A DNA stretch of 64,000 bases, taken from NCBI GenBank assembly GCA_050124835.1, contig JASFEM010000005.1, positions 2,264-66,263 of the forward strand, read 5' to 3'. The stretch comes from Syntrophobacterales bacterium (GTDB lineage: Bacteria > Desulfobacterota > Syntrophobacteria > BM002). The notes under the pieces are model-generated. The model was not told the origin of the DNA. It did not search any database and saw nothing but the letters and a program-made list of their open reading frames with translations. This document shows positions 1 through 64,000 of this stretch, piece after piece (within the stretch, counting starts at the first letter, position 1; each line of letters begins with the position of its first letter). A program made the position numbers and the translations under genes.

Positions 1-99
1 GCTCAACCGGCGATTGAGCGCTGGTAAGCCAAACAGTGCGGCGACCAGCCCGCCAGAGAAAATTATGATCAGCGGCAATGAGAGTGGTACTTCAGGCAT
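1..99 (-). CDS. 5' end of a membrane protein, truncated by the window edge
   Basis: Hand translation from ATG at 99 gives MPEVPLSLPLIIIFSGGLVAALFGLPALNRRLS, a hydrophobic segment open to the window edge. Confidence 0.5.
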   Translation of the reverse strand, partial: MPEVPLSLPLIIIFSGGLVAALFGLPALNRRLS

Positions 100-263
100 G
101 ACCCCTATCCGGAGCTAAAGACAGTTAGGAATATATCGGATTAGCAAGTTTATCCCCTGCTGGCGCGAATTTCAAAAAGAATCTGAAATTTGCAATCCTT
201 TGAACTTTGACTTGGCTCATCAAAGATCCCCCTATGCGGCGAAGGACCAGGTTTTCTTTTCCC

Positions 264-294
264 AAAAAAGCCACCCCGACATCGGGGTGGCTTT
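264..294 (-). terminator. Rho-independent terminator after the 358..1194 gene
   Basis: Stem AAAGCCACCCCGA / TCGGGGTGGCTTT with an A-run on the left, giving a U-tract on the minus strand. Confidence 0.8.
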
Positions 295-357
295 GATCTG
301 CCTGGCAATTGATGCGTTCCTCAGACTTGTTATAATCTGTTATAGATCCTCTACTTC

Positions 358-1194
358 TTACGGCAAATAAAACTTTGCGAACACAAGCGCTCCTGCAGAT
401 TCGAATTCCACCTCTCCATCGAGCTTAATTCCCAGAACTCTGTCTTCACCTCCTTCGAGGCTCGCATTCAAGTAATTAACTCCAGCTCCAATCCCCACGT
501 ACTTCCAGACGTTCCACTCAACTCCTGCATAATAGGAAAGAAGTACGCCTGTTAAGCTTTCTACTTCCAGGTAAAAGGCCCTGAAGTTTTGCGTGAAAAA
601 GAGCTCTGGCGTAATGGCAAATGACATGTGCAGCCCCAGCACGGGCAAGGGGAAAGTAAAATCCAAGTCCTCTTCTACGCCGATGAGTTCTTTTTCCCTC
701 ACTTTGATGTCAAAGTCCAAAAGAAACACCCCTACAGAGGCGCCGAAGTCGATACGGTCGTCCTGGAAAAAGGAATAGGTGTAGGACGCCTGAGCGATAA
801 GGAGATCGAAGTCGGTCTTGACTCTGGTACCTACATCGAACACCTCGTCACCGATCTCGATTGTTTCTTTGATAGTTTCTGTGTTATCGCGAGAAAGGTC
901 AACGAAAGCAACATCTATCTTGTGGCGCGGTGCGATCCGATAATACCCCCACGCATACCACTGAAACCTAGCTTCGTCTAGCCCCAGGGTATCCTCGAAG
1001 TCAACCGTGGTCCCAACGTTAAAAGGACCGTTGTCTAGCCAAGAGCTGTCGAAAAACTGGACACCCGCACCAATGTAAAGGGCAGCCCGGTTCCAGGGAA
1101 GCTCTTTAGCTTGCTCATCGGCCAGTGCAGGTCCACAGAACACGGCGAAGATGCATGCCGCCACCAGAAGGCAAGTCAACTTTTTCATGATCAT
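358..1194 (-). CDS. Outer-membrane beta-barrel protein
   Basis: Signal peptide ending ALA, amphipathic beta-strand pattern, aromatic C-terminal strand (FAKFYLP). Confidence 0.7.
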   Translation of the reverse strand: MIMKKLTCLLVAACIFAVFCGPALADEQAKELPWNRAALYIGAGVQFFDSSWLDNGPFNVGTTVDFEDTLGLDEARFQWYAWGYYRIAPRHKIDVAFVDLSRDNTETIKETIEIGDEVFDVGTRVKTDFDLLIAQASYTYSFFQDDRIDFGASVGVFLLDFDIKVREKELIGVEEDLDFTFPLPVLGLHMSFAITPELFFTQNFRAFYLEVESLTGVLLSYYAGVEWNVWKYVGIGAGVNYLNASLEGGEDRVLGIKLDGEVEFESAGALVFAKFYLP

Positions 1195-1294
1195 CCCTCT
1201 CTCGAGAGTTATGTTGAATGGATTCTAGAAAGATAGGACTGTGAATTTTGGCTTCCGTGAATATTTCAGAAAAAAGAGAGGATGTCAAACTGAA

Positions 1295-1454
1295 GTGGAG
1301 TAATGGAGTGTTGGAATAACGAAATCCGAAACTCCAAGCACCAAATTACAAACAAATCTCAAATTCCAATGTTAAATGACCAAAACAGATTTGGAGTTTT
1401 GAATTTTGGTCATTGTTATTTGTTTGATATTTGGGATTTGTGATTTGGAATTTC
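1295..1454. repeat. Heptamer-periodic intergenic inverted-repeat element (AAATYHC/GRRATTT type)
   Basis: Left arm aaatccgaaactccaagcaccaaattacaaacaaat mirrors right arm atttgtttgatatttgggatttgtgatttggaattt. Confidence 0.75.
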
Positions 1455-1523
1455 TTTTATATTGCTTGACTGGTTTATCTGTATGGTTAATAAATATTGG
1501 TCATCATTCTCTGGAGGTCGTTG

Positions 1524-2048
1524 GTGCTGAATAAAAAAAACCTGCTTGCCATTAGTCTCAGCCTTCTCCTTTGGGGCTGCGGCAATCTGAAAACGTACAA
1601 TGAAGTCTTTGAAGAAAGGGGGCATGTGCCGACAATACTCGACTCCTATGCGCCCGATGTCATTCGCCCGGGAGACACCTGGAGAATCTATCTGCATGCA
1701 AGAGACGTGGATGGAGACATGAAGCACTTCATCTCGGCTCTCTGGCAGTCGGGCTTTGGCTATTATGCCACCGATTTCACCGTAATCGATGGCAAGGACA
1801 GTAAAGAGGTTTCCGGGTATCTCTACCTGAAAACTCCTCGGGATGACTCTATCTTCGGGGATAACTTCAGTTTGAAAGTTATCGTCCGAGATCGCCGGGG
1901 AAACAAAAGCGAGCCGGTTGAATTTCTCTTGCGATTTGGAAATGTCCCGGCTCAGGAGATGCCGGCAAAATGGGAAAAGGTCGCCGACCGTGACCTAGGC
2001 CCCATAATGGTCAATATCCGGAGCCCGCAGGAACGAGATGGTGGGTGA
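1524..2048 (+). CDS. Hypothetical lipoprotein
   Basis: GGAGG upstream of GTG 1524; lipobox LWGC. Confidence 0.7.
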   Translation: MLNKKNLLAISLSLLLWGCGNLKTYNEVFEERGHVPTILDSYAPDVIRPGDTWRIYLHARDVDGDMKHFISALWQSGFGYYATDFTVIDGKDSKEVSGYLYLKTPRDDSIFGDNFSLKVIVRDRRGNKSEPVEFLLRFGNVPAQEMPAKWEKVADRDLGPIMVNIRSPQERDGG

Positions 2049-2207
2049 GGTTGATGGGGGCCTACCACAGAGCCGGTTTAAATCAGACGTGGAAATCTAA
2101 AGCAGCGGTGAACAGCGGATATGGGATGTGAGATGAAATGGCTCTGCTGGGGTAATTTACGCGATTATTAATCATACGTTTCAAGCCAGACTTAAGTAGT
2201 AAGGCAG

Positions 2208-2240
2208 AAAAAAGCCACGCCCAGAGGACGTGGCTTTTTT
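2208..2240. terminator. Bidirectional intrinsic terminator between convergent genes
   Basis: AAAAAAGCCACG...CGTGGCTTTTTT. Confidence 0.85.
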
Positions 2241-2277
2241 ATTGGGGACTATTTGTCACTGCATCTGGTTTCAAAAG

Positions 2278-3105
2278 CTACGGTAACTCGCTCATCCAGG
2301 AAGTATCTCCGAACCACTGATCTCTCAATGCTTCCAAGTTTCCACTACCCTCGAGATTGTTTAGAAAATTCTCCACCCAGTTGATCAGATGCGGGTCGTT
2401 GGCGGGCACTGCTATACCCAGGGGTTCATAGGTCAGGGGCGTGACCACAGAAAGCAGTCCTTTATTTGGGTAACGAAACACAGATACCAAACAGATGGGA
2501 TAGTCGGCGATCAAGGCGTGAGCCTTGCCTTTGATAACCATATTTACCGCCTCATCATAATTTTTGGCGGGTATATACTGGACCTTGGGCAGGACGGCTT
2601 CCACAAAAGCTTCGCTGGTGGAGCCCTTCAGTGCGGTCAATCTGGTGCCGGGGCTATTTACCTGGGTGGCCTCTGAGGCATTGGCTATGGTCTCAATTTT
2701 AGTAAGAAAAGCCTTGCCGGAGATGAAATAGGGCCCGACAAAAGCCACCTTCAAGTTCCGGTTGGAGGTGATGGTCATATAGGACAGGATCATGTCCACC
2801 TTGCCCTGCTCCAGTGCCGGGATCAGTTTTGAGAACTGCATGACCTCAAACTTCAGTTTAACCCCCATAATCGAAGCCATCTGTTCGGCAAGGTCGGCTT
2901 CCATGCCGATTATTTTTCCTTGTTTGTTTTTCATCATGAGGGGCGGCATCTCGGCGGCTGTACCCACCACCAGCTCCCCTTTTTGCAGGATGCGCTGAAG
3001 CGAGGGTCCGGCTGGGGTTGTGGCGCCCTTTTCTGTGCTGTGGGCGCACCCAACTAAAAGTGCCAGCGCCAAGATTATTACAGCGACTGCTCTCATTCTC
3101 TTCAT
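2278..3105 (-). CDS. Polar amino-acid ABC transporter substrate-binding lipoprotein (SBP family 3)
   Basis: Lipobox LVGC; motifs ILQKGELVVGT and LIPALEQGKVDMI; C-terminal LRDQWFG. Confidence 0.9.
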   Translation of the reverse strand: MKRMRAVAVIILALALLVGCAHSTEKGATTPAGPSLQRILQKGELVVGTAAEMPPLMMKNKQGKIIGMEADLAEQMASIMGVKLKFEVMQFSKLIPALEQGKVDMILSYMTITSNRNLKVAFVGPYFISGKAFLTKIETIANASEATQVNSPGTRLTALKGSTSEAFVEAVLPKVQYIPAKNYDEAVNMVIKGKAHALIADYPICLVSVFRYPNKGLLSVVTPLTYEPLGIAVPANDPHLINWVENFLNNLEGSGNLEALRDQWFGDTSWMSELP

Positions 3106-3164
3106 GTCACTTCTCCTCTGCTGTGAAAGTGGTCGATATGAACGAACGTGGATTATTACCTTAA

Positions 3165-4562
3165 TCAGGTCTCGCGCCCCTGCCCGGTGACGGCCGCCTG
3201 CTGCTCATCCTCCTTCTCAACCGGCGCTACCGGTGAGGGCTCAGACAGTGCCAGCTCTTTGAGGGTGCTCCCCCTGAGAGCCTCAGCCACGGACTGGTCG
3301 AGGTGCTCAATTAATTGGTCAACGGCAAGCACATCCGATTGGCCCCGCAACTCGAACTCAGGCATTTCATTGGCTCTGCGGACCGCATCCAGAACTTCTT
3401 TGAGCTCGGTAGTATCCAAGGGCCTGGCAGGCAGATATTCTGGCGGCTCGTGTCCGGTCCGGGTCAATAGGCCAAACTGCTCCAGGGCCTTCATAATGGG
3501 ATCCAGCGCTTCTATGGGTACCCTTAAGCGTTGTACGAGATCTTCCAGGGTCAATGCGGGCCGGTTGCGATAGTAGTTTTTTCCGATCAGGAACATGACC
3601 AATAGGGACAGCTTCTCTTGCATGCGGTTGCTGAGCCTCACCTTACGCCGGATGGTGGTCACCGACTCAGGGTGCTGGTGGTAATAGGCGACACTAGCGC
3701 CCACGAGAACAATCATCCAGCTCAAGTACAGCCAGATCATAAACATGATAAGAATGGCAAAGCTGGAGTAGATTGCGGTGTACCTGGCTGAAGTCACCAC
3801 AAAGGAAGCAAACCCCCAGCCGCTGGCTTCCCACAAGATGCCCGCCACCAAACCGCCAGCAAAGGCAGAGCGGAACCGCACCCTGGTATTGGGTACAAAG
3901 ATGTAGACGAAGGTGAATGCGGCGATGACCAAGAGAAAAGGAACCAGTTTTGTCCCTACTTCTAAAAGACTGCCAAACACTTTTATGGCCACCATTTTCT
4001 GAACCACTGTCGTGCTCATTAACGAAGCCGTAATGCCAAGGGCGGTGAATACCAGCACGGGTCCAATCAAGATCACACTAAGGTAGTCGCTGAATTTCTG
4101 TGCCAGGGGACGACTTCGACTGATATGCCAGGTGTCGTTACACGCTCGCTCGATCTTCTGGATCAATGAGATGACCGTGTAGATGAGAAGCGCAAGACCC
4201 AGAGAGCCAAGTACCCCTGCCTTGATGCTATCCACGAACCCGATGATGCGAGCAGTGACCTCGACGCCTCTCTCCCCCATTGGCTTTAGAAAGTTGAGAA
4301 GGAGCGGTTCTATCTGATTGTGGACCCCAAAGCCTTTCAACACAGAGAAACTAACGGCAAGCAATGGCACCAGAGCAAGCAGCGTTGTGTAGACCAGGCT
4401 CATGGCGCGGAGGGTGAGTTGTCCATCGGTGATATCACGTATGACCACGTAAACCACTCTGGCCATCCTGATCAGCAACGACTTCCACCACGGCAAACCG
4501 TCCAACTGGACGTTCCACAGTTTCCGAATGATAACTTTGTTAAGCTCTTTAAGATCAATCAT
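3165..4562 (-). CDS. YihY/BrkB-family inner-membrane protein with C-terminal winged-helix-like extension
   Basis: AMSLVYTTLLALVPLL and YTAIYSSFAILIMFMIWLYLSW motifs. Confidence 0.9.
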   Translation of the reverse strand: MIDLKELNKVIIRKLWNVQLDGLPWWKSLLIRMARVVYVVIRDITDGQLTLRAMSLVYTTLLALVPLLAVSFSVLKGFGVHNQIEPLLLNFLKPMGERGVEVTARIIGFVDSIKAGVLGSLGLALLIYTVISLIQKIERACNDTWHISRSRPLAQKFSDYLSVILIGPVLVFTALGITASLMSTTVVQKMVAIKVFGSLLEVGTKLVPFLLVIAAFTFVYIFVPNTRVRFRSAFAGGLVAGILWEASGWGFASFVVTSARYTAIYSSFAILIMFMIWLYLSWMIVLVGASVAYYHQHPESVTTIRRKVRLSNRMQEKLSLLVMFLIGKNYYRNRPALTLEDLVQRLRVPIEALDPIMKALEQFGLLTRTGHEPPEYLPARPLDTTELKEVLDAVRRANEMPEFELRGQSDVLAVDQLIEHLDQSVAEALRGSTLKELALSEPSPVAPVEKEDEQQAAVTGQGRET

Positions 4563-4586
4563 GGCAAGTAAAGGTATGAAGGAGAC

Positions 4587-4668
4587 AGTAGTCTGGAGCC
4601 AGGAGCCAGTAGGAAAAATGTTTCAGGCTTTTTATTCTGGATTCTGTCTCCTGGATTCTGACTTCTTG
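4587..4668. repeat. Heptamer inverted-repeat element (AGCCAGG/ATTCTGG type)
   Basis: gagccaggagccagtag ... ttctggattctgtctcctggattctgact. Confidence 0.7.
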
Positions 4669-4783
4669 GATCAGGGTTTATGTTTATTATAGTAACACTT
4701 AATCTCATCACCGCAATACCAATTGTCAATGGGCCTTGGCCTTAGTTTTTTTCTAAAATTGCCATACGTGTGATTCCTCGCGC

Positions 4784-6088
4784 CTATTTTGGCCCGTACA
4801 TTCTCTGGGCGGCGTAACGGTAAGCAAGCAATGTCAGAAAAAAGACCAGGATCAGCGCTGCGGCAAGAACAAAGGCGCGGGTGATCCAGCCCTCGACTTC
4901 TCCATCCACCCTATCGACCATTTTGATAATAAACGGTAACGGCTGCTGTCCCTCGGGAAGGTCTATCATCGTCTGGACGATCGAATTGAGCTGTCGCAAA
5001 GCTTCCGTGGCCTCCTCCGTGGTTGCCCGGTACTCTTTGATGTCAAATCCCTCCAAGACCGGTGCGAAGGGACCAGACTCTATCCGGCCAGCTAGGGAGT
5101 CCATCGAGTTCACCGTAGTATTGGCCAATGATATCAGCTCGCTCCCTTCTGACATAGTCTGCCGCACCTCCGTGATCAGACCGCGCAGCCGCTTTTCCTC
5201 GGAACCCAAATCCTGCAAAAGATTTTTTCCCTCTGCTGACAGTTCTTCCATCATCACGGCATAACGCTCCGCCGTCGCCGTTAACCTGTCAGTGTTGGCC
5301 AGCAGCTGCTCTACCTCGGGCATGTCAACTATCTGATAAGTCAGCAGCTCAGCTTGCATGCGCGTCAGCACGGGTAATACTTGGAGGTAGAACACTAGCT
5401 GCTGTGCCACCAGGGTGAACTCGTCGATGGCTCGAGAGGCCTCCTTCACCCCAAGTAGTCCCCCGCCTGTTGCGTATCTCCCGCGGGCACTGGCAACATC
5501 TGTGAGACGAATGTTCGAAGTGTAGTGCTGGTTCGGGTTTCTTTCGCGCCACTCTTGGATCAGGCCAAGCAATTGGTCCTGCTGCTCTTTTGAGAGCACC
5601 AAGGATGCGCTAACCCATATATCATTCTCGAGCTCGCGGACCGTCTTCAGCAGATCCTCACCCGCACTCCCGAATACCTGCGGCACGAAGTATTCCTCTA
5701 AAGCGATTCTACCAAGCGTCATAAATACAAGCATGTCCACCAGGTTGATTTCAGGCTCCGGCCCGATAGTAATGTTCACGACTGCCTGGAGGTAATCTAG
5801 CTGTAGTGCTACGAGTTCAGCACGTATTCTCGGCGAGGTAGTCTCTAGTTTGAGTTCATCCATGGCCTGTCCAACCCTGTCCAAGTACTCAGCCGCAAAT
5901 CTCGCTACAGCGGACTCGACTTCCTGCTCCGTTATAGGTTCTCCAGCCTCTTTCTCCTCCAAGCGAGTGAGGGTGATCTCTTTGGCAGGAGCATCCGAGC
6001 GGCTTGGTGCCGTTGCGCAACCACCATTAATTGCCATCAACGCAACCGTCAACAAAATGGAAATCAATCGGTAACCACGAGAATACAT
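4784..6088 (-). CDS. Hypothetical helical lipoprotein with C-terminal TM helix
   Basis: GAGG before ATG 6088; lipobox-like INGGC; coiled-coil-like middle; hydrophobic C-terminal helix. Confidence 0.75.
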   Translation of the reverse strand: MYSRGYRLISILLTVALMAINGGCATAPSRSDAPAKEITLTRLEEKEAGEPITEQEVESAVARFAAEYLDRVGQAMDELKLETTSPRIRAELVALQLDYLQAVVNITIGPEPEINLVDMLVFMTLGRIALEEYFVPQVFGSAGEDLLKTVRELENDIWVSASLVLSKEQQDQLLGLIQEWRERNPNQHYTSNIRLTDVASARGRYATGGGLLGVKEASRAIDEFTLVAQQLVFYLQVLPVLTRMQAELLTYQIVDMPEVEQLLANTDRLTATAERYAVMMEELSAEGKNLLQDLGSEEKRLRGLITEVRQTMSEGSELISLANTTVNSMDSLAGRIESGPFAPVLEGFDIKEYRATTEEATEALRQLNSIVQTMIDLPEGQQPLPFIIKMVDRVDGEVEGWITRAFVLAAALILVFFLTLLAYRYAAQRMYGPK

Positions 6089-6241
6089 CTTCTTGCACCT
6101 CAACATTTTTGCCAGTAGCACGATATATGATTTTTCGTAAGTCTAGCAGTTGACTATCTAATATTTCAAATCTTTTCTACAGGATTTGTTCTGGCAGGAT
6201 GTGGCAAGCGGAGTCAACTGCGAGGGTGACACGCGGGATAT

Positions 6242-7468
6242 TCAAACTGAGGCGAATTTAGCACTTTCTTGACTCTCGAGTATTTCGAGTGCTTTGGCCA
6301 ATACCTGCTCAGGGTGGATGAGTTTCAGACACAAATTGTCTCCGTCACAGGGAGAGGTCTGGTGGTTGTAGGCGGTGAGGCAGGGTGAACACGATATGGG
6401 GACATGAAAAGACACTGCAGCCTCATTCAATGGCCCATACAATTCTGGTGTCTCGGGCCCAAAGAGGATAATGGTTGGCAACGGTGTCATGGTGGCAAAA
6501 TGGGCTGGACCTCCGTCGTTTGCGACGAGAAGCGCGGCAAGATGATAGAGAATCATTAACTCTCGAATGGATCTGGTGTACCCGGTAAGGTCAACACAGC
6601 AGGGGTCCTGGCAATGGGACTGAATCGCCTCGGCGAGTTTCTTGTCTTCTTCCAAGCCAATCACACCCACTGCGTAACCTTTTTGAAGGAGATCAAGGGA
6701 GAGCTGACAGAAGTAATCAAGCGGCCAGGCCCTGATAGACAGTAAACCGCCGGTGGGGTAGACAAGAACCAGTTTCTTATCTTTAATTTCAGGAAAATCA
6801 TTATGAACTCTGGTTCTCATCCTGCTGATTTCTTCCTGGCCAACTTTTGCCAATGGTGCCTTCAAGTCGTTATCAGTCATCGCGTATTTTGATGTGGGCA
6901 CCGTAACCGAGTCGATGGCGTCTGCGAAACCGATGAACTGTTTCGAGATATGGTGATAGGGATTGTACATTACTGGTACATTGATGAAGTTGCCTCGGTA
7001 GAGTCCTTCCTGAGTGTAGGGATGAAATCCCACCCGAATTGGCGCACCGCTCAAAAGAGACAAAATACTGCTCACCCTGGCAAATAACTCGCAATCTATG
7101 ACGACATCGAATTTGATCTTACGCATCTTTGTAATGACCGCAACGCTGTCTTTGACGAACTTCAGCATCGAGTCATTACTGATGGTCAGGATATTATCTG
7201 TCTCGGTGACGTCAAGTATCTCGACAATCTCGCGGTTTTTTTCGAATACGAGAAAATACAACGATGTCTCAGGAAATTTATTCTTGATGCGTTGCAGCAT
7301 TGGGTGTGCCAGGACGAGGCTTCCCATTTCAGATAATAGAATAACTAATATTCTATCAGCCGTGACTGGAGTTTGAACCTCACTACGCTTTCGATAAAAA
7401 AGCGAGAGTATCCGGCAAATGAATGTTCCTACAATGCGGTCTATTTTTCGTTGAAAGGCTATATTCAT
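6242..7468 (-). CDS. Glycosyltransferase family 9 (LPS heptosyltransferase-like)
   Basis: ILVILLSEMGSLV, RAWPLDYF, DLTG, NDGGPAHFA and LFGP motifs. Confidence 0.9.
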   Translation of the reverse strand: MNIAFQRKIDRIVGTFICRILSLFYRKRSEVQTPVTADRILVILLSEMGSLVLAHPMLQRIKNKFPETSLYFLVFEKNREIVEILDVTETDNILTISNDSMLKFVKDSVAVITKMRKIKFDVVIDCELFARVSSILSLLSGAPIRVGFHPYTQEGLYRGNFINVPVMYNPYHHISKQFIGFADAIDSVTVPTSKYAMTDNDLKAPLAKVGQEEISRMRTRVHNDFPEIKDKKLVLVYPTGGLLSIRAWPLDYFCQLSLDLLQKGYAVGVIGLEEDKKLAEAIQSHCQDPCCVDLTGYTRSIRELMILYHLAALLVANDGGPAHFATMTPLPTIILFGPETPELYGPLNEAAVSFHVPISCSPCLTAYNHQTSPCDGDNLCLKLIHPEQVLAKALEILESQESAKFASV

Positions 7469-7624
7469 CTCAAGGTCACCCTAGGCTGCGGAGGGCTTAA
7501 TATAGAGAGAGAAAGACCTGAAGTCAAGAGAAATGGATGTGGTATTGGAGCCCCTTGCAGCAGTCCGGCCTGTGTGAAATACTGAAGCGAGACGGGAAAA
7601 TGCGGCTCTGACTAGAGGGACAAA

Positions 7625-9040
7625 CTACTCATTTACTTCATTAGGCTTTGGCGGCTTGGGTAACCTTCTGTACTTCCCGATAATCGTTTCGATCCTGAAT
7701 AAGAATCCAGGCGTGAATTCGTAGTTCCGGTCCTCTGGAAAGGAAGCGTCCGGCCCAATTTCAAAAAAAAGCCAGTCCCGCCAGATCCTCTGGCGATACC
7801 TGATTCTCAAAATGAGATCATCCAGCTCGAACTTGGGGTCGGTCACGAACTGGTTGATCCACTCGTATTTCAGGGCTCGCCGGGTATCGAGTGGATGAAA
7901 CAGGGAAAATCTCTGCTCCGGAAAAAATCCGTCTTCATCCTCGAACCATTCCACCTGTGACCGCGAGCGAAAGAGAAGCTTTTTCAGTACTCTCCGTTCA
8001 AAATCAAACCGTGAGAGCCATTCCCAGCCATCGTCCGTAAACCATCTCACTCTTTGAACGGAACGGAAATCCCATGAGTTCAGTGGAACGAGCACTCTCC
8101 AACGGGGGCCGATAAATCCGGCAACACTGGAACTGCGAATTCTTATACCCGGCGTCAGGCTAACGTTGTTCTTCTTCGTTTGTACGAAAAAGTATCTTAA
8201 ACCTATGGCAAAATCATCTTCATCTTCATCCCGGGCTTGCGCACTGCTGACGGTGTCCGAATCCACATCTTCCTCAACATCGCTCTCATTCCCAGCCGCT
8301 ATCAACTGCAATTTCTTATTGGTCCTGGGAAGGGTGAGCCTCAGGCTGACTCTTACTTTGTAACTGGGTTCCTCTCCTTCCTCCACAAAGGCGTCAAATC
8401 TAAGCCGCAAGCGTGATCTATTGTCCTCTGCGCGCGCGGTTTCGTCATCAAAAAATGAATCCAGCCAATTGGCAGATGCCAGAAAGGCCTTCGATATTCC
8501 CTCATGCGTCTCATCGACAATGGTATCCTCCTCTTCCGGAGGTTTCTCTGCTTGAGCTTTCTCCGGTGGTACTTCTTCCATCAGTGGCTCTTCCTCAGGC
8601 GGTCTGTCCTTTGAAGACTTTTTCGCTGGTTGCTTTGGGGTGGTGGCATCTTCTCTTGAAGGCTCCTGTGGGGGAGGCGTTTCTTCTGAAGAAGTCTCTG
8701 TGGTGGTCTCTGTTGTCGGAGGCTTTTCCGTTAAAACCTTCTCGGACGCATCTTCATCAGCGGGTGGTTCTTCCGTTGGAAACTTGTCCGTGGGAGGTTC
8801 TGCTTTGGGCGGGGGTTCCGTTGGAGATTCATCCGCCGGTGGCTCTTGCGCGGCAGACTCAGCCGAGTAGTCTGTAATTTCCGATTGCGCCCAGGCCGGT
8901 GAGACCAAGCCCGGCTTGGTAGGTAAAAAGACAGGAGAAATCAGAATAACAGAACAGAGCAATGCCAGGATAGCTAGTTTTCCTGCACACAAGCAGGGCA
9001 AACCTTCAAGTAGAAGTGCAGCTCTCGCAATCACTCTCAT
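7625..9040 (-). CDS. Exported protein with Pro/Glu/Thr-rich linker and probable C-terminal beta-barrel
   Basis: Hydrophobic N-terminus, about 120-aa low-complexity region, then WLDSFF and amphipathic strands. Confidence 0.7.
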   Translation of the reverse strand: MRVIARAALLLEGLPCLCAGKLAILALLCSVILISPVFLPTKPGLVSPAWAQSEITDYSAESAAQEPPADESPTEPPPKAEPPTDKFPTEEPPADEDASEKVLTEKPPTTETTTETSSEETPPPQEPSREDATTPKQPAKKSSKDRPPEEEPLMEEVPPEKAQAEKPPEEEDTIVDETHEGISKAFLASANWLDSFFDDETARAEDNRSRLRLRFDAFVEEGEEPSYKVRVSLRLTLPRTNKKLQLIAAGNESDVEEDVDSDTVSSAQARDEDEDDFAIGLRYFFVQTKKNNVSLTPGIRIRSSSVAGFIGPRWRVLVPLNSWDFRSVQRVRWFTDDGWEWLSRFDFERRVLKKLLFRSRSQVEWFEDEDGFFPEQRFSLFHPLDTRRALKYEWINQFVTDPKFELDDLILRIRYRQRIWRDWLFFEIGPDASFPEDRNYEFTPGFLFRIETIIGKYRRLPKPPKPNEVNE

Positions 9041-9472
9041 TAGATTGGTCTATATCGCGGCCAGAACCATACGAATGATGCTTAGCAAGGCCGAAAACAA
9101 TTGCGCCTCAGATTTAAGCTGTGCCAATTGAGTCTTTATTTGGTGGGTCGAGCGGGCTATAGATGTTCGTTTTCACCTACACGCTTATCCTTCCCCAGTC
9201 AAGCGGTAATTGGGGGACGTCGAACGGAACATTGCGGCAAAACCTGGGGTTTGTTGTCTGAAATTCGTAGGTCTACTCCGATTTCGGGGAGGGGACGCAT
9301 GCAGAGCTGATACTCACTGTAGAGTCCCATTTGTTGTTGAGACCAGGGTGCTCACAATTGGAATTTTTTTTCTTTTTCAGTGACTTTCGATAGCCTTATT
9401 TTCAGCTTGGCGTGTTTATCTTTTTTTTATAAATAGCTGTAATATATAGATAAGTTAACAAAATACTAAGCT

Positions 9473-9488
9473 TGGCATGATTGCTGCG
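9473..9488 (+). promoter_or_regulatory. Putative sigma54 -24/-12 promoter
   Basis: TGGCATGATTGCTGCG (GG-N10-GC) following an AT-rich tract. Confidence 0.6.
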
Positions 9489-9543
9489 TTAGCTAGAACA
9501 ATAAATGATTGCCCTGAACCCTTGCCCTCCACACCTGTCAATC

Positions 9544-9729
9544 ATGAAGAAAGGTTTGAAAAATAAATCTGGGATCCAGTTGCTGATACATAAATACAGG
9601 ACCATGTTTCGAATCCCAGAGAATCAGAACCATTATTCAGACAAAGATTACAGGAATGCTGAAAGGAAGTTCCTAAAATTCGTACTGGAGCAGCGCAGGA
9701 TTGAAATCCAGGATGAAATCTTTAAATGA
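9544..9729 (+). CDS. Small hypothetical protein (start 9505 or 9544)
   Basis: ORF containing KYRTMFRIPENQNHYS..YRNAERKFLK, located downstream of a sigma54-type motif. Confidence 0.65.
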   Translation: MKKGLKNKSGIQLLIHKYRTMFRIPENQNHYSDKDYRNAERKFLKFVLEQRRIEIQDEIFK

Positions 9730-9817
9730 GAGATTTTCGCCTGGTAGGTGGCAATAAACGCGTGCGCTAGGATGTAGCCGGGGCCAAACGTATTGGGTTT
9801 GAATTCTTACAGGAGGC

Positions 9818-10105
9818 CTATCCCTCCCCATTCATCCTTTCCCGCAGTTTTCCCGAGCATTTGAAGGTGACAACCTTCCTGGAGGGCAAAATTATCGGCT
9901 CTCCATTAAGGGGATTTCTCCCTCTTCTTTGCCTTTTCACCTTCACCGAGAATTTTCCGAAGCCGCTTATGAGGACATCCTCACCATTTTCTAGCGACTT
10001 TTTAATGAATTCGAAAAGGGCGTCAAGCATTACAGCGGATTGCTTCTTGGTGTAGCCTACCTGGTTACTCATAACGTCTGCGATGTCGGCTTTGGTTAGA
10101 GTCAT
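9818..10105 (-). CDS. ihfA: Integration host factor alpha subunit
   Basis: MTLTKADI, VLISGFGKF and RRGRNP..GE.I....RKVVTFKCS motifs. Confidence 0.9.
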   Translation of the reverse strand: MTLTKADIADVMSNQVGYTKKQSAVMLDALFEFIKKSLENGEDVLISGFGKFSVKVKRQRRGRNPLNGEPIILPSRKVVTFKCSGKLRERMNGEG

Positions 10106-10189
10106 AATTACAGTTGTCCTCCATTTAACTGTGGAAAATTTGAACCAACGCGATCAATCGCCGCATGTTCCAGGTGTTCTTGAAATACA

Positions 10190-10300
10190 CTAAGCGGTGA
10201 ACACACTCTTACACTGGGGACATGTTACTCGTTGCCCCTCTCTAACTCTGAGAAAAATTTTCTCTCTGCACCTTGGACAAACTCTAATTAACCGCAGCAT
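10190..10300 (-). CDS. 36-aa zinc-ribbon microprotein (not in ORF track)
   Basis: Hand translation MLRLIRVCPRCREKIFLRVREGQRVTCPQCKSVFTA*; two CxxC pairs; GGGAGG SD upstream. Confidence 0.7.
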   Translation of the reverse strand: MLRLIRVCPRCREKIFLRVREGQRVTCPQCKSVFTA

Positions 10301-10381
10301 ATTAGAGAGCCCTCCCGTAATCTCTCTTGGGTAAATTTGGGATGTCTCCCGAAGCTGACAATGAATTGCTCAGGAATTTCT

Positions 10382-10397
10382 TGCAAAATTCAAGCCA
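10382..10397 (-). promoter_or_regulatory. Putative sigma54 promoter for the microprotein and ihfA
   Basis: TGGCTTGAATTTTGCA (GG-N10-GC). Confidence 0.65.
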
Positions 10398-10523
10398 TAA
10401 CTAAACAGTAAGACCACAATTGTAGGGCTAGTAAAATGCTTACGGTCGTAGTATAGCAATTGAATACCTTACATATGTGTCGTACGCCGCAACAGAGGAC
10501 TAAACTTGAGGTAGAAAGACACC

Positions 10524-11414
10524 GTGATTAGAAAGGTGACATATTTATTGTGTATTGTTGTCTTCATCACCTACCAACCTCTCCAAGCTGGACAGGACGG
10601 TACTATCCAAACGGATCAAGTTATTCTTCTGTTTGATAAACCCCTAGAAATTGCTGCAAAAGATACTGCAAATATCTATCCCAAGATGAAGAGTGAACTG
10701 GAAAAAACTCTCAAATTGGGAGTCAATTTCAGACCAACAGTCCTGCTAACCAATAATCGAGAAAGATTTCTAGGGATGGCTGGAAGTAACTTCGTAGTTG
10801 CCTACGCGGTTCCCCAAAGAAACCTTATAGTGATCGACTACTCTCGGATGAATACACACCCCTTCAATCTCGGATCAATCTTGAAACACGAATTGTGTCA
10901 TCTGCTTCTTCATGATCACATTGGAACAGATAATCTGCCCAAGTGGCTTGATGAGGGAATTTCCCAGTGGGTAAGCGATGGCGTAACAGAGTTATTTATA
11001 AGCAGAAAGAAATCGGTTTTAAACGTTGCTGTCCTATCAAAAAACCTCTATGCCATTGAGCAGTTGAGTAACCGTTTTCCTGAAGGCCAGGATTCCCTAC
11101 TGCTGGCTTACGCGGAGAGCAAGAGTTTAGTGGACTATATGAGCAGCGAATTTGGTAGAAACTCGGTCCTGAATATACTCGTTCACCTTAAAGATGGCCA
11201 CAAAATAGATGCAGCAATCTTGAAGAGCCTTTCGATTTCACTGGATGAGTTTGAAAGCAGGTGGAAAAGCCACCTCAGGAAAAAGACCACTTGGTTTACC
11301 TATCTAGCAGATAATCTATATGTAATTCTCTTTTTCATTGGGGCCCTGATCACTGTAGCAGGATTTGTCCGGCTGGTATTAAGGAAAAGGCGGTATGAGG
11401 ATGAGGGTCATTAA
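10524..11414 (+). CDS. Peptidase MA-like zinc metalloprotease, exported with C-terminal membrane anchor
   Basis: HELCH (HExxH), LPKWLDEG, LAYAES; signal peptide and C-terminal TM helix. Confidence 0.85.
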   Translation: MIRKVTYLLCIVVFITYQPLQAGQDGTIQTDQVILLFDKPLEIAAKDTANIYPKMKSELEKTLKLGVNFRPTVLLTNNRERFLGMAGSNFVVAYAVPQRNLIVIDYSRMNTHPFNLGSILKHELCHLLLHDHIGTDNLPKWLDEGISQWVSDGVTELFISRKKSVLNVAVLSKNLYAIEQLSNRFPEGQDSLLLAYAESKSLVDYMSSEFGRNSVLNILVHLKDGHKIDAAILKSLSISLDEFESRWKSHLRKKTTWFTYLADNLYVILFFIGALITVAGFVRLVLRKRRYEDEGH

Positions 11415-11418
11415 CCAT

Positions 11419-11636
11419 GGGTCATTGGTCATTTGTCATTGGTCAAAGATAATAATAGGCAGGTGAAAAAAGGTTATTAGTTATACGTTATAGGTTATTA
11501 GGTTGTATTGGTTAATTACAACATGAGTAGCTATCAAAGAACTCTGAAGATGTTTGGTCATGTCTTTTCCGTATAACTAATAACGTATAACAAATAATCT
11601 CTTTGTGCTGAGTGCCTAGTGCTTAGTACCTAGTGT
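11419..11636. repeat. Composite heptamer-repeat element (GTCATTG, GTTATTA/TAATAAC arms, CCTAGTG) with ~80-bp unique core
   Basis: Core is homologous to 14915..15025; lies between convergent genes. Confidence 0.8.
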
Positions 11637-11644
11637 CGACTACT

Positions 11645-12307
11645 CTACACTGCTTCGTGTTCTTTTGCACCCAACTCACCTAATGAAATAAGTACTGCTA
11701 TGTTGGGATGGATCGCCAGGTAGAGTAAAGCGACCAAGGGAAAGTGAATCCAGAGAGGGGTGAGCAGTCCACATATAATGATGACCGTGGTGCGGCTTCC
11801 CTTGCCGGCGTATTCGGGCCGCCGATAGGCCAACTGGAGGCTAGCAGCGCGGGCGGTGGCATAGCTGACCTGGCTGGAACCCGCCGCGGCCAAAGCTGCG
11901 ATTAAGATGAGCCAGGCGGGAGTGAGAATGAATCCGCCCAATTTCAAATGTGTTGAATAGCGCAGGCAATGGAACAGAATGCCGAAGAGGAGGGAAAAGT
12001 CCATGTAGCGATCCAGTACCGAGTCGAGGAATGCTCCCTCAGAGCTTTCCGTTCCGGTGAGTCTGGCGACCTGCCCGTCCACTCCGTCCAGGACCTGGGC
12101 GATTGCAGCCAACACCCCCCCAGCCCAAGCAACACCGAATCCGAAGGCAACCCCACCACAGATCCCCAAACAGACGGCCAAAAGGGTAAGCACCATGGGT
12201 CGAACATTCGGCAAGACACGTACAAGAACAGTTGAGACAGGGGCCGACACATAGACTTTGATAAATCTCAGCACAAACCGATCAGTGGGTTTCGTTCTCC
12301 AGCTCAT
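11645..12307 (-). CDS. CDP-alcohol phosphatidyltransferase family protein
   Basis: DGVDGQVAR...GAFLDSVLDRYMD signature. Confidence 0.9.
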   Translation of the reverse strand: MSWRTKPTDRFVLRFIKVYVSAPVSTVLVRVLPNVRPMVLTLLAVCLGICGGVAFGFGVAWAGGVLAAIAQVLDGVDGQVARLTGTESSEGAFLDSVLDRYMDFSLLFGILFHCLRYSTHLKLGGFILTPAWLILIAALAAAGSSQVSYATARAASLQLAYRRPEYAGKGSRTTVIIICGLLTPLWIHFPLVALLYLAIHPNIAVLISLGELGAKEHEAV

Positions 12308-12387
12308 ATTTCCTTCCCTAGCTCCATCAAGATGCGCCCACCTTTTTTGGAATGACGTATTGGAAGTTGAACGCTGCCCGCTGGGTA

Positions 12388-13860
12388 CTAGTCATACAAA
12401 ATCTCCCAGTTGGCGTGAAAGGAACTGTCAATAAAACTGTATCTATATTCCATGGTCTTGCCCGTGCCCGGTGAGCTGCTTGACTCCGGCTGCCAGAATC
12501 TCAAATAGATGGCCGGCATGGGCCCGGCTTCTTCCCATTCCGCTCCTGGCGTTTTCAGCCAAACCTCCTTTTCCTCTATTATCTTCCAGATTGTTCCATA
12601 TCTCTTGCTTCTTATTTTTTCGCCAACCCTTGGCAGCTGCAATTTCTCTCGCAAGGTTTTGAATCGGTAGGTCGTAAGTTTCTCTTCTTTAAGAATGGGT
12701 TCACCCAGGAGCATAATGCCGATGGCACCAAGAGGGGCTGTCACCAGAATGCTGAGCACCGCCACGGCCAGGATCACCTCACCACCGGCCACCCCAGCCT
12801 CAAGTGGCACTGCGCCGATGGCGGCCTGAACGGTGGCTTTGGGGACATAAGCAACCACGCAAAAAAGTCTTTCCTTCCAATTGTAATCTGTACCCAAAAC
12901 CGACAAGTAAGTACCAATTGATCTGGCCACCAGGCCGATGAAAATAACCGCCAGTCCTGCCGCCCCTGCCTTCCAGGCCACAGATACATTCACCTGAGCG
13001 CCCACCAGGACAAAAAGCAGCAGTTCCGCGAAAACCCAAAGCTTCTTGAGCTTTTGGGAGATGAGGTGGGCAATGGCCTCCTCTTTTTCCAAGATGATGA
13101 ATCCGATGGCCATAACTCCCAACAAGGCAGCGATGGGTACCACATTATGGGCGATTTCCTCCAACCACATGAGACATATGGAAGTCCCGATAACGAGAAG
13201 GGTGCGTCGGGGCGGCTGCCAGTCGTATTTGAGGAAAAGTCGGTATAGTAGATAACCCGGAATCAGACCAACAATTATCCCCAGGATAATGGAGATGGGT
13301 ATGCCGGCCAGTTGCCAGGCGATATTCACTTTGTGGCCGCCATACATACCTAGAAAGATAGAAAAGAGGACAATAACAAAGACATCATCTACGGAAGAGG
13401 CCGCCAGGATCATGGTAGGAATGCCCTTCTTGGCCCCTTTGCCGCGCTCCATGAAATCGATCATCAGGGGCACGACCACTGCCGGGGAGACCGCTGCCAG
13501 AATGCTGCCCAAAATGGTGGCTTCGAGGAGGGAGAGTTTCAGGAAGTAAGGCGCCACCGCCATCACTGCTCCAATTTCAAAGATGGCCGGCACTGCTGAC
13601 ATGATGAGCGCCGTTTTACCCACGCGATGTAAGGTGTCGCGCCGCAGCTCGAATCCCGCCCGCAGCAGGATGACAATCAGGGCGATTTTTCTGAAGTCCG
13701 CAGAGACCTCCATCATTTCAGGCCGCATGAGACCTACGACGTGGGGGCCCACCAGAACTCCGACAATAAGCATCCCAACCAGGCCAGGAAGCTTAAATTT
13801 GCGGAACATGATATCCGCTGCCAGGCCGAAAACGACAATCAGTGCCAGGCTTATTGCCAT
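12388..13860 (-). CDS. Cation:proton antiporter (CPA, NHA-like) with C-terminal soluble domain
   Basis: About 12 TM segments; AAVSPAVVVP, ASSVDDV and PKATVQAAIG motifs; GGAGG before ATG 13860. Confidence 0.9.
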   Translation of the reverse strand: MAISLALIVVFGLAADIMFRKFKLPGLVGMLIVGVLVGPHVVGLMRPEMMEVSADFRKIALIVILLRAGFELRRDTLHRVGKTALIMSAVPAIFEIGAVMAVAPYFLKLSLLEATILGSILAAVSPAVVVPLMIDFMERGKGAKKGIPTMILAASSVDDVFVIVLFSIFLGMYGGHKVNIAWQLAGIPISIILGIIVGLIPGYLLYRLFLKYDWQPPRRTLLVIGTSICLMWLEEIAHNVVPIAALLGVMAIGFIILEKEEAIAHLISQKLKKLWVFAELLLFVLVGAQVNVSVAWKAGAAGLAVIFIGLVARSIGTYLSVLGTDYNWKERLFCVVAYVPKATVQAAIGAVPLEAGVAGGEVILAVAVLSILVTAPLGAIGIMLLGEPILKEEKLTTYRFKTLREKLQLPRVGEKIRSKRYGTIWKIIEEKEVWLKTPGAEWEEAGPMPAIYLRFWQPESSSSPGTGKTMEYRYSFIDSSFHANWEILYD

Positions 13861-14092
13861 AACCGTCCTCCGAGGATCATAAGAACAAGTAAGACAGGAT
13901 CTACCAGTAAAGACGAGGGTGAAGGTCTGGGCTATTCCGTCCGGTTCTGGACAAAGGGAGCAATCCGAAATCCGATGGTACACTTCAAACCTATCCGATG
14001 TAAAGGGCCAAAATTCTCATCCTAAGCTGTAGCGATGAGCCCTGTGGTCTTAGTCGGAGAAGTATTGCCTGGCCTTGGTATAGATGCTAAAA

Positions 14093-14137
14093 GGATTTCA
14101 GATTGCAGATTTTAGATTGCAAAATGTGGATTGCGAA
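14093..14137. repeat. Heptamer tract (GATTKCA/GATTTTA type)
   Basis: gatttcagattgcagattttagattgcaaaatgtggattgcg. Confidence 0.65.
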
Positions 14138-14788
14138 ATGGATACGCTTTCATTCAGATTCAAAGAGATCTACAAGCTTTTATGGGAGGCTTACGGACCC
14201 CAGCACTGGTGGCCGGCAGAAAGCCTTCTGGAAGTAATGGTTGGAGCCATATTGACCCAAAACACGAACTGGCAGGGAGTTGAAAAGGCCATGGCCTACC
14301 TGAAGCGGCATGATCTTCTCGCTCCGGATAAACTCCAGGCTCTGCCAGCTGAGGAGTTGGCCCAGCTTATTAAACCAGCTGGCTATTTCAACCTAAAAGC
14401 GCGTCGGCTTAAGAATTTGCTTGAATTTGTAACGGAAACCTACTCCGGTGACCTTGAAGCCATGAAGCAGGTAGATACGGGCCTCCTTCGAAAGCAGCTC
14501 TTGGCCGTCAACGGTGTGGGCCCGGAGACAGCCGACAGTATCCTCCTTTACGGTTTTCACAGACCCATCTTCGTAGTGGACAATTACACTCGGCGAATTA
14601 TCAGCCGTCACGGCCTTGGGGGAAACAAGGCGGGCTATAAAGAACTACAGGAGTTGTTCATGCAGAACCTGCCTTTGGACGCGTCCATGTTCAACGAATT
14701 TCACGCTCTCCTGGTAATGGTGGGGAAGCTGCACTGCCAACGAAAGCCACGCTGTGTGGGGTGTCCACTGGAGCCATTACTACCGTGA
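14138..14788 (+). CDS. Endonuclease III-related HhH-GPD DNA glycosylase
   Basis: PQHWWP, GAILTQNTNW, GVGPETADSILLY and C-terminal Cys cluster HCQRKPRCVGCPL. Confidence 0.9.
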   Translation: MDTLSFRFKEIYKLLWEAYGPQHWWPAESLLEVMVGAILTQNTNWQGVEKAMAYLKRHDLLAPDKLQALPAEELAQLIKPAGYFNLKARRLKNLLEFVTETYSGDLEAMKQVDTGLLRKQLLAVNGVGPETADSILLYGFHRPIFVVDNYTRRIISRHGLGGNKAGYKELQELFMQNLPLDASMFNEFHALLVMVGKLHCQRKPRCVGCPLEPLLP

Positions 14789-14797
14789 GCAATACAC

Positions 14798-15032
14798 TGG
14801 GCACGGCGGAAGGACGCGGGGACGCGGAGAAACGGTGAGACGGGGATTAAAGGACAGAGGACAGAAGGAACTAGGGACTAGGGACTAGGCAGAAAGAGAT
14901 TATTTGTTATTAGTTATTAGTTATTAGATTGTATTTGCTGGCTACAACATGAGCAGTTCTGAACGAACTCCAAAAATGTCAATCACGTCTCTTCCGTATA
15001 ACTAATAACCCATAACTAATAACTTCCCTTTT
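14798..15032. repeat. Composite repeat element (ACGCGGRG, AGGACAG, CTAGGGA, GTTATTA arms plus core)
   Basis: Stacked 7-8-mer modules; core homologous to 11490..11590. Confidence 0.8.
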
Positions 15033-15036
15033 GAAT

Positions 15037-16752
15037 TTATAATTTGCCTGAACGGTAAATGGAGATGATAAGCCAAACGCCTAGAACCGTGGCAATTACA
15101 TAACCGGATATGCCCAATAGGGCTGTAAGTGGAACTGCCTCGAGGCCAAGAAATTTAATACTTAAGACGAGCACTTTTTGGGCCGAATTGAGCACCAGGG
15201 CAGCAGCAAGGATGGAAGCAGAGATCACTATGCCGACGGTTAACCGGTTGAGACCCTTTTCCAGTTTTACATCAAATTGCTGGAAACCCTCATGCCAGAT
15301 CTCAACTCTTTGTTTCCCCTTGGCCACCTGCCTGAGTATGTCGTGGACAAACTTGGGCATAACCTTGGCGTATTTGCCTACATAACGGGTGTCTCTGCCG
15401 ATATTCCTGAACATCTTCTTGGCATCATAGCCGCGCTGAAGCAGCTTTTTCGCATAGGGTTTGGTGAAATCGAGTATGCTAACGTCACTTCCCTGAATCT
15501 TGCCAAGTGCCTCGGTCTGCACAAAGGTTTTCATGAGCAGCAAGAGATTCCGCGGCAACTGAATATGATACTTGAGGGCCAGTTGAATGATCTGGTCGTA
15601 GACATCCTTCACCGAGATGGACTGAAGTGAACGCCCGTAAAATGCCTCGCTCACATCCTTCAGATCGATGCGAAAGCTCTCTAGATCTATGGTTTCATCA
15701 TCTAGCAAACCCGCTTCCAGAAAAGCCTCAATCACCATATCGTAATCGTGTTCGGCATAACCCAGGAAGATGTTTGCTATCTGCCGCATCGCCTCCTCAT
15801 CCAGATATCCGGTAATGCCAAAATCAACTAGGCTCACGCGGCCGTCATGCATGACAATTACATTGCCGGGATGCGGGTCCGCATGAAAGAAACCAAATTC
15901 CATCAACTGCCGCGAAAAGGAGCGCAAGCCGACCAGGGCAATCTCCTTGGGATCAATGCCGTGGGCCCTTTGTTCTTCCACCTGATCCACTTTGAAACCG
16001 TCGATCCGTTCCATCACCAGGACGGACTTGGTGGTGTAATCCCAGTAGACCTTCGGTATATAGATTTCCTCAGTTTCTTTGAAGTTATGGGAAAACTTCT
16101 CGATGCTTCCCGCCTCGATGAGCATGTCCAGTTCTCTGAAAACCGTTCGCTCGAATTCACGTACCACATTGGTGGGAGCCAGAATGCGGCCCACATCGAA
16201 GGCTTTCTCAATCTTATCAGCTAGATAGTACATCAAGCGGATGTCTTCCCGAAGCCTCTTTGCAATACCGGGCCGGATGACCTTGACCACGACCCTTTCA
16301 CCGCCGGGTAAAATGGCATGGTGAGCTTGTGCCACCGAAGCAGCAGCAAAGGCTTCCTGATCAAATTTGACAAAAATCTCTTCGATGGGTCGCTTCAGCT
16401 CCCTTGTAATGACCTCTTGGATTTCGGTAATAGGAACGGGTGGTACCCTATCCTGCAATTTTCGAAGCTCCTCGATGTATTCGGGAGGGAAAATATCGGC
16501 CCGCGTACTCATCAGCTGTCCAAGCTTGACAAAGCTGGGACCCAAGTCTTCCAGTACGAGTCGAACGCGGCGTGGTGATAGTACGCCGGGCTTGAGCGGT
16601 ATCCCCTTCACCTTGGAGGGGTCGGCCCGCCTATCTTTCCGGCCTGCAATGCGCTCCACCACATCACCTAGGCCATGTTTGATCAGTACCCTGGCTATTC
16701 CTCCGATTCGCCTCACTCCCTTAAACCCAGCTGAAGCCTTCAATAGACTCAT
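15037..16752 (-). CDS. ABC1/UbiB/AarF-family atypical kinase
   Basis: LGPSFVKLGQ, AAASVAQ, VVVKV.RP, FHADPHPGN, DFG motifs; two C-terminal TM helices. Confidence 0.92.
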   Translation of the reverse strand: MSLLKASAGFKGVRRIGGIARVLIKHGLGDVVERIAGRKDRRADPSKVKGIPLKPGVLSPRRVRLVLEDLGPSFVKLGQLMSTRADIFPPEYIEELRKLQDRVPPVPITEIQEVITRELKRPIEEIFVKFDQEAFAAASVAQAHHAILPGGERVVVKVIRPGIAKRLREDIRLMYYLADKIEKAFDVGRILAPTNVVREFERTVFRELDMLIEAGSIEKFSHNFKETEEIYIPKVYWDYTTKSVLVMERIDGFKVDQVEEQRAHGIDPKEIALVGLRSFSRQLMEFGFFHADPHPGNVIVMHDGRVSLVDFGITGYLDEEAMRQIANIFLGYAEHDYDMVIEAFLEAGLLDDETIDLESFRIDLKDVSEAFYGRSLQSISVKDVYDQIIQLALKYHIQLPRNLLLLMKTFVQTEALGKIQGSDVSILDFTKPYAKKLLQRGYDAKKMFRNIGRDTRYVGKYAKVMPKFVHDILRQVAKGKQRVEIWHEGFQQFDVKLEKGLNRLTVGIVISASILAAALVLNSAQKVLVLSIKFLGLEAVPLTALLGISGYVIATVLGVWLIISIYRSGKL

Positions 16753-16898
16753 AATTATCTGCCTTTCCAATACCGTTGCTGTCTGCCCATTACAGTGTCT
16801 GGACACTTACCTGGCCCGGACGGGATCACCTGCTGATTTTTACACAAATAGAGGGTCCATATCCACTGGAAATTTAGAAGCAAGGTTAGCAAGGAGCA

Positions 16899-16932
16899 TT
16901 TAAGATTTTAGATTGTAGATTGCAGAATTTGA
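16899..16932. repeat. Heptamer tract (GATTKYA type)
   Basis: agattttagattgtagattgcagaatt. Confidence 0.6.
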
Positions 16933-16962
16933 TACATCGGTTGTTTCAGCCTTACTCAAATG

Positions 16963-16997
16963 AAAAAGGCGGAGTCAAAGACTCCGCCTGCTTTTTT
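16963..16997. terminator. Intrinsic terminator after the OmpA gene
   Basis: AAAAAGGCGGAGTC-AAA-GACTCCGCCT. Confidence 0.8.
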
Positions 16998-17020
16998 CTA
17001 CGAACGGATAGATTCCAGTG

Positions 17021-17587
17021 CTATTCAATTATCACAAGGGTAACCCTGCGATTCTTGGAACGTCCTTCCTCTATAGTATTGTCCGCAACGGGTTTGGACT
17101 CACCGCAAGAAAATCCATTCATACGCTGTAGAGGTATACCATGTTTCGTGTACAAATAGCCCATGGCTGCTCTAGCTCTGGCCAAGCCAAGATCGAAATT
17201 ATAATCATATTCGCCGAAGTCATCCGTGTGTCCTTGTAACTCAACAAAAACGTCCTTGTTCGTTTCTTTGAGAGAATTGGCAAAATCGTCCAGAGCCGAT
17301 TTGGCTTCCGTTGAAAGGGCATAACTGTCGAAAGCGAATCGGACAGCCCCGTCAAATTCGGTTGCGTCATAAAAACTGGCTCTGGTCAGTTGCTCTGCTC
17401 TCTCAAGAGCCATCTGGGGTGTGGTGCAGGGCTCTCTCTGCGCCACCTCCGGTTCAATTTCTACCGGGACAGTTTCTTCCTGAACCGCAACTGGTTCTTT
17501 CTGGACGGAGGCCTTGGTGGCACATCCCGTTACGATGAACATAACTAATCCTGCAACGGTGATGATGGCCATGAGGTATTTCTTCAT
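17021..17587 (-). CDS. OmpA/Pal-family peptidoglycan-binding lipoprotein
   Basis: Lipobox VTGC; F.FDS, GHTD..G...YN..LG..RA and NRRV motifs. Confidence 0.9.
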   Translation of the reverse strand: MKKYLMAIITVAGLVMFIVTGCATKASVQKEPVAVQEETVPVEIEPEVAQREPCTTPQMALERAEQLTRASFYDATEFDGAVRFAFDSYALSTEAKSALDDFANSLKETNKDVFVELQGHTDDFGEYDYNFDLGLARARAAMGYLYTKHGIPLQRMNGFSCGESKPVADNTIEEGRSKNRRVTLVIIE

Positions 17588-17719
17588 GACTGATTCTCCT
17601 CCCCTTTGGGTTCGCATTGCTCAAGTAGCAGTGTCGCAGCAAGCGTTATGCAAACAATGCGCGCGAGAGCTGAACGAGTACCTATGCTCCAACTGATTTA
17701 TTAACCAAGTTGAATCATT

Positions 17720-17735
17720 TGCAAAACATGTGCCT
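17720..17735 (-). promoter_or_regulatory. Putative sigma54 promoter of the OmpA gene
   Basis: AGGCACATGTTTTGCA (GG-N10-GC). Confidence 0.6.
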
Positions 17736-18065
17736 AACTTTAGTGCAACAGGAGATTCGTAGTGTTGAACTAGCGGGAGTCCAAGATAAAAGTCCTCTGC
17801 TGCGTGCGAATTCCCATTGAATTACAGTGGTTTCTGTCAAGCTTTTTCGTTGACTTCAACCTTGTAACCGTGGTTTATTTCCAATAGGGTGATGATCATA
17901 CGGCTATTAATTAAGGTGTATAATTACCAACATGGATTGCATTCTTTCGAGGTCTGTCAACGCAGTGGCTTGCTTGTGAAGAGAAGTTGCCAAACAGAAG
18001 AGCCCGCGCCCAGAGGACTTCTTTTGACCCCACAGTAAAAATCACCAATCAGAGGAGACAATAAC

Positions 18066-18479
18066 ATGGCTTCAGCTGATGCAGGCCGCCAGGGGCCCAG
18101 ATTCAAAGTCAAGTGGCCTGTCGAGGTAAAGACAAATCAAGGCTCCATGGACGGGGTGACTCTGGATCTTGGCACAGATGGCGCCTTTGTCCGTTGTGCA
18201 AAGCCCCTCAAGTTAAACGAAGTTTTTGATATCGTCATAACCGCACCCGACCAATTGATCGAAGCGACGGCTGAAGTCGTCTGGTCGAATATCCACGGCC
18301 CCGATGACGACATCACGCCGCGTGGCATGGGTTTGCGTTTTCTAAAGATTTCTGGGGAACACCGTAGGGTTATAGCCAAAGAAGCCTTGCAACATCTGGA
18401 TGCAAAGAAAATAGATTCCAGGGAGTTGGAGGCACTTCAGACGTTAGTCCTGGATATGGACGAGATCTCGTCAGAATAA
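18066..18479 (+). CDS. Stand-alone PilZ-domain protein
   Basis: RQGPR (RxxxR), DLGTDG (degenerate D/NxSxxG), AEVVW, GMGLRF. Confidence 0.9.
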   Translation: MASADAGRQGPRFKVKWPVEVKTNQGSMDGVTLDLGTDGAFVRCAKPLKLNEVFDIVITAPDQLIEATAEVVWSNIHGPDDDITPRGMGLRFLKISGEHRRVIAKEALQHLDAKKIDSRELEALQTLVLDMDEISSE

Positions 18480-18569
18480 TCCTTCGGGAAAACTTTATCT
18501 GCCTTAAGAAACTCCAAAAAGGAATAGTAAAAAGACCGCTACCCGACTGTGGGAGGGAGGTAAGACAGT

Positions 18570-19088
18570 ATGAAGAAATTCGGATACATGAGCTTGATCT
18601 TCTTGCTTACCCTGTTGCTGCTCACCGGATGTGAAACGACCCGCAATTTTACCGATTCAATTACTTCGGGCGGGGAAGAAACGTTGTTCGCTCAGGTGCC
18701 ACCTGACCAGCGTATTCAGGTCGAAAAGGCTGAATTCGATTTGAAGGTTGCCGAGGAAAGATTGGAACTCGCCAAATTGAAGACGGAGTTGGCCTCTTTG
18801 CAGGAAAAATATGCAGGATACGACAAAGAGGTGACCAACAAGTACCGAGAGGAGGCGGAGGTTAGCCTGGATCTTGCCAAATGGGAAGCGATAGACAGAT
18901 CAGGCTTGGGAGAAAAGGACAAGAATATAGACAATATTGCTGATCTCAAGTCCAAGAGACTAAAAATTGAAGCGGAAAGAATCAAGATCGAGGCCAAACG
19001 GGAAACTACTGAAAACAAAATCAACGACCTTGGCAGACAGATAAAAGAACTGGAGGAAAAAATCGACAATATGAAAATGGGGGATTAA
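18570..19088 (+). CDS. Coiled-coil lipoprotein
   Basis: Lipobox LTGC; E/K-rich heptad pattern. Confidence 0.8.
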   Translation: MKKFGYMSLIFLLTLLLLTGCETTRNFTDSITSGGEETLFAQVPPDQRIQVEKAEFDLKVAEERLELAKLKTELASLQEKYAGYDKEVTNKYREEAEVSLDLAKWEAIDRSGLGEKDKNIDNIADLKSKRLKIEAERIKIEAKRETTENKINDLGRQIKELEEKIDNMKMGD

Positions 19089-19124
19089 CCACACGAAGCT
19101 CCAGGCCCAGGCTTTGGGCTACCC

Positions 19125-19277
19125 AAGGTAACGGCTCAAGGTATAAGGCACAGGGCACAAGGCAAAAACAACCTGAGAAAGCTTATACTCTCCTTATGCC
19201 TTGCGCCTTGCGCCTTATACCCCTTCTGTTGGCAAAGCCATTAAGATTTGACCTGGTCCAGAGTACCGGGTTTTCTA
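19125..19277. repeat. Heptamer inverted-repeat element (CAAGGCA/TGCCTTG) followed by a 51-bp dispersed repeat
   Basis: aaggtataaggcacagggcacaaggc ... gccttgcgccttgcgccttatacc. Confidence 0.75.
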
Positions 19278-19304
19278 TGATTAATAAATTATGGAGGTGC
19301 TGTC

Positions 19305-20981
19305 ATGGCCCATCCCCTTCGCTACGATATAGCCGATGCCAGATTGACTTACAAAGGCCGTCACGAGCCGAGAGAGATGAGCAAGGAGAAAGTCTACACT
19401 TTCAACCTGAGGCACAAAGAGATCCTGGGCTTTTACGGACTTGAATTGGCCGAGGGCACAGTATTCATCATTGATGACCGGGTAAATGGACTCTCGAATC
19501 TCGGCGTTTTCAGAAGCAAGCAACTCCGCCAGGGCGTGATCCTGGCGGCTGCCCTCCCAGCGGCGGCGGTTGTCATCGACGGCTTCAATGCCTTGAAAAA
19601 TGTTCCAAAAGACCAGCAAACTAAAGCAGTAATCAACCAGCTGAAAAGACATAACGACCGGACCGCATCCCAGATAATGAGCGAGGTACTCCAGATTACC
19701 ACGGAAACCTTTGATGTGGGAGAAGAGGTCATAATCGAGAGCGCCATAACCGAGGGTGTCCGGATCAAACCTGGGGTGGAGGCCGGCGGCAATCCCACCA
19801 TTCCTGTGGGCGCGTTATTCGGCAAGGAAGAGCACTGCAGCCGCTACGGCCGAGGCCTCAGCAAGGAGATCACCAGGCTGTCCATGGGTTCAGATGTGAT
19901 CGACGGTACGGGCAAGTCGGTCAAGGGTCTGCACAGCTCGCTCACTGCCCTCTTTATTACAGAGTCCGATTTCAAGAGACACTTGCCTGATATCTATGTT
20001 GAGCGTTGGATGGCTGCGGCCATGTTTCCCGAGTTCAATCCTAGGGCCACTAATTTGCAAGAGGAAACCCAGATAATTGCCAAAGCCTGTGGTGTGAAAG
20101 ACCTTTCCGAAATGACCTCCTACTTTTTGGACCGGCCTCGCCACCATCCAGCAATGGACCAGTTAAATGCCATGGGGGTGGCAACTCCGTATGACAAGGA
20201 CGGAGACCTCTTCCCTGCTCTGGTCATGGGGTTGGACGGGCTTGTTTTCCCAGATGGCCGCGGCCTTCACAGCATGATTGGCGAGATCGGTGGCAGCGCT
20301 GAGTGGGCGGTTGGGGCCATTCCTCTGGTCTGGCGTGGCGGCCAGAGCCTGGGCATGCTCACCAGCCAGAGCTCACTCACCAGAAAGGATCTGTCTCCAG
20401 AGGAATTATGGAACGAACGGTTCCACTACACTGAGGAGGAGCTCATCCTTCTTCAGGACGCACGTTTTGAACAGAAACCATTTTTCACGGTCAACGACAT
20501 CATGGACCAGCCCTTCGCCGGCGGGGTCAGCGCTTTCGGCGCCATCTCCGACAACTATTTTCTGCCCCAACTCGAAGGAGTCAAGATCGATCGCGAAAAG
20601 GGTCTTATAACTACCAACACCCTCATGATCAACTCCCTTGGCAATGTCGAGCATTGGCAGCTCATTTTCAAATGCGTTGCGGGCATCGAAACCACGGCCA
20701 ACAAGATGGAATCACCTAAATCAAAGTTGCGTGGTCTCGTAAAGGCTGAAATCGAGAAGCAGGTCCGGGCTATGGCTGACGACCATGTCAAGCGCTTCAG
20801 ACTAAAACAGTTCTTCATCAACGAGTATTACCCCGCTATTGTTCACACCGACGGCAAGATGGTCGTACTCGAAAATACGGTGGAGGCGTTAATCATCAGA
20901 GGGGCCTTAAATGAATACGATCGGGACATAGTCAGAGCCGTGGTTAATGCTGTGCCGGAATGGTTTGCTAGTCCTGCTTAA
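19305..20981 (+). CDS. Divergent GlpX-like (class II fructose-1,6-bisphosphatase family) protein
   Basis: DVIDGT, PDIYVE, LDRPRH, DGDL and IGGSAE align in order with GlpX motifs; GGAGG SD. Confidence 0.75.
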   Translation: MAHPLRYDIADARLTYKGRHEPREMSKEKVYTFNLRHKEILGFYGLELAEGTVFIIDDRVNGLSNLGVFRSKQLRQGVILAAALPAAAVVIDGFNALKNVPKDQQTKAVINQLKRHNDRTASQIMSEVLQITTETFDVGEEVIIESAITEGVRIKPGVEAGGNPTIPVGALFGKEEHCSRYGRGLSKEITRLSMGSDVIDGTGKSVKGLHSSLTALFITESDFKRHLPDIYVERWMAAAMFPEFNPRATNLQEETQIIAKACGVKDLSEMTSYFLDRPRHHPAMDQLNAMGVATPYDKDGDLFPALVMGLDGLVFPDGRGLHSMIGEIGGSAEWAVGAIPLVWRGGQSLGMLTSQSSLTRKDLSPEELWNERFHYTEEELILLQDARFEQKPFFTVNDIMDQPFAGGVSAFGAISDNYFLPQLEGVKIDREKGLITTNTLMINSLGNVEHWQLIFKCVAGIETTANKMESPKSKLRGLVKAEIEKQVRAMADDHVKRFRLKQFFINEYYPAIVHTDGKMVVLENTVEALIIRGALNEYDRDIVRAVVNAVPEWFASPA

Positions 20982-21006
20982 CCGATACTGGAGAAGCCCT
21001 AGGTAT

Positions 21007-21042
21007 ATTGGATTGTAGATTGCGGATTGTAGACTGCAAATT
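21007..21042. repeat. Heptamer tract (GATTGYR type)
   Basis: ggattgtagattgcggattgtagactgcaaatt. Confidence 0.6.
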
Positions 21043-21152
21043 CAAGAGCTATAGAGTTTCCTTTATTACAACTATGTTATATTAAGCCGTCCGGCGAAAA
21101 AAACTCGGGACGAACGAACCATATGTAGACTTTTATACAAGGGAGTATACGA

Positions 21153-21338
21153 ATGAGTACAGGTCTCATGGCGACCATTGGTGTGTTTGTCTTGGTTGGA
21201 CTCTTTGCGCTGATCATTTTATATGACCGAAAAAGAATTAATGAAGATATAGCTCCTAAAACCGCACCTGGTCCGAAATTGAGTCCCACACAGATGTGGG
21301 ATAGACACATTGATGAGCTTCGTAAACGAGGCGCTTAA
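21153..21338 (+). CDS. Small single-pass membrane protein
   Basis: GGGAG SD, N-terminal hydrophobic helix, terminator downstream. Confidence 0.6.
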   Translation: MSTGLMATIGVFVLVGLFALIILYDRKRINEDIAPKTAPGPKLSPTQMWDRHIDELRKRGA

Positions 21339-21380
21339 GAACAGTCCACATGGCCAGGTTTAGGAAACACCTCAAAAATT

Positions 21381-21414
21381 AGACACCCGAACCTTATGGC
21401 TCGGGTGTCCTTTT
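21381..21414. terminator. Intrinsic terminator between the small ORF and the tRNA
   Basis: GACACCCGA...TCGGGTGTC followed by CTTTT. Confidence 0.7.
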
Positions 21415-21418
21415 CTTC

Positions 21419-21495
<77 letters not shown>

Positions 21496-21779
21496 AGAGC
21501 GGATTTGCCGACGTTCTTTTGGTGGAAAGAGTCTTACACCAATACCTTCCTTTTTGCAAGCGGTCCTCAATACTCTAGCAACGGTTGAAACTAGGGCTCC
21601 CTTTTGTCTTTCCTAGAACCGGCTCTTTCTGGTAACATACGCGACAGCTAATGCAGGAGATTTGTCTTGGCCCACGTGTAATTTCAGCATCATCGGCGCA
21701 TGAGAATCTTAAGCTGAAAGTGCGGCTTCTCGCTTGCTCTGTATCGGAGGTCCTACCGATCAAGAAGGGGGGCGCCAAT

Positions 21780-22154
21780 ATGGCTCTCAAGATTGAAAAG
21801 CGTCATCATTCAAGGATTTCGGTGGATTGGCCCGTGGTTGTGGTAACCCCACAGCGCTACATAGGGGGCGAAACAAAGAACATCAGCCTCGGAGGCGCCT
21901 TCATTCGTTGCGTCAGTAATCCGGGAGCATTTGAACCTCTCCGTATCGTCTTCAAGGCGCCATCTCGCGAACAGTTCTTGCTGTTCACGGCTGTGGTTGT
22001 CTGGTCAAATCAGTATGAACAGATGGATGAGCTTTTCTCAACTGAAACCGGCATCAGGTTTACAGGTTTTATTGGTGATAGTCGCCAATACCTTTCCCAA
22101 GTGATCTCAGACCATGGAGTATTGGAGTACGACAAAGAATTCTCCGCAGATTAA
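21780..22154 (+). CDS. Stand-alone PilZ-domain protein
   Basis: RHHSR, NISLGG, VVW, GIRF; GGGGG SD before ATG 21780. Confidence 0.9.
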   Translation: MALKIEKRHHSRISVDWPVVVVTPQRYIGGETKNISLGGAFIRCVSNPGAFEPLRIVFKAPSREQFLLFTAVVVWSNQYEQMDELFSTETGIRFTGFIGDSRQYLSQVISDHGVLEYDKEFSAD

Positions 22155-22261
22155 CCCTGCAAGAGTCTAGTCAAAAGCTCGCAAGCCAGACAAAATCTGC
22201 TGAGCTGGAAAAGATGGGGGAGTCATTGTCGAGACTGCTGAAATCACCGGAGGGAGCATAA

Positions 22262-22696
22262 GTGGTCGACCTTCGAGAAAAACGCAGTTACCCCAGGGCA
22301 AAAATCGAATGGCCGATTACCATTAAGACCGAGCAAGGCAGTGTGCAGGGGCTCACTCTTAATGTCAGTGCTGGTGGTGCCCAAATCCGATGTAAGAGCC
22401 CACCGCTGTTATATGAAGTATTTGAAATGACAATTAAAACTCCAGAGCTAGATCGCTCTTTGGTTGTTGACGCTCAAGTGGTCTGGTCAACCGCCGATTT
22501 ATTAGACAGTGAGCTCACCCTACCTATCATAGGTGTTAGTTTTACCCATATTTCTGACCGCGACCGCTGGCTTATCTCCACTGCTGTTTCAATGTTTCTC
22601 AAAGAGAAAAAACGTGTCCCCCCGAGAGTGGAAGCTGCCAAGAAAGCTCTGGAAAAAGCGCTGAAAGAATGTATGGAAGAGACACCTGAGGAATAG
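22262..22696 (+). CDS. Stand-alone PilZ-domain protein
   Basis: RSYPR, NVSAGG, QVVW, GVSF. Confidence 0.9.
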   Translation: MVDLREKRSYPRAKIEWPITIKTEQGSVQGLTLNVSAGGAQIRCKSPPLLYEVFEMTIKTPELDRSLVVDAQVVWSTADLLDSELTLPIIGVSFTHISDRDRWLISTAVSMFLKEKKRVPPRVEAAKKALEKALKECMEETPEE

Positions 22697-22774
22697 AAAC
22701 GAGTCAGGAATCCAAGCCCATGGAAAAGTCCGCTGTGTGGCATGAAATGTGGCGTTGAGCTGCCACTCGAGGGA

Positions 22775-23072
22775 AAGGCTAAAGGCGCAGGGTACAGGGC
22801 ACAAGGCCTGTGTTAGCGAGCAGTAAACAGGCGTTGAAACTAGGCACTAGGAACTAAGCACTAGGCACAGCGGAACGACACGGGGACTGGGAGAAACGGC
22901 GAAACGGAGATTAGAGGACAGATGACGGAGGACAAAGGGCAGCTAGAATTCCGCAATCTGAGATCTGCAATCCACAATTTACCGTCTGCTCTATGCCCTA
23001 TGCTCTATGCTAGGAACCTTTTCTCTTGGCAAAGCCATCGAAACGTGACCTAGCCCAAAGGACCAGGTTTTG
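22775..23072. repeat. Large composite repeat element with at least six different 7-8-mer modules
   Basis: CAGGGYA, CTAGGCA, ACGGNGA, AGGACAG, AATCYGC and CYCTATG tracts in series between convergent PilZ genes. Confidence 0.8.
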
Positions 23073-23118
23073 CCTGCCCCAATTCGCTCTCTGCCAAATA
23101 GCCGGAAATCAGCTTTGG

Positions 23119-23475
23119 CTACGAATACCTAGTGTGCTCAGAGACCACCTCTACAAGGAATTGGCGGTCTTCTTCAGAAATATCAGTAAAGCGCACTCCC
23201 ATACCAATGGGAGCCGGCTCGGAATTTGGGATGAGGGGGATGTCGATCCATACCACCTCTGCCCCTATCCATGAAGACTCTCGATCTTGCACGAGGATAG
23301 CCAAGATAAAAAGATCATTCTTGGACAGCAGCGTCCCACAGCGGATATACGCACCGCCAGCACTGATGTTCTCAATTGTGCCATCCATCTCCCCCTCGGG
23401 GGTCATCATAGTGACCGGCCAGGTCACGTCGATTCGGGGGTGTTCTCGCTGTTTTTCAAATTGGCCCGAGCTCAT
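23119..23475 (-). CDS. Stand-alone PilZ-domain protein
   Basis: REHPR, NISAGG, AEVVW, GMGVRF; GGAGG before ATG 23475. Confidence 0.9.
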   Translation of the reverse strand: MSSGQFEKQREHPRIDVTWPVTMMTPEGEMDGTIENISAGGAYIRCGTLLSKNDLFILAILVQDRESSWIGAEVVWIDIPLIPNSEPAPIGMGVRFTDISEEDRQFLVEVVSEHTRYS

Positions 23476-23581
23476 ATGCTCCTCCAAGCTTGCTGGAGAC
23501 GATCTTGCTGAGGTCATCGGCAGAGTCTCCGGGTGCAAGCTGTCATGGGTAACGCCAAACACCTCCCCCCTTCCGCCTAAA

Positions 23582-23597
23582 TGAAAGGTTCATGCCA
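23582..23597 (-). promoter_or_regulatory. Putative sigma54 promoter with variant -12 element
   Basis: TGGCATGAACCTTTCA; a near-identical copy lies at 25027..25042. Confidence 0.55.
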
Positions 23598-23904
23598 AAA
23601 CGACAGAATACGGTACTTTTCCATATTTTCTCTATAGTTATATCAAAGATTGTCAAAATCCAGGGATATAATTTTAGAGTGACCACAGCCCAAAAATGTC
23701 ACAGGTTAAAAAAAACGGCATTTCAAAGTAATAGATGATTTGTGATTTTGGCTTGAGGTAATTCCTAGTTGAGTAGTGGTTTTTCTTGTTGACAATTGCC
23801 CCTCAGGTCTTAATTTTTGCTTAGTTTCGGTTTCAATACGATGAACCGTAAAGAACCGACTCCCATCATCAGATAGATTTTTCGAAATCTCAAGGAGAAA
23901 TTAG

Positions 23905-24552
23905 ATGCGAATTCGAGACGTCATGACCAGTGATCCGGTTACCATCCAACCTGAAACACCGGTGCACCACGCCCAACAAGCCATCCGTGAACACAAAATC
24001 CGGAATTTGCCGGTGGTGCAGGAAGGGAAGCTGGTCGGAATGGTCACCTACGATATCCTTATGGAGGTGTCCCCCTCCAAGGCTACCGGATTGAGTTTGC
24101 ATGAAATTCATTATATTTTGGCCGAGATGAAGGTTGAGGACATCATGGACAGAAATCCGGTGGTTGTTTCTCCGGACACACCTCTAGAGCACGCCCTGGT
24201 CCAGATTCAGGATAGAACCGTTCGTGGCTTTCCGGTGGTGGAGAATGAAAGGTTGGTGGGAATTGCCACGCGCGGGGATATCATTCGACTCCTGGCTGGG
24301 GCCCTGGGGTTACAAGAGGAAGGGGTTCGTATCACCATAGAGGGCCTTGGTCTCCGGCTGGGCGAATTGGGTGAGATCATCTCCATTTTCGATCGTAATC
24401 AAGCGCTTGTATTGAGCATGATGACCTTGCCCGCACGAGAGAAAAAGGACTGGATCGCGGTGATTAGATTAAATACGAAGGATGTGGCAACCATTGAAGA
24501 GGATTTAAAAAGAGCAGGCTTCCGAGTTTCTTACGTGGACGAACCCGTCTGA
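23905..24552 (+). CDS. CBS-pair plus ACT-like domain protein (AcuB-like)
   Basis: Two CBS repeats (IRNLPVV..GKLVGMVT; FPVVENERLVGI) and a C-terminal ACT-like segment. Confidence 0.9.
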   Translation: MRIRDVMTSDPVTIQPETPVHHAQQAIREHKIRNLPVVQEGKLVGMVTYDILMEVSPSKATGLSLHEIHYILAEMKVEDIMDRNPVVVSPDTPLEHALVQIQDRTVRGFPVVENERLVGIATRGDIIRLLAGALGLQEEGVRITIEGLGLRLGELGEIISIFDRNQALVLSMMTLPAREKKDWIAVIRLNTKDVATIEEDLKRAGFRVSYVDEPV

Positions 24553-24586
24553 TTTGAGACCTGCGGCACTACTCCCGGTTCAACCG

Positions 24587-24925
24587 CTATGAGGACATCT
24601 CGCTAATGAATTGGACATCTTCCTCGGAGATAAAAGTGAAGCGAACTCCCATACCAACGGGAACGGACTCAGAATCAGCAGAGAGGGTGATGTCGGCTCG
24701 GACGACTTCCGCCCCTATCCATAGAGGCTCTCGTTCCAGGCCAAGAATGCCTAAAATAAGAAGGTCATTTCTGAATAGCAACCTTCCACAGTTAATATAA
24801 GCACCCCCGGCACTGATGTTTTCTATCACGCCATCCAGTGCCCCCTCGGTGGTCATCAATACAACAGGCCATCTCACTTGGATTCTAGGGTGGGCTCGTT
24901 TTTCGGCCATATGAGCCAAATGCAT
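24587..24925 (-). CDS. Stand-alone PilZ-domain protein, paralog of 23119..23475
   Basis: RAHPR, NISAGG, GMGVRF; GGAGGTG SD. Confidence 0.9.
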   Translation of the reverse strand: MHLAHMAEKRAHPRIQVRWPVVLMTTEGALDGVIENISAGGAYINCGRLLFRNDLLILGILGLEREPLWIGAEVVRADITLSADSESVPVGMGVRFTFISEEDVQFISEMSS

Positions 24926-25026
24926 ACTCACCTCCCGGCGCAAGAGACAATCGCGTTAGAGCAAGAAAAAGAGTTTACTGGTGCCTCAACCGGATGGATC
25001 TGAGCATGCCCCCCACCCGCTCCATA

Positions 25027-25042
25027 TGAAAGGATCATGCCA
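25027..25042 (-). promoter_or_regulatory. Putative sigma54 promoter with variant -12 element
   Basis: TGGCATGATCCTTTCA. Confidence 0.55.
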
Positions 25043-25263
25043 AATCAAAGAATAATAAAAGTTTTCTATATATTTTAAATACTTAACTCTATAAATATCA
25101 AAGTATGAAGATGAAGAGTCAGGCGGATCAGAGGCCAAAATTGTCACATAGTGAAAAAAAACGGCATCTTGGAAAATTTTGATTTTGCAATGCGGAAGGC
25201 AGAACGTAGAAAGGAAAAAATGGTGTTACAACGAATGCTTTGATAACCCCACCGAGGCGCAGT

Positions 25264-26124
25264 CTAAATGAGTAAATCTTCCATACGTCTGTCTTTTCCA
25301 GCCCAGAGTGTGTTCAGCCAATTCCTAAATTGATGACGAGATTCCCTGCTTTGGAAATAATCTGCTGACAGTTCTCTATCAATGGGCAGCGATTCTACCC
25401 TCACCTTGATGTCATTAACTTCGCCACACAGAAAGCCCCAAAAGCTCTTGGCGCCCTTTGGGTAGGCAATTGTTACATCCAGGATAGAGTGCAATTGCTC
25501 GCCCATGGCAGCAAGCACGAAAGCTATACCACCGGCCTTGGGTTTGAGCAGATGACTATACGGTGAACCCTGTTTACGATGCTTTTCGATGGTGAACCGC
25601 GTTCCCTCCACAAAGTTCATGATGGAAACTGGAATCGTCTTGAATTTGTCGCACGCTTTTCGCGTGGTTTCCAGGTCTTTATAGGTTGCAGAAGAACGTT
25701 CCAAGAAAGGATAATCCAATGCCCACCAGGCAAGCCCTAAGACCGGCACCCAGATTAGCTCCTTCTTCAGAAAGAACTTCAAGAAAGGGATCTTGCGGTG
25801 AAAAATTTTTTGCAGAACCAGGATGTCAACCCACGACTGATGATTAGCGATCACCAAGTACCATTCATTGGATTTCAACTTGTCGGAGAAACGGACATCC
25901 CAGCGGATTTTGTTGATAAGTCTCATGTTGCAATTGTTCAATAAAATCCAAATCCCGCCGATGGCGTGCATTACTTTGCTACAAAACTTTCGCCAAGCGG
26001 TGACCGGAATGAGCAGCTTCAAAAGCGCCACCAAAAGCAACACCACCGTCCAAAAAACTGTGTTGATGACGTATAGAAGCAAGGATATAACGCCGCGAAT
26101 CGGGCCCGGCAAGAAACTCAGCAT
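25264..26124 (-). CDS. YihG-like lysophospholipid acyltransferase
   Basis: NHQSWVD, FLKKELIWVP, FVEGTRF and LLKPKAGG motifs. Confidence 0.9.
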   Translation of the reverse strand: MLSFLPGPIRGVISLLLYVINTVFWTVVLLLVALLKLLIPVTAWRKFCSKVMHAIGGIWILLNNCNMRLINKIRWDVRFSDKLKSNEWYLVIANHQSWVDILVLQKIFHRKIPFLKFFLKKELIWVPVLGLAWWALDYPFLERSSATYKDLETTRKACDKFKTIPVSIMNFVEGTRFTIEKHRKQGSPYSHLLKPKAGGIAFVLAAMGEQLHSILDVTIAYPKGAKSFWGFLCGEVNDIKVRVESLPIDRELSADYFQSRESRHQFRNWLNTLWAGKDRRMEDLLI

Positions 26125-26219
26125 CTTCCTTTTTTCTTTATCTCAAGGTGGGACAAAGACCGCTCCGCAGGTTGAACCTCTCCCGGAGCTCGCATCACCT
26201 GCAGAGCGCAAAGAGCTAG

Positions 26220-26300
26220 CAAATGGTGAGCGGTAAACGGTGAAAGGTGAACCGATCTCTTTAGCAACTGTTCACCTTTTACCCTTTACTGTTCACATTC
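26220..26300. repeat. Heptamer inverted-repeat element (GGTGAAC/GTTCACC type)
   Basis: ggtgagcggtaaacggtgaaaggtgaac ... ctgttcaccttttaccctttactgttcac. Confidence 0.75.
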
Positions 26301-26315
26301 TTTTACGCTATGCGC

Positions 26316-27413
26316 TTAAATAAATTCTTTTTGAGTTGGCTTGCAACTTCGCTCGTATTCTTCCAGCAAAGTCCCCATGAGCTCTTTGACTGAAACAATC
26401 TTTTCTACTTTATAGGCATTCTTCCCGGCAAATGCGAAACCGTGCTTAAGTTTTCCCCTCCTGGCGTTAATCAAAGCCAATGCAATGCAATAAGGGCTTT
26501 CTTTACTCTTGCAGGTGGAAAGGCAGTGGTACATACATTTGAAAGGTTTTCGTTCTCCCCGGCCAACCTCCTCAAGAAACCTATTTCGGATAGCATTTCC
26601 CGGAAGTCCTACCGGACTAACGATATGCACCACGTCTTCTTCTTTGGCATCGATGAATGCCTGCTTAAACCCTTCATCCGCGTCACATTCGTGGGTGGCA
26701 ACAAAGCGGGTACCCATCTGCGCTCCTGCCGCACCCATTTTCAGGAACTTACAAATATCTTCTCCGGAGAAAATCCCTCCCGCCGCAATGACGGGAATAT
26801 TCCTCTTATACTTTTCAATAAAAGGCTTGAGCACTTCGATCACTTGTGGAACGAGGTTTTCCAGGGCGAAACCTGGATCGTCAATCTGTCCCTGCTTAAA
26901 GCCAACATGTCCTCCAGCCATAGGTCCTTCCACCACGAAAGCATCAGGCAAATAATCGAACTTTGACAGCCATTTTTGGCAAATTATCTTTGCAGCCCTG
27001 GCGGAAGAGACGATGGGTACCAACTTGGTCTCGGACATCTTCTTGAGGTAAGCGGGGAGATCCAAGGGTAGGCCCGCTCCAGAAAAAATAATATCAATGC
27101 CTTCGGCGACAGAGGTCTTTACCATGTCGGCAAAATTCGTCAAGGCCACCATAATGTTGACCCCGAGGATGCCTTCAGTCTTCTCCCTGGCTTTTCTGAT
27201 CTCTTTTCTCAATGCTCTGATGTTGGCGTCCAGGTAATTGGAATAGAGGTCCGACTCGGCCATACCGATCACTGCGGAGGAAATGACGCCGATGCCCCCC
27301 TCGTTGGCCACAGCTGAGGCCAACCCCGAAAGCGAAACTCCGACACCCATCCCACCTTGAATTACGGGAACGCTGGCGACTAAATCGCCAATTTTCAGCT
27401 GAGGGATTTTCAC
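26316..27413 (-). CDS. Nitronate monooxygenase/FabK-FabX-like FMN oxidoreductase
   Basis: IQGGMGVG, EGPMAGGH, IAAGGI, QMGTRF, ECDA; Cys cluster CMYHCLSTC...YCI. Confidence 0.9.
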   Translation of the reverse strand: MKIPQLKIGDLVASVPVIQGGMGVGVSLSGLASAVANEGGIGVISSAVIGMAESDLYSNYLDANIRALRKEIRKAREKTEGILGVNIMVALTNFADMVKTSVAEGIDIIFSGAGLPLDLPAYLKKMSETKLVPIVSSARAAKIICQKWLSKFDYLPDAFVVEGPMAGGHVGFKQGQIDDPGFALENLVPQVIEVLKPFIEKYKRNIPVIAAGGIFSGEDICKFLKMGAAGAQMGTRFVATHECDADEGFKQAFIDAKEEDVVHIVSPVGLPGNAIRNRFLEEVGRGERKPFKCMYHCLSTCKSKESPYCIALALINARRGKLKHGFAFAGKNAYKVEKIVSVKELMGTLLEEYERSCKPTQKEFI

Positions 27414-27512
27414 GACTCAACTCCTTCAAATAATCGATACTATTGAGCTTTGACTACATTCGCTCAAACTTCAATCCTAACCGGATTTGTGATTCATCAA
27501 AGTTAATGGCGC

Positions 27513-27528
27513 TGCATAAATCAAGCCA
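27513..27528 (-). promoter_or_regulatory. Putative sigma54 promoter
   Basis: TGGCTTGATTTATGCA (GG-N10-GC) upstream of the FabK-like gene. Confidence 0.5.
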
Positions 27529-27731
27529 CCTGAGAGCAGTTTAACTTGCACGAATAGCATCTCGCCCTTTGCATGTCAAGGACTCGAGATAAAACCCCAT
27601 CCCGCGAAAATCAGCCCTTTTCCCTATTAAAAGATGGCTTAAGATGCATTTTTTATTAGAATTTTCACGAGATTTTTGGTAGAGTTGTCGCTGTTTTGCC
27701 GTGCGCGGTGAACCAAATTACAACCCAATTA

Positions 27732-27747
27732 TGGCACCAATCATGCA
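27732..27747 (+). promoter_or_regulatory. Putative sigma54 promoter
   Basis: TGGCACCAATCATGCA (GG-N10-GC) upstream of the MltD-like gene. Confidence 0.6.
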
Positions 27748-27827
27748 TGGTTTCCTCGCAACGTGAGACTTCTTGCACCACGTAAAATTACCTGGCGAAA
27801 ACTCTCTGCTAGAAGGTCCAGTTGCCA

Positions 27828-29459
27828 ATGTTACGCACGCTATTCCTAGCTCTGCTCAGCCTACTATTTTTTACCTCCTCCTGTACCAAGTCCTCCTTTA
27901 TGCGTTGGCAGACTGAATCTGCCAAATCCAAAACATCAACCCAACGTGCTAGCCAAGACGGAGCCTCCGACTCGAACCCATCGATCAGGGATTTGACGGC
28001 TTCCAGTTCGCCCTCGGAGGGAAACTCAGGCAAGCTGGAAGCCCAAGATGAGGTTGCCTCTCAAGAAGAAGACTACACTGACCAGAAACGCATCGACGAC
28101 GCTCTTTACATATACCAAGAGGCCTTGGAGTACCGGAGCAGTGGCGAACCTGACAGAGCGATACAGTCTCTCGATCAGAGTTACCAGATCATCTGCAGTA
28201 TCCAGGACGAGACGGACCCTGAGATCACCCAGCAGAAGGAGGACTTGCGTCTTCTCATTTCCAAGCGGATTCTCGAAATCTACGCCTCCAGATCGCACCC
28301 ACAGACGGGCATTAGCCGGGAGATCCCGCTGGCCATGAACCAATATGTGGCCAGAGAAATTAAACGTTTCCAGACTAAGGAGAGGCAGTTTTTTCTCATC
28401 TCCTACAGGCTCTCAGGAAAATACCGGCCCTACATTGTGGAACAGATGAGGCAAGCAGGCCTTCCTGAAGATCTCTCCTGGTTGCCACTCATTGAAAGTG
28501 GCTTTAAGACCAAAGCCTATTCCAAGGCGAGGGCCCTGGGCCTTTGGCAGTTTATCGCTTCCACTGCCTACCGTTTCGATCTCCGTCGTGACCGCTGGGT
28601 AGATGAACGGATGGACCCGGAGCGTTCAACCCAGGCCGCCATCACTTACCTGAAGGCCTTGCATGAGCTTTTTGGCGATTGGACTACTGCCTTGGCAGCC
28701 TACAACTGTGGAGAGGGTAATGTTCTGAGGGTGATTCGCCAGCAACATGTGAACTATTTGGATGATTTCTGGGATCTTTATTCCCGGTTGCCTCTGGAAA
28801 CTGCCCGCTATGTGCCGCGCTTTCTTGCGGCACTCCACATTATTAAGAACCCTGAGCAGTACGGCTTCACCGATCTGCGGCTGGATGAACCATTGATCAC
28901 TGAGAAGGTGGAGGTCAACCGGCAAATGCGTCTCAAGGATCTCGCCAGGTTTTTGAGAATACCGGCAAAGACCCTGGAGGAACTCAATCCCTCCCTGAGA
29001 TACAAGGCGACTCCGGATTACACTTTCACCCTGAAGCTACCAGTCGATACAGATGCTACCCTTGTCGCCAATTTGGAACAAGTTCCCAGGTGGAAGCCCC
29101 CCCAACGTGCTTACGTGGTGCACCGGGTGCGCTTCGGCGAGACTCTTTCGGAAATCGCCTTGAAATATCGAGTGCCCGTGTATCGCATCGTGCGAGCCAA
29201 TCGGTTGCGCAGTGCCAGTCGCATTCGGGCTGGCCAGCGTTTGAAAATTCCCCTCCGGGGTCAGGTTATCGTGGCGAGCAGTAAACCCTCTTATAAAAAA
29301 GGCTCAACCGTCAATTATCAAGTGAAGAGAGGTGACTCGCTCTGGCTCATCGCCAAACGCTTCAACACCACGGTGGCCGAGATCAAAGCCCTCAACAACA
29401 TCCACTCCGATCTGCTTCATTCCGGTCAGGTCATCATGATCCAAACAGGCAGACGCTGA
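27828..29459 (+). CDS. MltD-like lytic transglycosylase lipoprotein with LysM domains
   Basis: Lipobox TSSC; IESG, GLWQF, AAYNCG, ET..YVP; LysM repeats (VRFGETLS.IA, VKRGDSLWLIA). Confidence 0.93.
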   Translation: MLRTLFLALLSLLFFTSSCTKSSFMRWQTESAKSKTSTQRASQDGASDSNPSIRDLTASSSPSEGNSGKLEAQDEVASQEEDYTDQKRIDDALYIYQEALEYRSSGEPDRAIQSLDQSYQIICSIQDETDPEITQQKEDLRLLISKRILEIYASRSHPQTGISREIPLAMNQYVAREIKRFQTKERQFFLISYRLSGKYRPYIVEQMRQAGLPEDLSWLPLIESGFKTKAYSKARALGLWQFIASTAYRFDLRRDRWVDERMDPERSTQAAITYLKALHELFGDWTTALAAYNCGEGNVLRVIRQQHVNYLDDFWDLYSRLPLETARYVPRFLAALHIIKNPEQYGFTDLRLDEPLITEKVEVNRQMRLKDLARFLRIPAKTLEELNPSLRYKATPDYTFTLKLPVDTDATLVANLEQVPRWKPPQRAYVVHRVRFGETLSEIALKYRVPVYRIVRANRLRSASRIRAGQRLKIPLRGQVIVASSKPSYKKGSTVNYQVKRGDSLWLIAKRFNTTVAEIKALNNIHSDLLHSGQVIMIQTGRR

Positions 29460-29506
29460 GTCGCATGAAGCCCTGCGCATAGCCGATTCCCTTAATTGAC
29501 TATTTG

Positions 29507-29640
29507 CAACGGACAACGCACCACTGACAACTGACAATAACTTTTTCCCGGCCAGGGAAAAAACACCCCCCTCTGTGTCCCCTGCCCGCCATCGCGAGTC
29601 GCTCAGGCAAGGCGGGCGGGTCTGTGCCTCTGTGGTGATT
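29507..29640. repeat. Heptamer tract plus 40-bp GC hairpin nested in a CTCTGTG repeat
   Basis: caactgacaa tract; CCTGCCCGCC...GGCGGGCGGG at 29581..29620. Confidence 0.65.
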
Positions 29641-29693
29641 TCCTATCTCAGGTCACTATAATGCGGAGTGAAGTAACTAATCGTTTTGCATTT

Positions 29694-30356
29694 TCAAGTT
29701 GAACCCTGCTCCTGAAGCTCTTTGAGGGTCTCATCAGGACCCAGGATTATAAGTGAATCGCTATCCTTGATCTGGAAGTGCGCTTTGGGAATCAGCGTCA
29801 GGCCAGTCGGGATGATCTCCTTGATGGCCAAGACCTGTATGCCAAAGCGGTTTATCAGATCCAGTTCTTTGAGGCTTTTACCAACGAATTCTTTGGGAGG
29901 TGCGAGTTCCACGATGCTGTAGCCTTCGATGAAAGGCAAATAGTCCAACATGTTCGGATTGTCCAGCCGGCTTGCAACCCCAATGGCCAGATCTTTCTCG
30001 GGAAAAAAGATCTCGTTGGCACCGACTTTCCTCAAAATTCGGCCATGTTCTTCACTCGTCGCCTTGGCGAGTACATTTTTGATGCCAAGCTCTTTTAGGT
30101 GCAAGGTTGCCAGGATACTCGCATTCATCCGGGTTCCAATGCAGACAACTGCGGCGTCCACTTGACTAATTCCCAACGCCTCCAGAGCTTCCCGATCGGT
30201 GGCATCGGCGATCACCGCCTGGCTGACCACGTCTTTAATTTTTTGCACCTGGCCTTTGTTAATGTCTAGGGCCACAACTTCATGCCCTTTCTCGTAAAGA
30301 TGGCGTCCAAGGTAAAAGCCAAAATTACCAATGCCGATAACAGCAAATTGTCCCAT
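29694..30356 (-). CDS. KtrA/TrkA-family K+ uptake regulatory (RCK) subunit
   Basis: GIGNFG Rossmann motif, RCK-N and RCK-C domains. Confidence 0.92.
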   Translation of the reverse strand: MGQFAVIGIGNFGFYLGRHLYEKGHEVVALDINKGQVQKIKDVVSQAVIADATDREALEALGISQVDAAVVCIGTRMNASILATLHLKELGIKNVLAKATSEEHGRILRKVGANEIFFPEKDLAIGVASRLDNPNMLDYLPFIEGYSIVELAPPKEFVGKSLKELDLINRFGIQVLAIKEIIPTGLTLIPKAHFQIKDSDSLIILGPDETLKELQEQGST

Positions 30357-30438
30357 GATGGATCCCCTTCAAAATGATTTATGACGCCATTGCCTGCTTG
30401 TACCTTGTCCGGTCTGACCCCTCCCAACTTTGCGCTGC

Positions 30439-31821
30439 TCAACCGATCATGACATTCTCTTCCGCATACTGAAACCGGGACCTGGGTTCTTTTCCAGTCA
30501 AAGCCACGGCAATGGATAGCGGACCCAACCTTCCTGCAAACATCACCAGAACGAGGATCAGTTTGCCAATACTGCTCAGCTGCGGCGTAACCCCCACACT
30601 GAGGCCCACAGTGCCGAAGGCAGAGACCACCTCAAAGAGGAGTTTAAGGAAAAGTCCTCTACTCTCCTCGTGTATCGTGGTGCCCAATTCACTTACCGTC
30701 AGTGCCATGGTGGCAGCGTAGATCAACACAATCGCCACAACAAAGACCGAAATGGCTCGACCAACTGTCTCCGGTGCCAGAGATCGGCGGAATATACTCG
30801 TCCCCTCCTCGCCCCTGAGCCGTGATCGGCTTAAGGCGAAGAGGACCCCCAAGGTGTTTATTTTGATGCCGCCGCCGGTGGACCCAGAACCCGCTCCTAT
30901 GAACATGAGCGGGATGGTAAAAAGTAAGGTCACGTTTGCCATTTTACCAAAGTCCAAGGTATTGAATCCGGCGGTCCTGGCTGTGACCGATTGGAAAAAA
31001 GCTGCCATGAACTTGGCTGGCACCGAAAGTCCAGCCATGGAATGCTTCCACTCGGAGAACAAGAATCCCACCGTCCCACCTGTAAGCAGAACGATGCTCA
31101 GGATCAGCACTAACTTGGAATGGACTGAGAGACGCCGGGTGCGTCTGGCTTGGTCACGCTTAAACAAGAGCCTTTTCAACTCGAGATGTACCAAGAACCC
31201 CATGCCGCCAAAAATAATCAAAAAAGCCACGGTAAAGCTCACCAGTGGATCCCCGCTGAAGTCCATAAAACTCTTTGCATACAGACAAAAACCGGCGTTG
31301 CAAAAGGCGCTCACTGAGTGAAAAATGGCAAAATATAGCGCCCGCCCTGGATGATACATCTCGGAAAAGCGGAGGAAGAGCAAGGCAGCCCCCGCCAGTT
31401 CCATGAGCAAGGTGAATAAGACAACGTGGCGCACCAAAGAAGCAAGTCCTGTATCCGGGCCATGGGTAAAAGTATCCTGAATGACGCTCCGCTGCATAAA
31501 GGAGAATCTTCCGGTCATAACCAGTATAAGTACTGTGGAGAAGGTCATTATGCCCAGCCCGCCGCATTGAATGAGCACCAATACGACCCACTGACCGAAG
31601 AGGCTCAGGCGAGTGCCGGTATCTACAACGACCAGACCGGTAACGCAGGTTGCAGAGGTTGCAGTAAAGAGGGCGTCCACCGGTGCCAACGCTGGTCCGT
31701 TGGCAGCCACCGGGAGCATCAACAGCAAAGTGCCAAGTAGGATTAAGCCTGCGAAGCTAAGGATGGGTAGGTTAACTGGAGTGATAAACCGTTTCCGCCT
31801 GCTTATGGAAGAATCAATCAT
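30439..31821 (-). CDS. KtrB/TrkH-family K+ uptake membrane subunit
   Basis: SATCVTGL, SAFCNAGF, RTAGFN and SAFGTVGLS pore loops. Confidence 0.94.
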   Translation of the reverse strand: MIDSSISRRKRFITPVNLPILSFAGLILLGTLLLMLPVAANGPALAPVDALFTATSATCVTGLVVVDTGTRLSLFGQWVVLVLIQCGGLGIMTFSTVLILVMTGRFSFMQRSVIQDTFTHGPDTGLASLVRHVVLFTLLMELAGAALLFLRFSEMYHPGRALYFAIFHSVSAFCNAGFCLYAKSFMDFSGDPLVSFTVAFLIIFGGMGFLVHLELKRLLFKRDQARRTRRLSVHSKLVLILSIVLLTGGTVGFLFSEWKHSMAGLSVPAKFMAAFFQSVTARTAGFNTLDFGKMANVTLLFTIPLMFIGAGSGSTGGGIKINTLGVLFALSRSRLRGEEGTSIFRRSLAPETVGRAISVFVVAIVLIYAATMALTVSELGTTIHEESRGLFLKLLFEVVSAFGTVGLSVGVTPQLSSIGKLILVLVMFAGRLGPLSIAVALTGKEPRSRFQYAEENVMIG

Positions 31822-32028
31822 GGATTCACATGTCTCGCAATATCGTGAGCCTTACCACCGCAACATCCAACAAATGGCAAGCAGGAAAAATACTTGCAGT
31901 TGATAATCCTAAGTAATATAGAAGGAGTCAAATAGTCAATAAATTTGATTGGCCCCAAGACGGCCAACGGCTAAGGTTCTCGATCTCATGGCCCAACCTA
32001 CTCGAGATTATCTTTCCGGAGAATCGAG

Positions 32029-32733
32029 GTGCGCTTTTCACCGCCCCTGGTTTCGGGGATTTTGATTCGCCGCTATCAACGCTTTCTCGCTGATGTCCGG
32101 CTGAGTGACGGCAAAGTGGTCACGGTGCACTGCCCAAATTCCGGCAGCATGAAAGGCTGCAATCTGCCCGGCAGGGAGGTGCGTCTCTCTCGAGCAGAGA
32201 ATCCCAAACGAAAAACTCGCTATACCTGGGAATTGATTCACCTGCCTTCCACCTGGGTGGGTATCAATACCTTAACCGCAAACCGACTGCTGGCTGAAGC
32301 AGCTTCTCGTGGAGAAATTCCCGAGCTCGGTCCCTTTGATAGACTTACAAGCGAAGTAAGATTGCAGCATAGCCGCATCGATTTTTGCCTCTACAGGGAC
32401 AATATGCCGGTTTTCGTAGAGGTCAAGAATGTTACGCTCGTGGAGGATGGTACGGCACTCTTCCCAGATGCCCCGACGGCGAGGGGACGCAAGCATCTGC
32501 AAACCTTAATCGATGCTGTCAAGCTCGGTAACCGTAGTGCCATGTTTTATGTGGTCCAGCGCGAGGATGCCGATCGTTTCGCCCCTGCTGCCCATATCGA
32601 TCATGCCTATGCCCAGGCACTCCGCCGGGCGCAGCAGGCAGGCGTCAAGATTATTGTCTATCGCGCTCGGGTTAGTCCGGAAGAAATAGCCCTAGAGGCC
32701 CCTTTGCCGGTGGTTCTCGAGAAGCAGGCATGA
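32029..32733 (+). CDS. sfsA: Sugar fermentation stimulation protein SfsA
   Basis: RYQRFLADV, HCPNSGSM, EVKNVTL, FPDAPTARGRKHL. Confidence 0.95.
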   Translation: MRFSPPLVSGILIRRYQRFLADVRLSDGKVVTVHCPNSGSMKGCNLPGREVRLSRAENPKRKTRYTWELIHLPSTWVGINTLTANRLLAEAASRGEIPELGPFDRLTSEVRLQHSRIDFCLYRDNMPVFVEVKNVTLVEDGTALFPDAPTARGRKHLQTLIDAVKLGNRSAMFYVVQREDADRFAPAAHIDHAYAQALRRAQQAGVKIIVYRARVSPEEIALEAPLPVVLEKQA

Positions 32734-32832
32734 TCCGGGGCAAGGCCTAAGAGTACCACTTCAAAGCGCATTGCTTCACATGAGCGGTTATGTTAGAAGA
32801 GCATAAGCGTTGATTACCCTTGGCCCCCCTAA

Positions 32833-34140
<1,308 letters not shown>

Positions 34141-34184
34141 CATGACCCCCCGGTCGCCACGAAGAGGTTTAGCTAACCAGGAAG

Positions 34185-35306
34185 TTAAAGCAGGTCGGAG
34201 TCTACTAGTTCTGGTGCGTAAATGATGCTGTAGGGGATCGGGTAGATATCTGTGTAACCCCGTAGAGGGATGAGGAGCTGATCGCTCACCGTCAGCCACT
34301 GATAATCGGGTCTCAGTTCCCGTAGTTTGCCGTCCTCGGGGGGTTTTGAGTGGATTGTATTACTGTAGGTTACCTGAAAAACGCCCACACCATAGTCGTC
34401 CTCGATATTTATCAAGAACCTCTCCACGAAGTTGTCAAACTTCATTCGGTTTTCAGCGGCCAGCCGGGCAATCTCATCAGTGGGCAGCTTGACCAACACG
34501 AATCTGGTCACCCCGCGCTCGCTGAGACGCGTGAGCGCGCGTGACTCAGAACTGGCGACGTATACCGTTGAGATGAATTCCATCTTTTTGAGAAACTGGG
34601 CGGCCACCACCGCAGCCGTGCGGCGGCCTCCCACCGCAAAGTGAAATCCGTAATTTTCGAAAAGCTTATTGTTGAGACTCTCGGCATACTTTTCGCCCAT
34701 CTCATAGAGATCTTTGGGAATGTAGCGGAGTTGCTGCGCCATTTCTTCTGTGGCGTTGTCAATGGGCCAGTCAATTTTCACATGGAAGTGTGTCATCGCA
34801 TAGCGCGTTCGGGCCTTTATTGTCGGATCCCTTTGAATGAGCAGGGCGTAGTCCACCGGCAACAGGTCAAGTACAAAGCTCTCAAAACTCGGATTTTCGA
34901 AGTATCTTAAATTTTTAGTATATTTTTTGTGCAACTGCACATGGGCAAGTTCAGCAATTCCATCCTTGGTGACCTTATTTCTATCGAAAAAACGGATATA
35001 TTTCTTGTAGTAACCTGGAATGGTCCCTTCGCAAAAGAGAACGAGAAAATGGTTGTGGTAGATTAATTCTCTCTCGACCACTCGAGCACGGGGCTTCAAC
35101 TCCCGCCTGGGAACAAAGGGGTAAGGCTCACCAGCTTCGCAGAAGTTCCAGTATGAATCAATGAGCCCGTATTGGACCAAATACATATCCATCTGGTCCC
35201 GCAACACCTCGTAAACTGAGCGCCGCAATCTATCCTGCGTACTCAACTGGTATCGATAGGGCCAGGTGGGCATCCTCTTTCCCCTCTTGAGGCGAATCCC
35301 TCCCAT
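34185..35306 (-). CDS. Hypothetical cytoplasmic protein
   Basis: 373-aa ORF with protein-like composition; no family recognised. Confidence 0.7.
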   Translation of the reverse strand: MGGIRLKRGKRMPTWPYRYQLSTQDRLRRSVYEVLRDQMDMYLVQYGLIDSYWNFCEAGEPYPFVPRRELKPRARVVERELIYHNHFLVLFCEGTIPGYYKKYIRFFDRNKVTKDGIAELAHVQLHKKYTKNLRYFENPSFESFVLDLLPVDYALLIQRDPTIKARTRYAMTHFHVKIDWPIDNATEEMAQQLRYIPKDLYEMGEKYAESLNNKLFENYGFHFAVGGRRTAAVVAAQFLKKMEFISTVYVASSESRALTRLSERGVTRFVLVKLPTDEIARLAAENRMKFDNFVERFLINIEDDYGVGVFQVTYSNTIHSKPPEDGKLRELRPDYQWLTVSDQLLIPLRGYTDIYPIPYSIIYAPELVDSDLL

Positions 35307-35501
35307 CAGAGAGGGTCTGGGTACTGCTGCAAGTTTTTGGCCGACAGGCCCTTACCTCTCGGCCGCTGTCCACTGAAAACAAAAAAGCAATCACTCACCA
35401 ACATTCGGTAGAAATGGTGGCGATAACTTGCCGTTAATTTGATTTAATTATGCTTTTTTGTCAATCTATTTTCACCGGAGAAAATGGGATCGAAAATATC
35501 C

Positions 35502-36107
35502 CTAAGCTGGTTCATCGACCATCCGCTTGGGCAGGTAGAAGACGTATTCAGCAGCCAGCAGATCAAATTGGACCGTGGTCTCACGCTCCACCGTATCATA
35601 TAGGGTCTTGAGCGTATCTGCCTTTAATATCTTGTCAAAGAAATCCCTACGATGGTAAAAGTGTGGATGCAAGGGGAGAAGAAACTGGCTGGAGTCCCCC
35701 TTCCAGGAGAAATTAAGACTTTGGCGCAGAGCCAATATGGTTTTATAGATACTGCGCAGCAGATCGGTTCGCAATAACGGTGAGGTACTATTCACCACAC
35801 ATTCCATGAGACCTGCCAGCCTATAAAACTCCCTAGCCTGCTCCTCGTCTTCTCGAAAGCGGTAAAGCCCCATTGCGGTGTAATCACATCCATTCACCAA
35901 ACTGAAGTGCTCGGGGATGAAGCTGAGATGGCTGTGGCCGTCTGCGATGACTTGTTTTCTGTGAGCTTGGTACTTTTCCGCCTCACCTCGCAAACACTGT
36001 AGCACCTGCCCCTGACGCCAATCGCCGCGACGGAATTCCAGGGGTTTTCGGCAGATGAGATTGTCGTCAGCCCTGCGGCCATCTCCAAACTGATAGATTT
36101 TTGCCAT
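35502..36107 (-). CDS. Hypothetical protein
   Basis: 201-aa ORF with GGGAG SD; no family recognised. Confidence 0.7.
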   Translation of the reverse strand: MAKIYQFGDGRRADDNLICRKPLEFRRGDWRQGQVLQCLRGEAEKYQAHRKQVIADGHSHLSFIPEHFSLVNGCDYTAMGLYRFREDEEQAREFYRLAGLMECVVNSTSPLLRTDLLRSIYKTILALRQSLNFSWKGDSSQFLLPLHPHFYHRRDFFDKILKADTLKTLYDTVERETTVQFDLLAAEYVFYLPKRMVDEPA

Positions 36108-36218
36108 TGTCTCCCAATGCTTAAGGGTTACATAAGCACTATACCAGACCCAGGCTCATCTTCAAAACCACAACCATGGCGCTGATCGGCTCACCGGTGG
36201 CAACTTCCACCCCGTTAT

Positions 36219-36298
36219 CACTAGGGCACTAGGGACTAGGCACTGAGATCAAAGACTGACCAGTAGTGCCTGGTGCTTACTGCATAGTGCCTAGTGTT
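36219..36298. repeat. Heptamer inverted-repeat element (CTAGGSA/TGCCTAG)
   Basis: cactagggcactagggactaggcact ... agtgcctggtgcttactgcatagtgcctagtg. Confidence 0.75.
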
Positions 36299-36304
36299 CT
36301 GTGT

Positions 36305-37726
36305 CTACTCATGCTTCGTGCGGCCTGGAAAACCGGGTCGGGTCATCTGCTCGGCATTGAGTATTCTTAGCAATTTCTCCTCCGGGAGTATACTCAACTC
36401 CAGCGCCACCTCTCGTACAGTCCTTCCACTTTCGTAGGCCAAGTGAGCTAGATTGGCTGCCCTGTCATAGCCTATCTCAGGTGCCAGTGGCGTACACAGG
36501 GCCAGGCTTCGTTCCACCAATTCCTCACACCGTTGTTCATCAGCCGCAAGCCCCTTCAAGCACTTATTCGTAAAATTATCGATTCCGGTCTTCAGCAACT
36601 CTATAGATTGAAGTAGATTCTTGGCCATCACCGGCAGCATCACATTTAGTTCCATGTTCCCAGCTTGGCCGCCAAGGGTTAGAGCCAAATCATTGGCCAT
36701 AACCTGGACTGCCACCTGGAGCAGGGATTCGATGATGACTGGATTTACCTTGCCCGGCATGATGGAGGAGCCCGGTTGTACCGCTGGCAGCCGTAGCTCG
36801 CCCAACCCACATCTGGGTCCGGAAGCAAGCCACCGCAGGTCGTTACCGATTTTGGTGAGCGCCACCGCCAAACCTCTCAAACTGCTACTGGTAGCCACCT
36901 GCGCATCCTGGCCCGCCTGAGCCGCGAAATGGTTTGCGGCCTCCGCCAAGGGAAGATCCGTCTCCTCGGCCAACAATCTAATGACTCGAGAGGCAAAGCC
37001 GGGCTCGGCATTGAGACCCGTTCCAGTGGCCGTACCTCCAAGGGCTAATTCCATAAGGCCGCCCAAGGCCTGTTCGACACGCTCGCGGGCGAATTGCAGC
37101 TGACGGGCATAGCCGCTGAATTCCTGTCCGAGACGCACTGGTGTGGCATCCTGTAGATGGGTGCGTCCAATTTTGACAATGTGGTCGAATTGCTCACTTT
37201 TGGCCGAAAGTTCACTTTCACAAGCCATGAGCACCGGCAGCAGCCCACCATTGATACTTTCGGCAGCAGCCAAATGGATGGCTGTGGGAATTACATCATT
37301 GCTGGACTGTCCTCGATTAACATGATCGTTGGGGTGCACAGGAGACTTGCTGCCCAGCTCACCTCCCAGAAGTTTGATAGCGCGGTTGGAAATGACCTCA
37401 TTGGCATTCATATTGGTGGACGTGCCGGATCCCGTCTGAAAGATATCCACAGGAAAGTGGTCATCAAGTTTCCCGTCCACCACCTCGCCTGCTGCCTGGA
37501 TGATGGCCTCCGCCAACTCTTTGGAAAGAAAGCCTAGCTCCAAATTTACCCGGGCTGCAGCCCGTTTGATTAGACCCAGGGCGCGGATAAATTCCCGTGG
37601 AAAGCGCAGCCCGCTGATGGGAAAGTTTTGGACGGCCCTCTGGGTTTGCGCCCCATAGTAGGCCGATGCCGGAACCTGCACCTCTCCCATTGAATCGGTT
37701 TCAATTCGGTAGGTTTGCTCTTGCAT
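36305..37726 (-). CDS. fumC: Class II fumarate hydratase
   Basis: RIETDSMG, QTGSGTSTNMN, GRTHLQDATP, GSSIMPGKVNP. Confidence 0.95.
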   Translation of the reverse strand: MQEQTYRIETDSMGEVQVPASAYYGAQTQRAVQNFPISGLRFPREFIRALGLIKRAAARVNLELGFLSKELAEAIIQAAGEVVDGKLDDHFPVDIFQTGSGTSTNMNANEVISNRAIKLLGGELGSKSPVHPNDHVNRGQSSNDVIPTAIHLAAAESINGGLLPVLMACESELSAKSEQFDHIVKIGRTHLQDATPVRLGQEFSGYARQLQFARERVEQALGGLMELALGGTATGTGLNAEPGFASRVIRLLAEETDLPLAEAANHFAAQAGQDAQVATSSSLRGLAVALTKIGNDLRWLASGPRCGLGELRLPAVQPGSSIMPGKVNPVIIESLLQVAVQVMANDLALTLGGQAGNMELNVMLPVMAKNLLQSIELLKTGIDNFTNKCLKGLAADEQRCEELVERSLALCTPLAPEIGYDRAANLAHLAYESGRTVREVALELSILPEEKLLRILNAEQMTRPGFPGRTKHE

Positions 37727-37747
37727 CTCCCTGTCCTCCAACCGTCT

Positions 37748-37903
37748 AGTCATTGGTCATTTGCGCTAGGCAACTTCATAGAATCCAGTGGCCAGTAGCC
37801 AGGAAAAGGGATTCGGATCTATTCTTTTCCTCCTGAATTCTGGATTCTGACTCCTGACTCCTTGATGTGGTGCCTAGTTCCCAGTGCCTAGTGCTTAGTG
37901 CCT
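37748..37903. repeat. Composite heptamer element (GTCATT, AGCCAG/ATTCTG IR, CCTAGTG)
   Basis: agaatccagtggccagtagccagg ... cctgaattctggattctgactcctgactcc ... gtgcctagttcccagtgcctagtgcttagtgcc. Confidence 0.75.
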
Positions 37904-37904
37904 T

Positions 37905-39020
37905 TTAGAATGAATAAAAAAAGTCGTTAAGGTTAAGATTCTCGCAGCCATCCGCGGTCACTCGAACCATGTTTTCCAATCGAACTCCACCCCAGCCGGG
38001 AAGGTAAATCCCAGGCTCGATGGTGACCACCATGTTTTCCTCCAGTACCATGGCACTGCTCTTCCCAAAACCCGGCTTCTCATGGACGGCAAGACCCACC
38101 CCATGACCCAAGCCGTGACCAAAGTATTCGCCATAGCCTTCCGAGGAAATGTAATCCCGTGCCACCTTATCCACTCCCAGGGAGGAGATCCCAGCCTTGA
38201 CCGCTTCCATGGCCCGCAACTGCGCCTCCCGGACAATGGAGTAGATCCGGCGTGCCTTATCGTCCGGTTCCCCAAGAATGAGGGTACGGGTCATATCCGA
38301 GCAATAGTGATCCAACCGGGCCCCCAGATCGATGATGATGGTTTCAGACTTCTGCAACACACGGTCGCTGACAACTGCGTGGGGCAAGGCCGCACTGGGA
38401 CCTGAGGCTACAATGGGCGGAAAAGAAACTGCCTCTGCCCCCGCTTCCCGCATAAGCTGTTCGATGCGCCAGGCCAATTCCTTCTCGGTCTTGCCCTCCT
38501 CAGCCTCGGCCAATACTGTCTCCAGAACGGACTCGGTCAAGGCGAGAGAGTCGCGAATAGCCGCGAGCTCTTCCGGCTCCTTTATCATTCGTAATCCTTC
38601 AACCAAGTCGCCGGCAGGCACCATTTCTCCGTCTGGGTGCCACTTCTGCAGGGCTTCCTGTATTTTCACAAACCGGTCGTAAGTGAGGTGATCTTTCTCA
38701 AAACCGAGGTTACGGGTGGACAGATTTGCAAAGATCTCCGGCAGAAGGTTGGTGAGGTTCTCCTTGTAGATCAACACCTGAAAGCCTGGGGCTTCCTTTT
38801 CAGCCTGTTCCATGTAGCGAAAGTCCGTTGCCAGCACCTGGGATTCTTCGGTGATCAAAAGGAAACCAGAGGATTCGGTGAGTTGCATGTCCTCCGCCCA
38901 GAAGCCGCTAAGATACGCCCGGTTCCACGGTTCCGAAACCATAAAAGTGTCAAAGGGTTGTTCGCTCAACAATATTTTGATCTTTTCCAATCGTCGCTGA
39001 AATGGTGTCAGATTATCCAT
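37905..39020 (-). CDS. Xaa-Pro peptidase (M24B)
   Basis: TDFRY, PHA, D.GA...YCSDMTRT, HGLGHGVG..VHE.P, EPG.Y, GVRLE. Confidence 0.95.
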   Translation of the reverse strand: MDNLTPFQRRLEKIKILLSEQPFDTFMVSEPWNRAYLSGFWAEDMQLTESSGFLLITEESQVLATDFRYMEQAEKEAPGFQVLIYKENLTNLLPEIFANLSTRNLGFEKDHLTYDRFVKIQEALQKWHPDGEMVPAGDLVEGLRMIKEPEELAAIRDSLALTESVLETVLAEAEEGKTEKELAWRIEQLMREAGAEAVSFPPIVASGPSAALPHAVVSDRVLQKSETIIIDLGARLDHYCSDMTRTLILGEPDDKARRIYSIVREAQLRAMEAVKAGISSLGVDKVARDYISSEGYGEYFGHGLGHGVGLAVHEKPGFGKSSAMVLEENMVVTIEPGIYLPGWGGVRLENMVRVTADGCENLNLNDFFYSF

Positions 39021-39206
39021 GCCTCACTCCAATTAATCTGTTGTCACCCAAATCACTTCGGCTCACCAGGTCGAGACTTGCACTATAATCGATAACCATG
39101 CGGTGCACAACCACACCTTGCGCCGATCTTTCTCAACCGCAGCCGTGCACTTGCTCAACCACTAACCAAAGCCTCCAATATATTAATAATAATAAACGCC
39201 GTATTT

Positions 39207-39397
39207 TTTACCCATTTCTGGCTTGACCAAAAATGGGTAAAAACGGAAGTTAATTTACATAATAAAAGTTACAAAATACGTATTTTTATTAGTAAAATGT
39301 TACACTTAAATATATTCTCAATAACTTTTTACCCAAATTTTACCGTACATTAAATGGGTAAATTTACCCAAAACGTTTACGGTAAAAAATGGGTAAA
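39207..39397. promoter_or_regulatory. Three copies of TTTACCCA-N19-TGGGTAAA in an AT-rich divergent spacer
   Basis: Copies at 39207..39241, 39328..39362 and 39363..39397, all with a 19-nt spacer. Confidence 0.75.
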
Positions 39398-39533
39398 ATT
39401 GAAGATACAATGTTTGGGGTATTTTGGCTGATATATCTTCTTGCCGTTGAGGCTGCACAGTTTTACAATGGGCTCCCCCTATCTCTAATCATCAGAAGGT
39501 GATGGGGAATAATCCCCCAGTAGAGGGCTGGCG

Positions 39534-41498
39534 ATGCGCATCGGCGTTGATACGGGCGGAACCTTTACGGATTTCGTTTTGGAGAAAGAGGGCGGTCTTC
39601 GCTTTCACAAGGTGGTTTCCACCCCGCACAATCCTGCCGAAGCGGTATGTCGTGGCATTGATGAACTTGGTGAGTCCCTATACCCAGGGGATGAAGTCAT
39701 TCATGGCACCACTGTCGCCACCAACGGCTTCCTGGAACGCAAAGGAGCCCGCACTGCGTTAATTACCACACGCGGCTTCCGGGACCTTCTGTGCATTGGT
39801 CGCCAGAACCGACCGGAGCTTTACAACCTCCAGGTGAAAAAGGTTGCCCCATTCATTCGACCTTCCTGGGTTTTCGAGGTGAACGAGCGAACCCTAGCAG
39901 ATGGCACTTTGGTAAGGAAACCAGAGAACGGGCATCTCGGTAAACTGCAACATAAACTCATACAAGGTCGCTTTGAGTCGATAGCTGTGGTCTTCCTCCA
40001 CTCCTACGTAAACCCAACAAACGAGGAACTGGTTGGTGCTGGTTTGCAGGATCTGGGGCTACCGGTATCACTTTCTTCCAAGATTCTCCCGGAGTTTAGA
40101 GAATATGAGCGGCTGAGTACCACCTGCATCAACGCCTATCTGGGACCTCTACTCAGCCATTATTTCCGTGAGCTCGAACAGCGGTTACGCCCGGTCGTTT
40201 TGCTGGTGCAGCAATCAAACGGGGGACACATGACCGTCCCCGAGGCCGCTGAACGTCCGGTGCACACCATCCTTTCGGGTCCGGCCGGTGGTCTCGCCGG
40301 GGCCAGAAAAATCGCCGACTTTCTGGGCGAGCCGCGAATCATAACTTTTGACATGGGGGGCACATCAACGGACGTGGCACTTTCAGACGGGGATCTTCCC
40401 TACACGCGGGAATATCGGCTGGACGACTTTCCCGTTGGTGTCCAGGTACTGGACATTCATACCATCGGAGCCGGCGGTGGCTCCATTGCCTGGCTGGATC
40501 GGGCTGGTGCTCTCAGAGTCGGTCCCAAGAGCGCTGGTGCCGATCCTGGCCCTGTCTGCTACGGCAAGGGTAACGAGCTGACGGTCACAGACGCCAACCT
40601 CTTTCTGGGTCGTCTCCTTCCCGATTATTTTTTGGGCGGGGGGCTAACGCTCTATCCAGAGCGCACCGAAAAGACTATGCGCCATTTCGCCTCTCGCCTT
40701 GGGGTGTCAGCACTGCAGGCAGCTGAAGGCATTGTTGCAGTGGCCAATGCCAACATGAACCGAGCCTTGAGGGCCGTCTCCGTGGAACGCGGTTACCATC
40801 CCCGAGATTATGTCCTTGTTTGTCTGGGAGGAGCCTCCGGTCTGCATGCATGTGAACTGGCACTTGAATTGAACATCCACCGCATCATTCTACCCATTGC
40901 CACCGGCGTGCTCTCAGCCCTCGGCATGGTGAGCGGTAGCCACCGGCGTGATCTGTCACGCACTGTACTTTTAAAACAACACCAGTTTCAAACCACCCAG
41001 CTAGAAAAGCTATTTCAAACCCTTGAATCAGATGGATTTCAAGAACTGGCAAGGACCGGCATCGAGGCCACTGATTTTTCTGCCGTGCGGAAATTGGACG
41101 TCCGCTATTATGGACAATCCTACGAAATCCCGATTCCACACACCAAGGATTTTGTGGATGTTTTCCATCAAGAACACGAGCGGCTTTTTGGTCATGCATT
41201 TTTGGACAGGGATATTGAAATCACCACGCTCCGACTCAGTCTGGAGACTGAATCACCGGTTCTCTCTCTTCCCCGCCAAGGTGCAGCTGGGCAGGAAAAA
41301 CTTCCAGGCTATCGCCCACTTTATTATGCTGGAACTTTTGTTGATGCCGCAATTTCTCACCGCACTCGGTTGCAGCCGGGGCAAAAGTTCGCCGGACCTG
41401 CACTTATTTTAGACGATAGCAGCACCTGTCTGGTTACGCCCGAATTTGTTGCGCAGGCCGATATCCACGGGAACTTACACTTGGAGAGGATGCGATAG
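39534..41498 (+). CDS. Hydantoinase/oxoprolinase subunit A
   Basis: DTGGTFTD, HGTTVATN, LSGPAGG, DMGGTSTD, GAGGGS, SAGADPGP. Confidence 0.95.
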   Translation: MRIGVDTGGTFTDFVLEKEGGLRFHKVVSTPHNPAEAVCRGIDELGESLYPGDEVIHGTTVATNGFLERKGARTALITTRGFRDLLCIGRQNRPELYNLQVKKVAPFIRPSWVFEVNERTLADGTLVRKPENGHLGKLQHKLIQGRFESIAVVFLHSYVNPTNEELVGAGLQDLGLPVSLSSKILPEFREYERLSTTCINAYLGPLLSHYFRELEQRLRPVVLLVQQSNGGHMTVPEAAERPVHTILSGPAGGLAGARKIADFLGEPRIITFDMGGTSTDVALSDGDLPYTREYRLDDFPVGVQVLDIHTIGAGGGSIAWLDRAGALRVGPKSAGADPGPVCYGKGNELTVTDANLFLGRLLPDYFLGGGLTLYPERTEKTMRHFASRLGVSALQAAEGIVAVANANMNRALRAVSVERGYHPRDYVLVCLGGASGLHACELALELNIHRIILPIATGVLSALGMVSGSHRRDLSRTVLLKQHQFQTTQLEKLFQTLESDGFQELARTGIEATDFSAVRKLDVRYYGQSYEIPIPHTKDFVDVFHQEHERLFGHAFLDRDIEITTLRLSLETESPVLSLPRQGAAGQEKLPGYRPLYYAGTFVDAAISHRTRLQPGQKFAGPALILDDSSTCLVTPEFVAQADIHGNLHLERMR

Positions 41499-43085
41499 AT
41501 GGCCACGCCAATCGAACTGGAGGTCTTCAACAAACTCTTCGCTTCAGTGGCCGAGGAGATGGGTATAGTGCTGCGACGCAGTGCATTTTCAGCAAACATC
41601 AAAGAACGGCGCGATTTCTCCTGTGCCCTCTTTGACCGGCAAGGTCTGCTGCTTGCCCAGGCAGCACATATTCCGGTACATCTCGGAGCCATGCCTTTGG
41701 CAATGGCTGCGGCGCACTCAGGCAGGAAATGGAGTCCCGGCGATGTGGTGATTCTAAATGATCCCTACAAGGGCGGGACTCATCTTCCGGATATTACCCT
41801 CATCGCGCCAGTTTACTGCGGTGAACCTCACCCGCTTTTCTTTGTAGCCGCCCGGGCCCATCATGCTGACGTAGGCGGCATTGAACCCGGGTCCATGCCG
41901 GTGGCAACAGATATTCGCCAGGAAGGTGTGATTATTCCGCCAACACGACTGGTTCGGGCCGGTTCAACTCATCACAGCTTTCTCGAGGACTTCCTTAGGC
42001 AATGCCGGTCCGCTACCGAGCGCCAGGGTGATTTAGACGCTCAGTTAGCTGCCCTCAGGCGGGGATCCTTGCGTTTGGAAGAACTGGTGGCCAGACACGG
42101 GCGTGAACGACTTGAAGAAATGGGAGCAGAACTCCTGGCCTACTCACAGCGGGCCATGCGCCGATGCATCAGCCGTATCCCCGATGGGATCTACCAGTGG
42201 CAAGATCTGCTGGACGACGATGGTTGTGAAACAGAAGATATCGCCATTCACCTTCGTCTCACCATTCGTGAAGACCAGGTGGAAGCCGACTTCACCCAGA
42301 GTTCAGCTCAGGTTAAGGGAGGGGTAAACGCGGTGAGGGCAGTAACTCAGTCGGCGTTGGTTTATGTTTTCCTCTGCCTTCTGGACCAGTCTTACCCCAT
42401 TACCCACGGCTGTTTCGAGCCCCTTACCTTGCATACCAGACCGGGCACCATCTGTGACGCCAAATTTCCGGCTCCGGTGGCTGCGGGCAACGTGGAGACC
42501 TCCCAGCGGTTGGTGGATGTGCTTTTAGGCGCTCTAGCCCAGGCCTTGCCCGGAGAAATCCCTGCTGCCAGCTGCGGCTCCATGAACAATGTGGCCATTG
42601 GCAACTCCCCTGACAGTGAGGGTCCCGAGTTTACCTATTATGAAACCATCGGTGGTGGTATGGGGGCCCGGCGGGACATGGATGGACTTGACGGTGTCCA
42701 TACCCATATGACCAACACCTTGAACACCCCGGTGGAAGCCATAGAGCACAGTTACCCTCTGCTCATTGAAACGTACAGACTGATTCCAGGTTCCGGAGGT
42801 CGCGGTCGCTATCGAGGTGGCCGCGGCATCCGACGCGATTATCGTTTTCTTGCTCCGGCCCGGGTGAGCTTGCTCAGCGAACGACGCCGCCACCCCCCAC
42901 CGGGCACCAGGGGCGGCGAACCCGGCAGAGCCGGTGAAAATATCCTTTTTCGCAAGAAAAAACCGCAGAGGCTGCCCGGTAAGGTAAATCTGGAAGTGTT
43001 GGTTGGTGATCTACTCAGCATCCGCACTCCCGGCGGCGGCGGTTTTGGCAGAAAGAAGAAGCTGCCAGCAAAGAGAAAAATTTGA
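41499..43085 (+). CDS. Hydantoinase/oxoprolinase subunit B
   Basis: SANIKERRDFSCA, HIPVHLG, NDPY.GGTHLPD, HHADVGG, TPGGGG. Confidence 0.95.
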   Translation: MATPIELEVFNKLFASVAEEMGIVLRRSAFSANIKERRDFSCALFDRQGLLLAQAAHIPVHLGAMPLAMAAAHSGRKWSPGDVVILNDPYKGGTHLPDITLIAPVYCGEPHPLFFVAARAHHADVGGIEPGSMPVATDIRQEGVIIPPTRLVRAGSTHHSFLEDFLRQCRSATERQGDLDAQLAALRRGSLRLEELVARHGRERLEEMGAELLAYSQRAMRRCISRIPDGIYQWQDLLDDDGCETEDIAIHLRLTIREDQVEADFTQSSAQVKGGVNAVRAVTQSALVYVFLCLLDQSYPITHGCFEPLTLHTRPGTICDAKFPAPVAAGNVETSQRLVDVLLGALAQALPGEIPAASCGSMNNVAIGNSPDSEGPEFTYYETIGGGMGARRDMDGLDGVHTHMTNTLNTPVEAIEHSYPLLIETYRLIPGSGGRGRYRGGRGIRRDYRFLAPARVSLLSERRRHPPPGTRGGEPGRAGENILFRKKKPQRLPGKVNLEVLVGDLLSIRTPGGGGFGRKKKLPAKRKI

Positions 43086-43255
43086 CAAGTAAGATAGGAT
43101 ATTTTATATCCAACTCTGCCATTGATTTATGCTCATCTGGATATATTGGCGCTGCACAGCCCAGTTGAATTCCCGGGAGGTAACCCTATTTTACCGGGCC
43201 AGCAGAAACAAAGGTTTTTTGACTAGGCGTGGATTTGAGACAAAAATGAGAAAGG

Positions 43256-43690
43256 ATGATCATGTACTCTAAAATGCTCGTGCTCCGATTTTCCAAAGAG
43301 ATCGTCAATGAACCCATCATTGCCAACCTGGTGCGGGACTACGACCTTACTTTCAATATCCTCAAGGCTACCGTCTACCCCCGCCGCGAAGGCATGGTGG
43401 TTATGGAACTGCAGGGGAAAGTCCGCGAGGACTACGACCGTGGCATCCGCTACCTGGAGCGGCGGGGAGTCACGGTGGACACCGTCGCCCAGGATATCCA
43501 GCGAGACATGGACAAGTGTTTCGAGTGCGGCGCCTGCACAGCCGTCTGTCCCACCGGGGCGCTTCACATCGAGCGGCCTAGTATGCATGTGCTTTTCGAT
43601 CCCGAAAAGTGCAGCGGTTGTGAACTCTGCGTGAATACCTGTCCTGTAAGGGCCATGATCGTGAGTATCGATCGGGCCGAGGCTCTATGA
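43256..43690 (+). CDS. NIL-domain / 2x[4Fe-4S] ferredoxin
   Basis: N-terminal PII..L...FNIL (NIL domain) and two CxxCxxCxxxCP motifs. Confidence 0.9.
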   Translation: MIMYSKMLVLRFSKEIVNEPIIANLVRDYDLTFNILKATVYPRREGMVVMELQGKVREDYDRGIRYLERRGVTVDTVAQDIQRDMDKCFECGACTAVCPTGALHIERPSMHVLFDPEKCSGCELCVNTCPVRAMIVSIDRAEAL

Positions 43691-44859
43691 GTATCAAGAA
43701 ACCGCAAAAGAAACCTTCTGGCTCGAAAAAAGACCAAGCTCAGCCCCTCACTATCCGCACCGCGCTCAGCGACCGGATCAGACTGTCGCATCCAAACAAG
43801 CTCCAACCAGGGGAAACCGTGGCAGTGGCAATCAGTGGTGGTGTGGACAGCATGGTAGCGGCTCGGCTGCTAAAAGAGCGCGGCCACCAGGTGGTGGCGC
43901 TTCACATGATCTTACTCCTAGACGACCGACCGGAGCCCAGCGAACACATCCGGAAGCTTGCGGCCCGTCTAGATGTTCCTCTCCACGCCGTTGATCTTCG
44001 CCTCCCCTTTCATGAGTTGGTGATTAAACCCTTTCTCACAGGTTACCGGCAGGGCAAAACGGTAAACCCCTGCGTGATCTGCAATCCAACAATCAAGTTC
44101 AAACTACTCCGAGAGCAAGCTGTAAGGCTTGGTGCAAAGATACTCGCAACCGGTCACTATGCCAGACTGCGTTTTTCCGACAGTGATGAACGGGTTAGGT
44201 TGTTTCGGGCACGAGATCGGCGCAAAGATCAGTCTTACTTTCTTTACGGACTCACCCAACCCCAACTCGCCCAGGCGTTTTTTCCCTTGGGAGATTTCCT
44301 GAAAAGCGAGGTGCGGCAACTGGCGGCAGACACCGGAATGAGCGACTGGCATCGGCCCGAAAGCCAGGAAATTTGCTTTATCTCTGATGAAGACTACAGG
44401 AACTTCATGGAGAAGCATTTGGGGCCGGCTCTGCCGGAACCAGGACCCGTTCTCGATCTGGAGGGACGCCAGGTAGGTGAACATCAAGGAATCCACCGGT
44501 ACACCATCGGCCAACGCCGCGGGCTCGGCATTCCCTCCTCCGCTCCCTACTATGTGGTGGGACTGGAGCCTGAAACCAACACCGTTCGGGTGGGTCGTGA
44601 GTCGGACCTCAACAAAGTGGAAATGTTGGTTACCGATGTCAACTGGATTGCCGCTCCCCCAACCACGGATAAATTGGAGGCACTGGTGCAGGTTCGCTCT
44701 CGCCACCAGGAAGCGCCAGCCCTACTGAAGCATACTGGTCAGGGAATCATTGTCCGTTTTAACGAGCCGCAAATGGCCATTACTCCGGGGCAATCTGCCG
44801 TTTTTTATTCTGACGACGAGGTTATCGGCGGCGGCATTATCGAGCGGGTGATCTCATGA
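43687..44859 (+). CDS. mnmA: tRNA 2-thiouridylase MnmA
   Basis: SGGVDS, NPCVICN, ATGHYA, KDQSYFL, SQEICF, YTIGQRRGL, TPGQ. Confidence 0.95.
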   Translation: MSIKKPQKKPSGSKKDQAQPLTIRTALSDRIRLSHPNKLQPGETVAVAISGGVDSMVAARLLKERGHQVVALHMILLLDDRPEPSEHIRKLAARLDVPLHAVDLRLPFHELVIKPFLTGYRQGKTVNPCVICNPTIKFKLLREQAVRLGAKILATGHYARLRFSDSDERVRLFRARDRRKDQSYFLYGLTQPQLAQAFFPLGDFLKSEVRQLAADTGMSDWHRPESQEICFISDEDYRNFMEKHLGPALPEPGPVLDLEGRQVGEHQGIHRYTIGQRRGLGIPSSAPYYVVGLEPETNTVRVGRESDLNKVEMLVTDVNWIAAPPTTDKLEALVQVRSRHQEAPALLKHTGQGIIVRFNEPQMAITPGQSAVFYSDDEVIGGGIIERVIS

Positions 44860-46169
44860 ACTCGGTAGCGCTGACAACGCTTGGTTGCAAGGTAAATCAG
44901 TGTGAATCCGCCTTTCTGGAAGAAAAACTGTCAGAAGCTGGATTTCTGCTATGTTCATTTGCTGAAAAAGCGGACCTTTACTGTATAAACACCTGTGCGG
45001 TCACAAGCCGGGCTGCCATGCAGTCTCGCCAGCTCATCCGTCGTGCTGTGCGGCAGAATCCCAAAGCACGGGTGGTGGTCATGGGCTGCTATCCTCAGAT
45101 CGCTGCTGAAGAGATAGCCACCATTCCCGGAATAACCCATGTCCTCGGTACCACCGAAAAGTTGTCACTCCTGGATTATCTTGCCCCCCCGGAAGCGAAT
45201 GCCCCGCCATGGATCCACCTAAAAGATGCCCGCAAGGCTCCTGAGCCGACACCCCTAGTTTTCTCTAGTTTTGCCCACAGGACCCGGGCTTTTTTGAAGA
45301 TTCAAGACGGCTGTGATGCTTTCTGCTCTTACTGCGTCGTTCCTTACGCCCGGGGCCGCAGCCGTAGTATCAGCCTGCAATCCATTCTTGCGCAGGTGCA
45401 AAGATTTCTGGACCACAATTACCAGGAAATTGTACTCACTGGTATTCATTTGGGCCATTGGGGCTTGGACTTGAAACCCAGGCAAGGTTTGGTTGACCTT
45501 CTCAGGGCCATTTTCCACCAAAGCCCTCCAGCACGGTTCAGACTGAGTTCGCTGGAGCCTGGAGAAATCACCCCTGAATTGCTGGAACTCGTGGCTACCA
45601 CACCCGAACTCTGCCCGCACCTGCATATTCCACTGCAAAGTGGTGACAGTTCTGTTTTGAGTCGGATGAACCGCCATTACCACCCGAATTTATACCGGGA
45701 ACTGGTGCTGGGGGCCATCCACCAGATGCCCGATCTGGCGGTGGGAGCTGACGTGCTGGTGGGCTTTCCCGGCGAGACCGATGAATGTTTCCAGAATACT
45801 TACCAGTTAATCGAATCTCTCCCCTTAGCCTACTTGCATATCTTCCCTTTCTCACCTCGACCCACCACCCCTGCGGCTCATATGAAAGAACAGGTAGCTC
45901 CTGCACTAATTCGCCAGCGATGCCAGTCCCTCAGAGAGTTGGATCAGAAAAAGCGACTCACCTTTATGCAGCGATTTCTAGGAAAAATTAGGCCGGTACT
46001 TGTGGAAAATCGGCGGGACCAAGCGAGCGGCATGCACTGTGGCTTTTCGGACAACTACCTGCCCGTGCTGGTGCAGGCCAATTCAGGTTCTGAAAATCGG
46101 CTACTTATGGCAAGATTCGACCGGCTCGAAGAAACGAAGTTGGTTGCCATTCCTATCCAGTCAAAATAG
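44856..46169 (+). CDS. mtaB: tRNA t6A37 methylthiotransferase MtaB
   Basis: TLGCKVNQ.ES, NTCAVT, KIQDGCDAFCSYC (radical SAM), EIVLTGIHLG. Confidence 0.92.
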   Translation: MNSVALTTLGCKVNQCESAFLEEKLSEAGFLLCSFAEKADLYCINTCAVTSRAAMQSRQLIRRAVRQNPKARVVVMGCYPQIAAEEIATIPGITHVLGTTEKLSLLDYLAPPEANAPPWIHLKDARKAPEPTPLVFSSFAHRTRAFLKIQDGCDAFCSYCVVPYARGRSRSISLQSILAQVQRFLDHNYQEIVLTGIHLGHWGLDLKPRQGLVDLLRAIFHQSPPARFRLSSLEPGEITPELLELVATTPELCPHLHIPLQSGDSSVLSRMNRHYHPNLYRELVLGAIHQMPDLAVGADVLVGFPGETDECFQNTYQLIESLPLAYLHIFPFSPRPTTPAAHMKEQVAPALIRQRCQSLRELDQKKRLTFMQRFLGKIRPVLVENRRDQASGMHCGFSDNYLPVLVQANSGSENRLLMARFDRLEETKLVAIPIQSK

Positions 46170-46340
46170 TCATTCAGTCATTGCGCTCCGCTGTCATTAG
46201 GTCACTATGTCGACTCTGTAATCGATTACTAATAAGAGCAACGGCAGGCGCCATTGATCAAGTCAAACAACGACCTAGTGACTATGAATAATCGCAAAGC
46301 ACAGTGACGGCACAAACCAAGATATTTTGATGACCCAAGG
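46167..46340. repeat. GTCAYT/AGTGAC-type repeat element
   Basis: agtcattcagtcattg..gtcattaggtcactatgtc ... gacctagtgactatgaat. Confidence 0.6.
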
Positions 46341-46346
46341 ACTACT

Positions 46347-46916
46347 CTAAAAACCCTGATATACCACCCGATCTGGTCGGCGTGGCGGGACTTTTGGGGT
46401 TTCGTCAGGATACCCCAGCGGTATTATGGCCACCAGGGTCATGTTGGTCACCCCTAGGAAACGGTCGATCTGATTGGTGACATACACTGGTCCCGTCATC
46501 CAGCACGTTCCAAGACCCTCAGCGTGTGCCACTAGCAGCATATTCTGTATGACTGCTGCCACGTTCTGGTAGCTGGTAACATCTACCGTATTCGCCGGCT
46601 CGAAGTAAGCACAAACCACAATTGGTGCCCCTCCGAGTCGTTTGAAAAACCTGCGAGTCGCCTCTACGATCTTGGGCTTTTCAGCAAAGAGTTCTTGGAG
46701 TTGGGGTTCCAGATATTCAAAGCTGGTGGAGCAGATGGAGACAAGCTCTTCTTTTCTTTCTCCCGTCAACACAAAGAGTTTCCAATTCTGCCTGTTCATC
46801 CCGGAGGGAGCCCATAGGGCAATATCAAAGATCTTCTCGAGGAGATCCTTTGCTACGGGGGTTTGTTTGAATTTGCGAATACTTCGCCGTCCCTTAATGG
46901 CATCGTAAAGATCCAC
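46347..46916 (-). CDS. Nitroreductase family protein
   Basis: RRSIRKF, APSGMNRQNW, GLGTCW, LGYP; AAGGAGG before GTG 46916. Confidence 0.92.
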   Translation of the reverse strand: MDLYDAIKGRRSIRKFKQTPVAKDLLEKIFDIALWAPSGMNRQNWKLFVLTGERKEELVSICSTSFEYLEPQLQELFAEKPKIVEATRRFFKRLGGAPIVVCAYFEPANTVDVTSYQNVAAVIQNMLLVAHAEGLGTCWMTGPVYVTNQIDRFLGVTNMTLVAIIPLGYPDETPKVPPRRPDRVVYQGF

Positions 46917-47099
46917 GACCGCTCCTCCTTTGCATTCAGCTATTCTATTTCTGGCGCAGAGCTTCACACAAAAATCCGGATTTTTCCAGGTAAAAGTAAA
47001 GAGAAGACTTATTTGAGCGATAAGAACTTTTTTTAAAAAATGCGAGGGTAAGACATATATTTCTTGACTATGTCGGTTAAAATGGAGTATTCTACATTT

Positions 47100-47219
47100 G
47101 CGGACCCGAGAAGCTTATCAGCTGCTGTAATGTTTTTCATGCGGCAGTGGAGAGTTACTCGGGTCCGCTACTTTCATGCAGTATTTGCAACAAAAATGGC
47201 CCGCCGAAGCGGGCCTTTT
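47100..47219 (+). ncRNA. Candidate small RNA (long hairpin plus terminator)
   Basis: TTGACT-N18-TATTCT promoter (47064..47093); perfect 11-bp closing stem 47100..47110 / 47158..47168; terminator 47198..47219. Confidence 0.5.
47191..47219. terminator. Bidirectional intrinsic terminator
   Basis: AAAAAT-GGCCCGC-CGAA-GCGGGCC-TTTT; the loop reads UUCG on the minus strand. Confidence 0.85.
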
Positions 47220-47241
47220 GACTTTTCGGTTTATATCTTTT

Positions 47242-47376
47242 TTAAAAAGGTCGGTAAATGGGATTTCCTTCCTCATCCTTGGGATATTCTTCCATTTCAG
47301 CAAAGCTATCGCAACCACAACAACAATCACAATCATCTTCATGGGCCAGTGGTGTATAGCCCGGTTCATATTCCAT
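47242..47376 (-). CDS. 44-aa acidic Cys-rich microprotein (not in ORF track)
   Basis: MEYEPGYTPLAHEDDCDCCCGCDSFAEMEEYPKDEEGNPIYRPF*; AGGGGGTG SD; TTGACT-N17-TAAATT promoter; own terminator. Confidence 0.7.
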   Translation of the reverse strand: MEYEPGYTPLAHEDDCDCCCGCDSFAEMEEYPKDEEGNPIYRPF

Positions 47377-47446
47377 TGACTTCACCCCCTTGATCATTCA
47401 TTCCGATAAATTTAACCACTCGCTTTGTATGAGTCAAATCTCAGAA

Positions 47447-47555
47447 TCATTTCAGATTGCAGAATGCAGATTTAAGATTTGCAAGCCCGCTGGCTCTTCA
47501 ATAAAAACGTCTTGTAGTTTCAATCTGCAATCAGCAATCTACAATCCGAAATCCA
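47447..47555. repeat. Heptamer inverted-repeat element (GATTGCA/TGCAATC)
   Basis: atttcagattgcagaatgcagatttaagattt ... aatctgcaatcagcaatctacaatccgaaatc. Confidence 0.75.
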
Positions 47556-47631
47556 CATTGCCTTGACCCACTTGTTCACCCTTTGCTATCTTGCTCCATA
47601 TAAAGCATGAAACCGAATCCCGAGTGCATCT

Positions 47632-48444
47632 ATGAAGCTGAGACATTTCACCAGTATCAGCACCTTTATCATAATAACTGTAGGAATCTTCATCCTGATT
47701 GGCGCAGCACAGCATTCCGCACTCAGCGAGCAAGATCAGAAAACGCAGCTTTCCCAGCCCGCCGAGACGAGTTGGACACCCCCCCGTTTTTCTGAATATC
47801 AGCGTGAACGCGCCCTGATGGTACGGAGTCAGATGATGCATCGCTATCCCGGGGTGCGTGACAAACCCGTATTGGAAGCCATGCGTCAGGTGCCCCGACA
47901 TCTTTTCGTCCCTTGGGCTTTGAAACGTGCCGCCCATGCGGACCGACCCCTTCCCATCGGCCATGGCCAGACCATTTCTCAGCCTTACATCGTGGGACTC
48001 ATGACCCAAGCTCTCAAGATGAAACCGGATGGCAAGGTTTTGGAAATAGGCACTGGCAGCGGCTACCAGGCGGCAGTGCTTTCTGAATTGACCCCCAGAG
48101 TATTTACCATCGAGATCATCCGCGCCCTTGGAGAAGAGGCTCGAGAGCGTCTGCAGAAACTTGGCTATCAAACAATACAGGCAAAAATAGGTGACGGCTA
48201 TTTTGGCTGGCCCGAAGAGGCTCCCTTTGATGGAATTATTGTCACCTGCGCCGCCGGGCACATCCCTCCCCCTTTGATCGAGCAACTGCGTGAAGGTGGC
48301 CGCATGGTAATTCCAGTGGGAGGAACCTTCGAGGTCCAGCGGTTAATGGTGGTTACCAAAGACCAAGAGGGGAAGGTTCAAACAGAAGAACTGCTCCCGG
48401 TGCGTTTTGTCCCCATGACCGGCGCCATTCAGAAAGCAAGGTAA
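47632..48444 (+). CDS. pcm: Protein-L-isoaspartate O-methyltransferase with N-terminal signal/TM extension
   Basis: VPRHLFVP, GQTISQPYIV, LEIGTGSGYQAAVL, APFDGIIVT, VRFVPM. Confidence 0.93.
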   Translation: MKLRHFTSISTFIIITVGIFILIGAAQHSALSEQDQKTQLSQPAETSWTPPRFSEYQRERALMVRSQMMHRYPGVRDKPVLEAMRQVPRHLFVPWALKRAAHADRPLPIGHGQTISQPYIVGLMTQALKMKPDGKVLEIGTGSGYQAAVLSELTPRVFTIEIIRALGEEARERLQKLGYQTIQAKIGDGYFGWPEEAPFDGIIVTCAAGHIPPPLIEQLREGGRMVIPVGGTFEVQRLMVVTKDQEGKVQTEELLPVRFVPMTGAIQKAR

Positions 48445-48499
48445 TCAGCGGTCACTGCAGGAGTTATAACCACGCAGCGTTTTGACAGTGGGCAGGAGG

Positions 48500-48586
48500 C
48501 TACTAGGCACTAGGAACTAGGCACTATGCACTTGAAGAGCTATCCCAGTTAACTGGTCATTGTGCCTAGTTCCTAGTGCCTAGTTT
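48500..48586. repeat. Heptamer inverted-repeat element (CTAGGCA/TGCCTAG)
   Basis: ctaggcactaggaactaggcac ... gtgcctagttcctagtgcctag. Confidence 0.85.
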
Positions 48587-48701
48587 CTTTCTGCTATGTT
48601 GATAAGCACCCAGCTACATGAGCTGCATGCAAGGATCTAGAGTCAGGACCACTGAAGAGTTGAAATTGGAAAATAGCATCTCCCAGCGCAGTAAGCCACA
48701 T

Positions 48702-51137
48702 ATGCGGGAGCTGGTTGCTGTGGCGATAATCTCCGCTGCGGTGCTCGGGCTGGAACTTGCCCTGATGCGCACCCTATCCATCTCCCGCTGGCACCATTTC
48801 GCTTATCTAGTCGTCGGACTGGCCCTGCTGGGTTTCGGAGCCAGTGGTACCTGGCTTGGATTTTTCACCCCCCGATTGCTACCGCATTTTTCGCGCTGGA
48901 GCCGCGGTCTCACCCTTGGTCTCGCCCTGAGCATCACCCTTTGCTACAGACTGGCAGAAACACTTCCCCTCAACATGAGATATATGCTTTACAGCGGCGA
49001 GCAAGTATTCTACCTCTTCTGCTACCAAGTTCTAATTTTCCTCCCTTTTCTTCTCGCCGGGGTCCTCATCGGCCTTACCCTCATGCGCTTCTCCTCTTCT
49101 GTGCATCTTGTCTACGGGGCAAATCTTCTTGGCAGTGGCGCTGGGCCCATCTTTGCTTTAGGCCTCATGGCATACCTACCTCCGGCGCGACTCATTCAGA
49201 CCGCCGCCGCCATGGTCTGGGCTGCTGTCTTCCTCTGGCGGTCTGAGCTAAAGACCAGGGGTTTCTGGCGACGGCAAGGTGTCCCCCTGTTCGTCGGCTT
49301 GCTCATTGCGGTGGAAATGGCGCTTTTGTCGGTGCCAATGAGTTTCGACCCCCACAAGATGTTGGCAGAGCTGCAGCGTTGGCAGCAGCAAGGAGACGCC
49401 CAACACCTAATCACCCGCCATGGACCACGGGGTAGGCTGGACGTGTTTACCTCCCCTCGCTTGCACTACACCCTCTTTGCAGGACTTACAGCGACCGCAC
49501 CACCCCCGCCCCAGGCCCTCCTCCTGGCTGATGGTGACATCGCCGGTCCCATATTCCGCATCGAAGGTCCGGAAGAAGCCGGGATCCTTGACCACACTCC
49601 CATGTCGGTGGCCTATCGTCTTTTGCCAGGTGCCAGGGTCTTGCTCCTGGGGGAGACCAGCGGTGTCAACGTCTGGCTTGCCAGGCGCTTCAGTGCAGCA
49701 AAAATAACCGTAGTGTTGGAAAACCCTCAGATACTGGAACTTTTCCGCAGTTCCCTAACTAACATTGAGGCTCGAAGCTTTAAGGGAAGCAACCTAGAGG
49801 TTCACGTGGCTTCACCGCGGCACTATCTGGAGTACACCAAGGAACATTTTGACATTATCCAGGTGGTGGGTGCAGAGGGAATGGCGGCTGGTGTAAGCAG
49901 CCTCCTCTCGCTGCATGAAAACTATTTGTTGACTGTGGAGGGAATGGCTCGCTGTCTGGAGCACCTTTCTGACAGAGGTCTCATATCCATAACCAGGGGC
50001 CTGCAGTCACCGCCCAGAGATAACATAAAGATCCTCGCCACCCTGGTGGAGGCGCTGGAAAAGCTCGGGGTCCAGAAAACAACCAAGCATATTGCCCAGC
50101 TGCGAAACCATCTGGCTGTCTGTACCCTTGTTGGCCGCCAACCCTTCCACTCCAAACAGGTACGGGAGGTGGTCGACATCAGCGATCGCCTCTGGCTTGA
50201 CATTGACACGCTATCCGGCTTCGATCCCGGGAGTAGAGAACCCTTCAACCGGCTGATTGGTCCTGCGGAAGTAACGGGCTCGTATTACCAACTGGCGGCC
50301 AACAAGATCTTATCCTCTGGACGGGAGGAGTTCTTTGAAAATTGGGCTTACCATATCCGTCCTGCAACCGACGACCGCCCCTATTTTTTCGACTTTTTCC
50401 GCTGGCGCTCCCTGCCCCGCTTCATACAAAGTCACGGCCACCTTTGGTTTCAGCGGTTGGAACTTGGCTACGCCGTATTGGTAATCTCCTTTGGGCAAAT
50501 CGTCACAGTTGCCTTACTCCTCCTTGTTCTTCCCTTATTTTTTTGGGCCCGGCACAGCGGTTCACCTGCGGGTGGAAGTCTAGGCCTGCTCTATTTCCTT
50601 TTAATCGGCCTGGGTTTCCTGGCTTTGGAAATGAGTCTGATGCAGCGTTTCACCCTACTAATGGGTGATCCCTTGCTCTCTGCTGCAGTTGTTTTAAGTG
50701 GATTTCTTTTCTTCTCTGGCTGCGGCAGCCTTTGCAGCCAGAAATGGGCAAGTTCTCCGCTGCGAGCCATCTTGGTTGCGGGATTCGGTATCGCCTTAGT
50801 CGCCCCCCTCGTCCTTGTGCTGAGCCAGTCACTGCTTGGTCTTGTCTCCGGTTGGCACACCACCGGCCGATTCCTTTTTACCCTATCCCTCTTGGCACCA
50901 CTGGCCTTCCTTATGGGCTGGCCGTTTCCGGCCGGTATGACCCTTCTGGAACAGTGGTCCCCGGGGCTCCTTCCCTGGGCCTGGGGCATCAATGGTTTTG
51001 CCTCGGTGGCAGCCGCCCCGCTTGCGGTAATCCTTGCCATGTCTTTGGGGTTCAGGATGGTCCTGGGACTGGCGGTGACCTCCTACCTGGCAGCAGTAGT
51101 CTTAGCCAAGACCGTGGGATGGAGTAGCCATCAATAA
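48702..51137 (+). CDS. Polytopic membrane protein with central spermidine-synthase-like domain
   Basis: HFAYLVV..ALLGFGASG, YGANLLGSGAG, PATDDRPYFF, GWPFPAG, PWAWGING; start uncertain (48618 or 48702). Confidence 0.8.
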   Translation: MRELVAVAIISAAVLGLELALMRTLSISRWHHFAYLVVGLALLGFGASGTWLGFFTPRLLPHFSRWSRGLTLGLALSITLCYRLAETLPLNMRYMLYSGEQVFYLFCYQVLIFLPFLLAGVLIGLTLMRFSSSVHLVYGANLLGSGAGPIFALGLMAYLPPARLIQTAAAMVWAAVFLWRSELKTRGFWRRQGVPLFVGLLIAVEMALLSVPMSFDPHKMLAELQRWQQQGDAQHLITRHGPRGRLDVFTSPRLHYTLFAGLTATAPPPPQALLLADGDIAGPIFRIEGPEEAGILDHTPMSVAYRLLPGARVLLLGETSGVNVWLARRFSAAKITVVLENPQILELFRSSLTNIEARSFKGSNLEVHVASPRHYLEYTKEHFDIIQVVGAEGMAAGVSSLLSLHENYLLTVEGMARCLEHLSDRGLISITRGLQSPPRDNIKILATLVEALEKLGVQKTTKHIAQLRNHLAVCTLVGRQPFHSKQVREVVDISDRLWLDIDTLSGFDPGSREPFNRLIGPAEVTGSYYQLAANKILSSGREEFFENWAYHIRPATDDRPYFFDFFRWRSLPRFIQSHGHLWFQRLELGYAVLVISFGQIVTVALLLLVLPLFFWARHSGSPAGGSLGLLYFLLIGLGFLALEMSLMQRFTLLMGDPLLSAAVVLSGFLFFSGCGSLCSQKWASSPLRAILVAGFGIALVAPLVLVLSQSLLGLVSGWHTTGRFLFTLSLLAPLAFLMGWPFPAGMTLLEQWSPGLLPWAWGINGFASVAAAPLAVILAMSLGFRMVLGLAVTSYLAAVVLAKTVGWSSHQ

Positions 51138-51165
51138 ACTCTAAGCATTCAGGATTGCTTTAAGA

Positions 51166-52746
51166 TCAAACCTCGATGATCGACGCCTCGATGATATTCT
51201 CATATTCCTTTAAGGCCTGCAGAGCCGCTGGGGAAACGGGATTGTCCACGGTGACCAGGCAAATGGCCGTGCCTTTGCTGCGAATTCGGCTCAGGTGCAT
51301 GTCGGCAATGTTGACCTGATGATCACCAAGCGTCGTACCAATAAAGCCGATGACACCGGGGCGGTCGTAATTGGAAATCAGTAACATGCGGCCCTCTAGG
51401 GGGGCCTCCATACGATATTCGTCAATTCCGACAATCCGGCATTCAGGTGTTGGAAAAACCGTGCCGGCCACCTGCGACTCACCCTTGTCGGTGACCACAG
51501 AGAGGCTTATCAGCCCTGTGTATCCCCTGGCCTCGGAGGTGGTGGTCACATCTACCTTGATGCCCCGACTGCGCATCATCACCGGCGCATTCACCAGATT
51601 AACCTCTTCAGCGAGGGCTCGTTCCAAGAAACCCTTCTGAGCCGCATTGGTGACAGGAGCCAATTCCAGCTCCCGCAGATCACCCCCATAGCTTACCTTC
51701 AGCCGGTGTACGTTGCCCTGAAAATACCAAGAGAGAAAACGGCCCAGCCGTTCAGCCAGCAGCATGTAGGGCTGCATCTGCTCAATCATTGTGGGGCTCA
51801 TGGAAGGCATATTCACCGCATTCCTGATCAGTCCGTTTTGCAGATAATCTACCATCTGTTCAGCAATGGCCGTGGCCACATTCATCTGGGCTTGTTCACT
51901 CGAGGCACCCAGATGGGGGGTGGCTATAACCTGTGGTAGGGAGAGTAGTGGATTGTCCGCCGGCGGTTCCTGGGAGAAGACATCCAGTGCAGCCCCTGCA
52001 ACTTTCTTTTTTTTGATGGCCTCATAGAGGGCAGCCTCATCAATGATTCCCCCCCGGGCGCAATTGATGATGCGCACGCCCCGTTTCATCTTTTTGAAAG
52101 CAGTTTGGTCCAGCAGTCCCCTGGTTTCTTTCGTGAATGGCGTATGGATACTGATAAAGTCAGATTGCCGAAATAGCTGTTGGGGAGAGACCAAGTCCAC
52201 TCCGAGCTTGGCGGCTGCATCCGCAGAGACATATGGATCGTAAGCCAACACCCTCATTTTCATACCCTGAGCTCGATTGGCCATAATGGAACCTATGCGT
52301 CCCAAGCCTATGATCCCAAGGGTCTGGTTATAAAGCTCGGTTCCTATGAACTTCTTTTTTTCCCATTTTCCGGCCCGCACGGACTGATCGGCTTGAGGAA
52401 TATGTCTGGAAAGCGCCATCATCAGGGCCAGTGCGTGTTCAGCAGCGGCAACGGCATTGGCCCCCGGTGTGTTCATCACCAGAATGCCTCGATGGGTGGC
52501 TGCCTCGATGTCTATATTATCGACACCAATACCGGCCCTGCCGATTACCCTCAGGCGGGATGCCCGTTCCAGAACCTTGCGATTGATCTGGGTGCGACTG
52601 CGGACCACCACGCCCTCGCAGGTCCGGATCGCTTTCAAAAGCTCTTTGGCTTCCAGTCGATCATGCACCTCCACCTTCAATCCCTTGGCCTTCTCGAAAA
52701 TCTTTACGCCCTGCTGATGGAGCCCATCGCAAATGAGAACCCGCAT
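51166..52746 (-). CDS. serA: D-3-phosphoglycerate dehydrogenase (type I, ASB plus ACT)
   Basis: GRAGIGVDNID, GLGRIG, NCARGG, TPHLGAS; C-terminal DRPGVIG ACT domain. Confidence 0.95.
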   Translation of the reverse strand: MRVLICDGLHQQGVKIFEKAKGLKVEVHDRLEAKELLKAIRTCEGVVVRSRTQINRKVLERASRLRVIGRAGIGVDNIDIEAATHRGILVMNTPGANAVAAAEHALALMMALSRHIPQADQSVRAGKWEKKKFIGTELYNQTLGIIGLGRIGSIMANRAQGMKMRVLAYDPYVSADAAAKLGVDLVSPQQLFRQSDFISIHTPFTKETRGLLDQTAFKKMKRGVRIINCARGGIIDEAALYEAIKKKKVAGAALDVFSQEPPADNPLLSLPQVIATPHLGASSEQAQMNVATAIAEQMVDYLQNGLIRNAVNMPSMSPTMIEQMQPYMLLAERLGRFLSWYFQGNVHRLKVSYGGDLRELELAPVTNAAQKGFLERALAEEVNLVNAPVMMRSRGIKVDVTTTSEARGYTGLISLSVVTDKGESQVAGTVFPTPECRIVGIDEYRMEAPLEGRMLLISNYDRPGVIGFIGTTLGDHQVNIADMHLSRIRSKGTAICLVTVDNPVSPAALQALKEYENIIEASIIEV

Positions 52747-52949
52747 AGAAATCTCCTTCACACTCTATATTCGGATATTCTGGACCGGATCTTGCACATG
52801 TTAGGAAGATCAATGCTGGAAGGCAAGCTAATAATTAACCCCAACTTCGAAATGAAAAGCTGCTGACAAATGACCTGTTGAAATTACTTATAAAATTTGA
52901 GGACATGTGCTAGAATTCCATGGTCAAAATCTGAAAAGAGAGGTTCAAG

Positions 52950-53171
52950 ATGCCAGCATTATTCGAAAAGGGTAAGACCTATACCTTCTACTTCAGTCGG
53001 GAGCACGATTATATCAACATTACGGGCGAGGTCATCTCATACGAGTCTCCCCTGGTAAAGATCGAAACAGATGGATTGAACCGCATCATCAATTGCTCGT
53101 CAGCTTATTTTGTGGAGGCCGTAGCGCGTCGCGAAGATTTAGACATCGAAGATCCGGCCCCTGTAGAATAA
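52950..53171 (+). CDS. Small beta-rich hypothetical protein
   Basis: GAGAGG SD; 73 aa; upstream TTGAGG..TAGAAT promoter-like spacing. Confidence 0.7.
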   Translation: MPALFEKGKTYTFYFSREHDYINITGEVISYESPLVKIETDGLNRIINCSSAYFVEAVARREDLDIEDPAPVE

Positions 53172-53332
53172 CCCCGCCCGCATAGATTGTGTGTCCATTG
53201 TGTTCAGGTGGACTCACCTCCCCAGTTAGAATCGTGGTCAACCGAAGCGGGAATGGCTCAGCCCTGAAGTACTCCCGCGAATTAAAGATAATAGGTATTT
53301 CAAGTCATTTGAGATTGTTAAATAATGCACCC

Positions 53333-54316
53333 TCAAGTCTCTTTTTCCGGCCTGAAGTCTGTGCCCAAGGCTGCGGGAGCGGTCACCTGCCAGCGGGATA
53401 GCCATCTTTTCAAGCCGGGGTACCGGAAGGTCAAATCTTGAAACCAACTCGCTTTTCCAACGTTCACCAGTAGCAAGGTTAGGATCATGACCGGAAAAGG
53501 CGCCACCTGAAACAAGGGCGCCGGCAGTCCGGGCAACTGCTCCTGTAAATGGATCCCCAGTACCTGAAGCGTGGCAAACAGATAAGCTCCCAAAGCGGCT
53601 CGCAGCGGATGCCAGCCCCCAAAGATGACAATAGCCAGAGCAATCCAGCCAGCCCCTTCCGCTCCTTGCGGCCGTCCCCACCCGGGCTTAACTGCCAGTG
53701 AAAAGGCTCCACCGGCCAGCCCCACCAAAGCGCCTCCCATCAAGGTATAGACAATCCGCAATCGCTGCACCTTGATACCCCTGGCAAATGCGGCCCAGGG
53801 TTCCTCTCCAACCGCTCGGACATCGAGACCGGCTCGCGTTGAAAAAAGCCACCACCACAAATAGACAGTGAGGACCAGACTCAGATAAACCACCGGACTT
53901 TGGTGGCCAAGTACTTGACCAATGAATGGCAGTTCACGAATTCCGGGGATGGTCCAGACAGGTAACTCAGGTCCCAGTTGTCGAGCGAATGGGTGGCCAA
54001 GAAAATAGGCCAGATCCCGACAGAAAAGGGTAAGGATAAAACCCACGGCCAGTTGGGATCTTCCCAAGACCGGTCCCATCAGCGCCACAATGGCGGCGGT
54101 TGCAATACCCACCGCCACGCTCGCCAGGAGGCCCAACCAAGGATTGTTGCTGAGGAACGCCACCGCGAACGCGGTCATGGCAGAGAGCAAAATGGTGCCA
54201 TCCAGAGACAAGTTTATGACACCGGCACGTTCGGTCAACGTTTCTCCCAGGGTTGCTAGAACGAGGGGCGCACCTGCCGAAAGGATGCCAGCCAGAGTCA
54301 ATGCCAGATAATCCAT
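53333..54316 (-). CDS. ABC transporter permease (nucleoside/BMP type)
   Basis: GETLTERAGVINL, RAVGEEP.AA..RGI, GWIALAIVIFG.W.P. Confidence 0.92.
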   Translation of the reverse strand: MDYLALTLAGILSAGAPLVLATLGETLTERAGVINLSLDGTILLSAMTAFAVAFLSNNPWLGLLASVAVGIATAAIVALMGPVLGRSQLAVGFILTLFCRDLAYFLGHPFARQLGPELPVWTIPGIRELPFIGQVLGHQSPVVYLSLVLTVYLWWWLFSTRAGLDVRAVGEEPWAAFARGIKVQRLRIVYTLMGGALVGLAGGAFSLAVKPGWGRPQGAEGAGWIALAIVIFGGWHPLRAALGAYLFATLQVLGIHLQEQLPGLPAPLFQVAPFPVMILTLLLVNVGKASWFQDLTFRYPGLKRWLSRWQVTAPAALGTDFRPEKET

Positions 54317-55362
54317 TATCTCTTCCTTCGCAGGAGCCAAACCTGTTCTTCGAGTCCGTGAACGAGAAAGACGGCCAGTACAAGGACCCCCTGAATGACG
54401 CCACTCAGGGATGAATCCAGCTGGAGCTGGAGAGGGAGTTGAATGGAGCCCACATTTAGAACAGCGAAAAACAAGCAGATTGGCGGAATGAGATGGGGCC
54501 GGAATGAGGCCAACATCGTCACCAGAAGGGCGGTGTAGCCGTAATTACTGGAGATGGCCGGCAGCAACCGGTGGTAAACACCCACGACTTGCAGACCGCC
54601 GGCAAGACCAGCCAAGGCCCCACATGCCACCATGGCCTCAAGGATGCGTCTGTTTGGTTTCAGACCGAAAAGCAAAGCCGCCTCTGGATTTTGGCCCACC
54701 GCTTTCAGGCTGAGCCCCCACCGGGTGAAACGGAGTAGAAAGATAACAATAAAAATGGCAAGGATTGCTAGCGCCAAGCTCACCGGATTTAGGGACAACC
54801 CTTTGAGACCCTTGAGCCAGAGGGTATGATGCAGCGGCTCGGTACCGCTCATGGAAGCAACCCCAGGCCTTCTCCATGGCCCGAATATGAGCCAGAGGGT
54901 GAGACCCAAAGCGACGAAATTCAATCCCAGGCCACCAAAGATTTCATGCACCCTGCCCCAAGTCCTCAGCACACCTGCAAGATAGGCCCACAAAGCTCCG
55001 CCGATCATGCCAGCCGCGAGCGCACCCACCAGGTGCAAGCCCGTTCCTCCTGCGGGAAATGGACGGAGAAAGCCGGTGGCAAAAATTGCCCCAAGGATGA
55101 TCTGTCCCTCAACGCCAATATTCCAGAGACCGGGGGCAAAAGTTAGAAGCAGTGCTGAAGAACATATAACGAGAGGGATCCAGACAGCAATTGTTTGAGT
55201 GACTTTTGCAGCCGAACCGAGCCCGCCTTCGAAGAGAATTACAAGGCTATGTAAGGGGGGTGCTCCTGCGACTAGAAGAATAACTGTGGTTATAACGAAA
55301 GAAATAAACAGAGCAGCCGCCAGCCGTCCAATGGACAAACCGAATCTCGCGGCTTGAAACAT
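54316..55362 (-). CDS. ABC transporter permease (nucleoside/BMP type)
   Basis: WNIGVEGQ..LGA, KAVGQNPEAA, GALAGLAG. Confidence 0.92.
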   Translation of the reverse strand: MFQAARFGLSIGRLAAALFISFVITTVILLVAGAPPLHSLVILFEGGLGSAAKVTQTIAVWIPLVICSSALLLTFAPGLWNIGVEGQIILGAIFATGFLRPFPAGGTGLHLVGALAAGMIGGALWAYLAGVLRTWGRVHEIFGGLGLNFVALGLTLWLIFGPWRRPGVASMSGTEPLHHTLWLKGLKGLSLNPVSLALAILAIFIVIFLLRFTRWGLSLKAVGQNPEAALLFGLKPNRRILEAMVACGALAGLAGGLQVVGVYHRLLPAISSNYGYTALLVTMLASFRPHLIPPICLFFAVLNVGSIQLPLQLQLDSSLSGVIQGVLVLAVFLVHGLEEQVWLLRRKR

Positions 55363-55365
55363 ATC

Positions 55366-56826
55366 CTACACCGCCCTTCCCTGACCAGCCATGAGGCGAC
55401 CCATTTCTTCAACTTCGATGGAATGGACGGGGCGGTCGGCTATGATTTGTCGGTTATAAAATACTAAAACCCTATGGCTGTGAGCCTTTATCTCATCCAG
55501 ATCAGCAGAAGAGAAAATGAGGGCGGCATCACGGCGGCATCGATCCAGCAAATGACTCCATACCTGTTGTCCCGCCCCATGGTCTAGCCCGCGAGTAGGA
55601 TGTTCCAGCAGCAGTAGCCTTGTTTGCCTTGGAATTAGCGCCAATAAGAGGCGCTGTTGGTTGCCACCGGAAAGCGCCCTGGCTGCGGTGGAAAGTTGAG
55701 CTTGGATGCTAAATTTTTTGATACCTTCCTCGGGCAATAGTTGGCCGTGGCCACCGTTGCGCTCAGGAAAAGCTAGGCGAAAATGCTCCACTAGACTGAG
55801 ATTCGGGAAGAGACCGTGCTCGAGTCGCGCCGCTGGCAAAAAGTGAATACCCGCTTGGCGAAACTTAAGATAGGGGCGCCCCTGAAATTCTTCACCGTCG
55901 AAAATGAGACGTCCCTTTCCCACGCGGGCCAGACCTGCCAGGCCACGCAAAAGTAACTCCTGGCCGCTCCCTTCTAGGCCGGCCAGACCCAAGATTTCCC
56001 CAGGACGAATCTGCAGAGAAACATCCCGCAGGGTGTACTTATCACCCAGCAATTGGACGTTGTGCAACTGCAAGAACTTCTCTTTGCCCAGCTCTGGTCT
56101 CAGTTGAGTTTTGCCAATACCATCATGCTCGGAGCCGAACATGAGTTTGATCAGCTCGTCTGACTGAAATGGAGATTCCAGTCTCGCCACCAACTTACCC
56201 CGCCGCAAAACAATCACTTCCTCACAGAGCTCCTCAACTTCGGCCAGTTTGTGGGTAACAAACACGATGGTCCGCCCCCTATCTTTGGCCAGTTGACGCA
56301 TGGTGGCAAACAACATCTCTTTTTGGGTTATGGATATTCCGGTGGTTGGCTCATCCAAGACGAGCACCTTTACCCCCAGGTCCAGAAGACGCAGTAACTC
56401 CAACTGTTGCCGCTCGCCTACCGTCAGTTCACTGACTTTCTCCCCGGGCGGCAGGCTAAAATGGAAACGTTCTCCCAGTTCTCTCAGTCTATGCAAGGTT
56501 TGCTTCTTGGCTCGTTTTCTGCCCCCCAAAAGAAAGTTCTCGAAAATGTTCAGGGCTGGGAAGTCCAAAGGGTCCTGATAGAGCATGCCCACCCCCATTT
56601 TGAGGGCACGGGACGGGTTGAGTCCGTCTGCCACCTCACCGTCAAATAAAATGCACCCTTTGCTGGGCTGGGTATGACCCGCAAGCATCCGCATTAGGGT
56701 ACTCTTGCCCGCCCCGTTCTCTCCGAGAAGTCCGTAGATTCGGCCGGGTTCTAGGACCAGATTAATTGCCACGTTGGCTCGCACCCGGCCATAGTATTTG
56801 TGAATATCTTGGAATTCTACCCGCAT
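55366..56826 (-). CDS. ABC transporter ATP-binding protein (tandem NBD)
   Basis: GENGAGKST, VLDEPT, LSGGNQQR. Confidence 0.95.
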   Translation of the reverse strand: MRVEFQDIHKYYGRVRANVAINLVLEPGRIYGLLGENGAGKSTLMRMLAGHTQPSKGCILFDGEVADGLNPSRALKMGVGMLYQDPLDFPALNIFENFLLGGRKRAKKQTLHRLRELGERFHFSLPPGEKVSELTVGERQQLELLRLLDLGVKVLVLDEPTTGISITQKEMLFATMRQLAKDRGRTIVFVTHKLAEVEELCEEVIVLRRGKLVARLESPFQSDELIKLMFGSEHDGIGKTQLRPELGKEKFLQLHNVQLLGDKYTLRDVSLQIRPGEILGLAGLEGSGQELLLRGLAGLARVGKGRLIFDGEEFQGRPYLKFRQAGIHFLPAARLEHGLFPNLSLVEHFRLAFPERNGGHGQLLPEEGIKKFSIQAQLSTAARALSGGNQQRLLLALIPRQTRLLLLEHPTRGLDHGAGQQVWSHLLDRCRRDAALIFSSADLDEIKAHSHRVLVFYNRQIIADRPVHSIEVEEMGRLMAGQGRAV

Positions 56827-56905
56827 ATTAAGTATCCAGAGGCAAGCGACAAAGGTCTCAATGGAGTCGTGGCGCAATGGAAAACAGGAGTCATCGATTC
56901 AAAAC

Positions 56906-57001
56906 AAGGCGTAGGGCATAAGGTGCAAGGCACAAGGCTAGTGGTCAGTGTTCAGAATTCAGGGGTAAACTGTTTATAGCTGTTCTCTGATCCTGATCCC
57001 T
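56906..57001. repeat. Composite heptamer element inside the ABC operon
   Basis: aaggcgtagggcataaggtgcaaggcacaagg; tcagtgttcagaattcagg ... ctgttctctgatcctgatcc. Confidence 0.65.
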
Positions 57002-58183
57002 CTACTTGGGACTGCTTGCGCCTTCCATGCCCTCGAGAAGTTGTTCCATATACCAAATTTGTTTGTCCGTGGCGGTTTCACCTGTCTTGAGGTAAGGAGA
57101 GCCGTCCTGGTAGTAGAGAGGCCCCTGGAAGAGATTGATCTTCCCGGTGGCCAACCCTTGGATAAAACTGTTCAGCTTCTCCGCCACTTCTGTTGAGAGT
57201 GCCGGGCCATTCACATACCCAACCGCGCTGGTGTCCTCACTGTTGATATTATTCCAGTCCGGCCCATCCCAATCCCACGACTGCTTCCAGCTTCCTTCAC
57301 GCACCGCCTTGACCTGTTTTAGATAGGCTGGGCCCCAGTTGTAATAAGGAACTCCCAGGCATACTTCATCGGCGCCCTGACAAGCACCTTTGTAGTCGTA
57401 CGGAATAGCCCAGACCTGACGGCCAGCCCTTTGCTTCTGGCTGGCAACTACCACCGCCTCAGTGGTGTCGATGCCAGAAATAACCACGTCATAGCCGCCA
57501 TCGAAGAACCGATTTGCCACCTGTGTTGGATCCGCGGTCACACCGGGGATATTGAACCAGAAGCCAATCCAACTCACCTTGAACTGCAACTCCTCAAGGG
57601 GTTTTTTACGCACTTCTCGCCAACCGTAAGCGGCACCGAGATAAGCGGAGGCGGCCAGTCGCCTCGTCTCTTCATTTATGAGGGGGCCGAGGTAGCCGAT
57701 CTTGCCGGTGTTGGTGGTCAGAGCGGCCACAAATCCAGCCATCATTTTCCCATATTCCATCCGGCCCATAACATTACCCAGGTTGGGGGGGGCCTTCTTG
57801 GTGAGGACATCATCCCCAGACACGTGAATGAAGGTGATCTCCGGATGTCGTTCGGCCGCCTCCCGCACCCCGTCCTTCATATCGTCCGAATTGGCTATAA
57901 TCAGACGAGCACCCTTACCCACCAGGTCATCCACCAGTTGGGGTAAGGTCAGCCCGGGTCGGTCGGCGGGATTCACCTTATCAAGGTAAAGCATCTTCAC
58001 CCCTGGGAGCTTCTTCTCCACGTAAAGTCCAGCATCGTAGTGGGCCTGACTCCAGCCCCGATCATTGTATGGGCCAACCAGCAGCAGGCCAAAGGTGAAT
58101 GGCTTTTCTTTGGTCTCCTTGGTACACCCCACACCCAGAATCAGCAGAAAAACGACGCAAAGTCGCAAGATTCTCGAGAGCAT
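57002..58183 (-). CDS. BMP-family ABC substrate-binding lipoprotein
   Basis: Lipobox GVGC; GPYNDRGWSQAH, YNWGPAY; AAGGAG before ATG 58183. Confidence 0.92.
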   Translation of the reverse strand: MLSRILRLCVVFLLILGVGCTKETKEKPFTFGLLLVGPYNDRGWSQAHYDAGLYVEKKLPGVKMLYLDKVNPADRPGLTLPQLVDDLVGKGARLIIANSDDMKDGVREAAERHPEITFIHVSGDDVLTKKAPPNLGNVMGRMEYGKMMAGFVAALTTNTGKIGYLGPLINEETRRLAASAYLGAAYGWREVRKKPLEELQFKVSWIGFWFNIPGVTADPTQVANRFFDGGYDVVISGIDTTEAVVVASQKQRAGRQVWAIPYDYKGACQGADEVCLGVPYYNWGPAYLKQVKAVREGSWKQSWDWDGPDWNNINSEDTSAVGYVNGPALSTEVAEKLNSFIQGLATGKINLFQGPLYYQDGSPYLKTGETATDKQIWYMEQLLEGMEGASSPK

Positions 58184-58448
58184 GATTTTCTCCTTTGCGA
58201 AGGTTAAAAGAGCACCAGCGCTTTCCGAAAAAGTTGGATGCCTGTTATACGACGAGAAGGAAAATGCAGGTGAGAGGAATATAAGGGAATAATGCCTGAT
58301 GATCAACCCTCCAAAAAAAAGTGCTTTGGCTGTCACGGGGTCATCCCGCTCCGCTTCACTAATGATGCAGTCATACCGTATAGAATGGACAGGGGGTGTC
58401 TGATTGGCGATAATGGGACAACTGCTGGAGATGGGAGGATCTTTTTAG

Positions 58449-58760
58449 ATGATTTTCATTGGCGGTATCGGCCCGAGGAAGAAACGACTTGACGACCAAC
58501 CGCGCATCTGTTCCAACTGCGGCCTGAGCCAAGCATACCTCACTCGAATTGATGATTACCTCTCCCTCTTTTTTATACCGCTACTTCGCATCCGACAAGG
58601 CAAGCCTATTATCCAGTGCGAAAGATGTGGTCATGTTACCGCCGAAAGCGGTGAAGTTTACACCCCCGGCACGGATCTAACCCTCCCCCGCTGCCTTCGA
58701 TGCGGTGCAACCCTCAAGGAAGACTTTAGCTACTGCCCTTATTGCGGCGAAGGCAGATAG
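58449..58760 (+). CDS. Zinc-ribbon domain protein
   Basis: MIFIGG, CSNC, LFFIP, CERC, CLRCG and CPYCG. Confidence 0.85.
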   Translation: MIFIGGIGPRKKRLDDQPRICSNCGLSQAYLTRIDDYLSLFFIPLLRIRQGKPIIQCERCGHVTAESGEVYTPGTDLTLPRCLRCGATLKEDFSYCPYCGEGR

Positions 58761-58764
58761 TTGT

Positions 58765-58803
58765 AAAAAAAATGCCACCGCCAATGTGGCGGTGGCATTT
58801 TTT
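58765..58803. terminator. Bidirectional intrinsic terminator
   Basis: AAAAAAATGCCACCGCCA-ATG-TGGCGGTGGCATTTTT. Confidence 0.9.
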
Positions 58804-58843
58804 ATATTATCCGCACTGCTGGAGTCTCTGAATGTTGAGCTGA

Positions 58844-58957
58844 TTAACATTCAAAGGGCTCCAAATTCTGGCGCGCTTCCTCACAACAGTTCTCATCTTG
58901 CACACAGAGGATGCGATTATCCTCGGTGATAACCATACACAGGCAATTTTCTTCCAT
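58844..58957 (-). CDS. 37-aa acidic six-Cys microprotein (not in ORF track)
   Basis: MEENCLCMVITEDNRILCVQDENCCEEARQNLEPFEC*; AAAGGGGG SD; terminator downstream. Confidence 0.65.
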   Translation of the reverse strand: MEENCLCMVITEDNRILCVQDENCCEEARQNLEPFEC

Positions 58958-59108
58958 TAAGATCGCCCCCTTTCATGGGTATCTTCACGAACATTCAAAA
59001 CTTGCAACAATATAAGGCAGAATATGGCGGGCGCAAGTGCACCAGAGAAGATAAACTGAATGTCTACAGCGTTGCAGCCAGGAACAAAAGCACAAAACGC
59101 TATACGAT

Positions 59109-59477
59109 CTAACGGCGAGCTGAGCGGTACCTCCAGTAGACGCCACAATAGATTGCCACCGTGTAAAGCAACAGAATGACGCCTATCAAGTATTGGACCT
59201 CAATTGTCATATTTGGATAGATGATGGGAGCAATGTAGTGATCAATAAATCCTCCTGCGAAAGAGGGCTCCCCGGCACGCTGCCGCAACGTTTGCTCCAG
59301 GGGTGTCAACGGGCAATATGTTCCGGGCTTGAGCTCTATATAGAGAGCCCAAAACACTGCCGGCAGATGAACAAAAGCAATACGATGCCAGAAAAGTGCC
59401 AGAAGTCCGCCAGTAATCACCAGAAGGATGAAACCTAAATGCAGTAGCATCACCATATCGGCAAGAAAGCCGTACAT
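59109..59477 (-). CDS. DUF2784-family membrane protein
   Basis: LAD.V.LLHL.FI, HLPAVFW, CPLTPLE..LR, GFIDHYI.PIIYP. Confidence 0.85.
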   Translation of the reverse strand: MYGFLADMVMLLHLGFILLVITGGLLALFWHRIAFVHLPAVFWALYIELKPGTYCPLTPLEQTLRQRAGEPSFAGGFIDHYIAPIIYPNMTIEVQYLIGVILLLYTVAIYCGVYWRYRSARR

Positions 59478-59611
59478 GGAATGTCTCTTTATGACGTTGG
59501 TATGGAATCCATGTCCCTGGCCCAAACAGGCTCAGGAAAAGATGGAGTAGTGGAAAGAGGTGTTCTTGGGTGAAATAGCGGCTCAGAACCTTCAGACGAT
59601 CAGGACTCTTT

Positions 59612-60079
59612 TTAGCCCCGCACCCCTAATACGTTACTCAACGACATGGTCGTGTCCCGCAACCGCTCAGCAATCACCAGAGCCAAATTATACATGAACT
59701 TATAGGCAATGGTCATATTGCTTTGGGTTAGTTTGGCAAAATCGTCCCAACTCAGCTTAACTGCCTCAACTTCATCGATGGCCACCACCCAAGTGGATCG
59801 CCGGGCGCCATCTATGAAACCCAACTCCCCAAAAACCTGTCCGGGTAGACATTTAGTGATTGTCCCTGCGTCCTCTTTGATGGAAGGACCGCTTAGGGTG
59901 ATTTGCACCCTCCCACTTTTGATAAAGTAGAGGTCCCGCCCACGAGCATCTTCAGCTACGATGACGTCTCCGGTCTGGAATTGCATGGATTTAGCAATCT
60001 TGGCTATTTCCTCGACCTCCACACCATCAAAATCTTTGCAGACCACTGAACCAGCCAAAAACTTGGCCACTTCATCCAT
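59612..60079 (-). CDS. Stand-alone cyclic-nucleotide-binding domain protein
   Basis: LYFIKSGRV and FGELGFIDGARRS phosphate-binding cassette; no HTH domain. Confidence 0.88.
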   Translation of the reverse strand: MDEVAKFLAGSVVCKDFDGVEVEEIAKIAKSMQFQTGDVIVAEDARGRDLYFIKSGRVQITLSGPSIKEDAGTITKCLPGQVFGELGFIDGARRSTWVVAIDEVEAVKLSWDDFAKLTQSNMTIAYKFMYNLALVIAERLRDTTMSLSNVLGVRG

Positions 60080-60412
60080 GGCTACTCTCCTCTTTCAGCT
60101 GCAGTCCCCTGTTGACCTGAACTGACGCCGTCTTTACTGGATCACATTACCACAACGCAGCTCATTTTACGACATTGTTGGGAAATCGTAGAACCCGTGG
60201 TGCCGATCCAAGGAGGTTGGGACCGAGCCGCCGCGGGCCTCTCCGATTTGCTCAGCCCTTCTACCACCCTTTCTGGAGTAGTAAGCATTTTTCAGGCCAA
60301 AATACACGGATATTGATCTAGCAGAATTAATAATTATAGTTACGCAAGAGCAGGATTTCGAATGATTCTGTAATCATCAGAGGAAAACCTAGCCAAAAAG
60401 GAGGGCTAAAGC

Positions 60413-61189
60413 ATGAAAAAATGGATTCTTATTGGCGGTACCGCTTTGGTAGTTATCATTATCGTCGTCTTGGTCGTAGGCATATCGAACTTGGGCCCCA
60501 TCATCAAAAAAGCGGTCAACACCTACGGTCCCACTATCACCAAAACAGAAGTCCGGTTGTCGGGTGTGGGGATTTCCATATTATCCGGCGAGGCCAAGCT
60601 CAAAGGTTTTTATCTGGGCAACCCCAAAGGATTCAAGTCGCCGGAGGCCATGACGGTGGCTTCAATATTTGTGGATCTGGATGAGAAGTCCATAACCAGC
60701 GACCCCGTTATTATCGACAAAATAGAGGTAGTTCGACCTGAGATCACCTATGAGAAGACGGGTAGAACCGATAACTTCAAGACCATTCTAAATAATGTTG
60801 AAAGCAGCGTCAGTAAGGGCGACTCTGCGAAGCAGCAGTCTGGCAAAAAGGCTGAGGGTAAGAAACTCATCATCAGAAATTTCATCATAAAGGACGCTAA
60901 GGTAGACTTGTCCGTTTCAGCTGTCGGCGGGCAAAGTCTAAGTGCATCGGCATCACTTCAGGACATCCATCTAAAGAACATAGGCGAGAAAAGAGGCGGT
61001 GCATCCCCTGAGCAGGTGTTCAAAGAGGTTTTCGCGATACTTTACAAGGAGATGACTTCTCCTGCCGTAACCGCTGCTCTCAACGAGCAATTAAAAGAAC
61101 TTGGTTCCAGTGTTGAGATAGAAACCCCGGTTGGTAAGACTGATTTGGGAAGCGCCACCGATAAGGTCAAAGGGATGTTCGGCAAGTAG
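60413..61189 (+). CDS. AsmA/DUF748-like membrane-anchored protein
   Basis: N-terminal TM helix, NPKGF, beta-strand-rich body. Confidence 0.7.
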   Translation: MKKWILIGGTALVVIIIVVLVVGISNLGPIIKKAVNTYGPTITKTEVRLSGVGISILSGEAKLKGFYLGNPKGFKSPEAMTVASIFVDLDEKSITSDPVIIDKIEVVRPEITYEKTGRTDNFKTILNNVESSVSKGDSAKQQSGKKAEGKKLIIRNFIIKDAKVDLSVSAVGGQSLSASASLQDIHLKNIGEKRGGASPEQVFKEVFAILYKEMTSPAVTAALNEQLKELGSSVEIETPVGKTDLGSATDKVKGMFGK

Positions 61190-61300
61190 AGATGAAATGG
61201 GGCGCAATGCAGATGTGTGTAGTTGCGGGAGAGGTTTGCCAGTGCCAAATGCAGATAGCTTAAGACGGTGGCTGGCAACCTGGAAGGTGGAAAAAACAAT

Positions 61301-61489
61301 TTATGCAACGGCCCCAAACGGCCAGTAGAACGAGTACAGCTCGAATATGGACAAGAATTTTGCGTTGCAGTGCTCACATATATAGTATTTGCTGCCGGGT
61401 AAAAACCGCATCCAAAAACTCCGTCTGATTCGCTGCCGGTCCATGCCCTTGCACTTGGGACAGGTTTTGCCGCTAATTAGTATCGCCAT
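61301..61489 (-). CDS. Small zinc-ribbon protein
   Basis: CPKC..RIRRSFWMR..YICEHC; GGAGGGG SD before ATG 61489. Confidence 0.75.
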   Translation of the reverse strand: MAILISGKTCPKCKGMDRQRIRRSFWMRFLPGSKYYICEHCNAKFLSIFELYSFYWPFGAVA

Positions 61490-61561
61490 TTTCGCCCCTC
61501 CAGACGGCGGAGAGAGCCAAATTCCCTCAAGAAACAATAAAGTACGACCGTAAGGCTCCCC

Positions 61562-61696
61562 TTACGGTCGCTTCTCCGGGATTGGTAGTGGTTTTTTGCA
61601 AACTGGGCATTTCTTTTCTGTTGGCCTTATCATTAAAGTCGCTTTGCACCCGGAGCATATGACCTTATCAAACTTTATGCTCTTGTTTTCGTTCAT
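61562..61696 (-). CDS. 44-aa zinc-ribbon microprotein (not in ORF track)
   Basis: MNENKSIKFDKVICSGCKATLMIRPTEKKCPVCKKPLPIPEKRP*; two CxxC pairs; weak SD. Confidence 0.55.
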   Translation of the reverse strand: MNENKSIKFDKVICSGCKATLMIRPTEKKCPVCKKPLPIPEKRP

Positions 61697-61806
61697 CTTT
61701 TGTGAGTTTGCCAAGAGTTGGTCTCGAAATGCCAAGTAAAATAATTGTTCTGAACCTAATCTAGAGCCGCATTTCAGTAGCGGTCCAGACTGGATGGTCT
61801 AACCTC

Positions 61807-62049
61807 TTACTGGTGAATGGAACGGACGGTTAAAGATTTATTGCGGCCACTTCCCTTTCTGCGGTCTTTACCGGAACGCCGATCTTCGCCACTTCGAAGA
61901 TCAATTATCCTCCACCCCGCTCTAACTCTTCGGTCCTCACCGTTTGCCCCATCAGGGACGTGCCTGAATCTACGGTCAATACTCAGCCTGCGCTCCTCGC
62001 CGGAACGTCTTTCTCTGCCGCTTCTACGTTCAACTTGAAAAACAGTCAT
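61807..62049 (-). CDS. 80-aa [DE]RR-repeat protein
   Basis: Seven [DE]RR units, mostly at 6-residue spacing; GGGAG SD before ATG 62049. Confidence 0.7.
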   Translation of the reverse strand: MTVFQVERRSGRERRSGEERRLSIDRRFRHVPDGANGEDRRVRAGWRIIDLRSGEDRRSGKDRRKGSGRNKSLTVRSIHQ

Positions 62050-62140
62050 TAAAAACTCCCACACCTCTCCTTGAAACCCCATCAGACTGACTGAGCAGGA
62101 TCGAAAATTTGTGTTGGCTAATATTGTTTAAAACCTAGCA

Positions 62141-62156
62141 GGCATAAATCATACCA
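62141..62156 (-). promoter_or_regulatory. Putative sigma54 promoter with adjacent IHF-like site
   Basis: TGGTATGATTTATGCC (GG-N10-GC); TATTAA-ATAC-TTA at 62185..62197. Confidence 0.6.
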
Positions 62157-62496
62157 ACTGAATTATTTACTTTTTTACTCAAATTATTAAATACTTAGCC
62201 TGATAAAGTCTAAGTACTCCCGGTGCCATATTGGGTAATCTAATACAAAGATTTGGCAGAAAAATACCACTTTTAGGCGAAAATGACACCCGCTAGATCT
62301 TACAACTACAATCCCATTAGAGTGGCAAAAAGAATTGTCTAAGAGGTTCAAGAAAGATGTTATTCAAATTCAAGGGGAATCGGGGGCAAAAATCAACCAC
62401 AACTATTTTGGCAAAATTCAGCTGTGTCATTTACCGCGTCTATTGCGGTGAGGGGATATGGAAAGCTTTAAGCTGATTCGGTGAGTAACCTCAATC

Positions 62497-62697
62497 TCAA
62501 ACATCCGCGCTAGGCAGTAAGGTCAAGACGTAATCCCACTCATTCCTGAGAAATTCTCTATGCTCTTTCACCCAGTCTTCGCCCTTTTCTTCCACGATCT
62601 CTTGTAGCCACATTCTCAGAAATAATAGATCTTCCTTGTCCCCTGGAAGTTTTTCCCAGCCCAGCAGTTCATAGGTTTTTTCCAGTGAAATTAGCAT
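62497..62697 (-). CDS. Small helical hypothetical protein
   Basis: AAGGA SD; 66-aa amphipathic ORF (KGEDWVKEHREFL..EWDY). Confidence 0.65.
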   Translation of the reverse strand: MLISLEKTYELLGWEKLPGDKEDLLFLRMWLQEIVEEKGEDWVKEHREFLRNEWDYVLTLLPSADV

Positions 62698-62934
62698 CAG
62701 TGGAATCCTTGTGCCATTTGCCCATTATCTATCAAATTTAACCGTTTGGTGCAATCCAATCACCGATGATGATTATTTGCCGTCTGCGGCAATTATTCCA
62801 AGCTATTAACTTCAAGCGTTCGTAGGAGAAATTGGACATATGATAACCTCGCACCAAGCCGTTAAGATCGTCTCCAACCTACCTAAACAAACCGTCGCTT
62901 TCTTTAGACGCAACGCAAGCGAAAACTATGCCAA

Positions 62935-63552
62935 TCAAAAGCGGAATTTTAGACCGACGGCGAGGGTGTTGGATCCTCCGTCCTTTGCCACTGTCTCGAA
63001 TCCGGTGGAGCGATGATGCAAACGAAAAATCCCGGCCCAGCGACTCTCTGGAGGACCAAGGGTGATCTCAGCAAACCAGAAGACCAACCACTGCTGGCTC
63101 GACGTGTGGGTGGTCTCTTCCACCTTGGGTACTTCAGTTGCATATGACGGTCCAACGCCCCAGGCAATAGTTGTCGCCACCGTATCGCTCCAGGGAAACT
63201 TGTGCCAACGGCCAGCCACCGCAGCGTTGAACTCCCAATGATCCTGATCGCCGAAATACTTACCCACGTTCCCTTCTACCTCCAGCGATAGCTTATCATC
63301 CAAGAAACGCTTGAACGTCCAGGCAAAGGCCCCAACCACAAGGTTCGAGTCCACAAAATCCACATTAGGTGAAATGGCGTGCGACGCGTCACCGTCGGTG
63401 ACGCGTCCACCGTATACTGTCACAGCGAAGTCCTCAGCATAGGCAGCTCCAAGCAGGCAGATAAATAGGTAAACAACCATGGTGGCACAGGCTACCTGCA
63501 CACGTTTATTTCTATTGGGTTTCGCTGAAGGTTTCGCTTTTCGTTTGCGCAT
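62935..63552 (-). CDS. Small outer-membrane beta-barrel protein (PagL-like HHRS motif)
   Basis: Signal peptide ending AYA, RLHHRS, C-terminal KFRF; true start may be 63480. Confidence 0.7.
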   Translation of the reverse strand: MRKRKAKPSAKPNRNKRVQVACATMVVYLFICLLGAAYAEDFAVTVYGGRVTDGDASHAISPNVDFVDSNLVVGAFAWTFKRFLDDKLSLEVEGNVGKYFGDQDHWEFNAAVAGRWHKFPWSDTVATTIAWGVGPSYATEVPKVEETTHTSSQQWLVFWFAEITLGPPESRWAGIFRLHHRSTGFETVAKDGGSNTLAVGLKFRF

Positions 63553-63812
63553 CAGGTATCCGTCAAGATCAGCTTTCCGTGTTCGATTCTTAGATAATTG
63601 CGCAGGACAAAGCCGGAGGGCCCTTTATAGCCACTTAAGCTTTAGAAATCAATAGTAAGTAGCCTTTAAGACACTTTTTCAGCCGTGCTTTTTTCGAAGG
63701 GAATTATCTTGAAAACAGGCAAGCCCCACTGGCCATCCGCAAAAGGCCGGGAGGCCTGAGAGAAAAGCTAAATAAAGCAAAAGAGCCACCTTGACGGTGG
63801 CATATCTGGCGA

Positions 63813-63899
63813 TGGTGCCGAAGGGGAGATTCGAACTCCCACACCCTAACGGGCACTAGACCCTGAACCTAGCGCGTCTACCAGTTCCGCCACTTCGGC
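63813..63899 (-). tRNA. tRNA-Leu (anticodon CAG)
   Basis: GCCGAAGTGGCGGAACTGGTAGACGCGCTAGG-TTCAGGG-TCTAG, long variable arm, GTTCGAATC...CACCA; 87 nt. Confidence 0.97.
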
Positions 63900-64000
63900 A
63901 CGACAAAATGGTATTGCCAGTTGAAAAAAGTTAATGTATTCTTACACACTTTATTTGTCAAGTTGTAAAATCTTAACATTGAGCTCAAAGACAGCCAGTG

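Follow-up and report, generated by a model that had tools for sequence, protein, structure and literature searches.

Close to one end of the 64,000-nucleotide stretch of Syntrophobacterales DNA analysed here (the window), a small minus-strand gene encodes a microprotein built of [DE]RR repeats. The locus raises the question of whether such a short repeat protein could be a receptor of c-di-GMP, and how its gene is switched on. The c-di-GMP receptors known so far are folded domains (PilZ, I-sites, MshEN and others). To our knowledge, the Cle tail of CheY-like proteins in Alphaproteobacteria is the one linear peptide reported to bind the messenger, and engineered peptides for its sequestration have been modelled on this tail. 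If natural stand-alone peptides of this kind exist in many phyla, they would provide cheap and transcriptionally switchable buffering or reading of the messenger, and a role would emerge for many disordered tails and "hypothetical" microproteins. The explanation that we prefer, with a probability of about 0.37, is a disordered basic c-di-GMP-binding microprotein produced from a sigma54-type promoter.

A conserved gene for a [DE]RR-repeat microprotein

Counted from its first ATG, the minus-strand ORF (61807-62082) has 91 aa. The orthologues begin at the Met equivalent to an internal ATG at 62049, and we took this position as the start of the 80-aa product (Table 1). A purine-rich block of the GGAG type was found upstream of the start in all five orthologous loci, in agreement with the Shine-Dalgarno region noted in a preliminary description of this DNA. 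The repeat string given there was also found as described: the microprotein contains seven [DE]RR motifs, whereas 10,000 composition-preserving shuffles of it gave a mean of 0.79 and a maximum of 4, and four overlapping RR-x-G-x-[DE]RR units were counted. Arginine accounts for 21 of the 80 residues (26%), the net charge is +12 and the pI is 11.8.

Table 1. Features of the microprotein locus and of the related PilZ promoter region
Feature	Position	Strand	Basis
[DE]RR-repeat microprotein CDS, 80 aa, stop codon included	61807..62049	-	ORF list and 15 homologues at 47-94% identity
Shine-Dalgarno region GGAGAGG ... GGGAG, 6 nt 5' of ATG	62056..62070	-	read from sequence
Sigma54-type promoter candidate TTGGTATGATTTATGCC, -24 GG / -12 GC	62141..62157	-	identical in the window, L008 and L009
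AT-rich upstream element TAAGTATTTAA, 41 nt 5' of the -24 element	62187..62197	-	rare 11-mer
Small zinc-ribbon gene, 57 aa from TTG, CxxC-x17-CxxC	61562..61735	-	weak zinc-ribbon Pfam hits
Terminator-like hairpin, 12 pairs, then T-rich tail, at the end of the zinc-ribbon gene	61544..61571	-	1 site against 2.0 expected in shuffles, alone weak
Second zinc-ribbon gene, 62 aa from MAILISGK..., CPKC...CEHC, hydrophobic tail; conserved neighbour	61301..61489	-	ORF list and kept gene order
Promoter region of PilZ gene 24587-24943, same layout: TAAGTATTTAA, then TTGGCATGATCCTTTCA 43 nt downstream	25027..25085	-	shared 11-mer at like offset

No folded domain had been recognised in the product before, and our predictions point the same way. 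The AlphaFold2 model had a mean pLDDT of 59 and a pTM of 0.21, and the ESM Atlas model a pLDDT of 0.35. The microprotein, its paralogues and the broad family described below matched none of the families in Pfam and NCBIfam; at E<=0.01 the microprotein had no Pfam match at all, and so none to PF07238 (PilZ), and its sequence found no match in PDB at E<=10. These models predict a disordered protein with no fold, and this predicted lack of fold is compatible with the ligand-free state of a Cle peptide.

Fifteen homologues were detected at E<=0.01, and a search of 1.84 billion proteins gave 15 representative clusters at E<=1e-10; orthologues existed in 4 of 17 genomes of the same genus. In the alignment of this own family (A1), residues R14, R15, E19, R20, R21, R27, F28, R47, D50, L51, R52, G54, R57, R58, G60, R63 and R64 are invariant, and the core WRIIDLRSG[EK]DRRSGxDRR is almost invariant. 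The pattern xR[IT][IV]D[LFR]R[SNC]G was found in 23 of the 24 sequences, and two or more RR-x-G-x-[DE]RR units in 22 of the 23 relatives. Because of these relatives, representative clusters and orthologues and the core kept among them, the gene is real, conserved and under selection. Judged from the sequence searches, the family is narrow and confined to one genus-level group.

The upstream region and the PilZ genes

The promoter candidate TTGGTATGATTTATGCC has the canonical GG-N10-GC spacing and is located 92 nt 5' of the ATG. It is identical in three of the five orthologous loci amid diverged flanks, and the other two carry ATGCATACATTGTGCT, with TG for GG. It differs from TGGYAYNNNNNTTGCW at two positions and so does not appear among the sites listed with one mismatch or none; the pattern TTGG[CT]ATGA-N4-T[GT]C occurs at eight sites genome-wide, TTGGTATGATTTATGCC among them. 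The genome contains rpoN and 32 Sigma54_activat matches, and no activator gene was found among the scanned ORFs of the window. The preliminary description had named a sigma54 motif and proposed a homologue survey that included promoter conservation; the motif was upheld, and the survey, now carried out, returned a narrow family together with this partly conserved element. The microprotein gene and the first zinc-ribbon gene are most likely transcribed together from the sigma54-type promoter, and the motif suggests that expression of the microprotein gene would depend on sigma54.

Another candidate inside the span described earlier, TGGCACCGGGAGTACTT (62229-62213), was rejected as a sigma54 site, because the -12 GC is missing and L009 does not conserve the sequence. 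AT-rich sigma70-like sites also exist upstream of the microprotein gene, and the inverted repeats there are short and AT-rich. Two one-mismatch matches to the IHF consensus WATCAANNNNTTR were found at 62177-62197. Such matches occur in the window at chance level (49 against 52.9 expected), and the IHF-like site claimed earlier was not retained. The element TAAGTATTTAA in the same region may serve as a bending or IHF site, or be part of an activator site. Rfam revealed a single tRNA and no riboswitch over 60500-64000, and the 81-nt leader of the microprotein gene folded no better than its shuffles (z -0.65).

The source genome contains 70 PilZ and 11 GGDEF matches, and the organism, an uncultured bacterium of the sulfate-reducer type, is rich in c-di-GMP receptors. 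Five PilZ genes are located in the window, three on the plus strand and two on the minus strand (23119-23562 and 24587-24943); they lie 37-44 kb from the microprotein gene and are not adjacent to it. An upstream resemblance between the microprotein gene and PilZ paralogues had been reported, and it held for only part of them. Both minus-strand PilZ genes have TTGGCATGA(A/T)CCTTTCA sites. The 11-mer TAAGTATTTAA has three copies in the 3.97-Mb genome, two of which lie 41 and 43 nt 5' of the -24 elements of the microprotein gene and of PilZ_24943, respectively. Upstream of the three plus-strand genes, however, we found no sigma54-like site, only short AT-rich words common with the upstream region of the microprotein gene. 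The promoter layout common with one of the five PilZ genes of the window is the sole link between microprotein and PilZ, and it is consistent with a possible co-regulation of the two.

The protein itself is not of the PilZ type. In PilZ, two adjacent arginines that follow an acidic or amide residue make contact with c-di-GMP, and the repeats had been likened to this switch loop. The loop is spaced RR-x3-R, whereas RRSGxDRR of the microprotein is RR-x4-RR and does not fit RxxxR, a point against the likeness. The microprotein also has neither a PilZ domain nor the second motif D/NxSxxG.

Relation to the Cle peptides and to a broad repeat family

The tandem motif of the Cle proteins is published as [Y/F]xGP[D/E][R/K]R, and 294 of the 302 published ARR hits come from Alphaproteobacteria (PMC5677366). 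The linear motif is given as DRR-x11-(R/K)RxxD; the minimal published binder is a 19-mer with this motif, unstructured without ligand, in which alanine at G165 or R168 weakens binding 43-fold or 27-fold (PMC7382256 Table 1) and the turn R169...D172 copies the RxxD geometry of PleD (PMC7382256). The form Gx[DE]RR, under which the Cle motif had been quoted before, needs correction, as these papers define it otherwise. A literature search on repeat strings and on small sequestering or disordered c-di-GMP proteins returned only the same two Cle papers and unrelated work, and no description of repeats of the present kind.

Beyond its own family, we found a wide set of [DE]RRSGKDRR microproteins (40-80 aa) and protein tails in about ten phyla, with the consensus DRRKFxDPxYKGPERRSGKD (alignment A2). 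Each of the 50 broad-family hits is a protein or tail of less than about 110 aa with at least two RR-x-G-x-[DE]RR units, and none of the 24 A2 members had a domain-family match at E<=1. The own family aligned with A2 by hhalign (98.3%, E 2.1e-14, 47 columns), a score to be read with the inflation of hhalign and HMMER values between repeat-rich, compositionally biased sequences; a search with a broad-family query also recovered the own-family member P0017. As terminal tails, the modules occur on signalling proteins, namely HisKA-only proteins (two in the source genome), a Cache-HAMP-cyclase and a GGDEF protein. Two paralogues in the same genome have near-canonical cores (DRRLFNDYDYRGSERRSGKD in C39 and DRRVSNNPGYDGAERRSGRD in C41), and BLASTP paired DRRV--RAGWRIIDLRSGED of the microprotein with the core of C39.

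Like the microproteins of the broad family (WOR-3, Nitrospirota, Gemmatimonadota, Actinomycetota and others), those of the own family have the RRSGxDRR unit, a size within 40-80 aa and stand-alone genes. In contrast to the broad family, they contain an 11-residue insertion ending in the invariant WRIIDL, have no FxDPxYKGPERR core and are variable in the middle part. The microprotein most likely belongs, as a divergent member, to an unnamed but widespread family of microproteins and protein tails with [DE]RRSGx[DE]RR repeats.

The comparison with CleD was made by PDB search and motif patterns. Searched against PDB, the A2 profile had a sole match, the CleD c-di-GMP-sequestering peptide 6SFT_A (E 0.019, 11 of 18 aligned positions identical), which fell exactly over the binding core of that peptide; the A2 sequences had been picked for showing the core, which biases this profile test. 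As a single sequence, the 47-aa broad-family member L031 also matched only 6SFT_A (E 0.24). No match at E<=10 was obtained with the own-family profile or with paralogue C39, and the link from the microprotein to 6SFT_A runs through the hhalign comparison with the broad family and is not direct. Among the 50 new broad-family hits, [YF]xGP[DE][RK]R was present in 21 and DRR-x11-[RK]RxxxD in 26. In typical members of the broad family, the arginine-rich c-di-GMP-binding peptide of the CleD type most likely occurs as a free-standing copy.

The earlier proposal of a link to the arginine-rich Cle peptides is partly supported, through the broad relatives, and the strict Cle motifs are missing from the microprotein. 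By regex scan, the tandem [Y/F]xGP[D/E][R/K]R was absent from the microprotein and from all 23 own-family relatives, and so was DRR-x11-(R/K)RxxD. The nearest mapping of the linear motif is D39RR-x9-L51R52-xx-E55, with I48/I49 at the position of Cle G165/P166 and L51 at that of R168. An upstream [DE]R[KR] arm correctly spaced from W46 was found in 11 of the 24 family members and is lost even in the closest relative, P0001. Compared with the RxxD of a GGDEF I-site, the microprotein has R52-S-G-E55 (RxxE) without a surrounding GGDEF fold; of the 24 family sequences, 16 have E, D or A at the fourth position of this motif, and the remaining seven that contain the core have K there. Since the microprotein has no exact Cle binding motif, though typical members of the broad family resemble the CleD peptide, its c-di-GMP binding is plausible but unproven.

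Several general properties are nevertheless common to both. Like the Cle peptide, the microprotein is short, arginine-rich and by prediction unstructured when alone, with DRR and R-x2-3-[DE] half-motifs and a conserved aromatic residue, and both the Cle tail and the broad-family module can be grafted as tails on signalling proteins. The Cle unit is C-terminal to a receiver domain and has two repeat units, whereas the microprotein has seven [DE]RR units in a stand-alone ORF with no Pfam domain, not C-terminal to a CheY-like receiver; its host belongs to Desulfobacterota, while Cle is mainly found in Alphaproteobacteria. The microprotein is a divergent test case, in which WRIIDLRSGxDRRSGxDRR stays fixed where the canonical YKGPERR core is lost, and it can reveal whether the binding mode tolerates the loss of the core or the scaffold took another use.

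Under the preferred reading, the microprotein, once induced, would bind c-di-GMP, probably as intercalated dimers, and would fold upon binding. Contacts with the ligand might be made by the Arg/Asp half-motifs (DRR, RxxE/RxxxD) and by W46, an aromatic residue that is conserved, and the protein would then serve either as a small receptor or to buffer free c-di-GMP. The binding itself and its stoichiometry are inferred, and so are the sponge effect, the multivalent, enzyme-free sequestration and the joint buffer with the PilZ array proposed earlier.

The same composition can be read differently. Through its Arg-rich mixed-charge repeats, the microprotein could be a non-specific or RNA-directed nucleic-acid binder that has no nucleotide messenger of its own and works as an RNA chaperone, associates with ribosomes or the nucleoid, or forms condensates. 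We regard this role as unlikely but credible. Its high pI, net charge and arginine content and the absence of a predicted fold favour such a role. Its mixed-charge RD/RE/RS repeats may resemble the RS/RD domains of eukaryotes and the basic tails of bacterial DEAD-box helicases. The genes stand alone amid housekeeping neighbours, and at one broad-family locus (L037) an RRM-domain gene lies about 370 nt downstream. However, the conserved W46, I48, I49, D50, L51 and G54 and the regular acid before each RR argue for a specific fold-on-binding site and against mere charge, the PDB match of the broad-family core is a c-di-GMP peptide and never an RNA-binding protein, and the module is joined to signalling domains, not to RNA enzymes, among the loci seen.

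Gene neighbourhoods of the broad family pointed to no partner. Around 27 loci, one GGDEF and one HD-GYP-like protein were found among the 109 ORFs scanned, with no enrichment of c-di-GMP genes and no consistent partner. The survey covered 109 of 139 ORFs; the other 30 were omitted as overlapping a match or looking spurious, although four of them, all long and from high-GC loci, are perhaps real genes (L027:3915-7184, L036:627-3902, L048:719-3976 and L051:28-1386). Going further than the c-di-GMP-binding reading of this one locus, we might speculate that free-standing, intrinsically disordered [DE]RRSGx[DE]RR arginine-repeat peptides are widespread, unrecognised enzyme-free c-di-GMP receptors or buffers in about ten phyla, existing as microproteins and as tails on kinases, cyclases and channels. 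Here, beside 70 PilZ receptors, a sigma54-switched, multivalent and divergent member would titrate c-di-GMP in concert with one or more PilZ paralogues. As a whole, this wider scheme is rather doubtful.

Neighbouring genes and transcription

The order microprotein, zinc ribbon, zinc ribbon is kept in the window and in the orthologous loci L020 and L021. No terminator-like site was found between the microprotein gene and the first zinc-ribbon gene, and the two are probably co-transcribed; contig X15 record 1, from the RNA libraries, covers 61695-61950 and bridges both genes.

This neighbourhood might indicate that the microprotein is a protein-binding regulatory peptide, an adaptor or inhibitor acting independently of nucleotides on the co-encoded zinc ribbons or on a signalling protein such as the HisKA-only repeat proteins. 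Besides the kept gene order, the gene of paralogue C39 directly follows a Cys-rich zinc-ribbon ORF, and at least seven relatives (P0005, P0010, P0012, P0016, P0021, P0026 and P0030) have an N-terminal extension that contains Cys and is about 60 aa long. We consider this role improbable, as L022 and L028, the more distant two of the orthologous loci, lack the zinc-ribbon neighbours, and the fused extension has no significant similarity to either zinc ribbon. A search for longer fused forms of the own family gave a sole match, P0016, without a Pfam domain.

That the ORF is not a functional protein gene but a by-product of composition or of an antisense plus-strand ORF (61817-62038, 73 aa) is very improbable. 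L020 and L021 also have the antisense frame open, and it shares third codon positions with the gene, so that codon-position statistics cannot separate them. However, the minus-strand start and Shine-Dalgarno are kept in five loci, the amino-acid core is conserved down to 47% identity, proteins elsewhere have the repeat in one reading frame with HisKA, cyclase and GGDEF domains, and the antisense start is not conserved.

Metatranscriptome contigs, which are unstranded, may include DNA carry-over and were not interpreted where parts of a run were uncovered, also represent this locus. Contigs from three of the four libraries cover the microprotein ORF at 99% identity or more, and, as a point against the preferred reading, RNA-library contigs cover 62121-62556 as well, upstream of the proposed promoter.

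Repeat composition and relation to the Cle arginine-rich region

Within 61807-62290, the second ATG of the microprotein ORF, at 62049, gives the 80-aa protein MTVFQVERRSGRERRSGEERRLSIDRRFRHVPDGANGEDRRVRAGWRIIDLRSGEDRRSGKDRRKGSGRNKSLTVRSIHQ, in which 21 of the 80 residues are arginine (net charge +12, pI 11.8). It contained seven [DE]RR motifs, against a mean of 0.79 in 10,000 composition-preserving shuffles; since none of the shuffles exceeded four, arginine content does not account for the repeat, which is real. The protein family matched no model in Pfam or NCBIfam. AlphaFold2 with the family alignment as input gave a mean pLDDT of 59 and pTM of 0.21, with 70-90 only around residues 41-60, and the ESM Atlas contains the sequence at pLDDT 0.35, its nearest clusters being unnamed hypothetical proteins; these results bear out the preliminary description of a protein with no evident folded domain.

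Through word-indexed search, 15 relatives were found at E<=0.01 among 147 candidates (identity 47-94%, length 68-139 aa). A profile search run exhaustively over 1.84 billion representatives gave 31 proteins at E<=0.001; 15 of them passed E<=1e-10, one of these being P0022, a 968-aa repeat protein unrelated to the family, and none passed E<=1e-30, so the own family is small. The closest genomic matches were MAGs labelled Deltaproteobacteria, Desulfobacteraceae, Desulfobacterota and Syntrophobacterales. Clear orthologues (E<=1e-20) existed in four of 17 other same-genus genomes (G009, G012, G015 and G017); none was found in four genomes of the family's other genera or 19 further genomes of the class, many of them incomplete, so these blanks mean "not found" rather than "absent". 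The family alignment (A1) comprises an N-terminal ERRSGKDRRSGxERR, a conserved [DN]xRF, a middle of variable length and a near-invariant WRIIDLRSG[EK]DRRSGxDRR, with the core in 23 of 24 sequences and the W in 21. At least seven relatives (P0005, P0010, P0012, P0016, P0021, P0026 and P0030) share an N-terminal extension, conserved and about 60 aa long, that contains four cysteines, RINSCQxF..xC.HQ...MEKVYLFPQI....ICLxC. It had no Pfam match in P0016, the only one of the seven scanned, and showed no resemblance to the zinc ribbons of the window.

In the available text of the sources, the c-di-GMP-binding arginine-rich region (ARR) of the Caulobacter Cle proteins is defined as tandem [Y/F]xGP[D/E][R/K]R (PMC5677366) or as DRR-x11-(R/K)RxxD, with a minimal binder of 19 residues, 2:1 stoichiometry and no structure when ligand-free, in which Y163, G165, R168 and R169 matter most by alanine scan (PMC7382256). 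Motif scan found neither motif in the window's protein or its 23 relatives, only 11 of 24 own-family members had a correctly spaced [DE]R[KR] arm upstream of W, and PDB searches with the protein and the family profile gave no match; therefore the window's protein is not a Cle ARR member as defined. Paralogue C39 also had no PDB match.

Related repeats were found at 35 loci in a scan of one genome per species. The RRSGKDRR unit occurs in many small proteins from MAGs labelled WOR-3, Nitrospirota, Gemmatimonadota, Gaiellaceae, other Actinomycetota, Sumerlaeota, Anaerolineales, Clostridia and a Kangiellaceae bacterium. By Pfam it also forms the N-terminal tail of a Cache-HAMP-adenylate/guanylate cyclase (L039) and a FAD oxidoreductase (L043) and the C-terminal tail of a GGDEF protein (L044); judged by eye, it ends a channel-like membrane protein (L038) and links on after a receiver-like region (L024). 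Including the microprotein, six repeat proteins were revealed in the window's own genome (Table), and Pfam found no kinase or ATPase domain beside the HisKA of C4 and C228. A 112-aa Cys-rich zinc-ribbon ORF directly precedes C39, and the C41 gene has a PilZ gene 1.2 kb downstream. We found no paper describing these [DE]RRSG repeats.

Searching with L031, a 47-aa WOR-3 protein, retrieved 52 small proteins (E<=0.01), none of them with a name beyond "hypothetical", among them the own-family member P0017; 24 proteins from this search (alignment A2) have the consensus RRxxKDRRSGxDRRKFxDPxYKGPERRSGKDRRSGKDRRK. Against 177,635 distinct PDB sequences, the single match of L031 was the CleD peptide 6SFT_A (E 0.24), and the same peptide was the single match of profile A2 (E 0.019, over GPDRRRFNSADYKGPRKR, identities 11/18), which is biased in favour by the picking of A2 members that show the core, the L031 match predating this picking. 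Of the 50 new matches, 21 contained [YF]xGP[DE][RK]R, 26 contained DRR-x11-[RK]R and then an acidic residue, shifted one position further along relative to Cle, and one contained the strict DRR-x11-(R/K)RxxD.

Through hhalign, A1 matched A2 at 98.3% (E 2.1e-14, 47 columns), RF..VP of the own family falling on Y.GP and the stretch ending WRIIDL forming an 11-residue insertion; BLASTP placed DRRV--RAGWRIIDLRSGED on DRRLFNDYDYRGSERRSGKD of C39. Because these alignments disagree, the register is uncertain. In the BLASTP register, W46 falls at the stacking tyrosine of the Cle peptide, R52 matches the essential R169 and E55 matches D172, whereas G165/P166 are replaced by I48/I49 and R168 by L51, and there are two fewer residues in the loop. 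The protein is thus a divergent relative of an ARR-like family. Free-standing ARR peptides have been glimpsed in Alphaproteobacteria, because 5% of 302 ARR hits had no known domain in the available text of PMC5677366; the window's protein would be a new divergent variant among such microproteins.

At a probability of about 0.37, we tentatively favour a small ARR-type peptide that would bind a nucleotide messenger, c-di-GMP, serving as receptor or buffer, with its expression induced through a sigma54-type promoter. The multivalent sponge of pure sequestration, proposed earlier, would be one sub-case of this reading, and no result points directly to the sponge. The basic, disordered chain might instead be a general RNA- or nucleic-acid-binding protein; next to the CleD match of the wider family, we consider this rather unlikely.

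Candidate promoter and c-di-GMP system

The candidate for the sigma54 motif of the preliminary description is TTGGTATGATTTATGCC. Among five orthologous loci, this block was identical in the window and loci L008 and L009 though the surrounding sequence strongly diverged; L010 and L011 carry ATGCATACATTGTGCT, in which TG replaces GG. The genome contains rpoN and 32 activator domain matches, and eight TTGG[CT]ATGA-N4-T[GT]C sites, including those of the microprotein gene, two window PilZ genes and groES. AT-rich sigma70-like sites also exist upstream of the microprotein gene. Among the paralogues, a good sigma54-type site, TGGCACACATTCTGCT, precedes the start of C228 by 48 nt, C4 has TTGGCATGATCTTTTAA lacking the GC, and no such site was seen upstream of C8, C39 or C41. 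Another sigma54-type site, TTGGCATGACTAATGCT, is located near 21539 (-) on contig C22, 39 nt before a groES-like gene (MKIRPLHDRILIKRLEEE...); chaperonin genes of this organism may thus be served by a sigma54-type promoter.

The claimed resemblance to the PilZ promoters held for one paralogue, 24587-24943, located 37 kb away. The 11-mer TAAGTATTTAA, with only three copies in the genome, lies 41 nt upstream of the microprotein -24 element and 43 nt upstream of that of this PilZ gene, and this shared layout is the best support for the resemblance. Both minus-strand PilZ genes are preceded by TTGGCATGA(A/T)CCTTTCA, with TC and not GC at -12. The resemblance failed for the three plus-strand PilZ genes, in whose upstream regions no comparable site was found. 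As to the supposed IHF-like site, matches to the IHF consensus were at chance level.

The genome (3.97 Mb, 96% complete) contained 70 PilZ matches and 11 GGDEF matches, 10 of which passed the curated cut-off; its c-di-GMP system is thus very rich in receptors. Most of the 70 are stand-alone ORFs of 110-180 aa, five of them within 7 kb in the window. PilZ genes average one per 57 kb in this genome, so the sharing of a 64-kb window with them carries little weight. Neighbours at 27 broad-family loci comprised one GGDEF, one HD-GYP-like, one HDOD and three receiver proteins and were otherwise housekeeping genes, so a c-di-GMP role is without gene-neighbourhood support. This survey scanned 109 of 139 listed ORFs, the other 30 overlapping the match or looking spurious; four of these, long and in high-GC loci, are possibly real (L027:3915-7184, L036:627-3902, L048:719-3976 and L051:28-1386).

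Neighbouring genes

Two zinc-ribbon genes follow the microprotein gene, and no terminator-like site was found in the gap before the first. This order also exists in loci L020 and L021 and is absent from L022 and L028. A protein-binding regulatory peptide, with zinc-ribbon or other signalling proteins as partners, is improbable in our judgement.

Rfam revealed no riboswitch or other family near the microprotein gene. A 66-aa ORF without family match (MLISLEKTYELLGWEKL..., 62497-62697, -) matches its counterpart in L020, a close relative, at 65 of 66 positions and has sigma54-like sites TGGCACAAGGATTCCA (62716-62701) and TGGCATAGTTTTCGCT (62933-62918) upstream. A 103-aa zinc-ribbon protein (Zn_ribbon_15 / double zinc ribbon, 58449-58760, +) is located 3 kb from the locus, and the cNMP-binding protein (59612-60079) and DUF2784 protein (59109-59525) are neighbours conserved in L020. 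Rfam found a tRNA gene at 63816-63899 (-); by eye only, a tRNA-like sequence lies at 21400-21500, upstream of PilZ 21651.

Table. Coordinates of the microprotein gene, associated features and paralogues (G000, the window's own genome)
Feature	Position	Strand	Remark
Microprotein ORF	61807-62082	-	91 aa counted from first ATG (ORF listing)
Antisense ORF	61817-62038	+	73 aa, open
Sigma54-type promoter candidate	62157-62141	-	TTGGTATGATTTATGCC; GG-N10-GC spacing; 92 nt before start codon
Zinc-ribbon gene	61562-61735		57 aa; follows microprotein gene; ends in 12-pair hairpin with T-rich tail
Second zinc-ribbon gene	61301-61489		follows first zinc-ribbon gene
PilZ gene	18066-18479	+	
PilZ gene	21651-22154	+	
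PilZ gene	22262-22696	+	
PilZ gene	23119-23562	-	
PilZ gene	24587-24943	-	
Paralogue C39	G000:C39:24128-24490 = L002:1369-1695	-	microprotein, 108 aa; Cle-like core near-canonical, DRRLFNDYDYRGSERRSGKD
Paralogue C8			microprotein, 96 aa
Paralogue C41	G000:C41:8064-8750	+	217 aa; Cle-like core near-canonical, DRRVSNNPGYDGAERRSGRD
Paralogue C4	G000:C4:12947-13486	+	~140 aa; N-terminal [DE]RRSG repeats then HisKA (DHp) (Pfam)
Paralogue C228	G000:C228:3577-4062	-	~140 aa; N-terminal [DE]RRSG repeats then HisKA (DHp) (Pfam)

Transcription and reading frame

The microprotein stretch was detected in many wetland and marine-sediment metagenome runs and in six runs recorded as RNA. Four metatranscriptome runs, kept as contigs that give no strand, start or level, form the basis for expression; three of them (X15, X20 and X21) had contigs over the ORF at >=99% identity, and one X15 contig (61695-61950) bridges the ORF end and the zinc-ribbon gene start. 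This lends weak support to transcription of the microprotein, DNA carry-over being possible. X15 and X22 also had contigs across 62121-62556, which lies upstream of the proposed promoter. Their source could be a start further upstream, a different transcript on one strand or the other, or carried-over DNA, and they mildly caution against taking the sigma54 site as the sole start.

The antisense ORF shares third codon positions with the minus-strand frame, and therefore substitution phase cannot separate the two. A purine block GGAGAGG...GGGAG ends 6 nt before ATG 62049, and the equivalent methionine is the start in four orthologous loci, each preceded by a GGAG-type block, in agreement with the earlier account of an 80-aa repeat ORF behind a Shine-Dalgarno sequence. 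Three observations support the minus-strand frame: this start and ribosome-binding site are conserved, the amino-acid sequence is conserved in relatives of as little as 47% identity, and other proteins carry the repeat in the reading frame of their HisKA, cyclase and GGDEF domains. That the ORF is not a gene is highly improbable, and the remaining probability belongs to functions outside the readings listed here.
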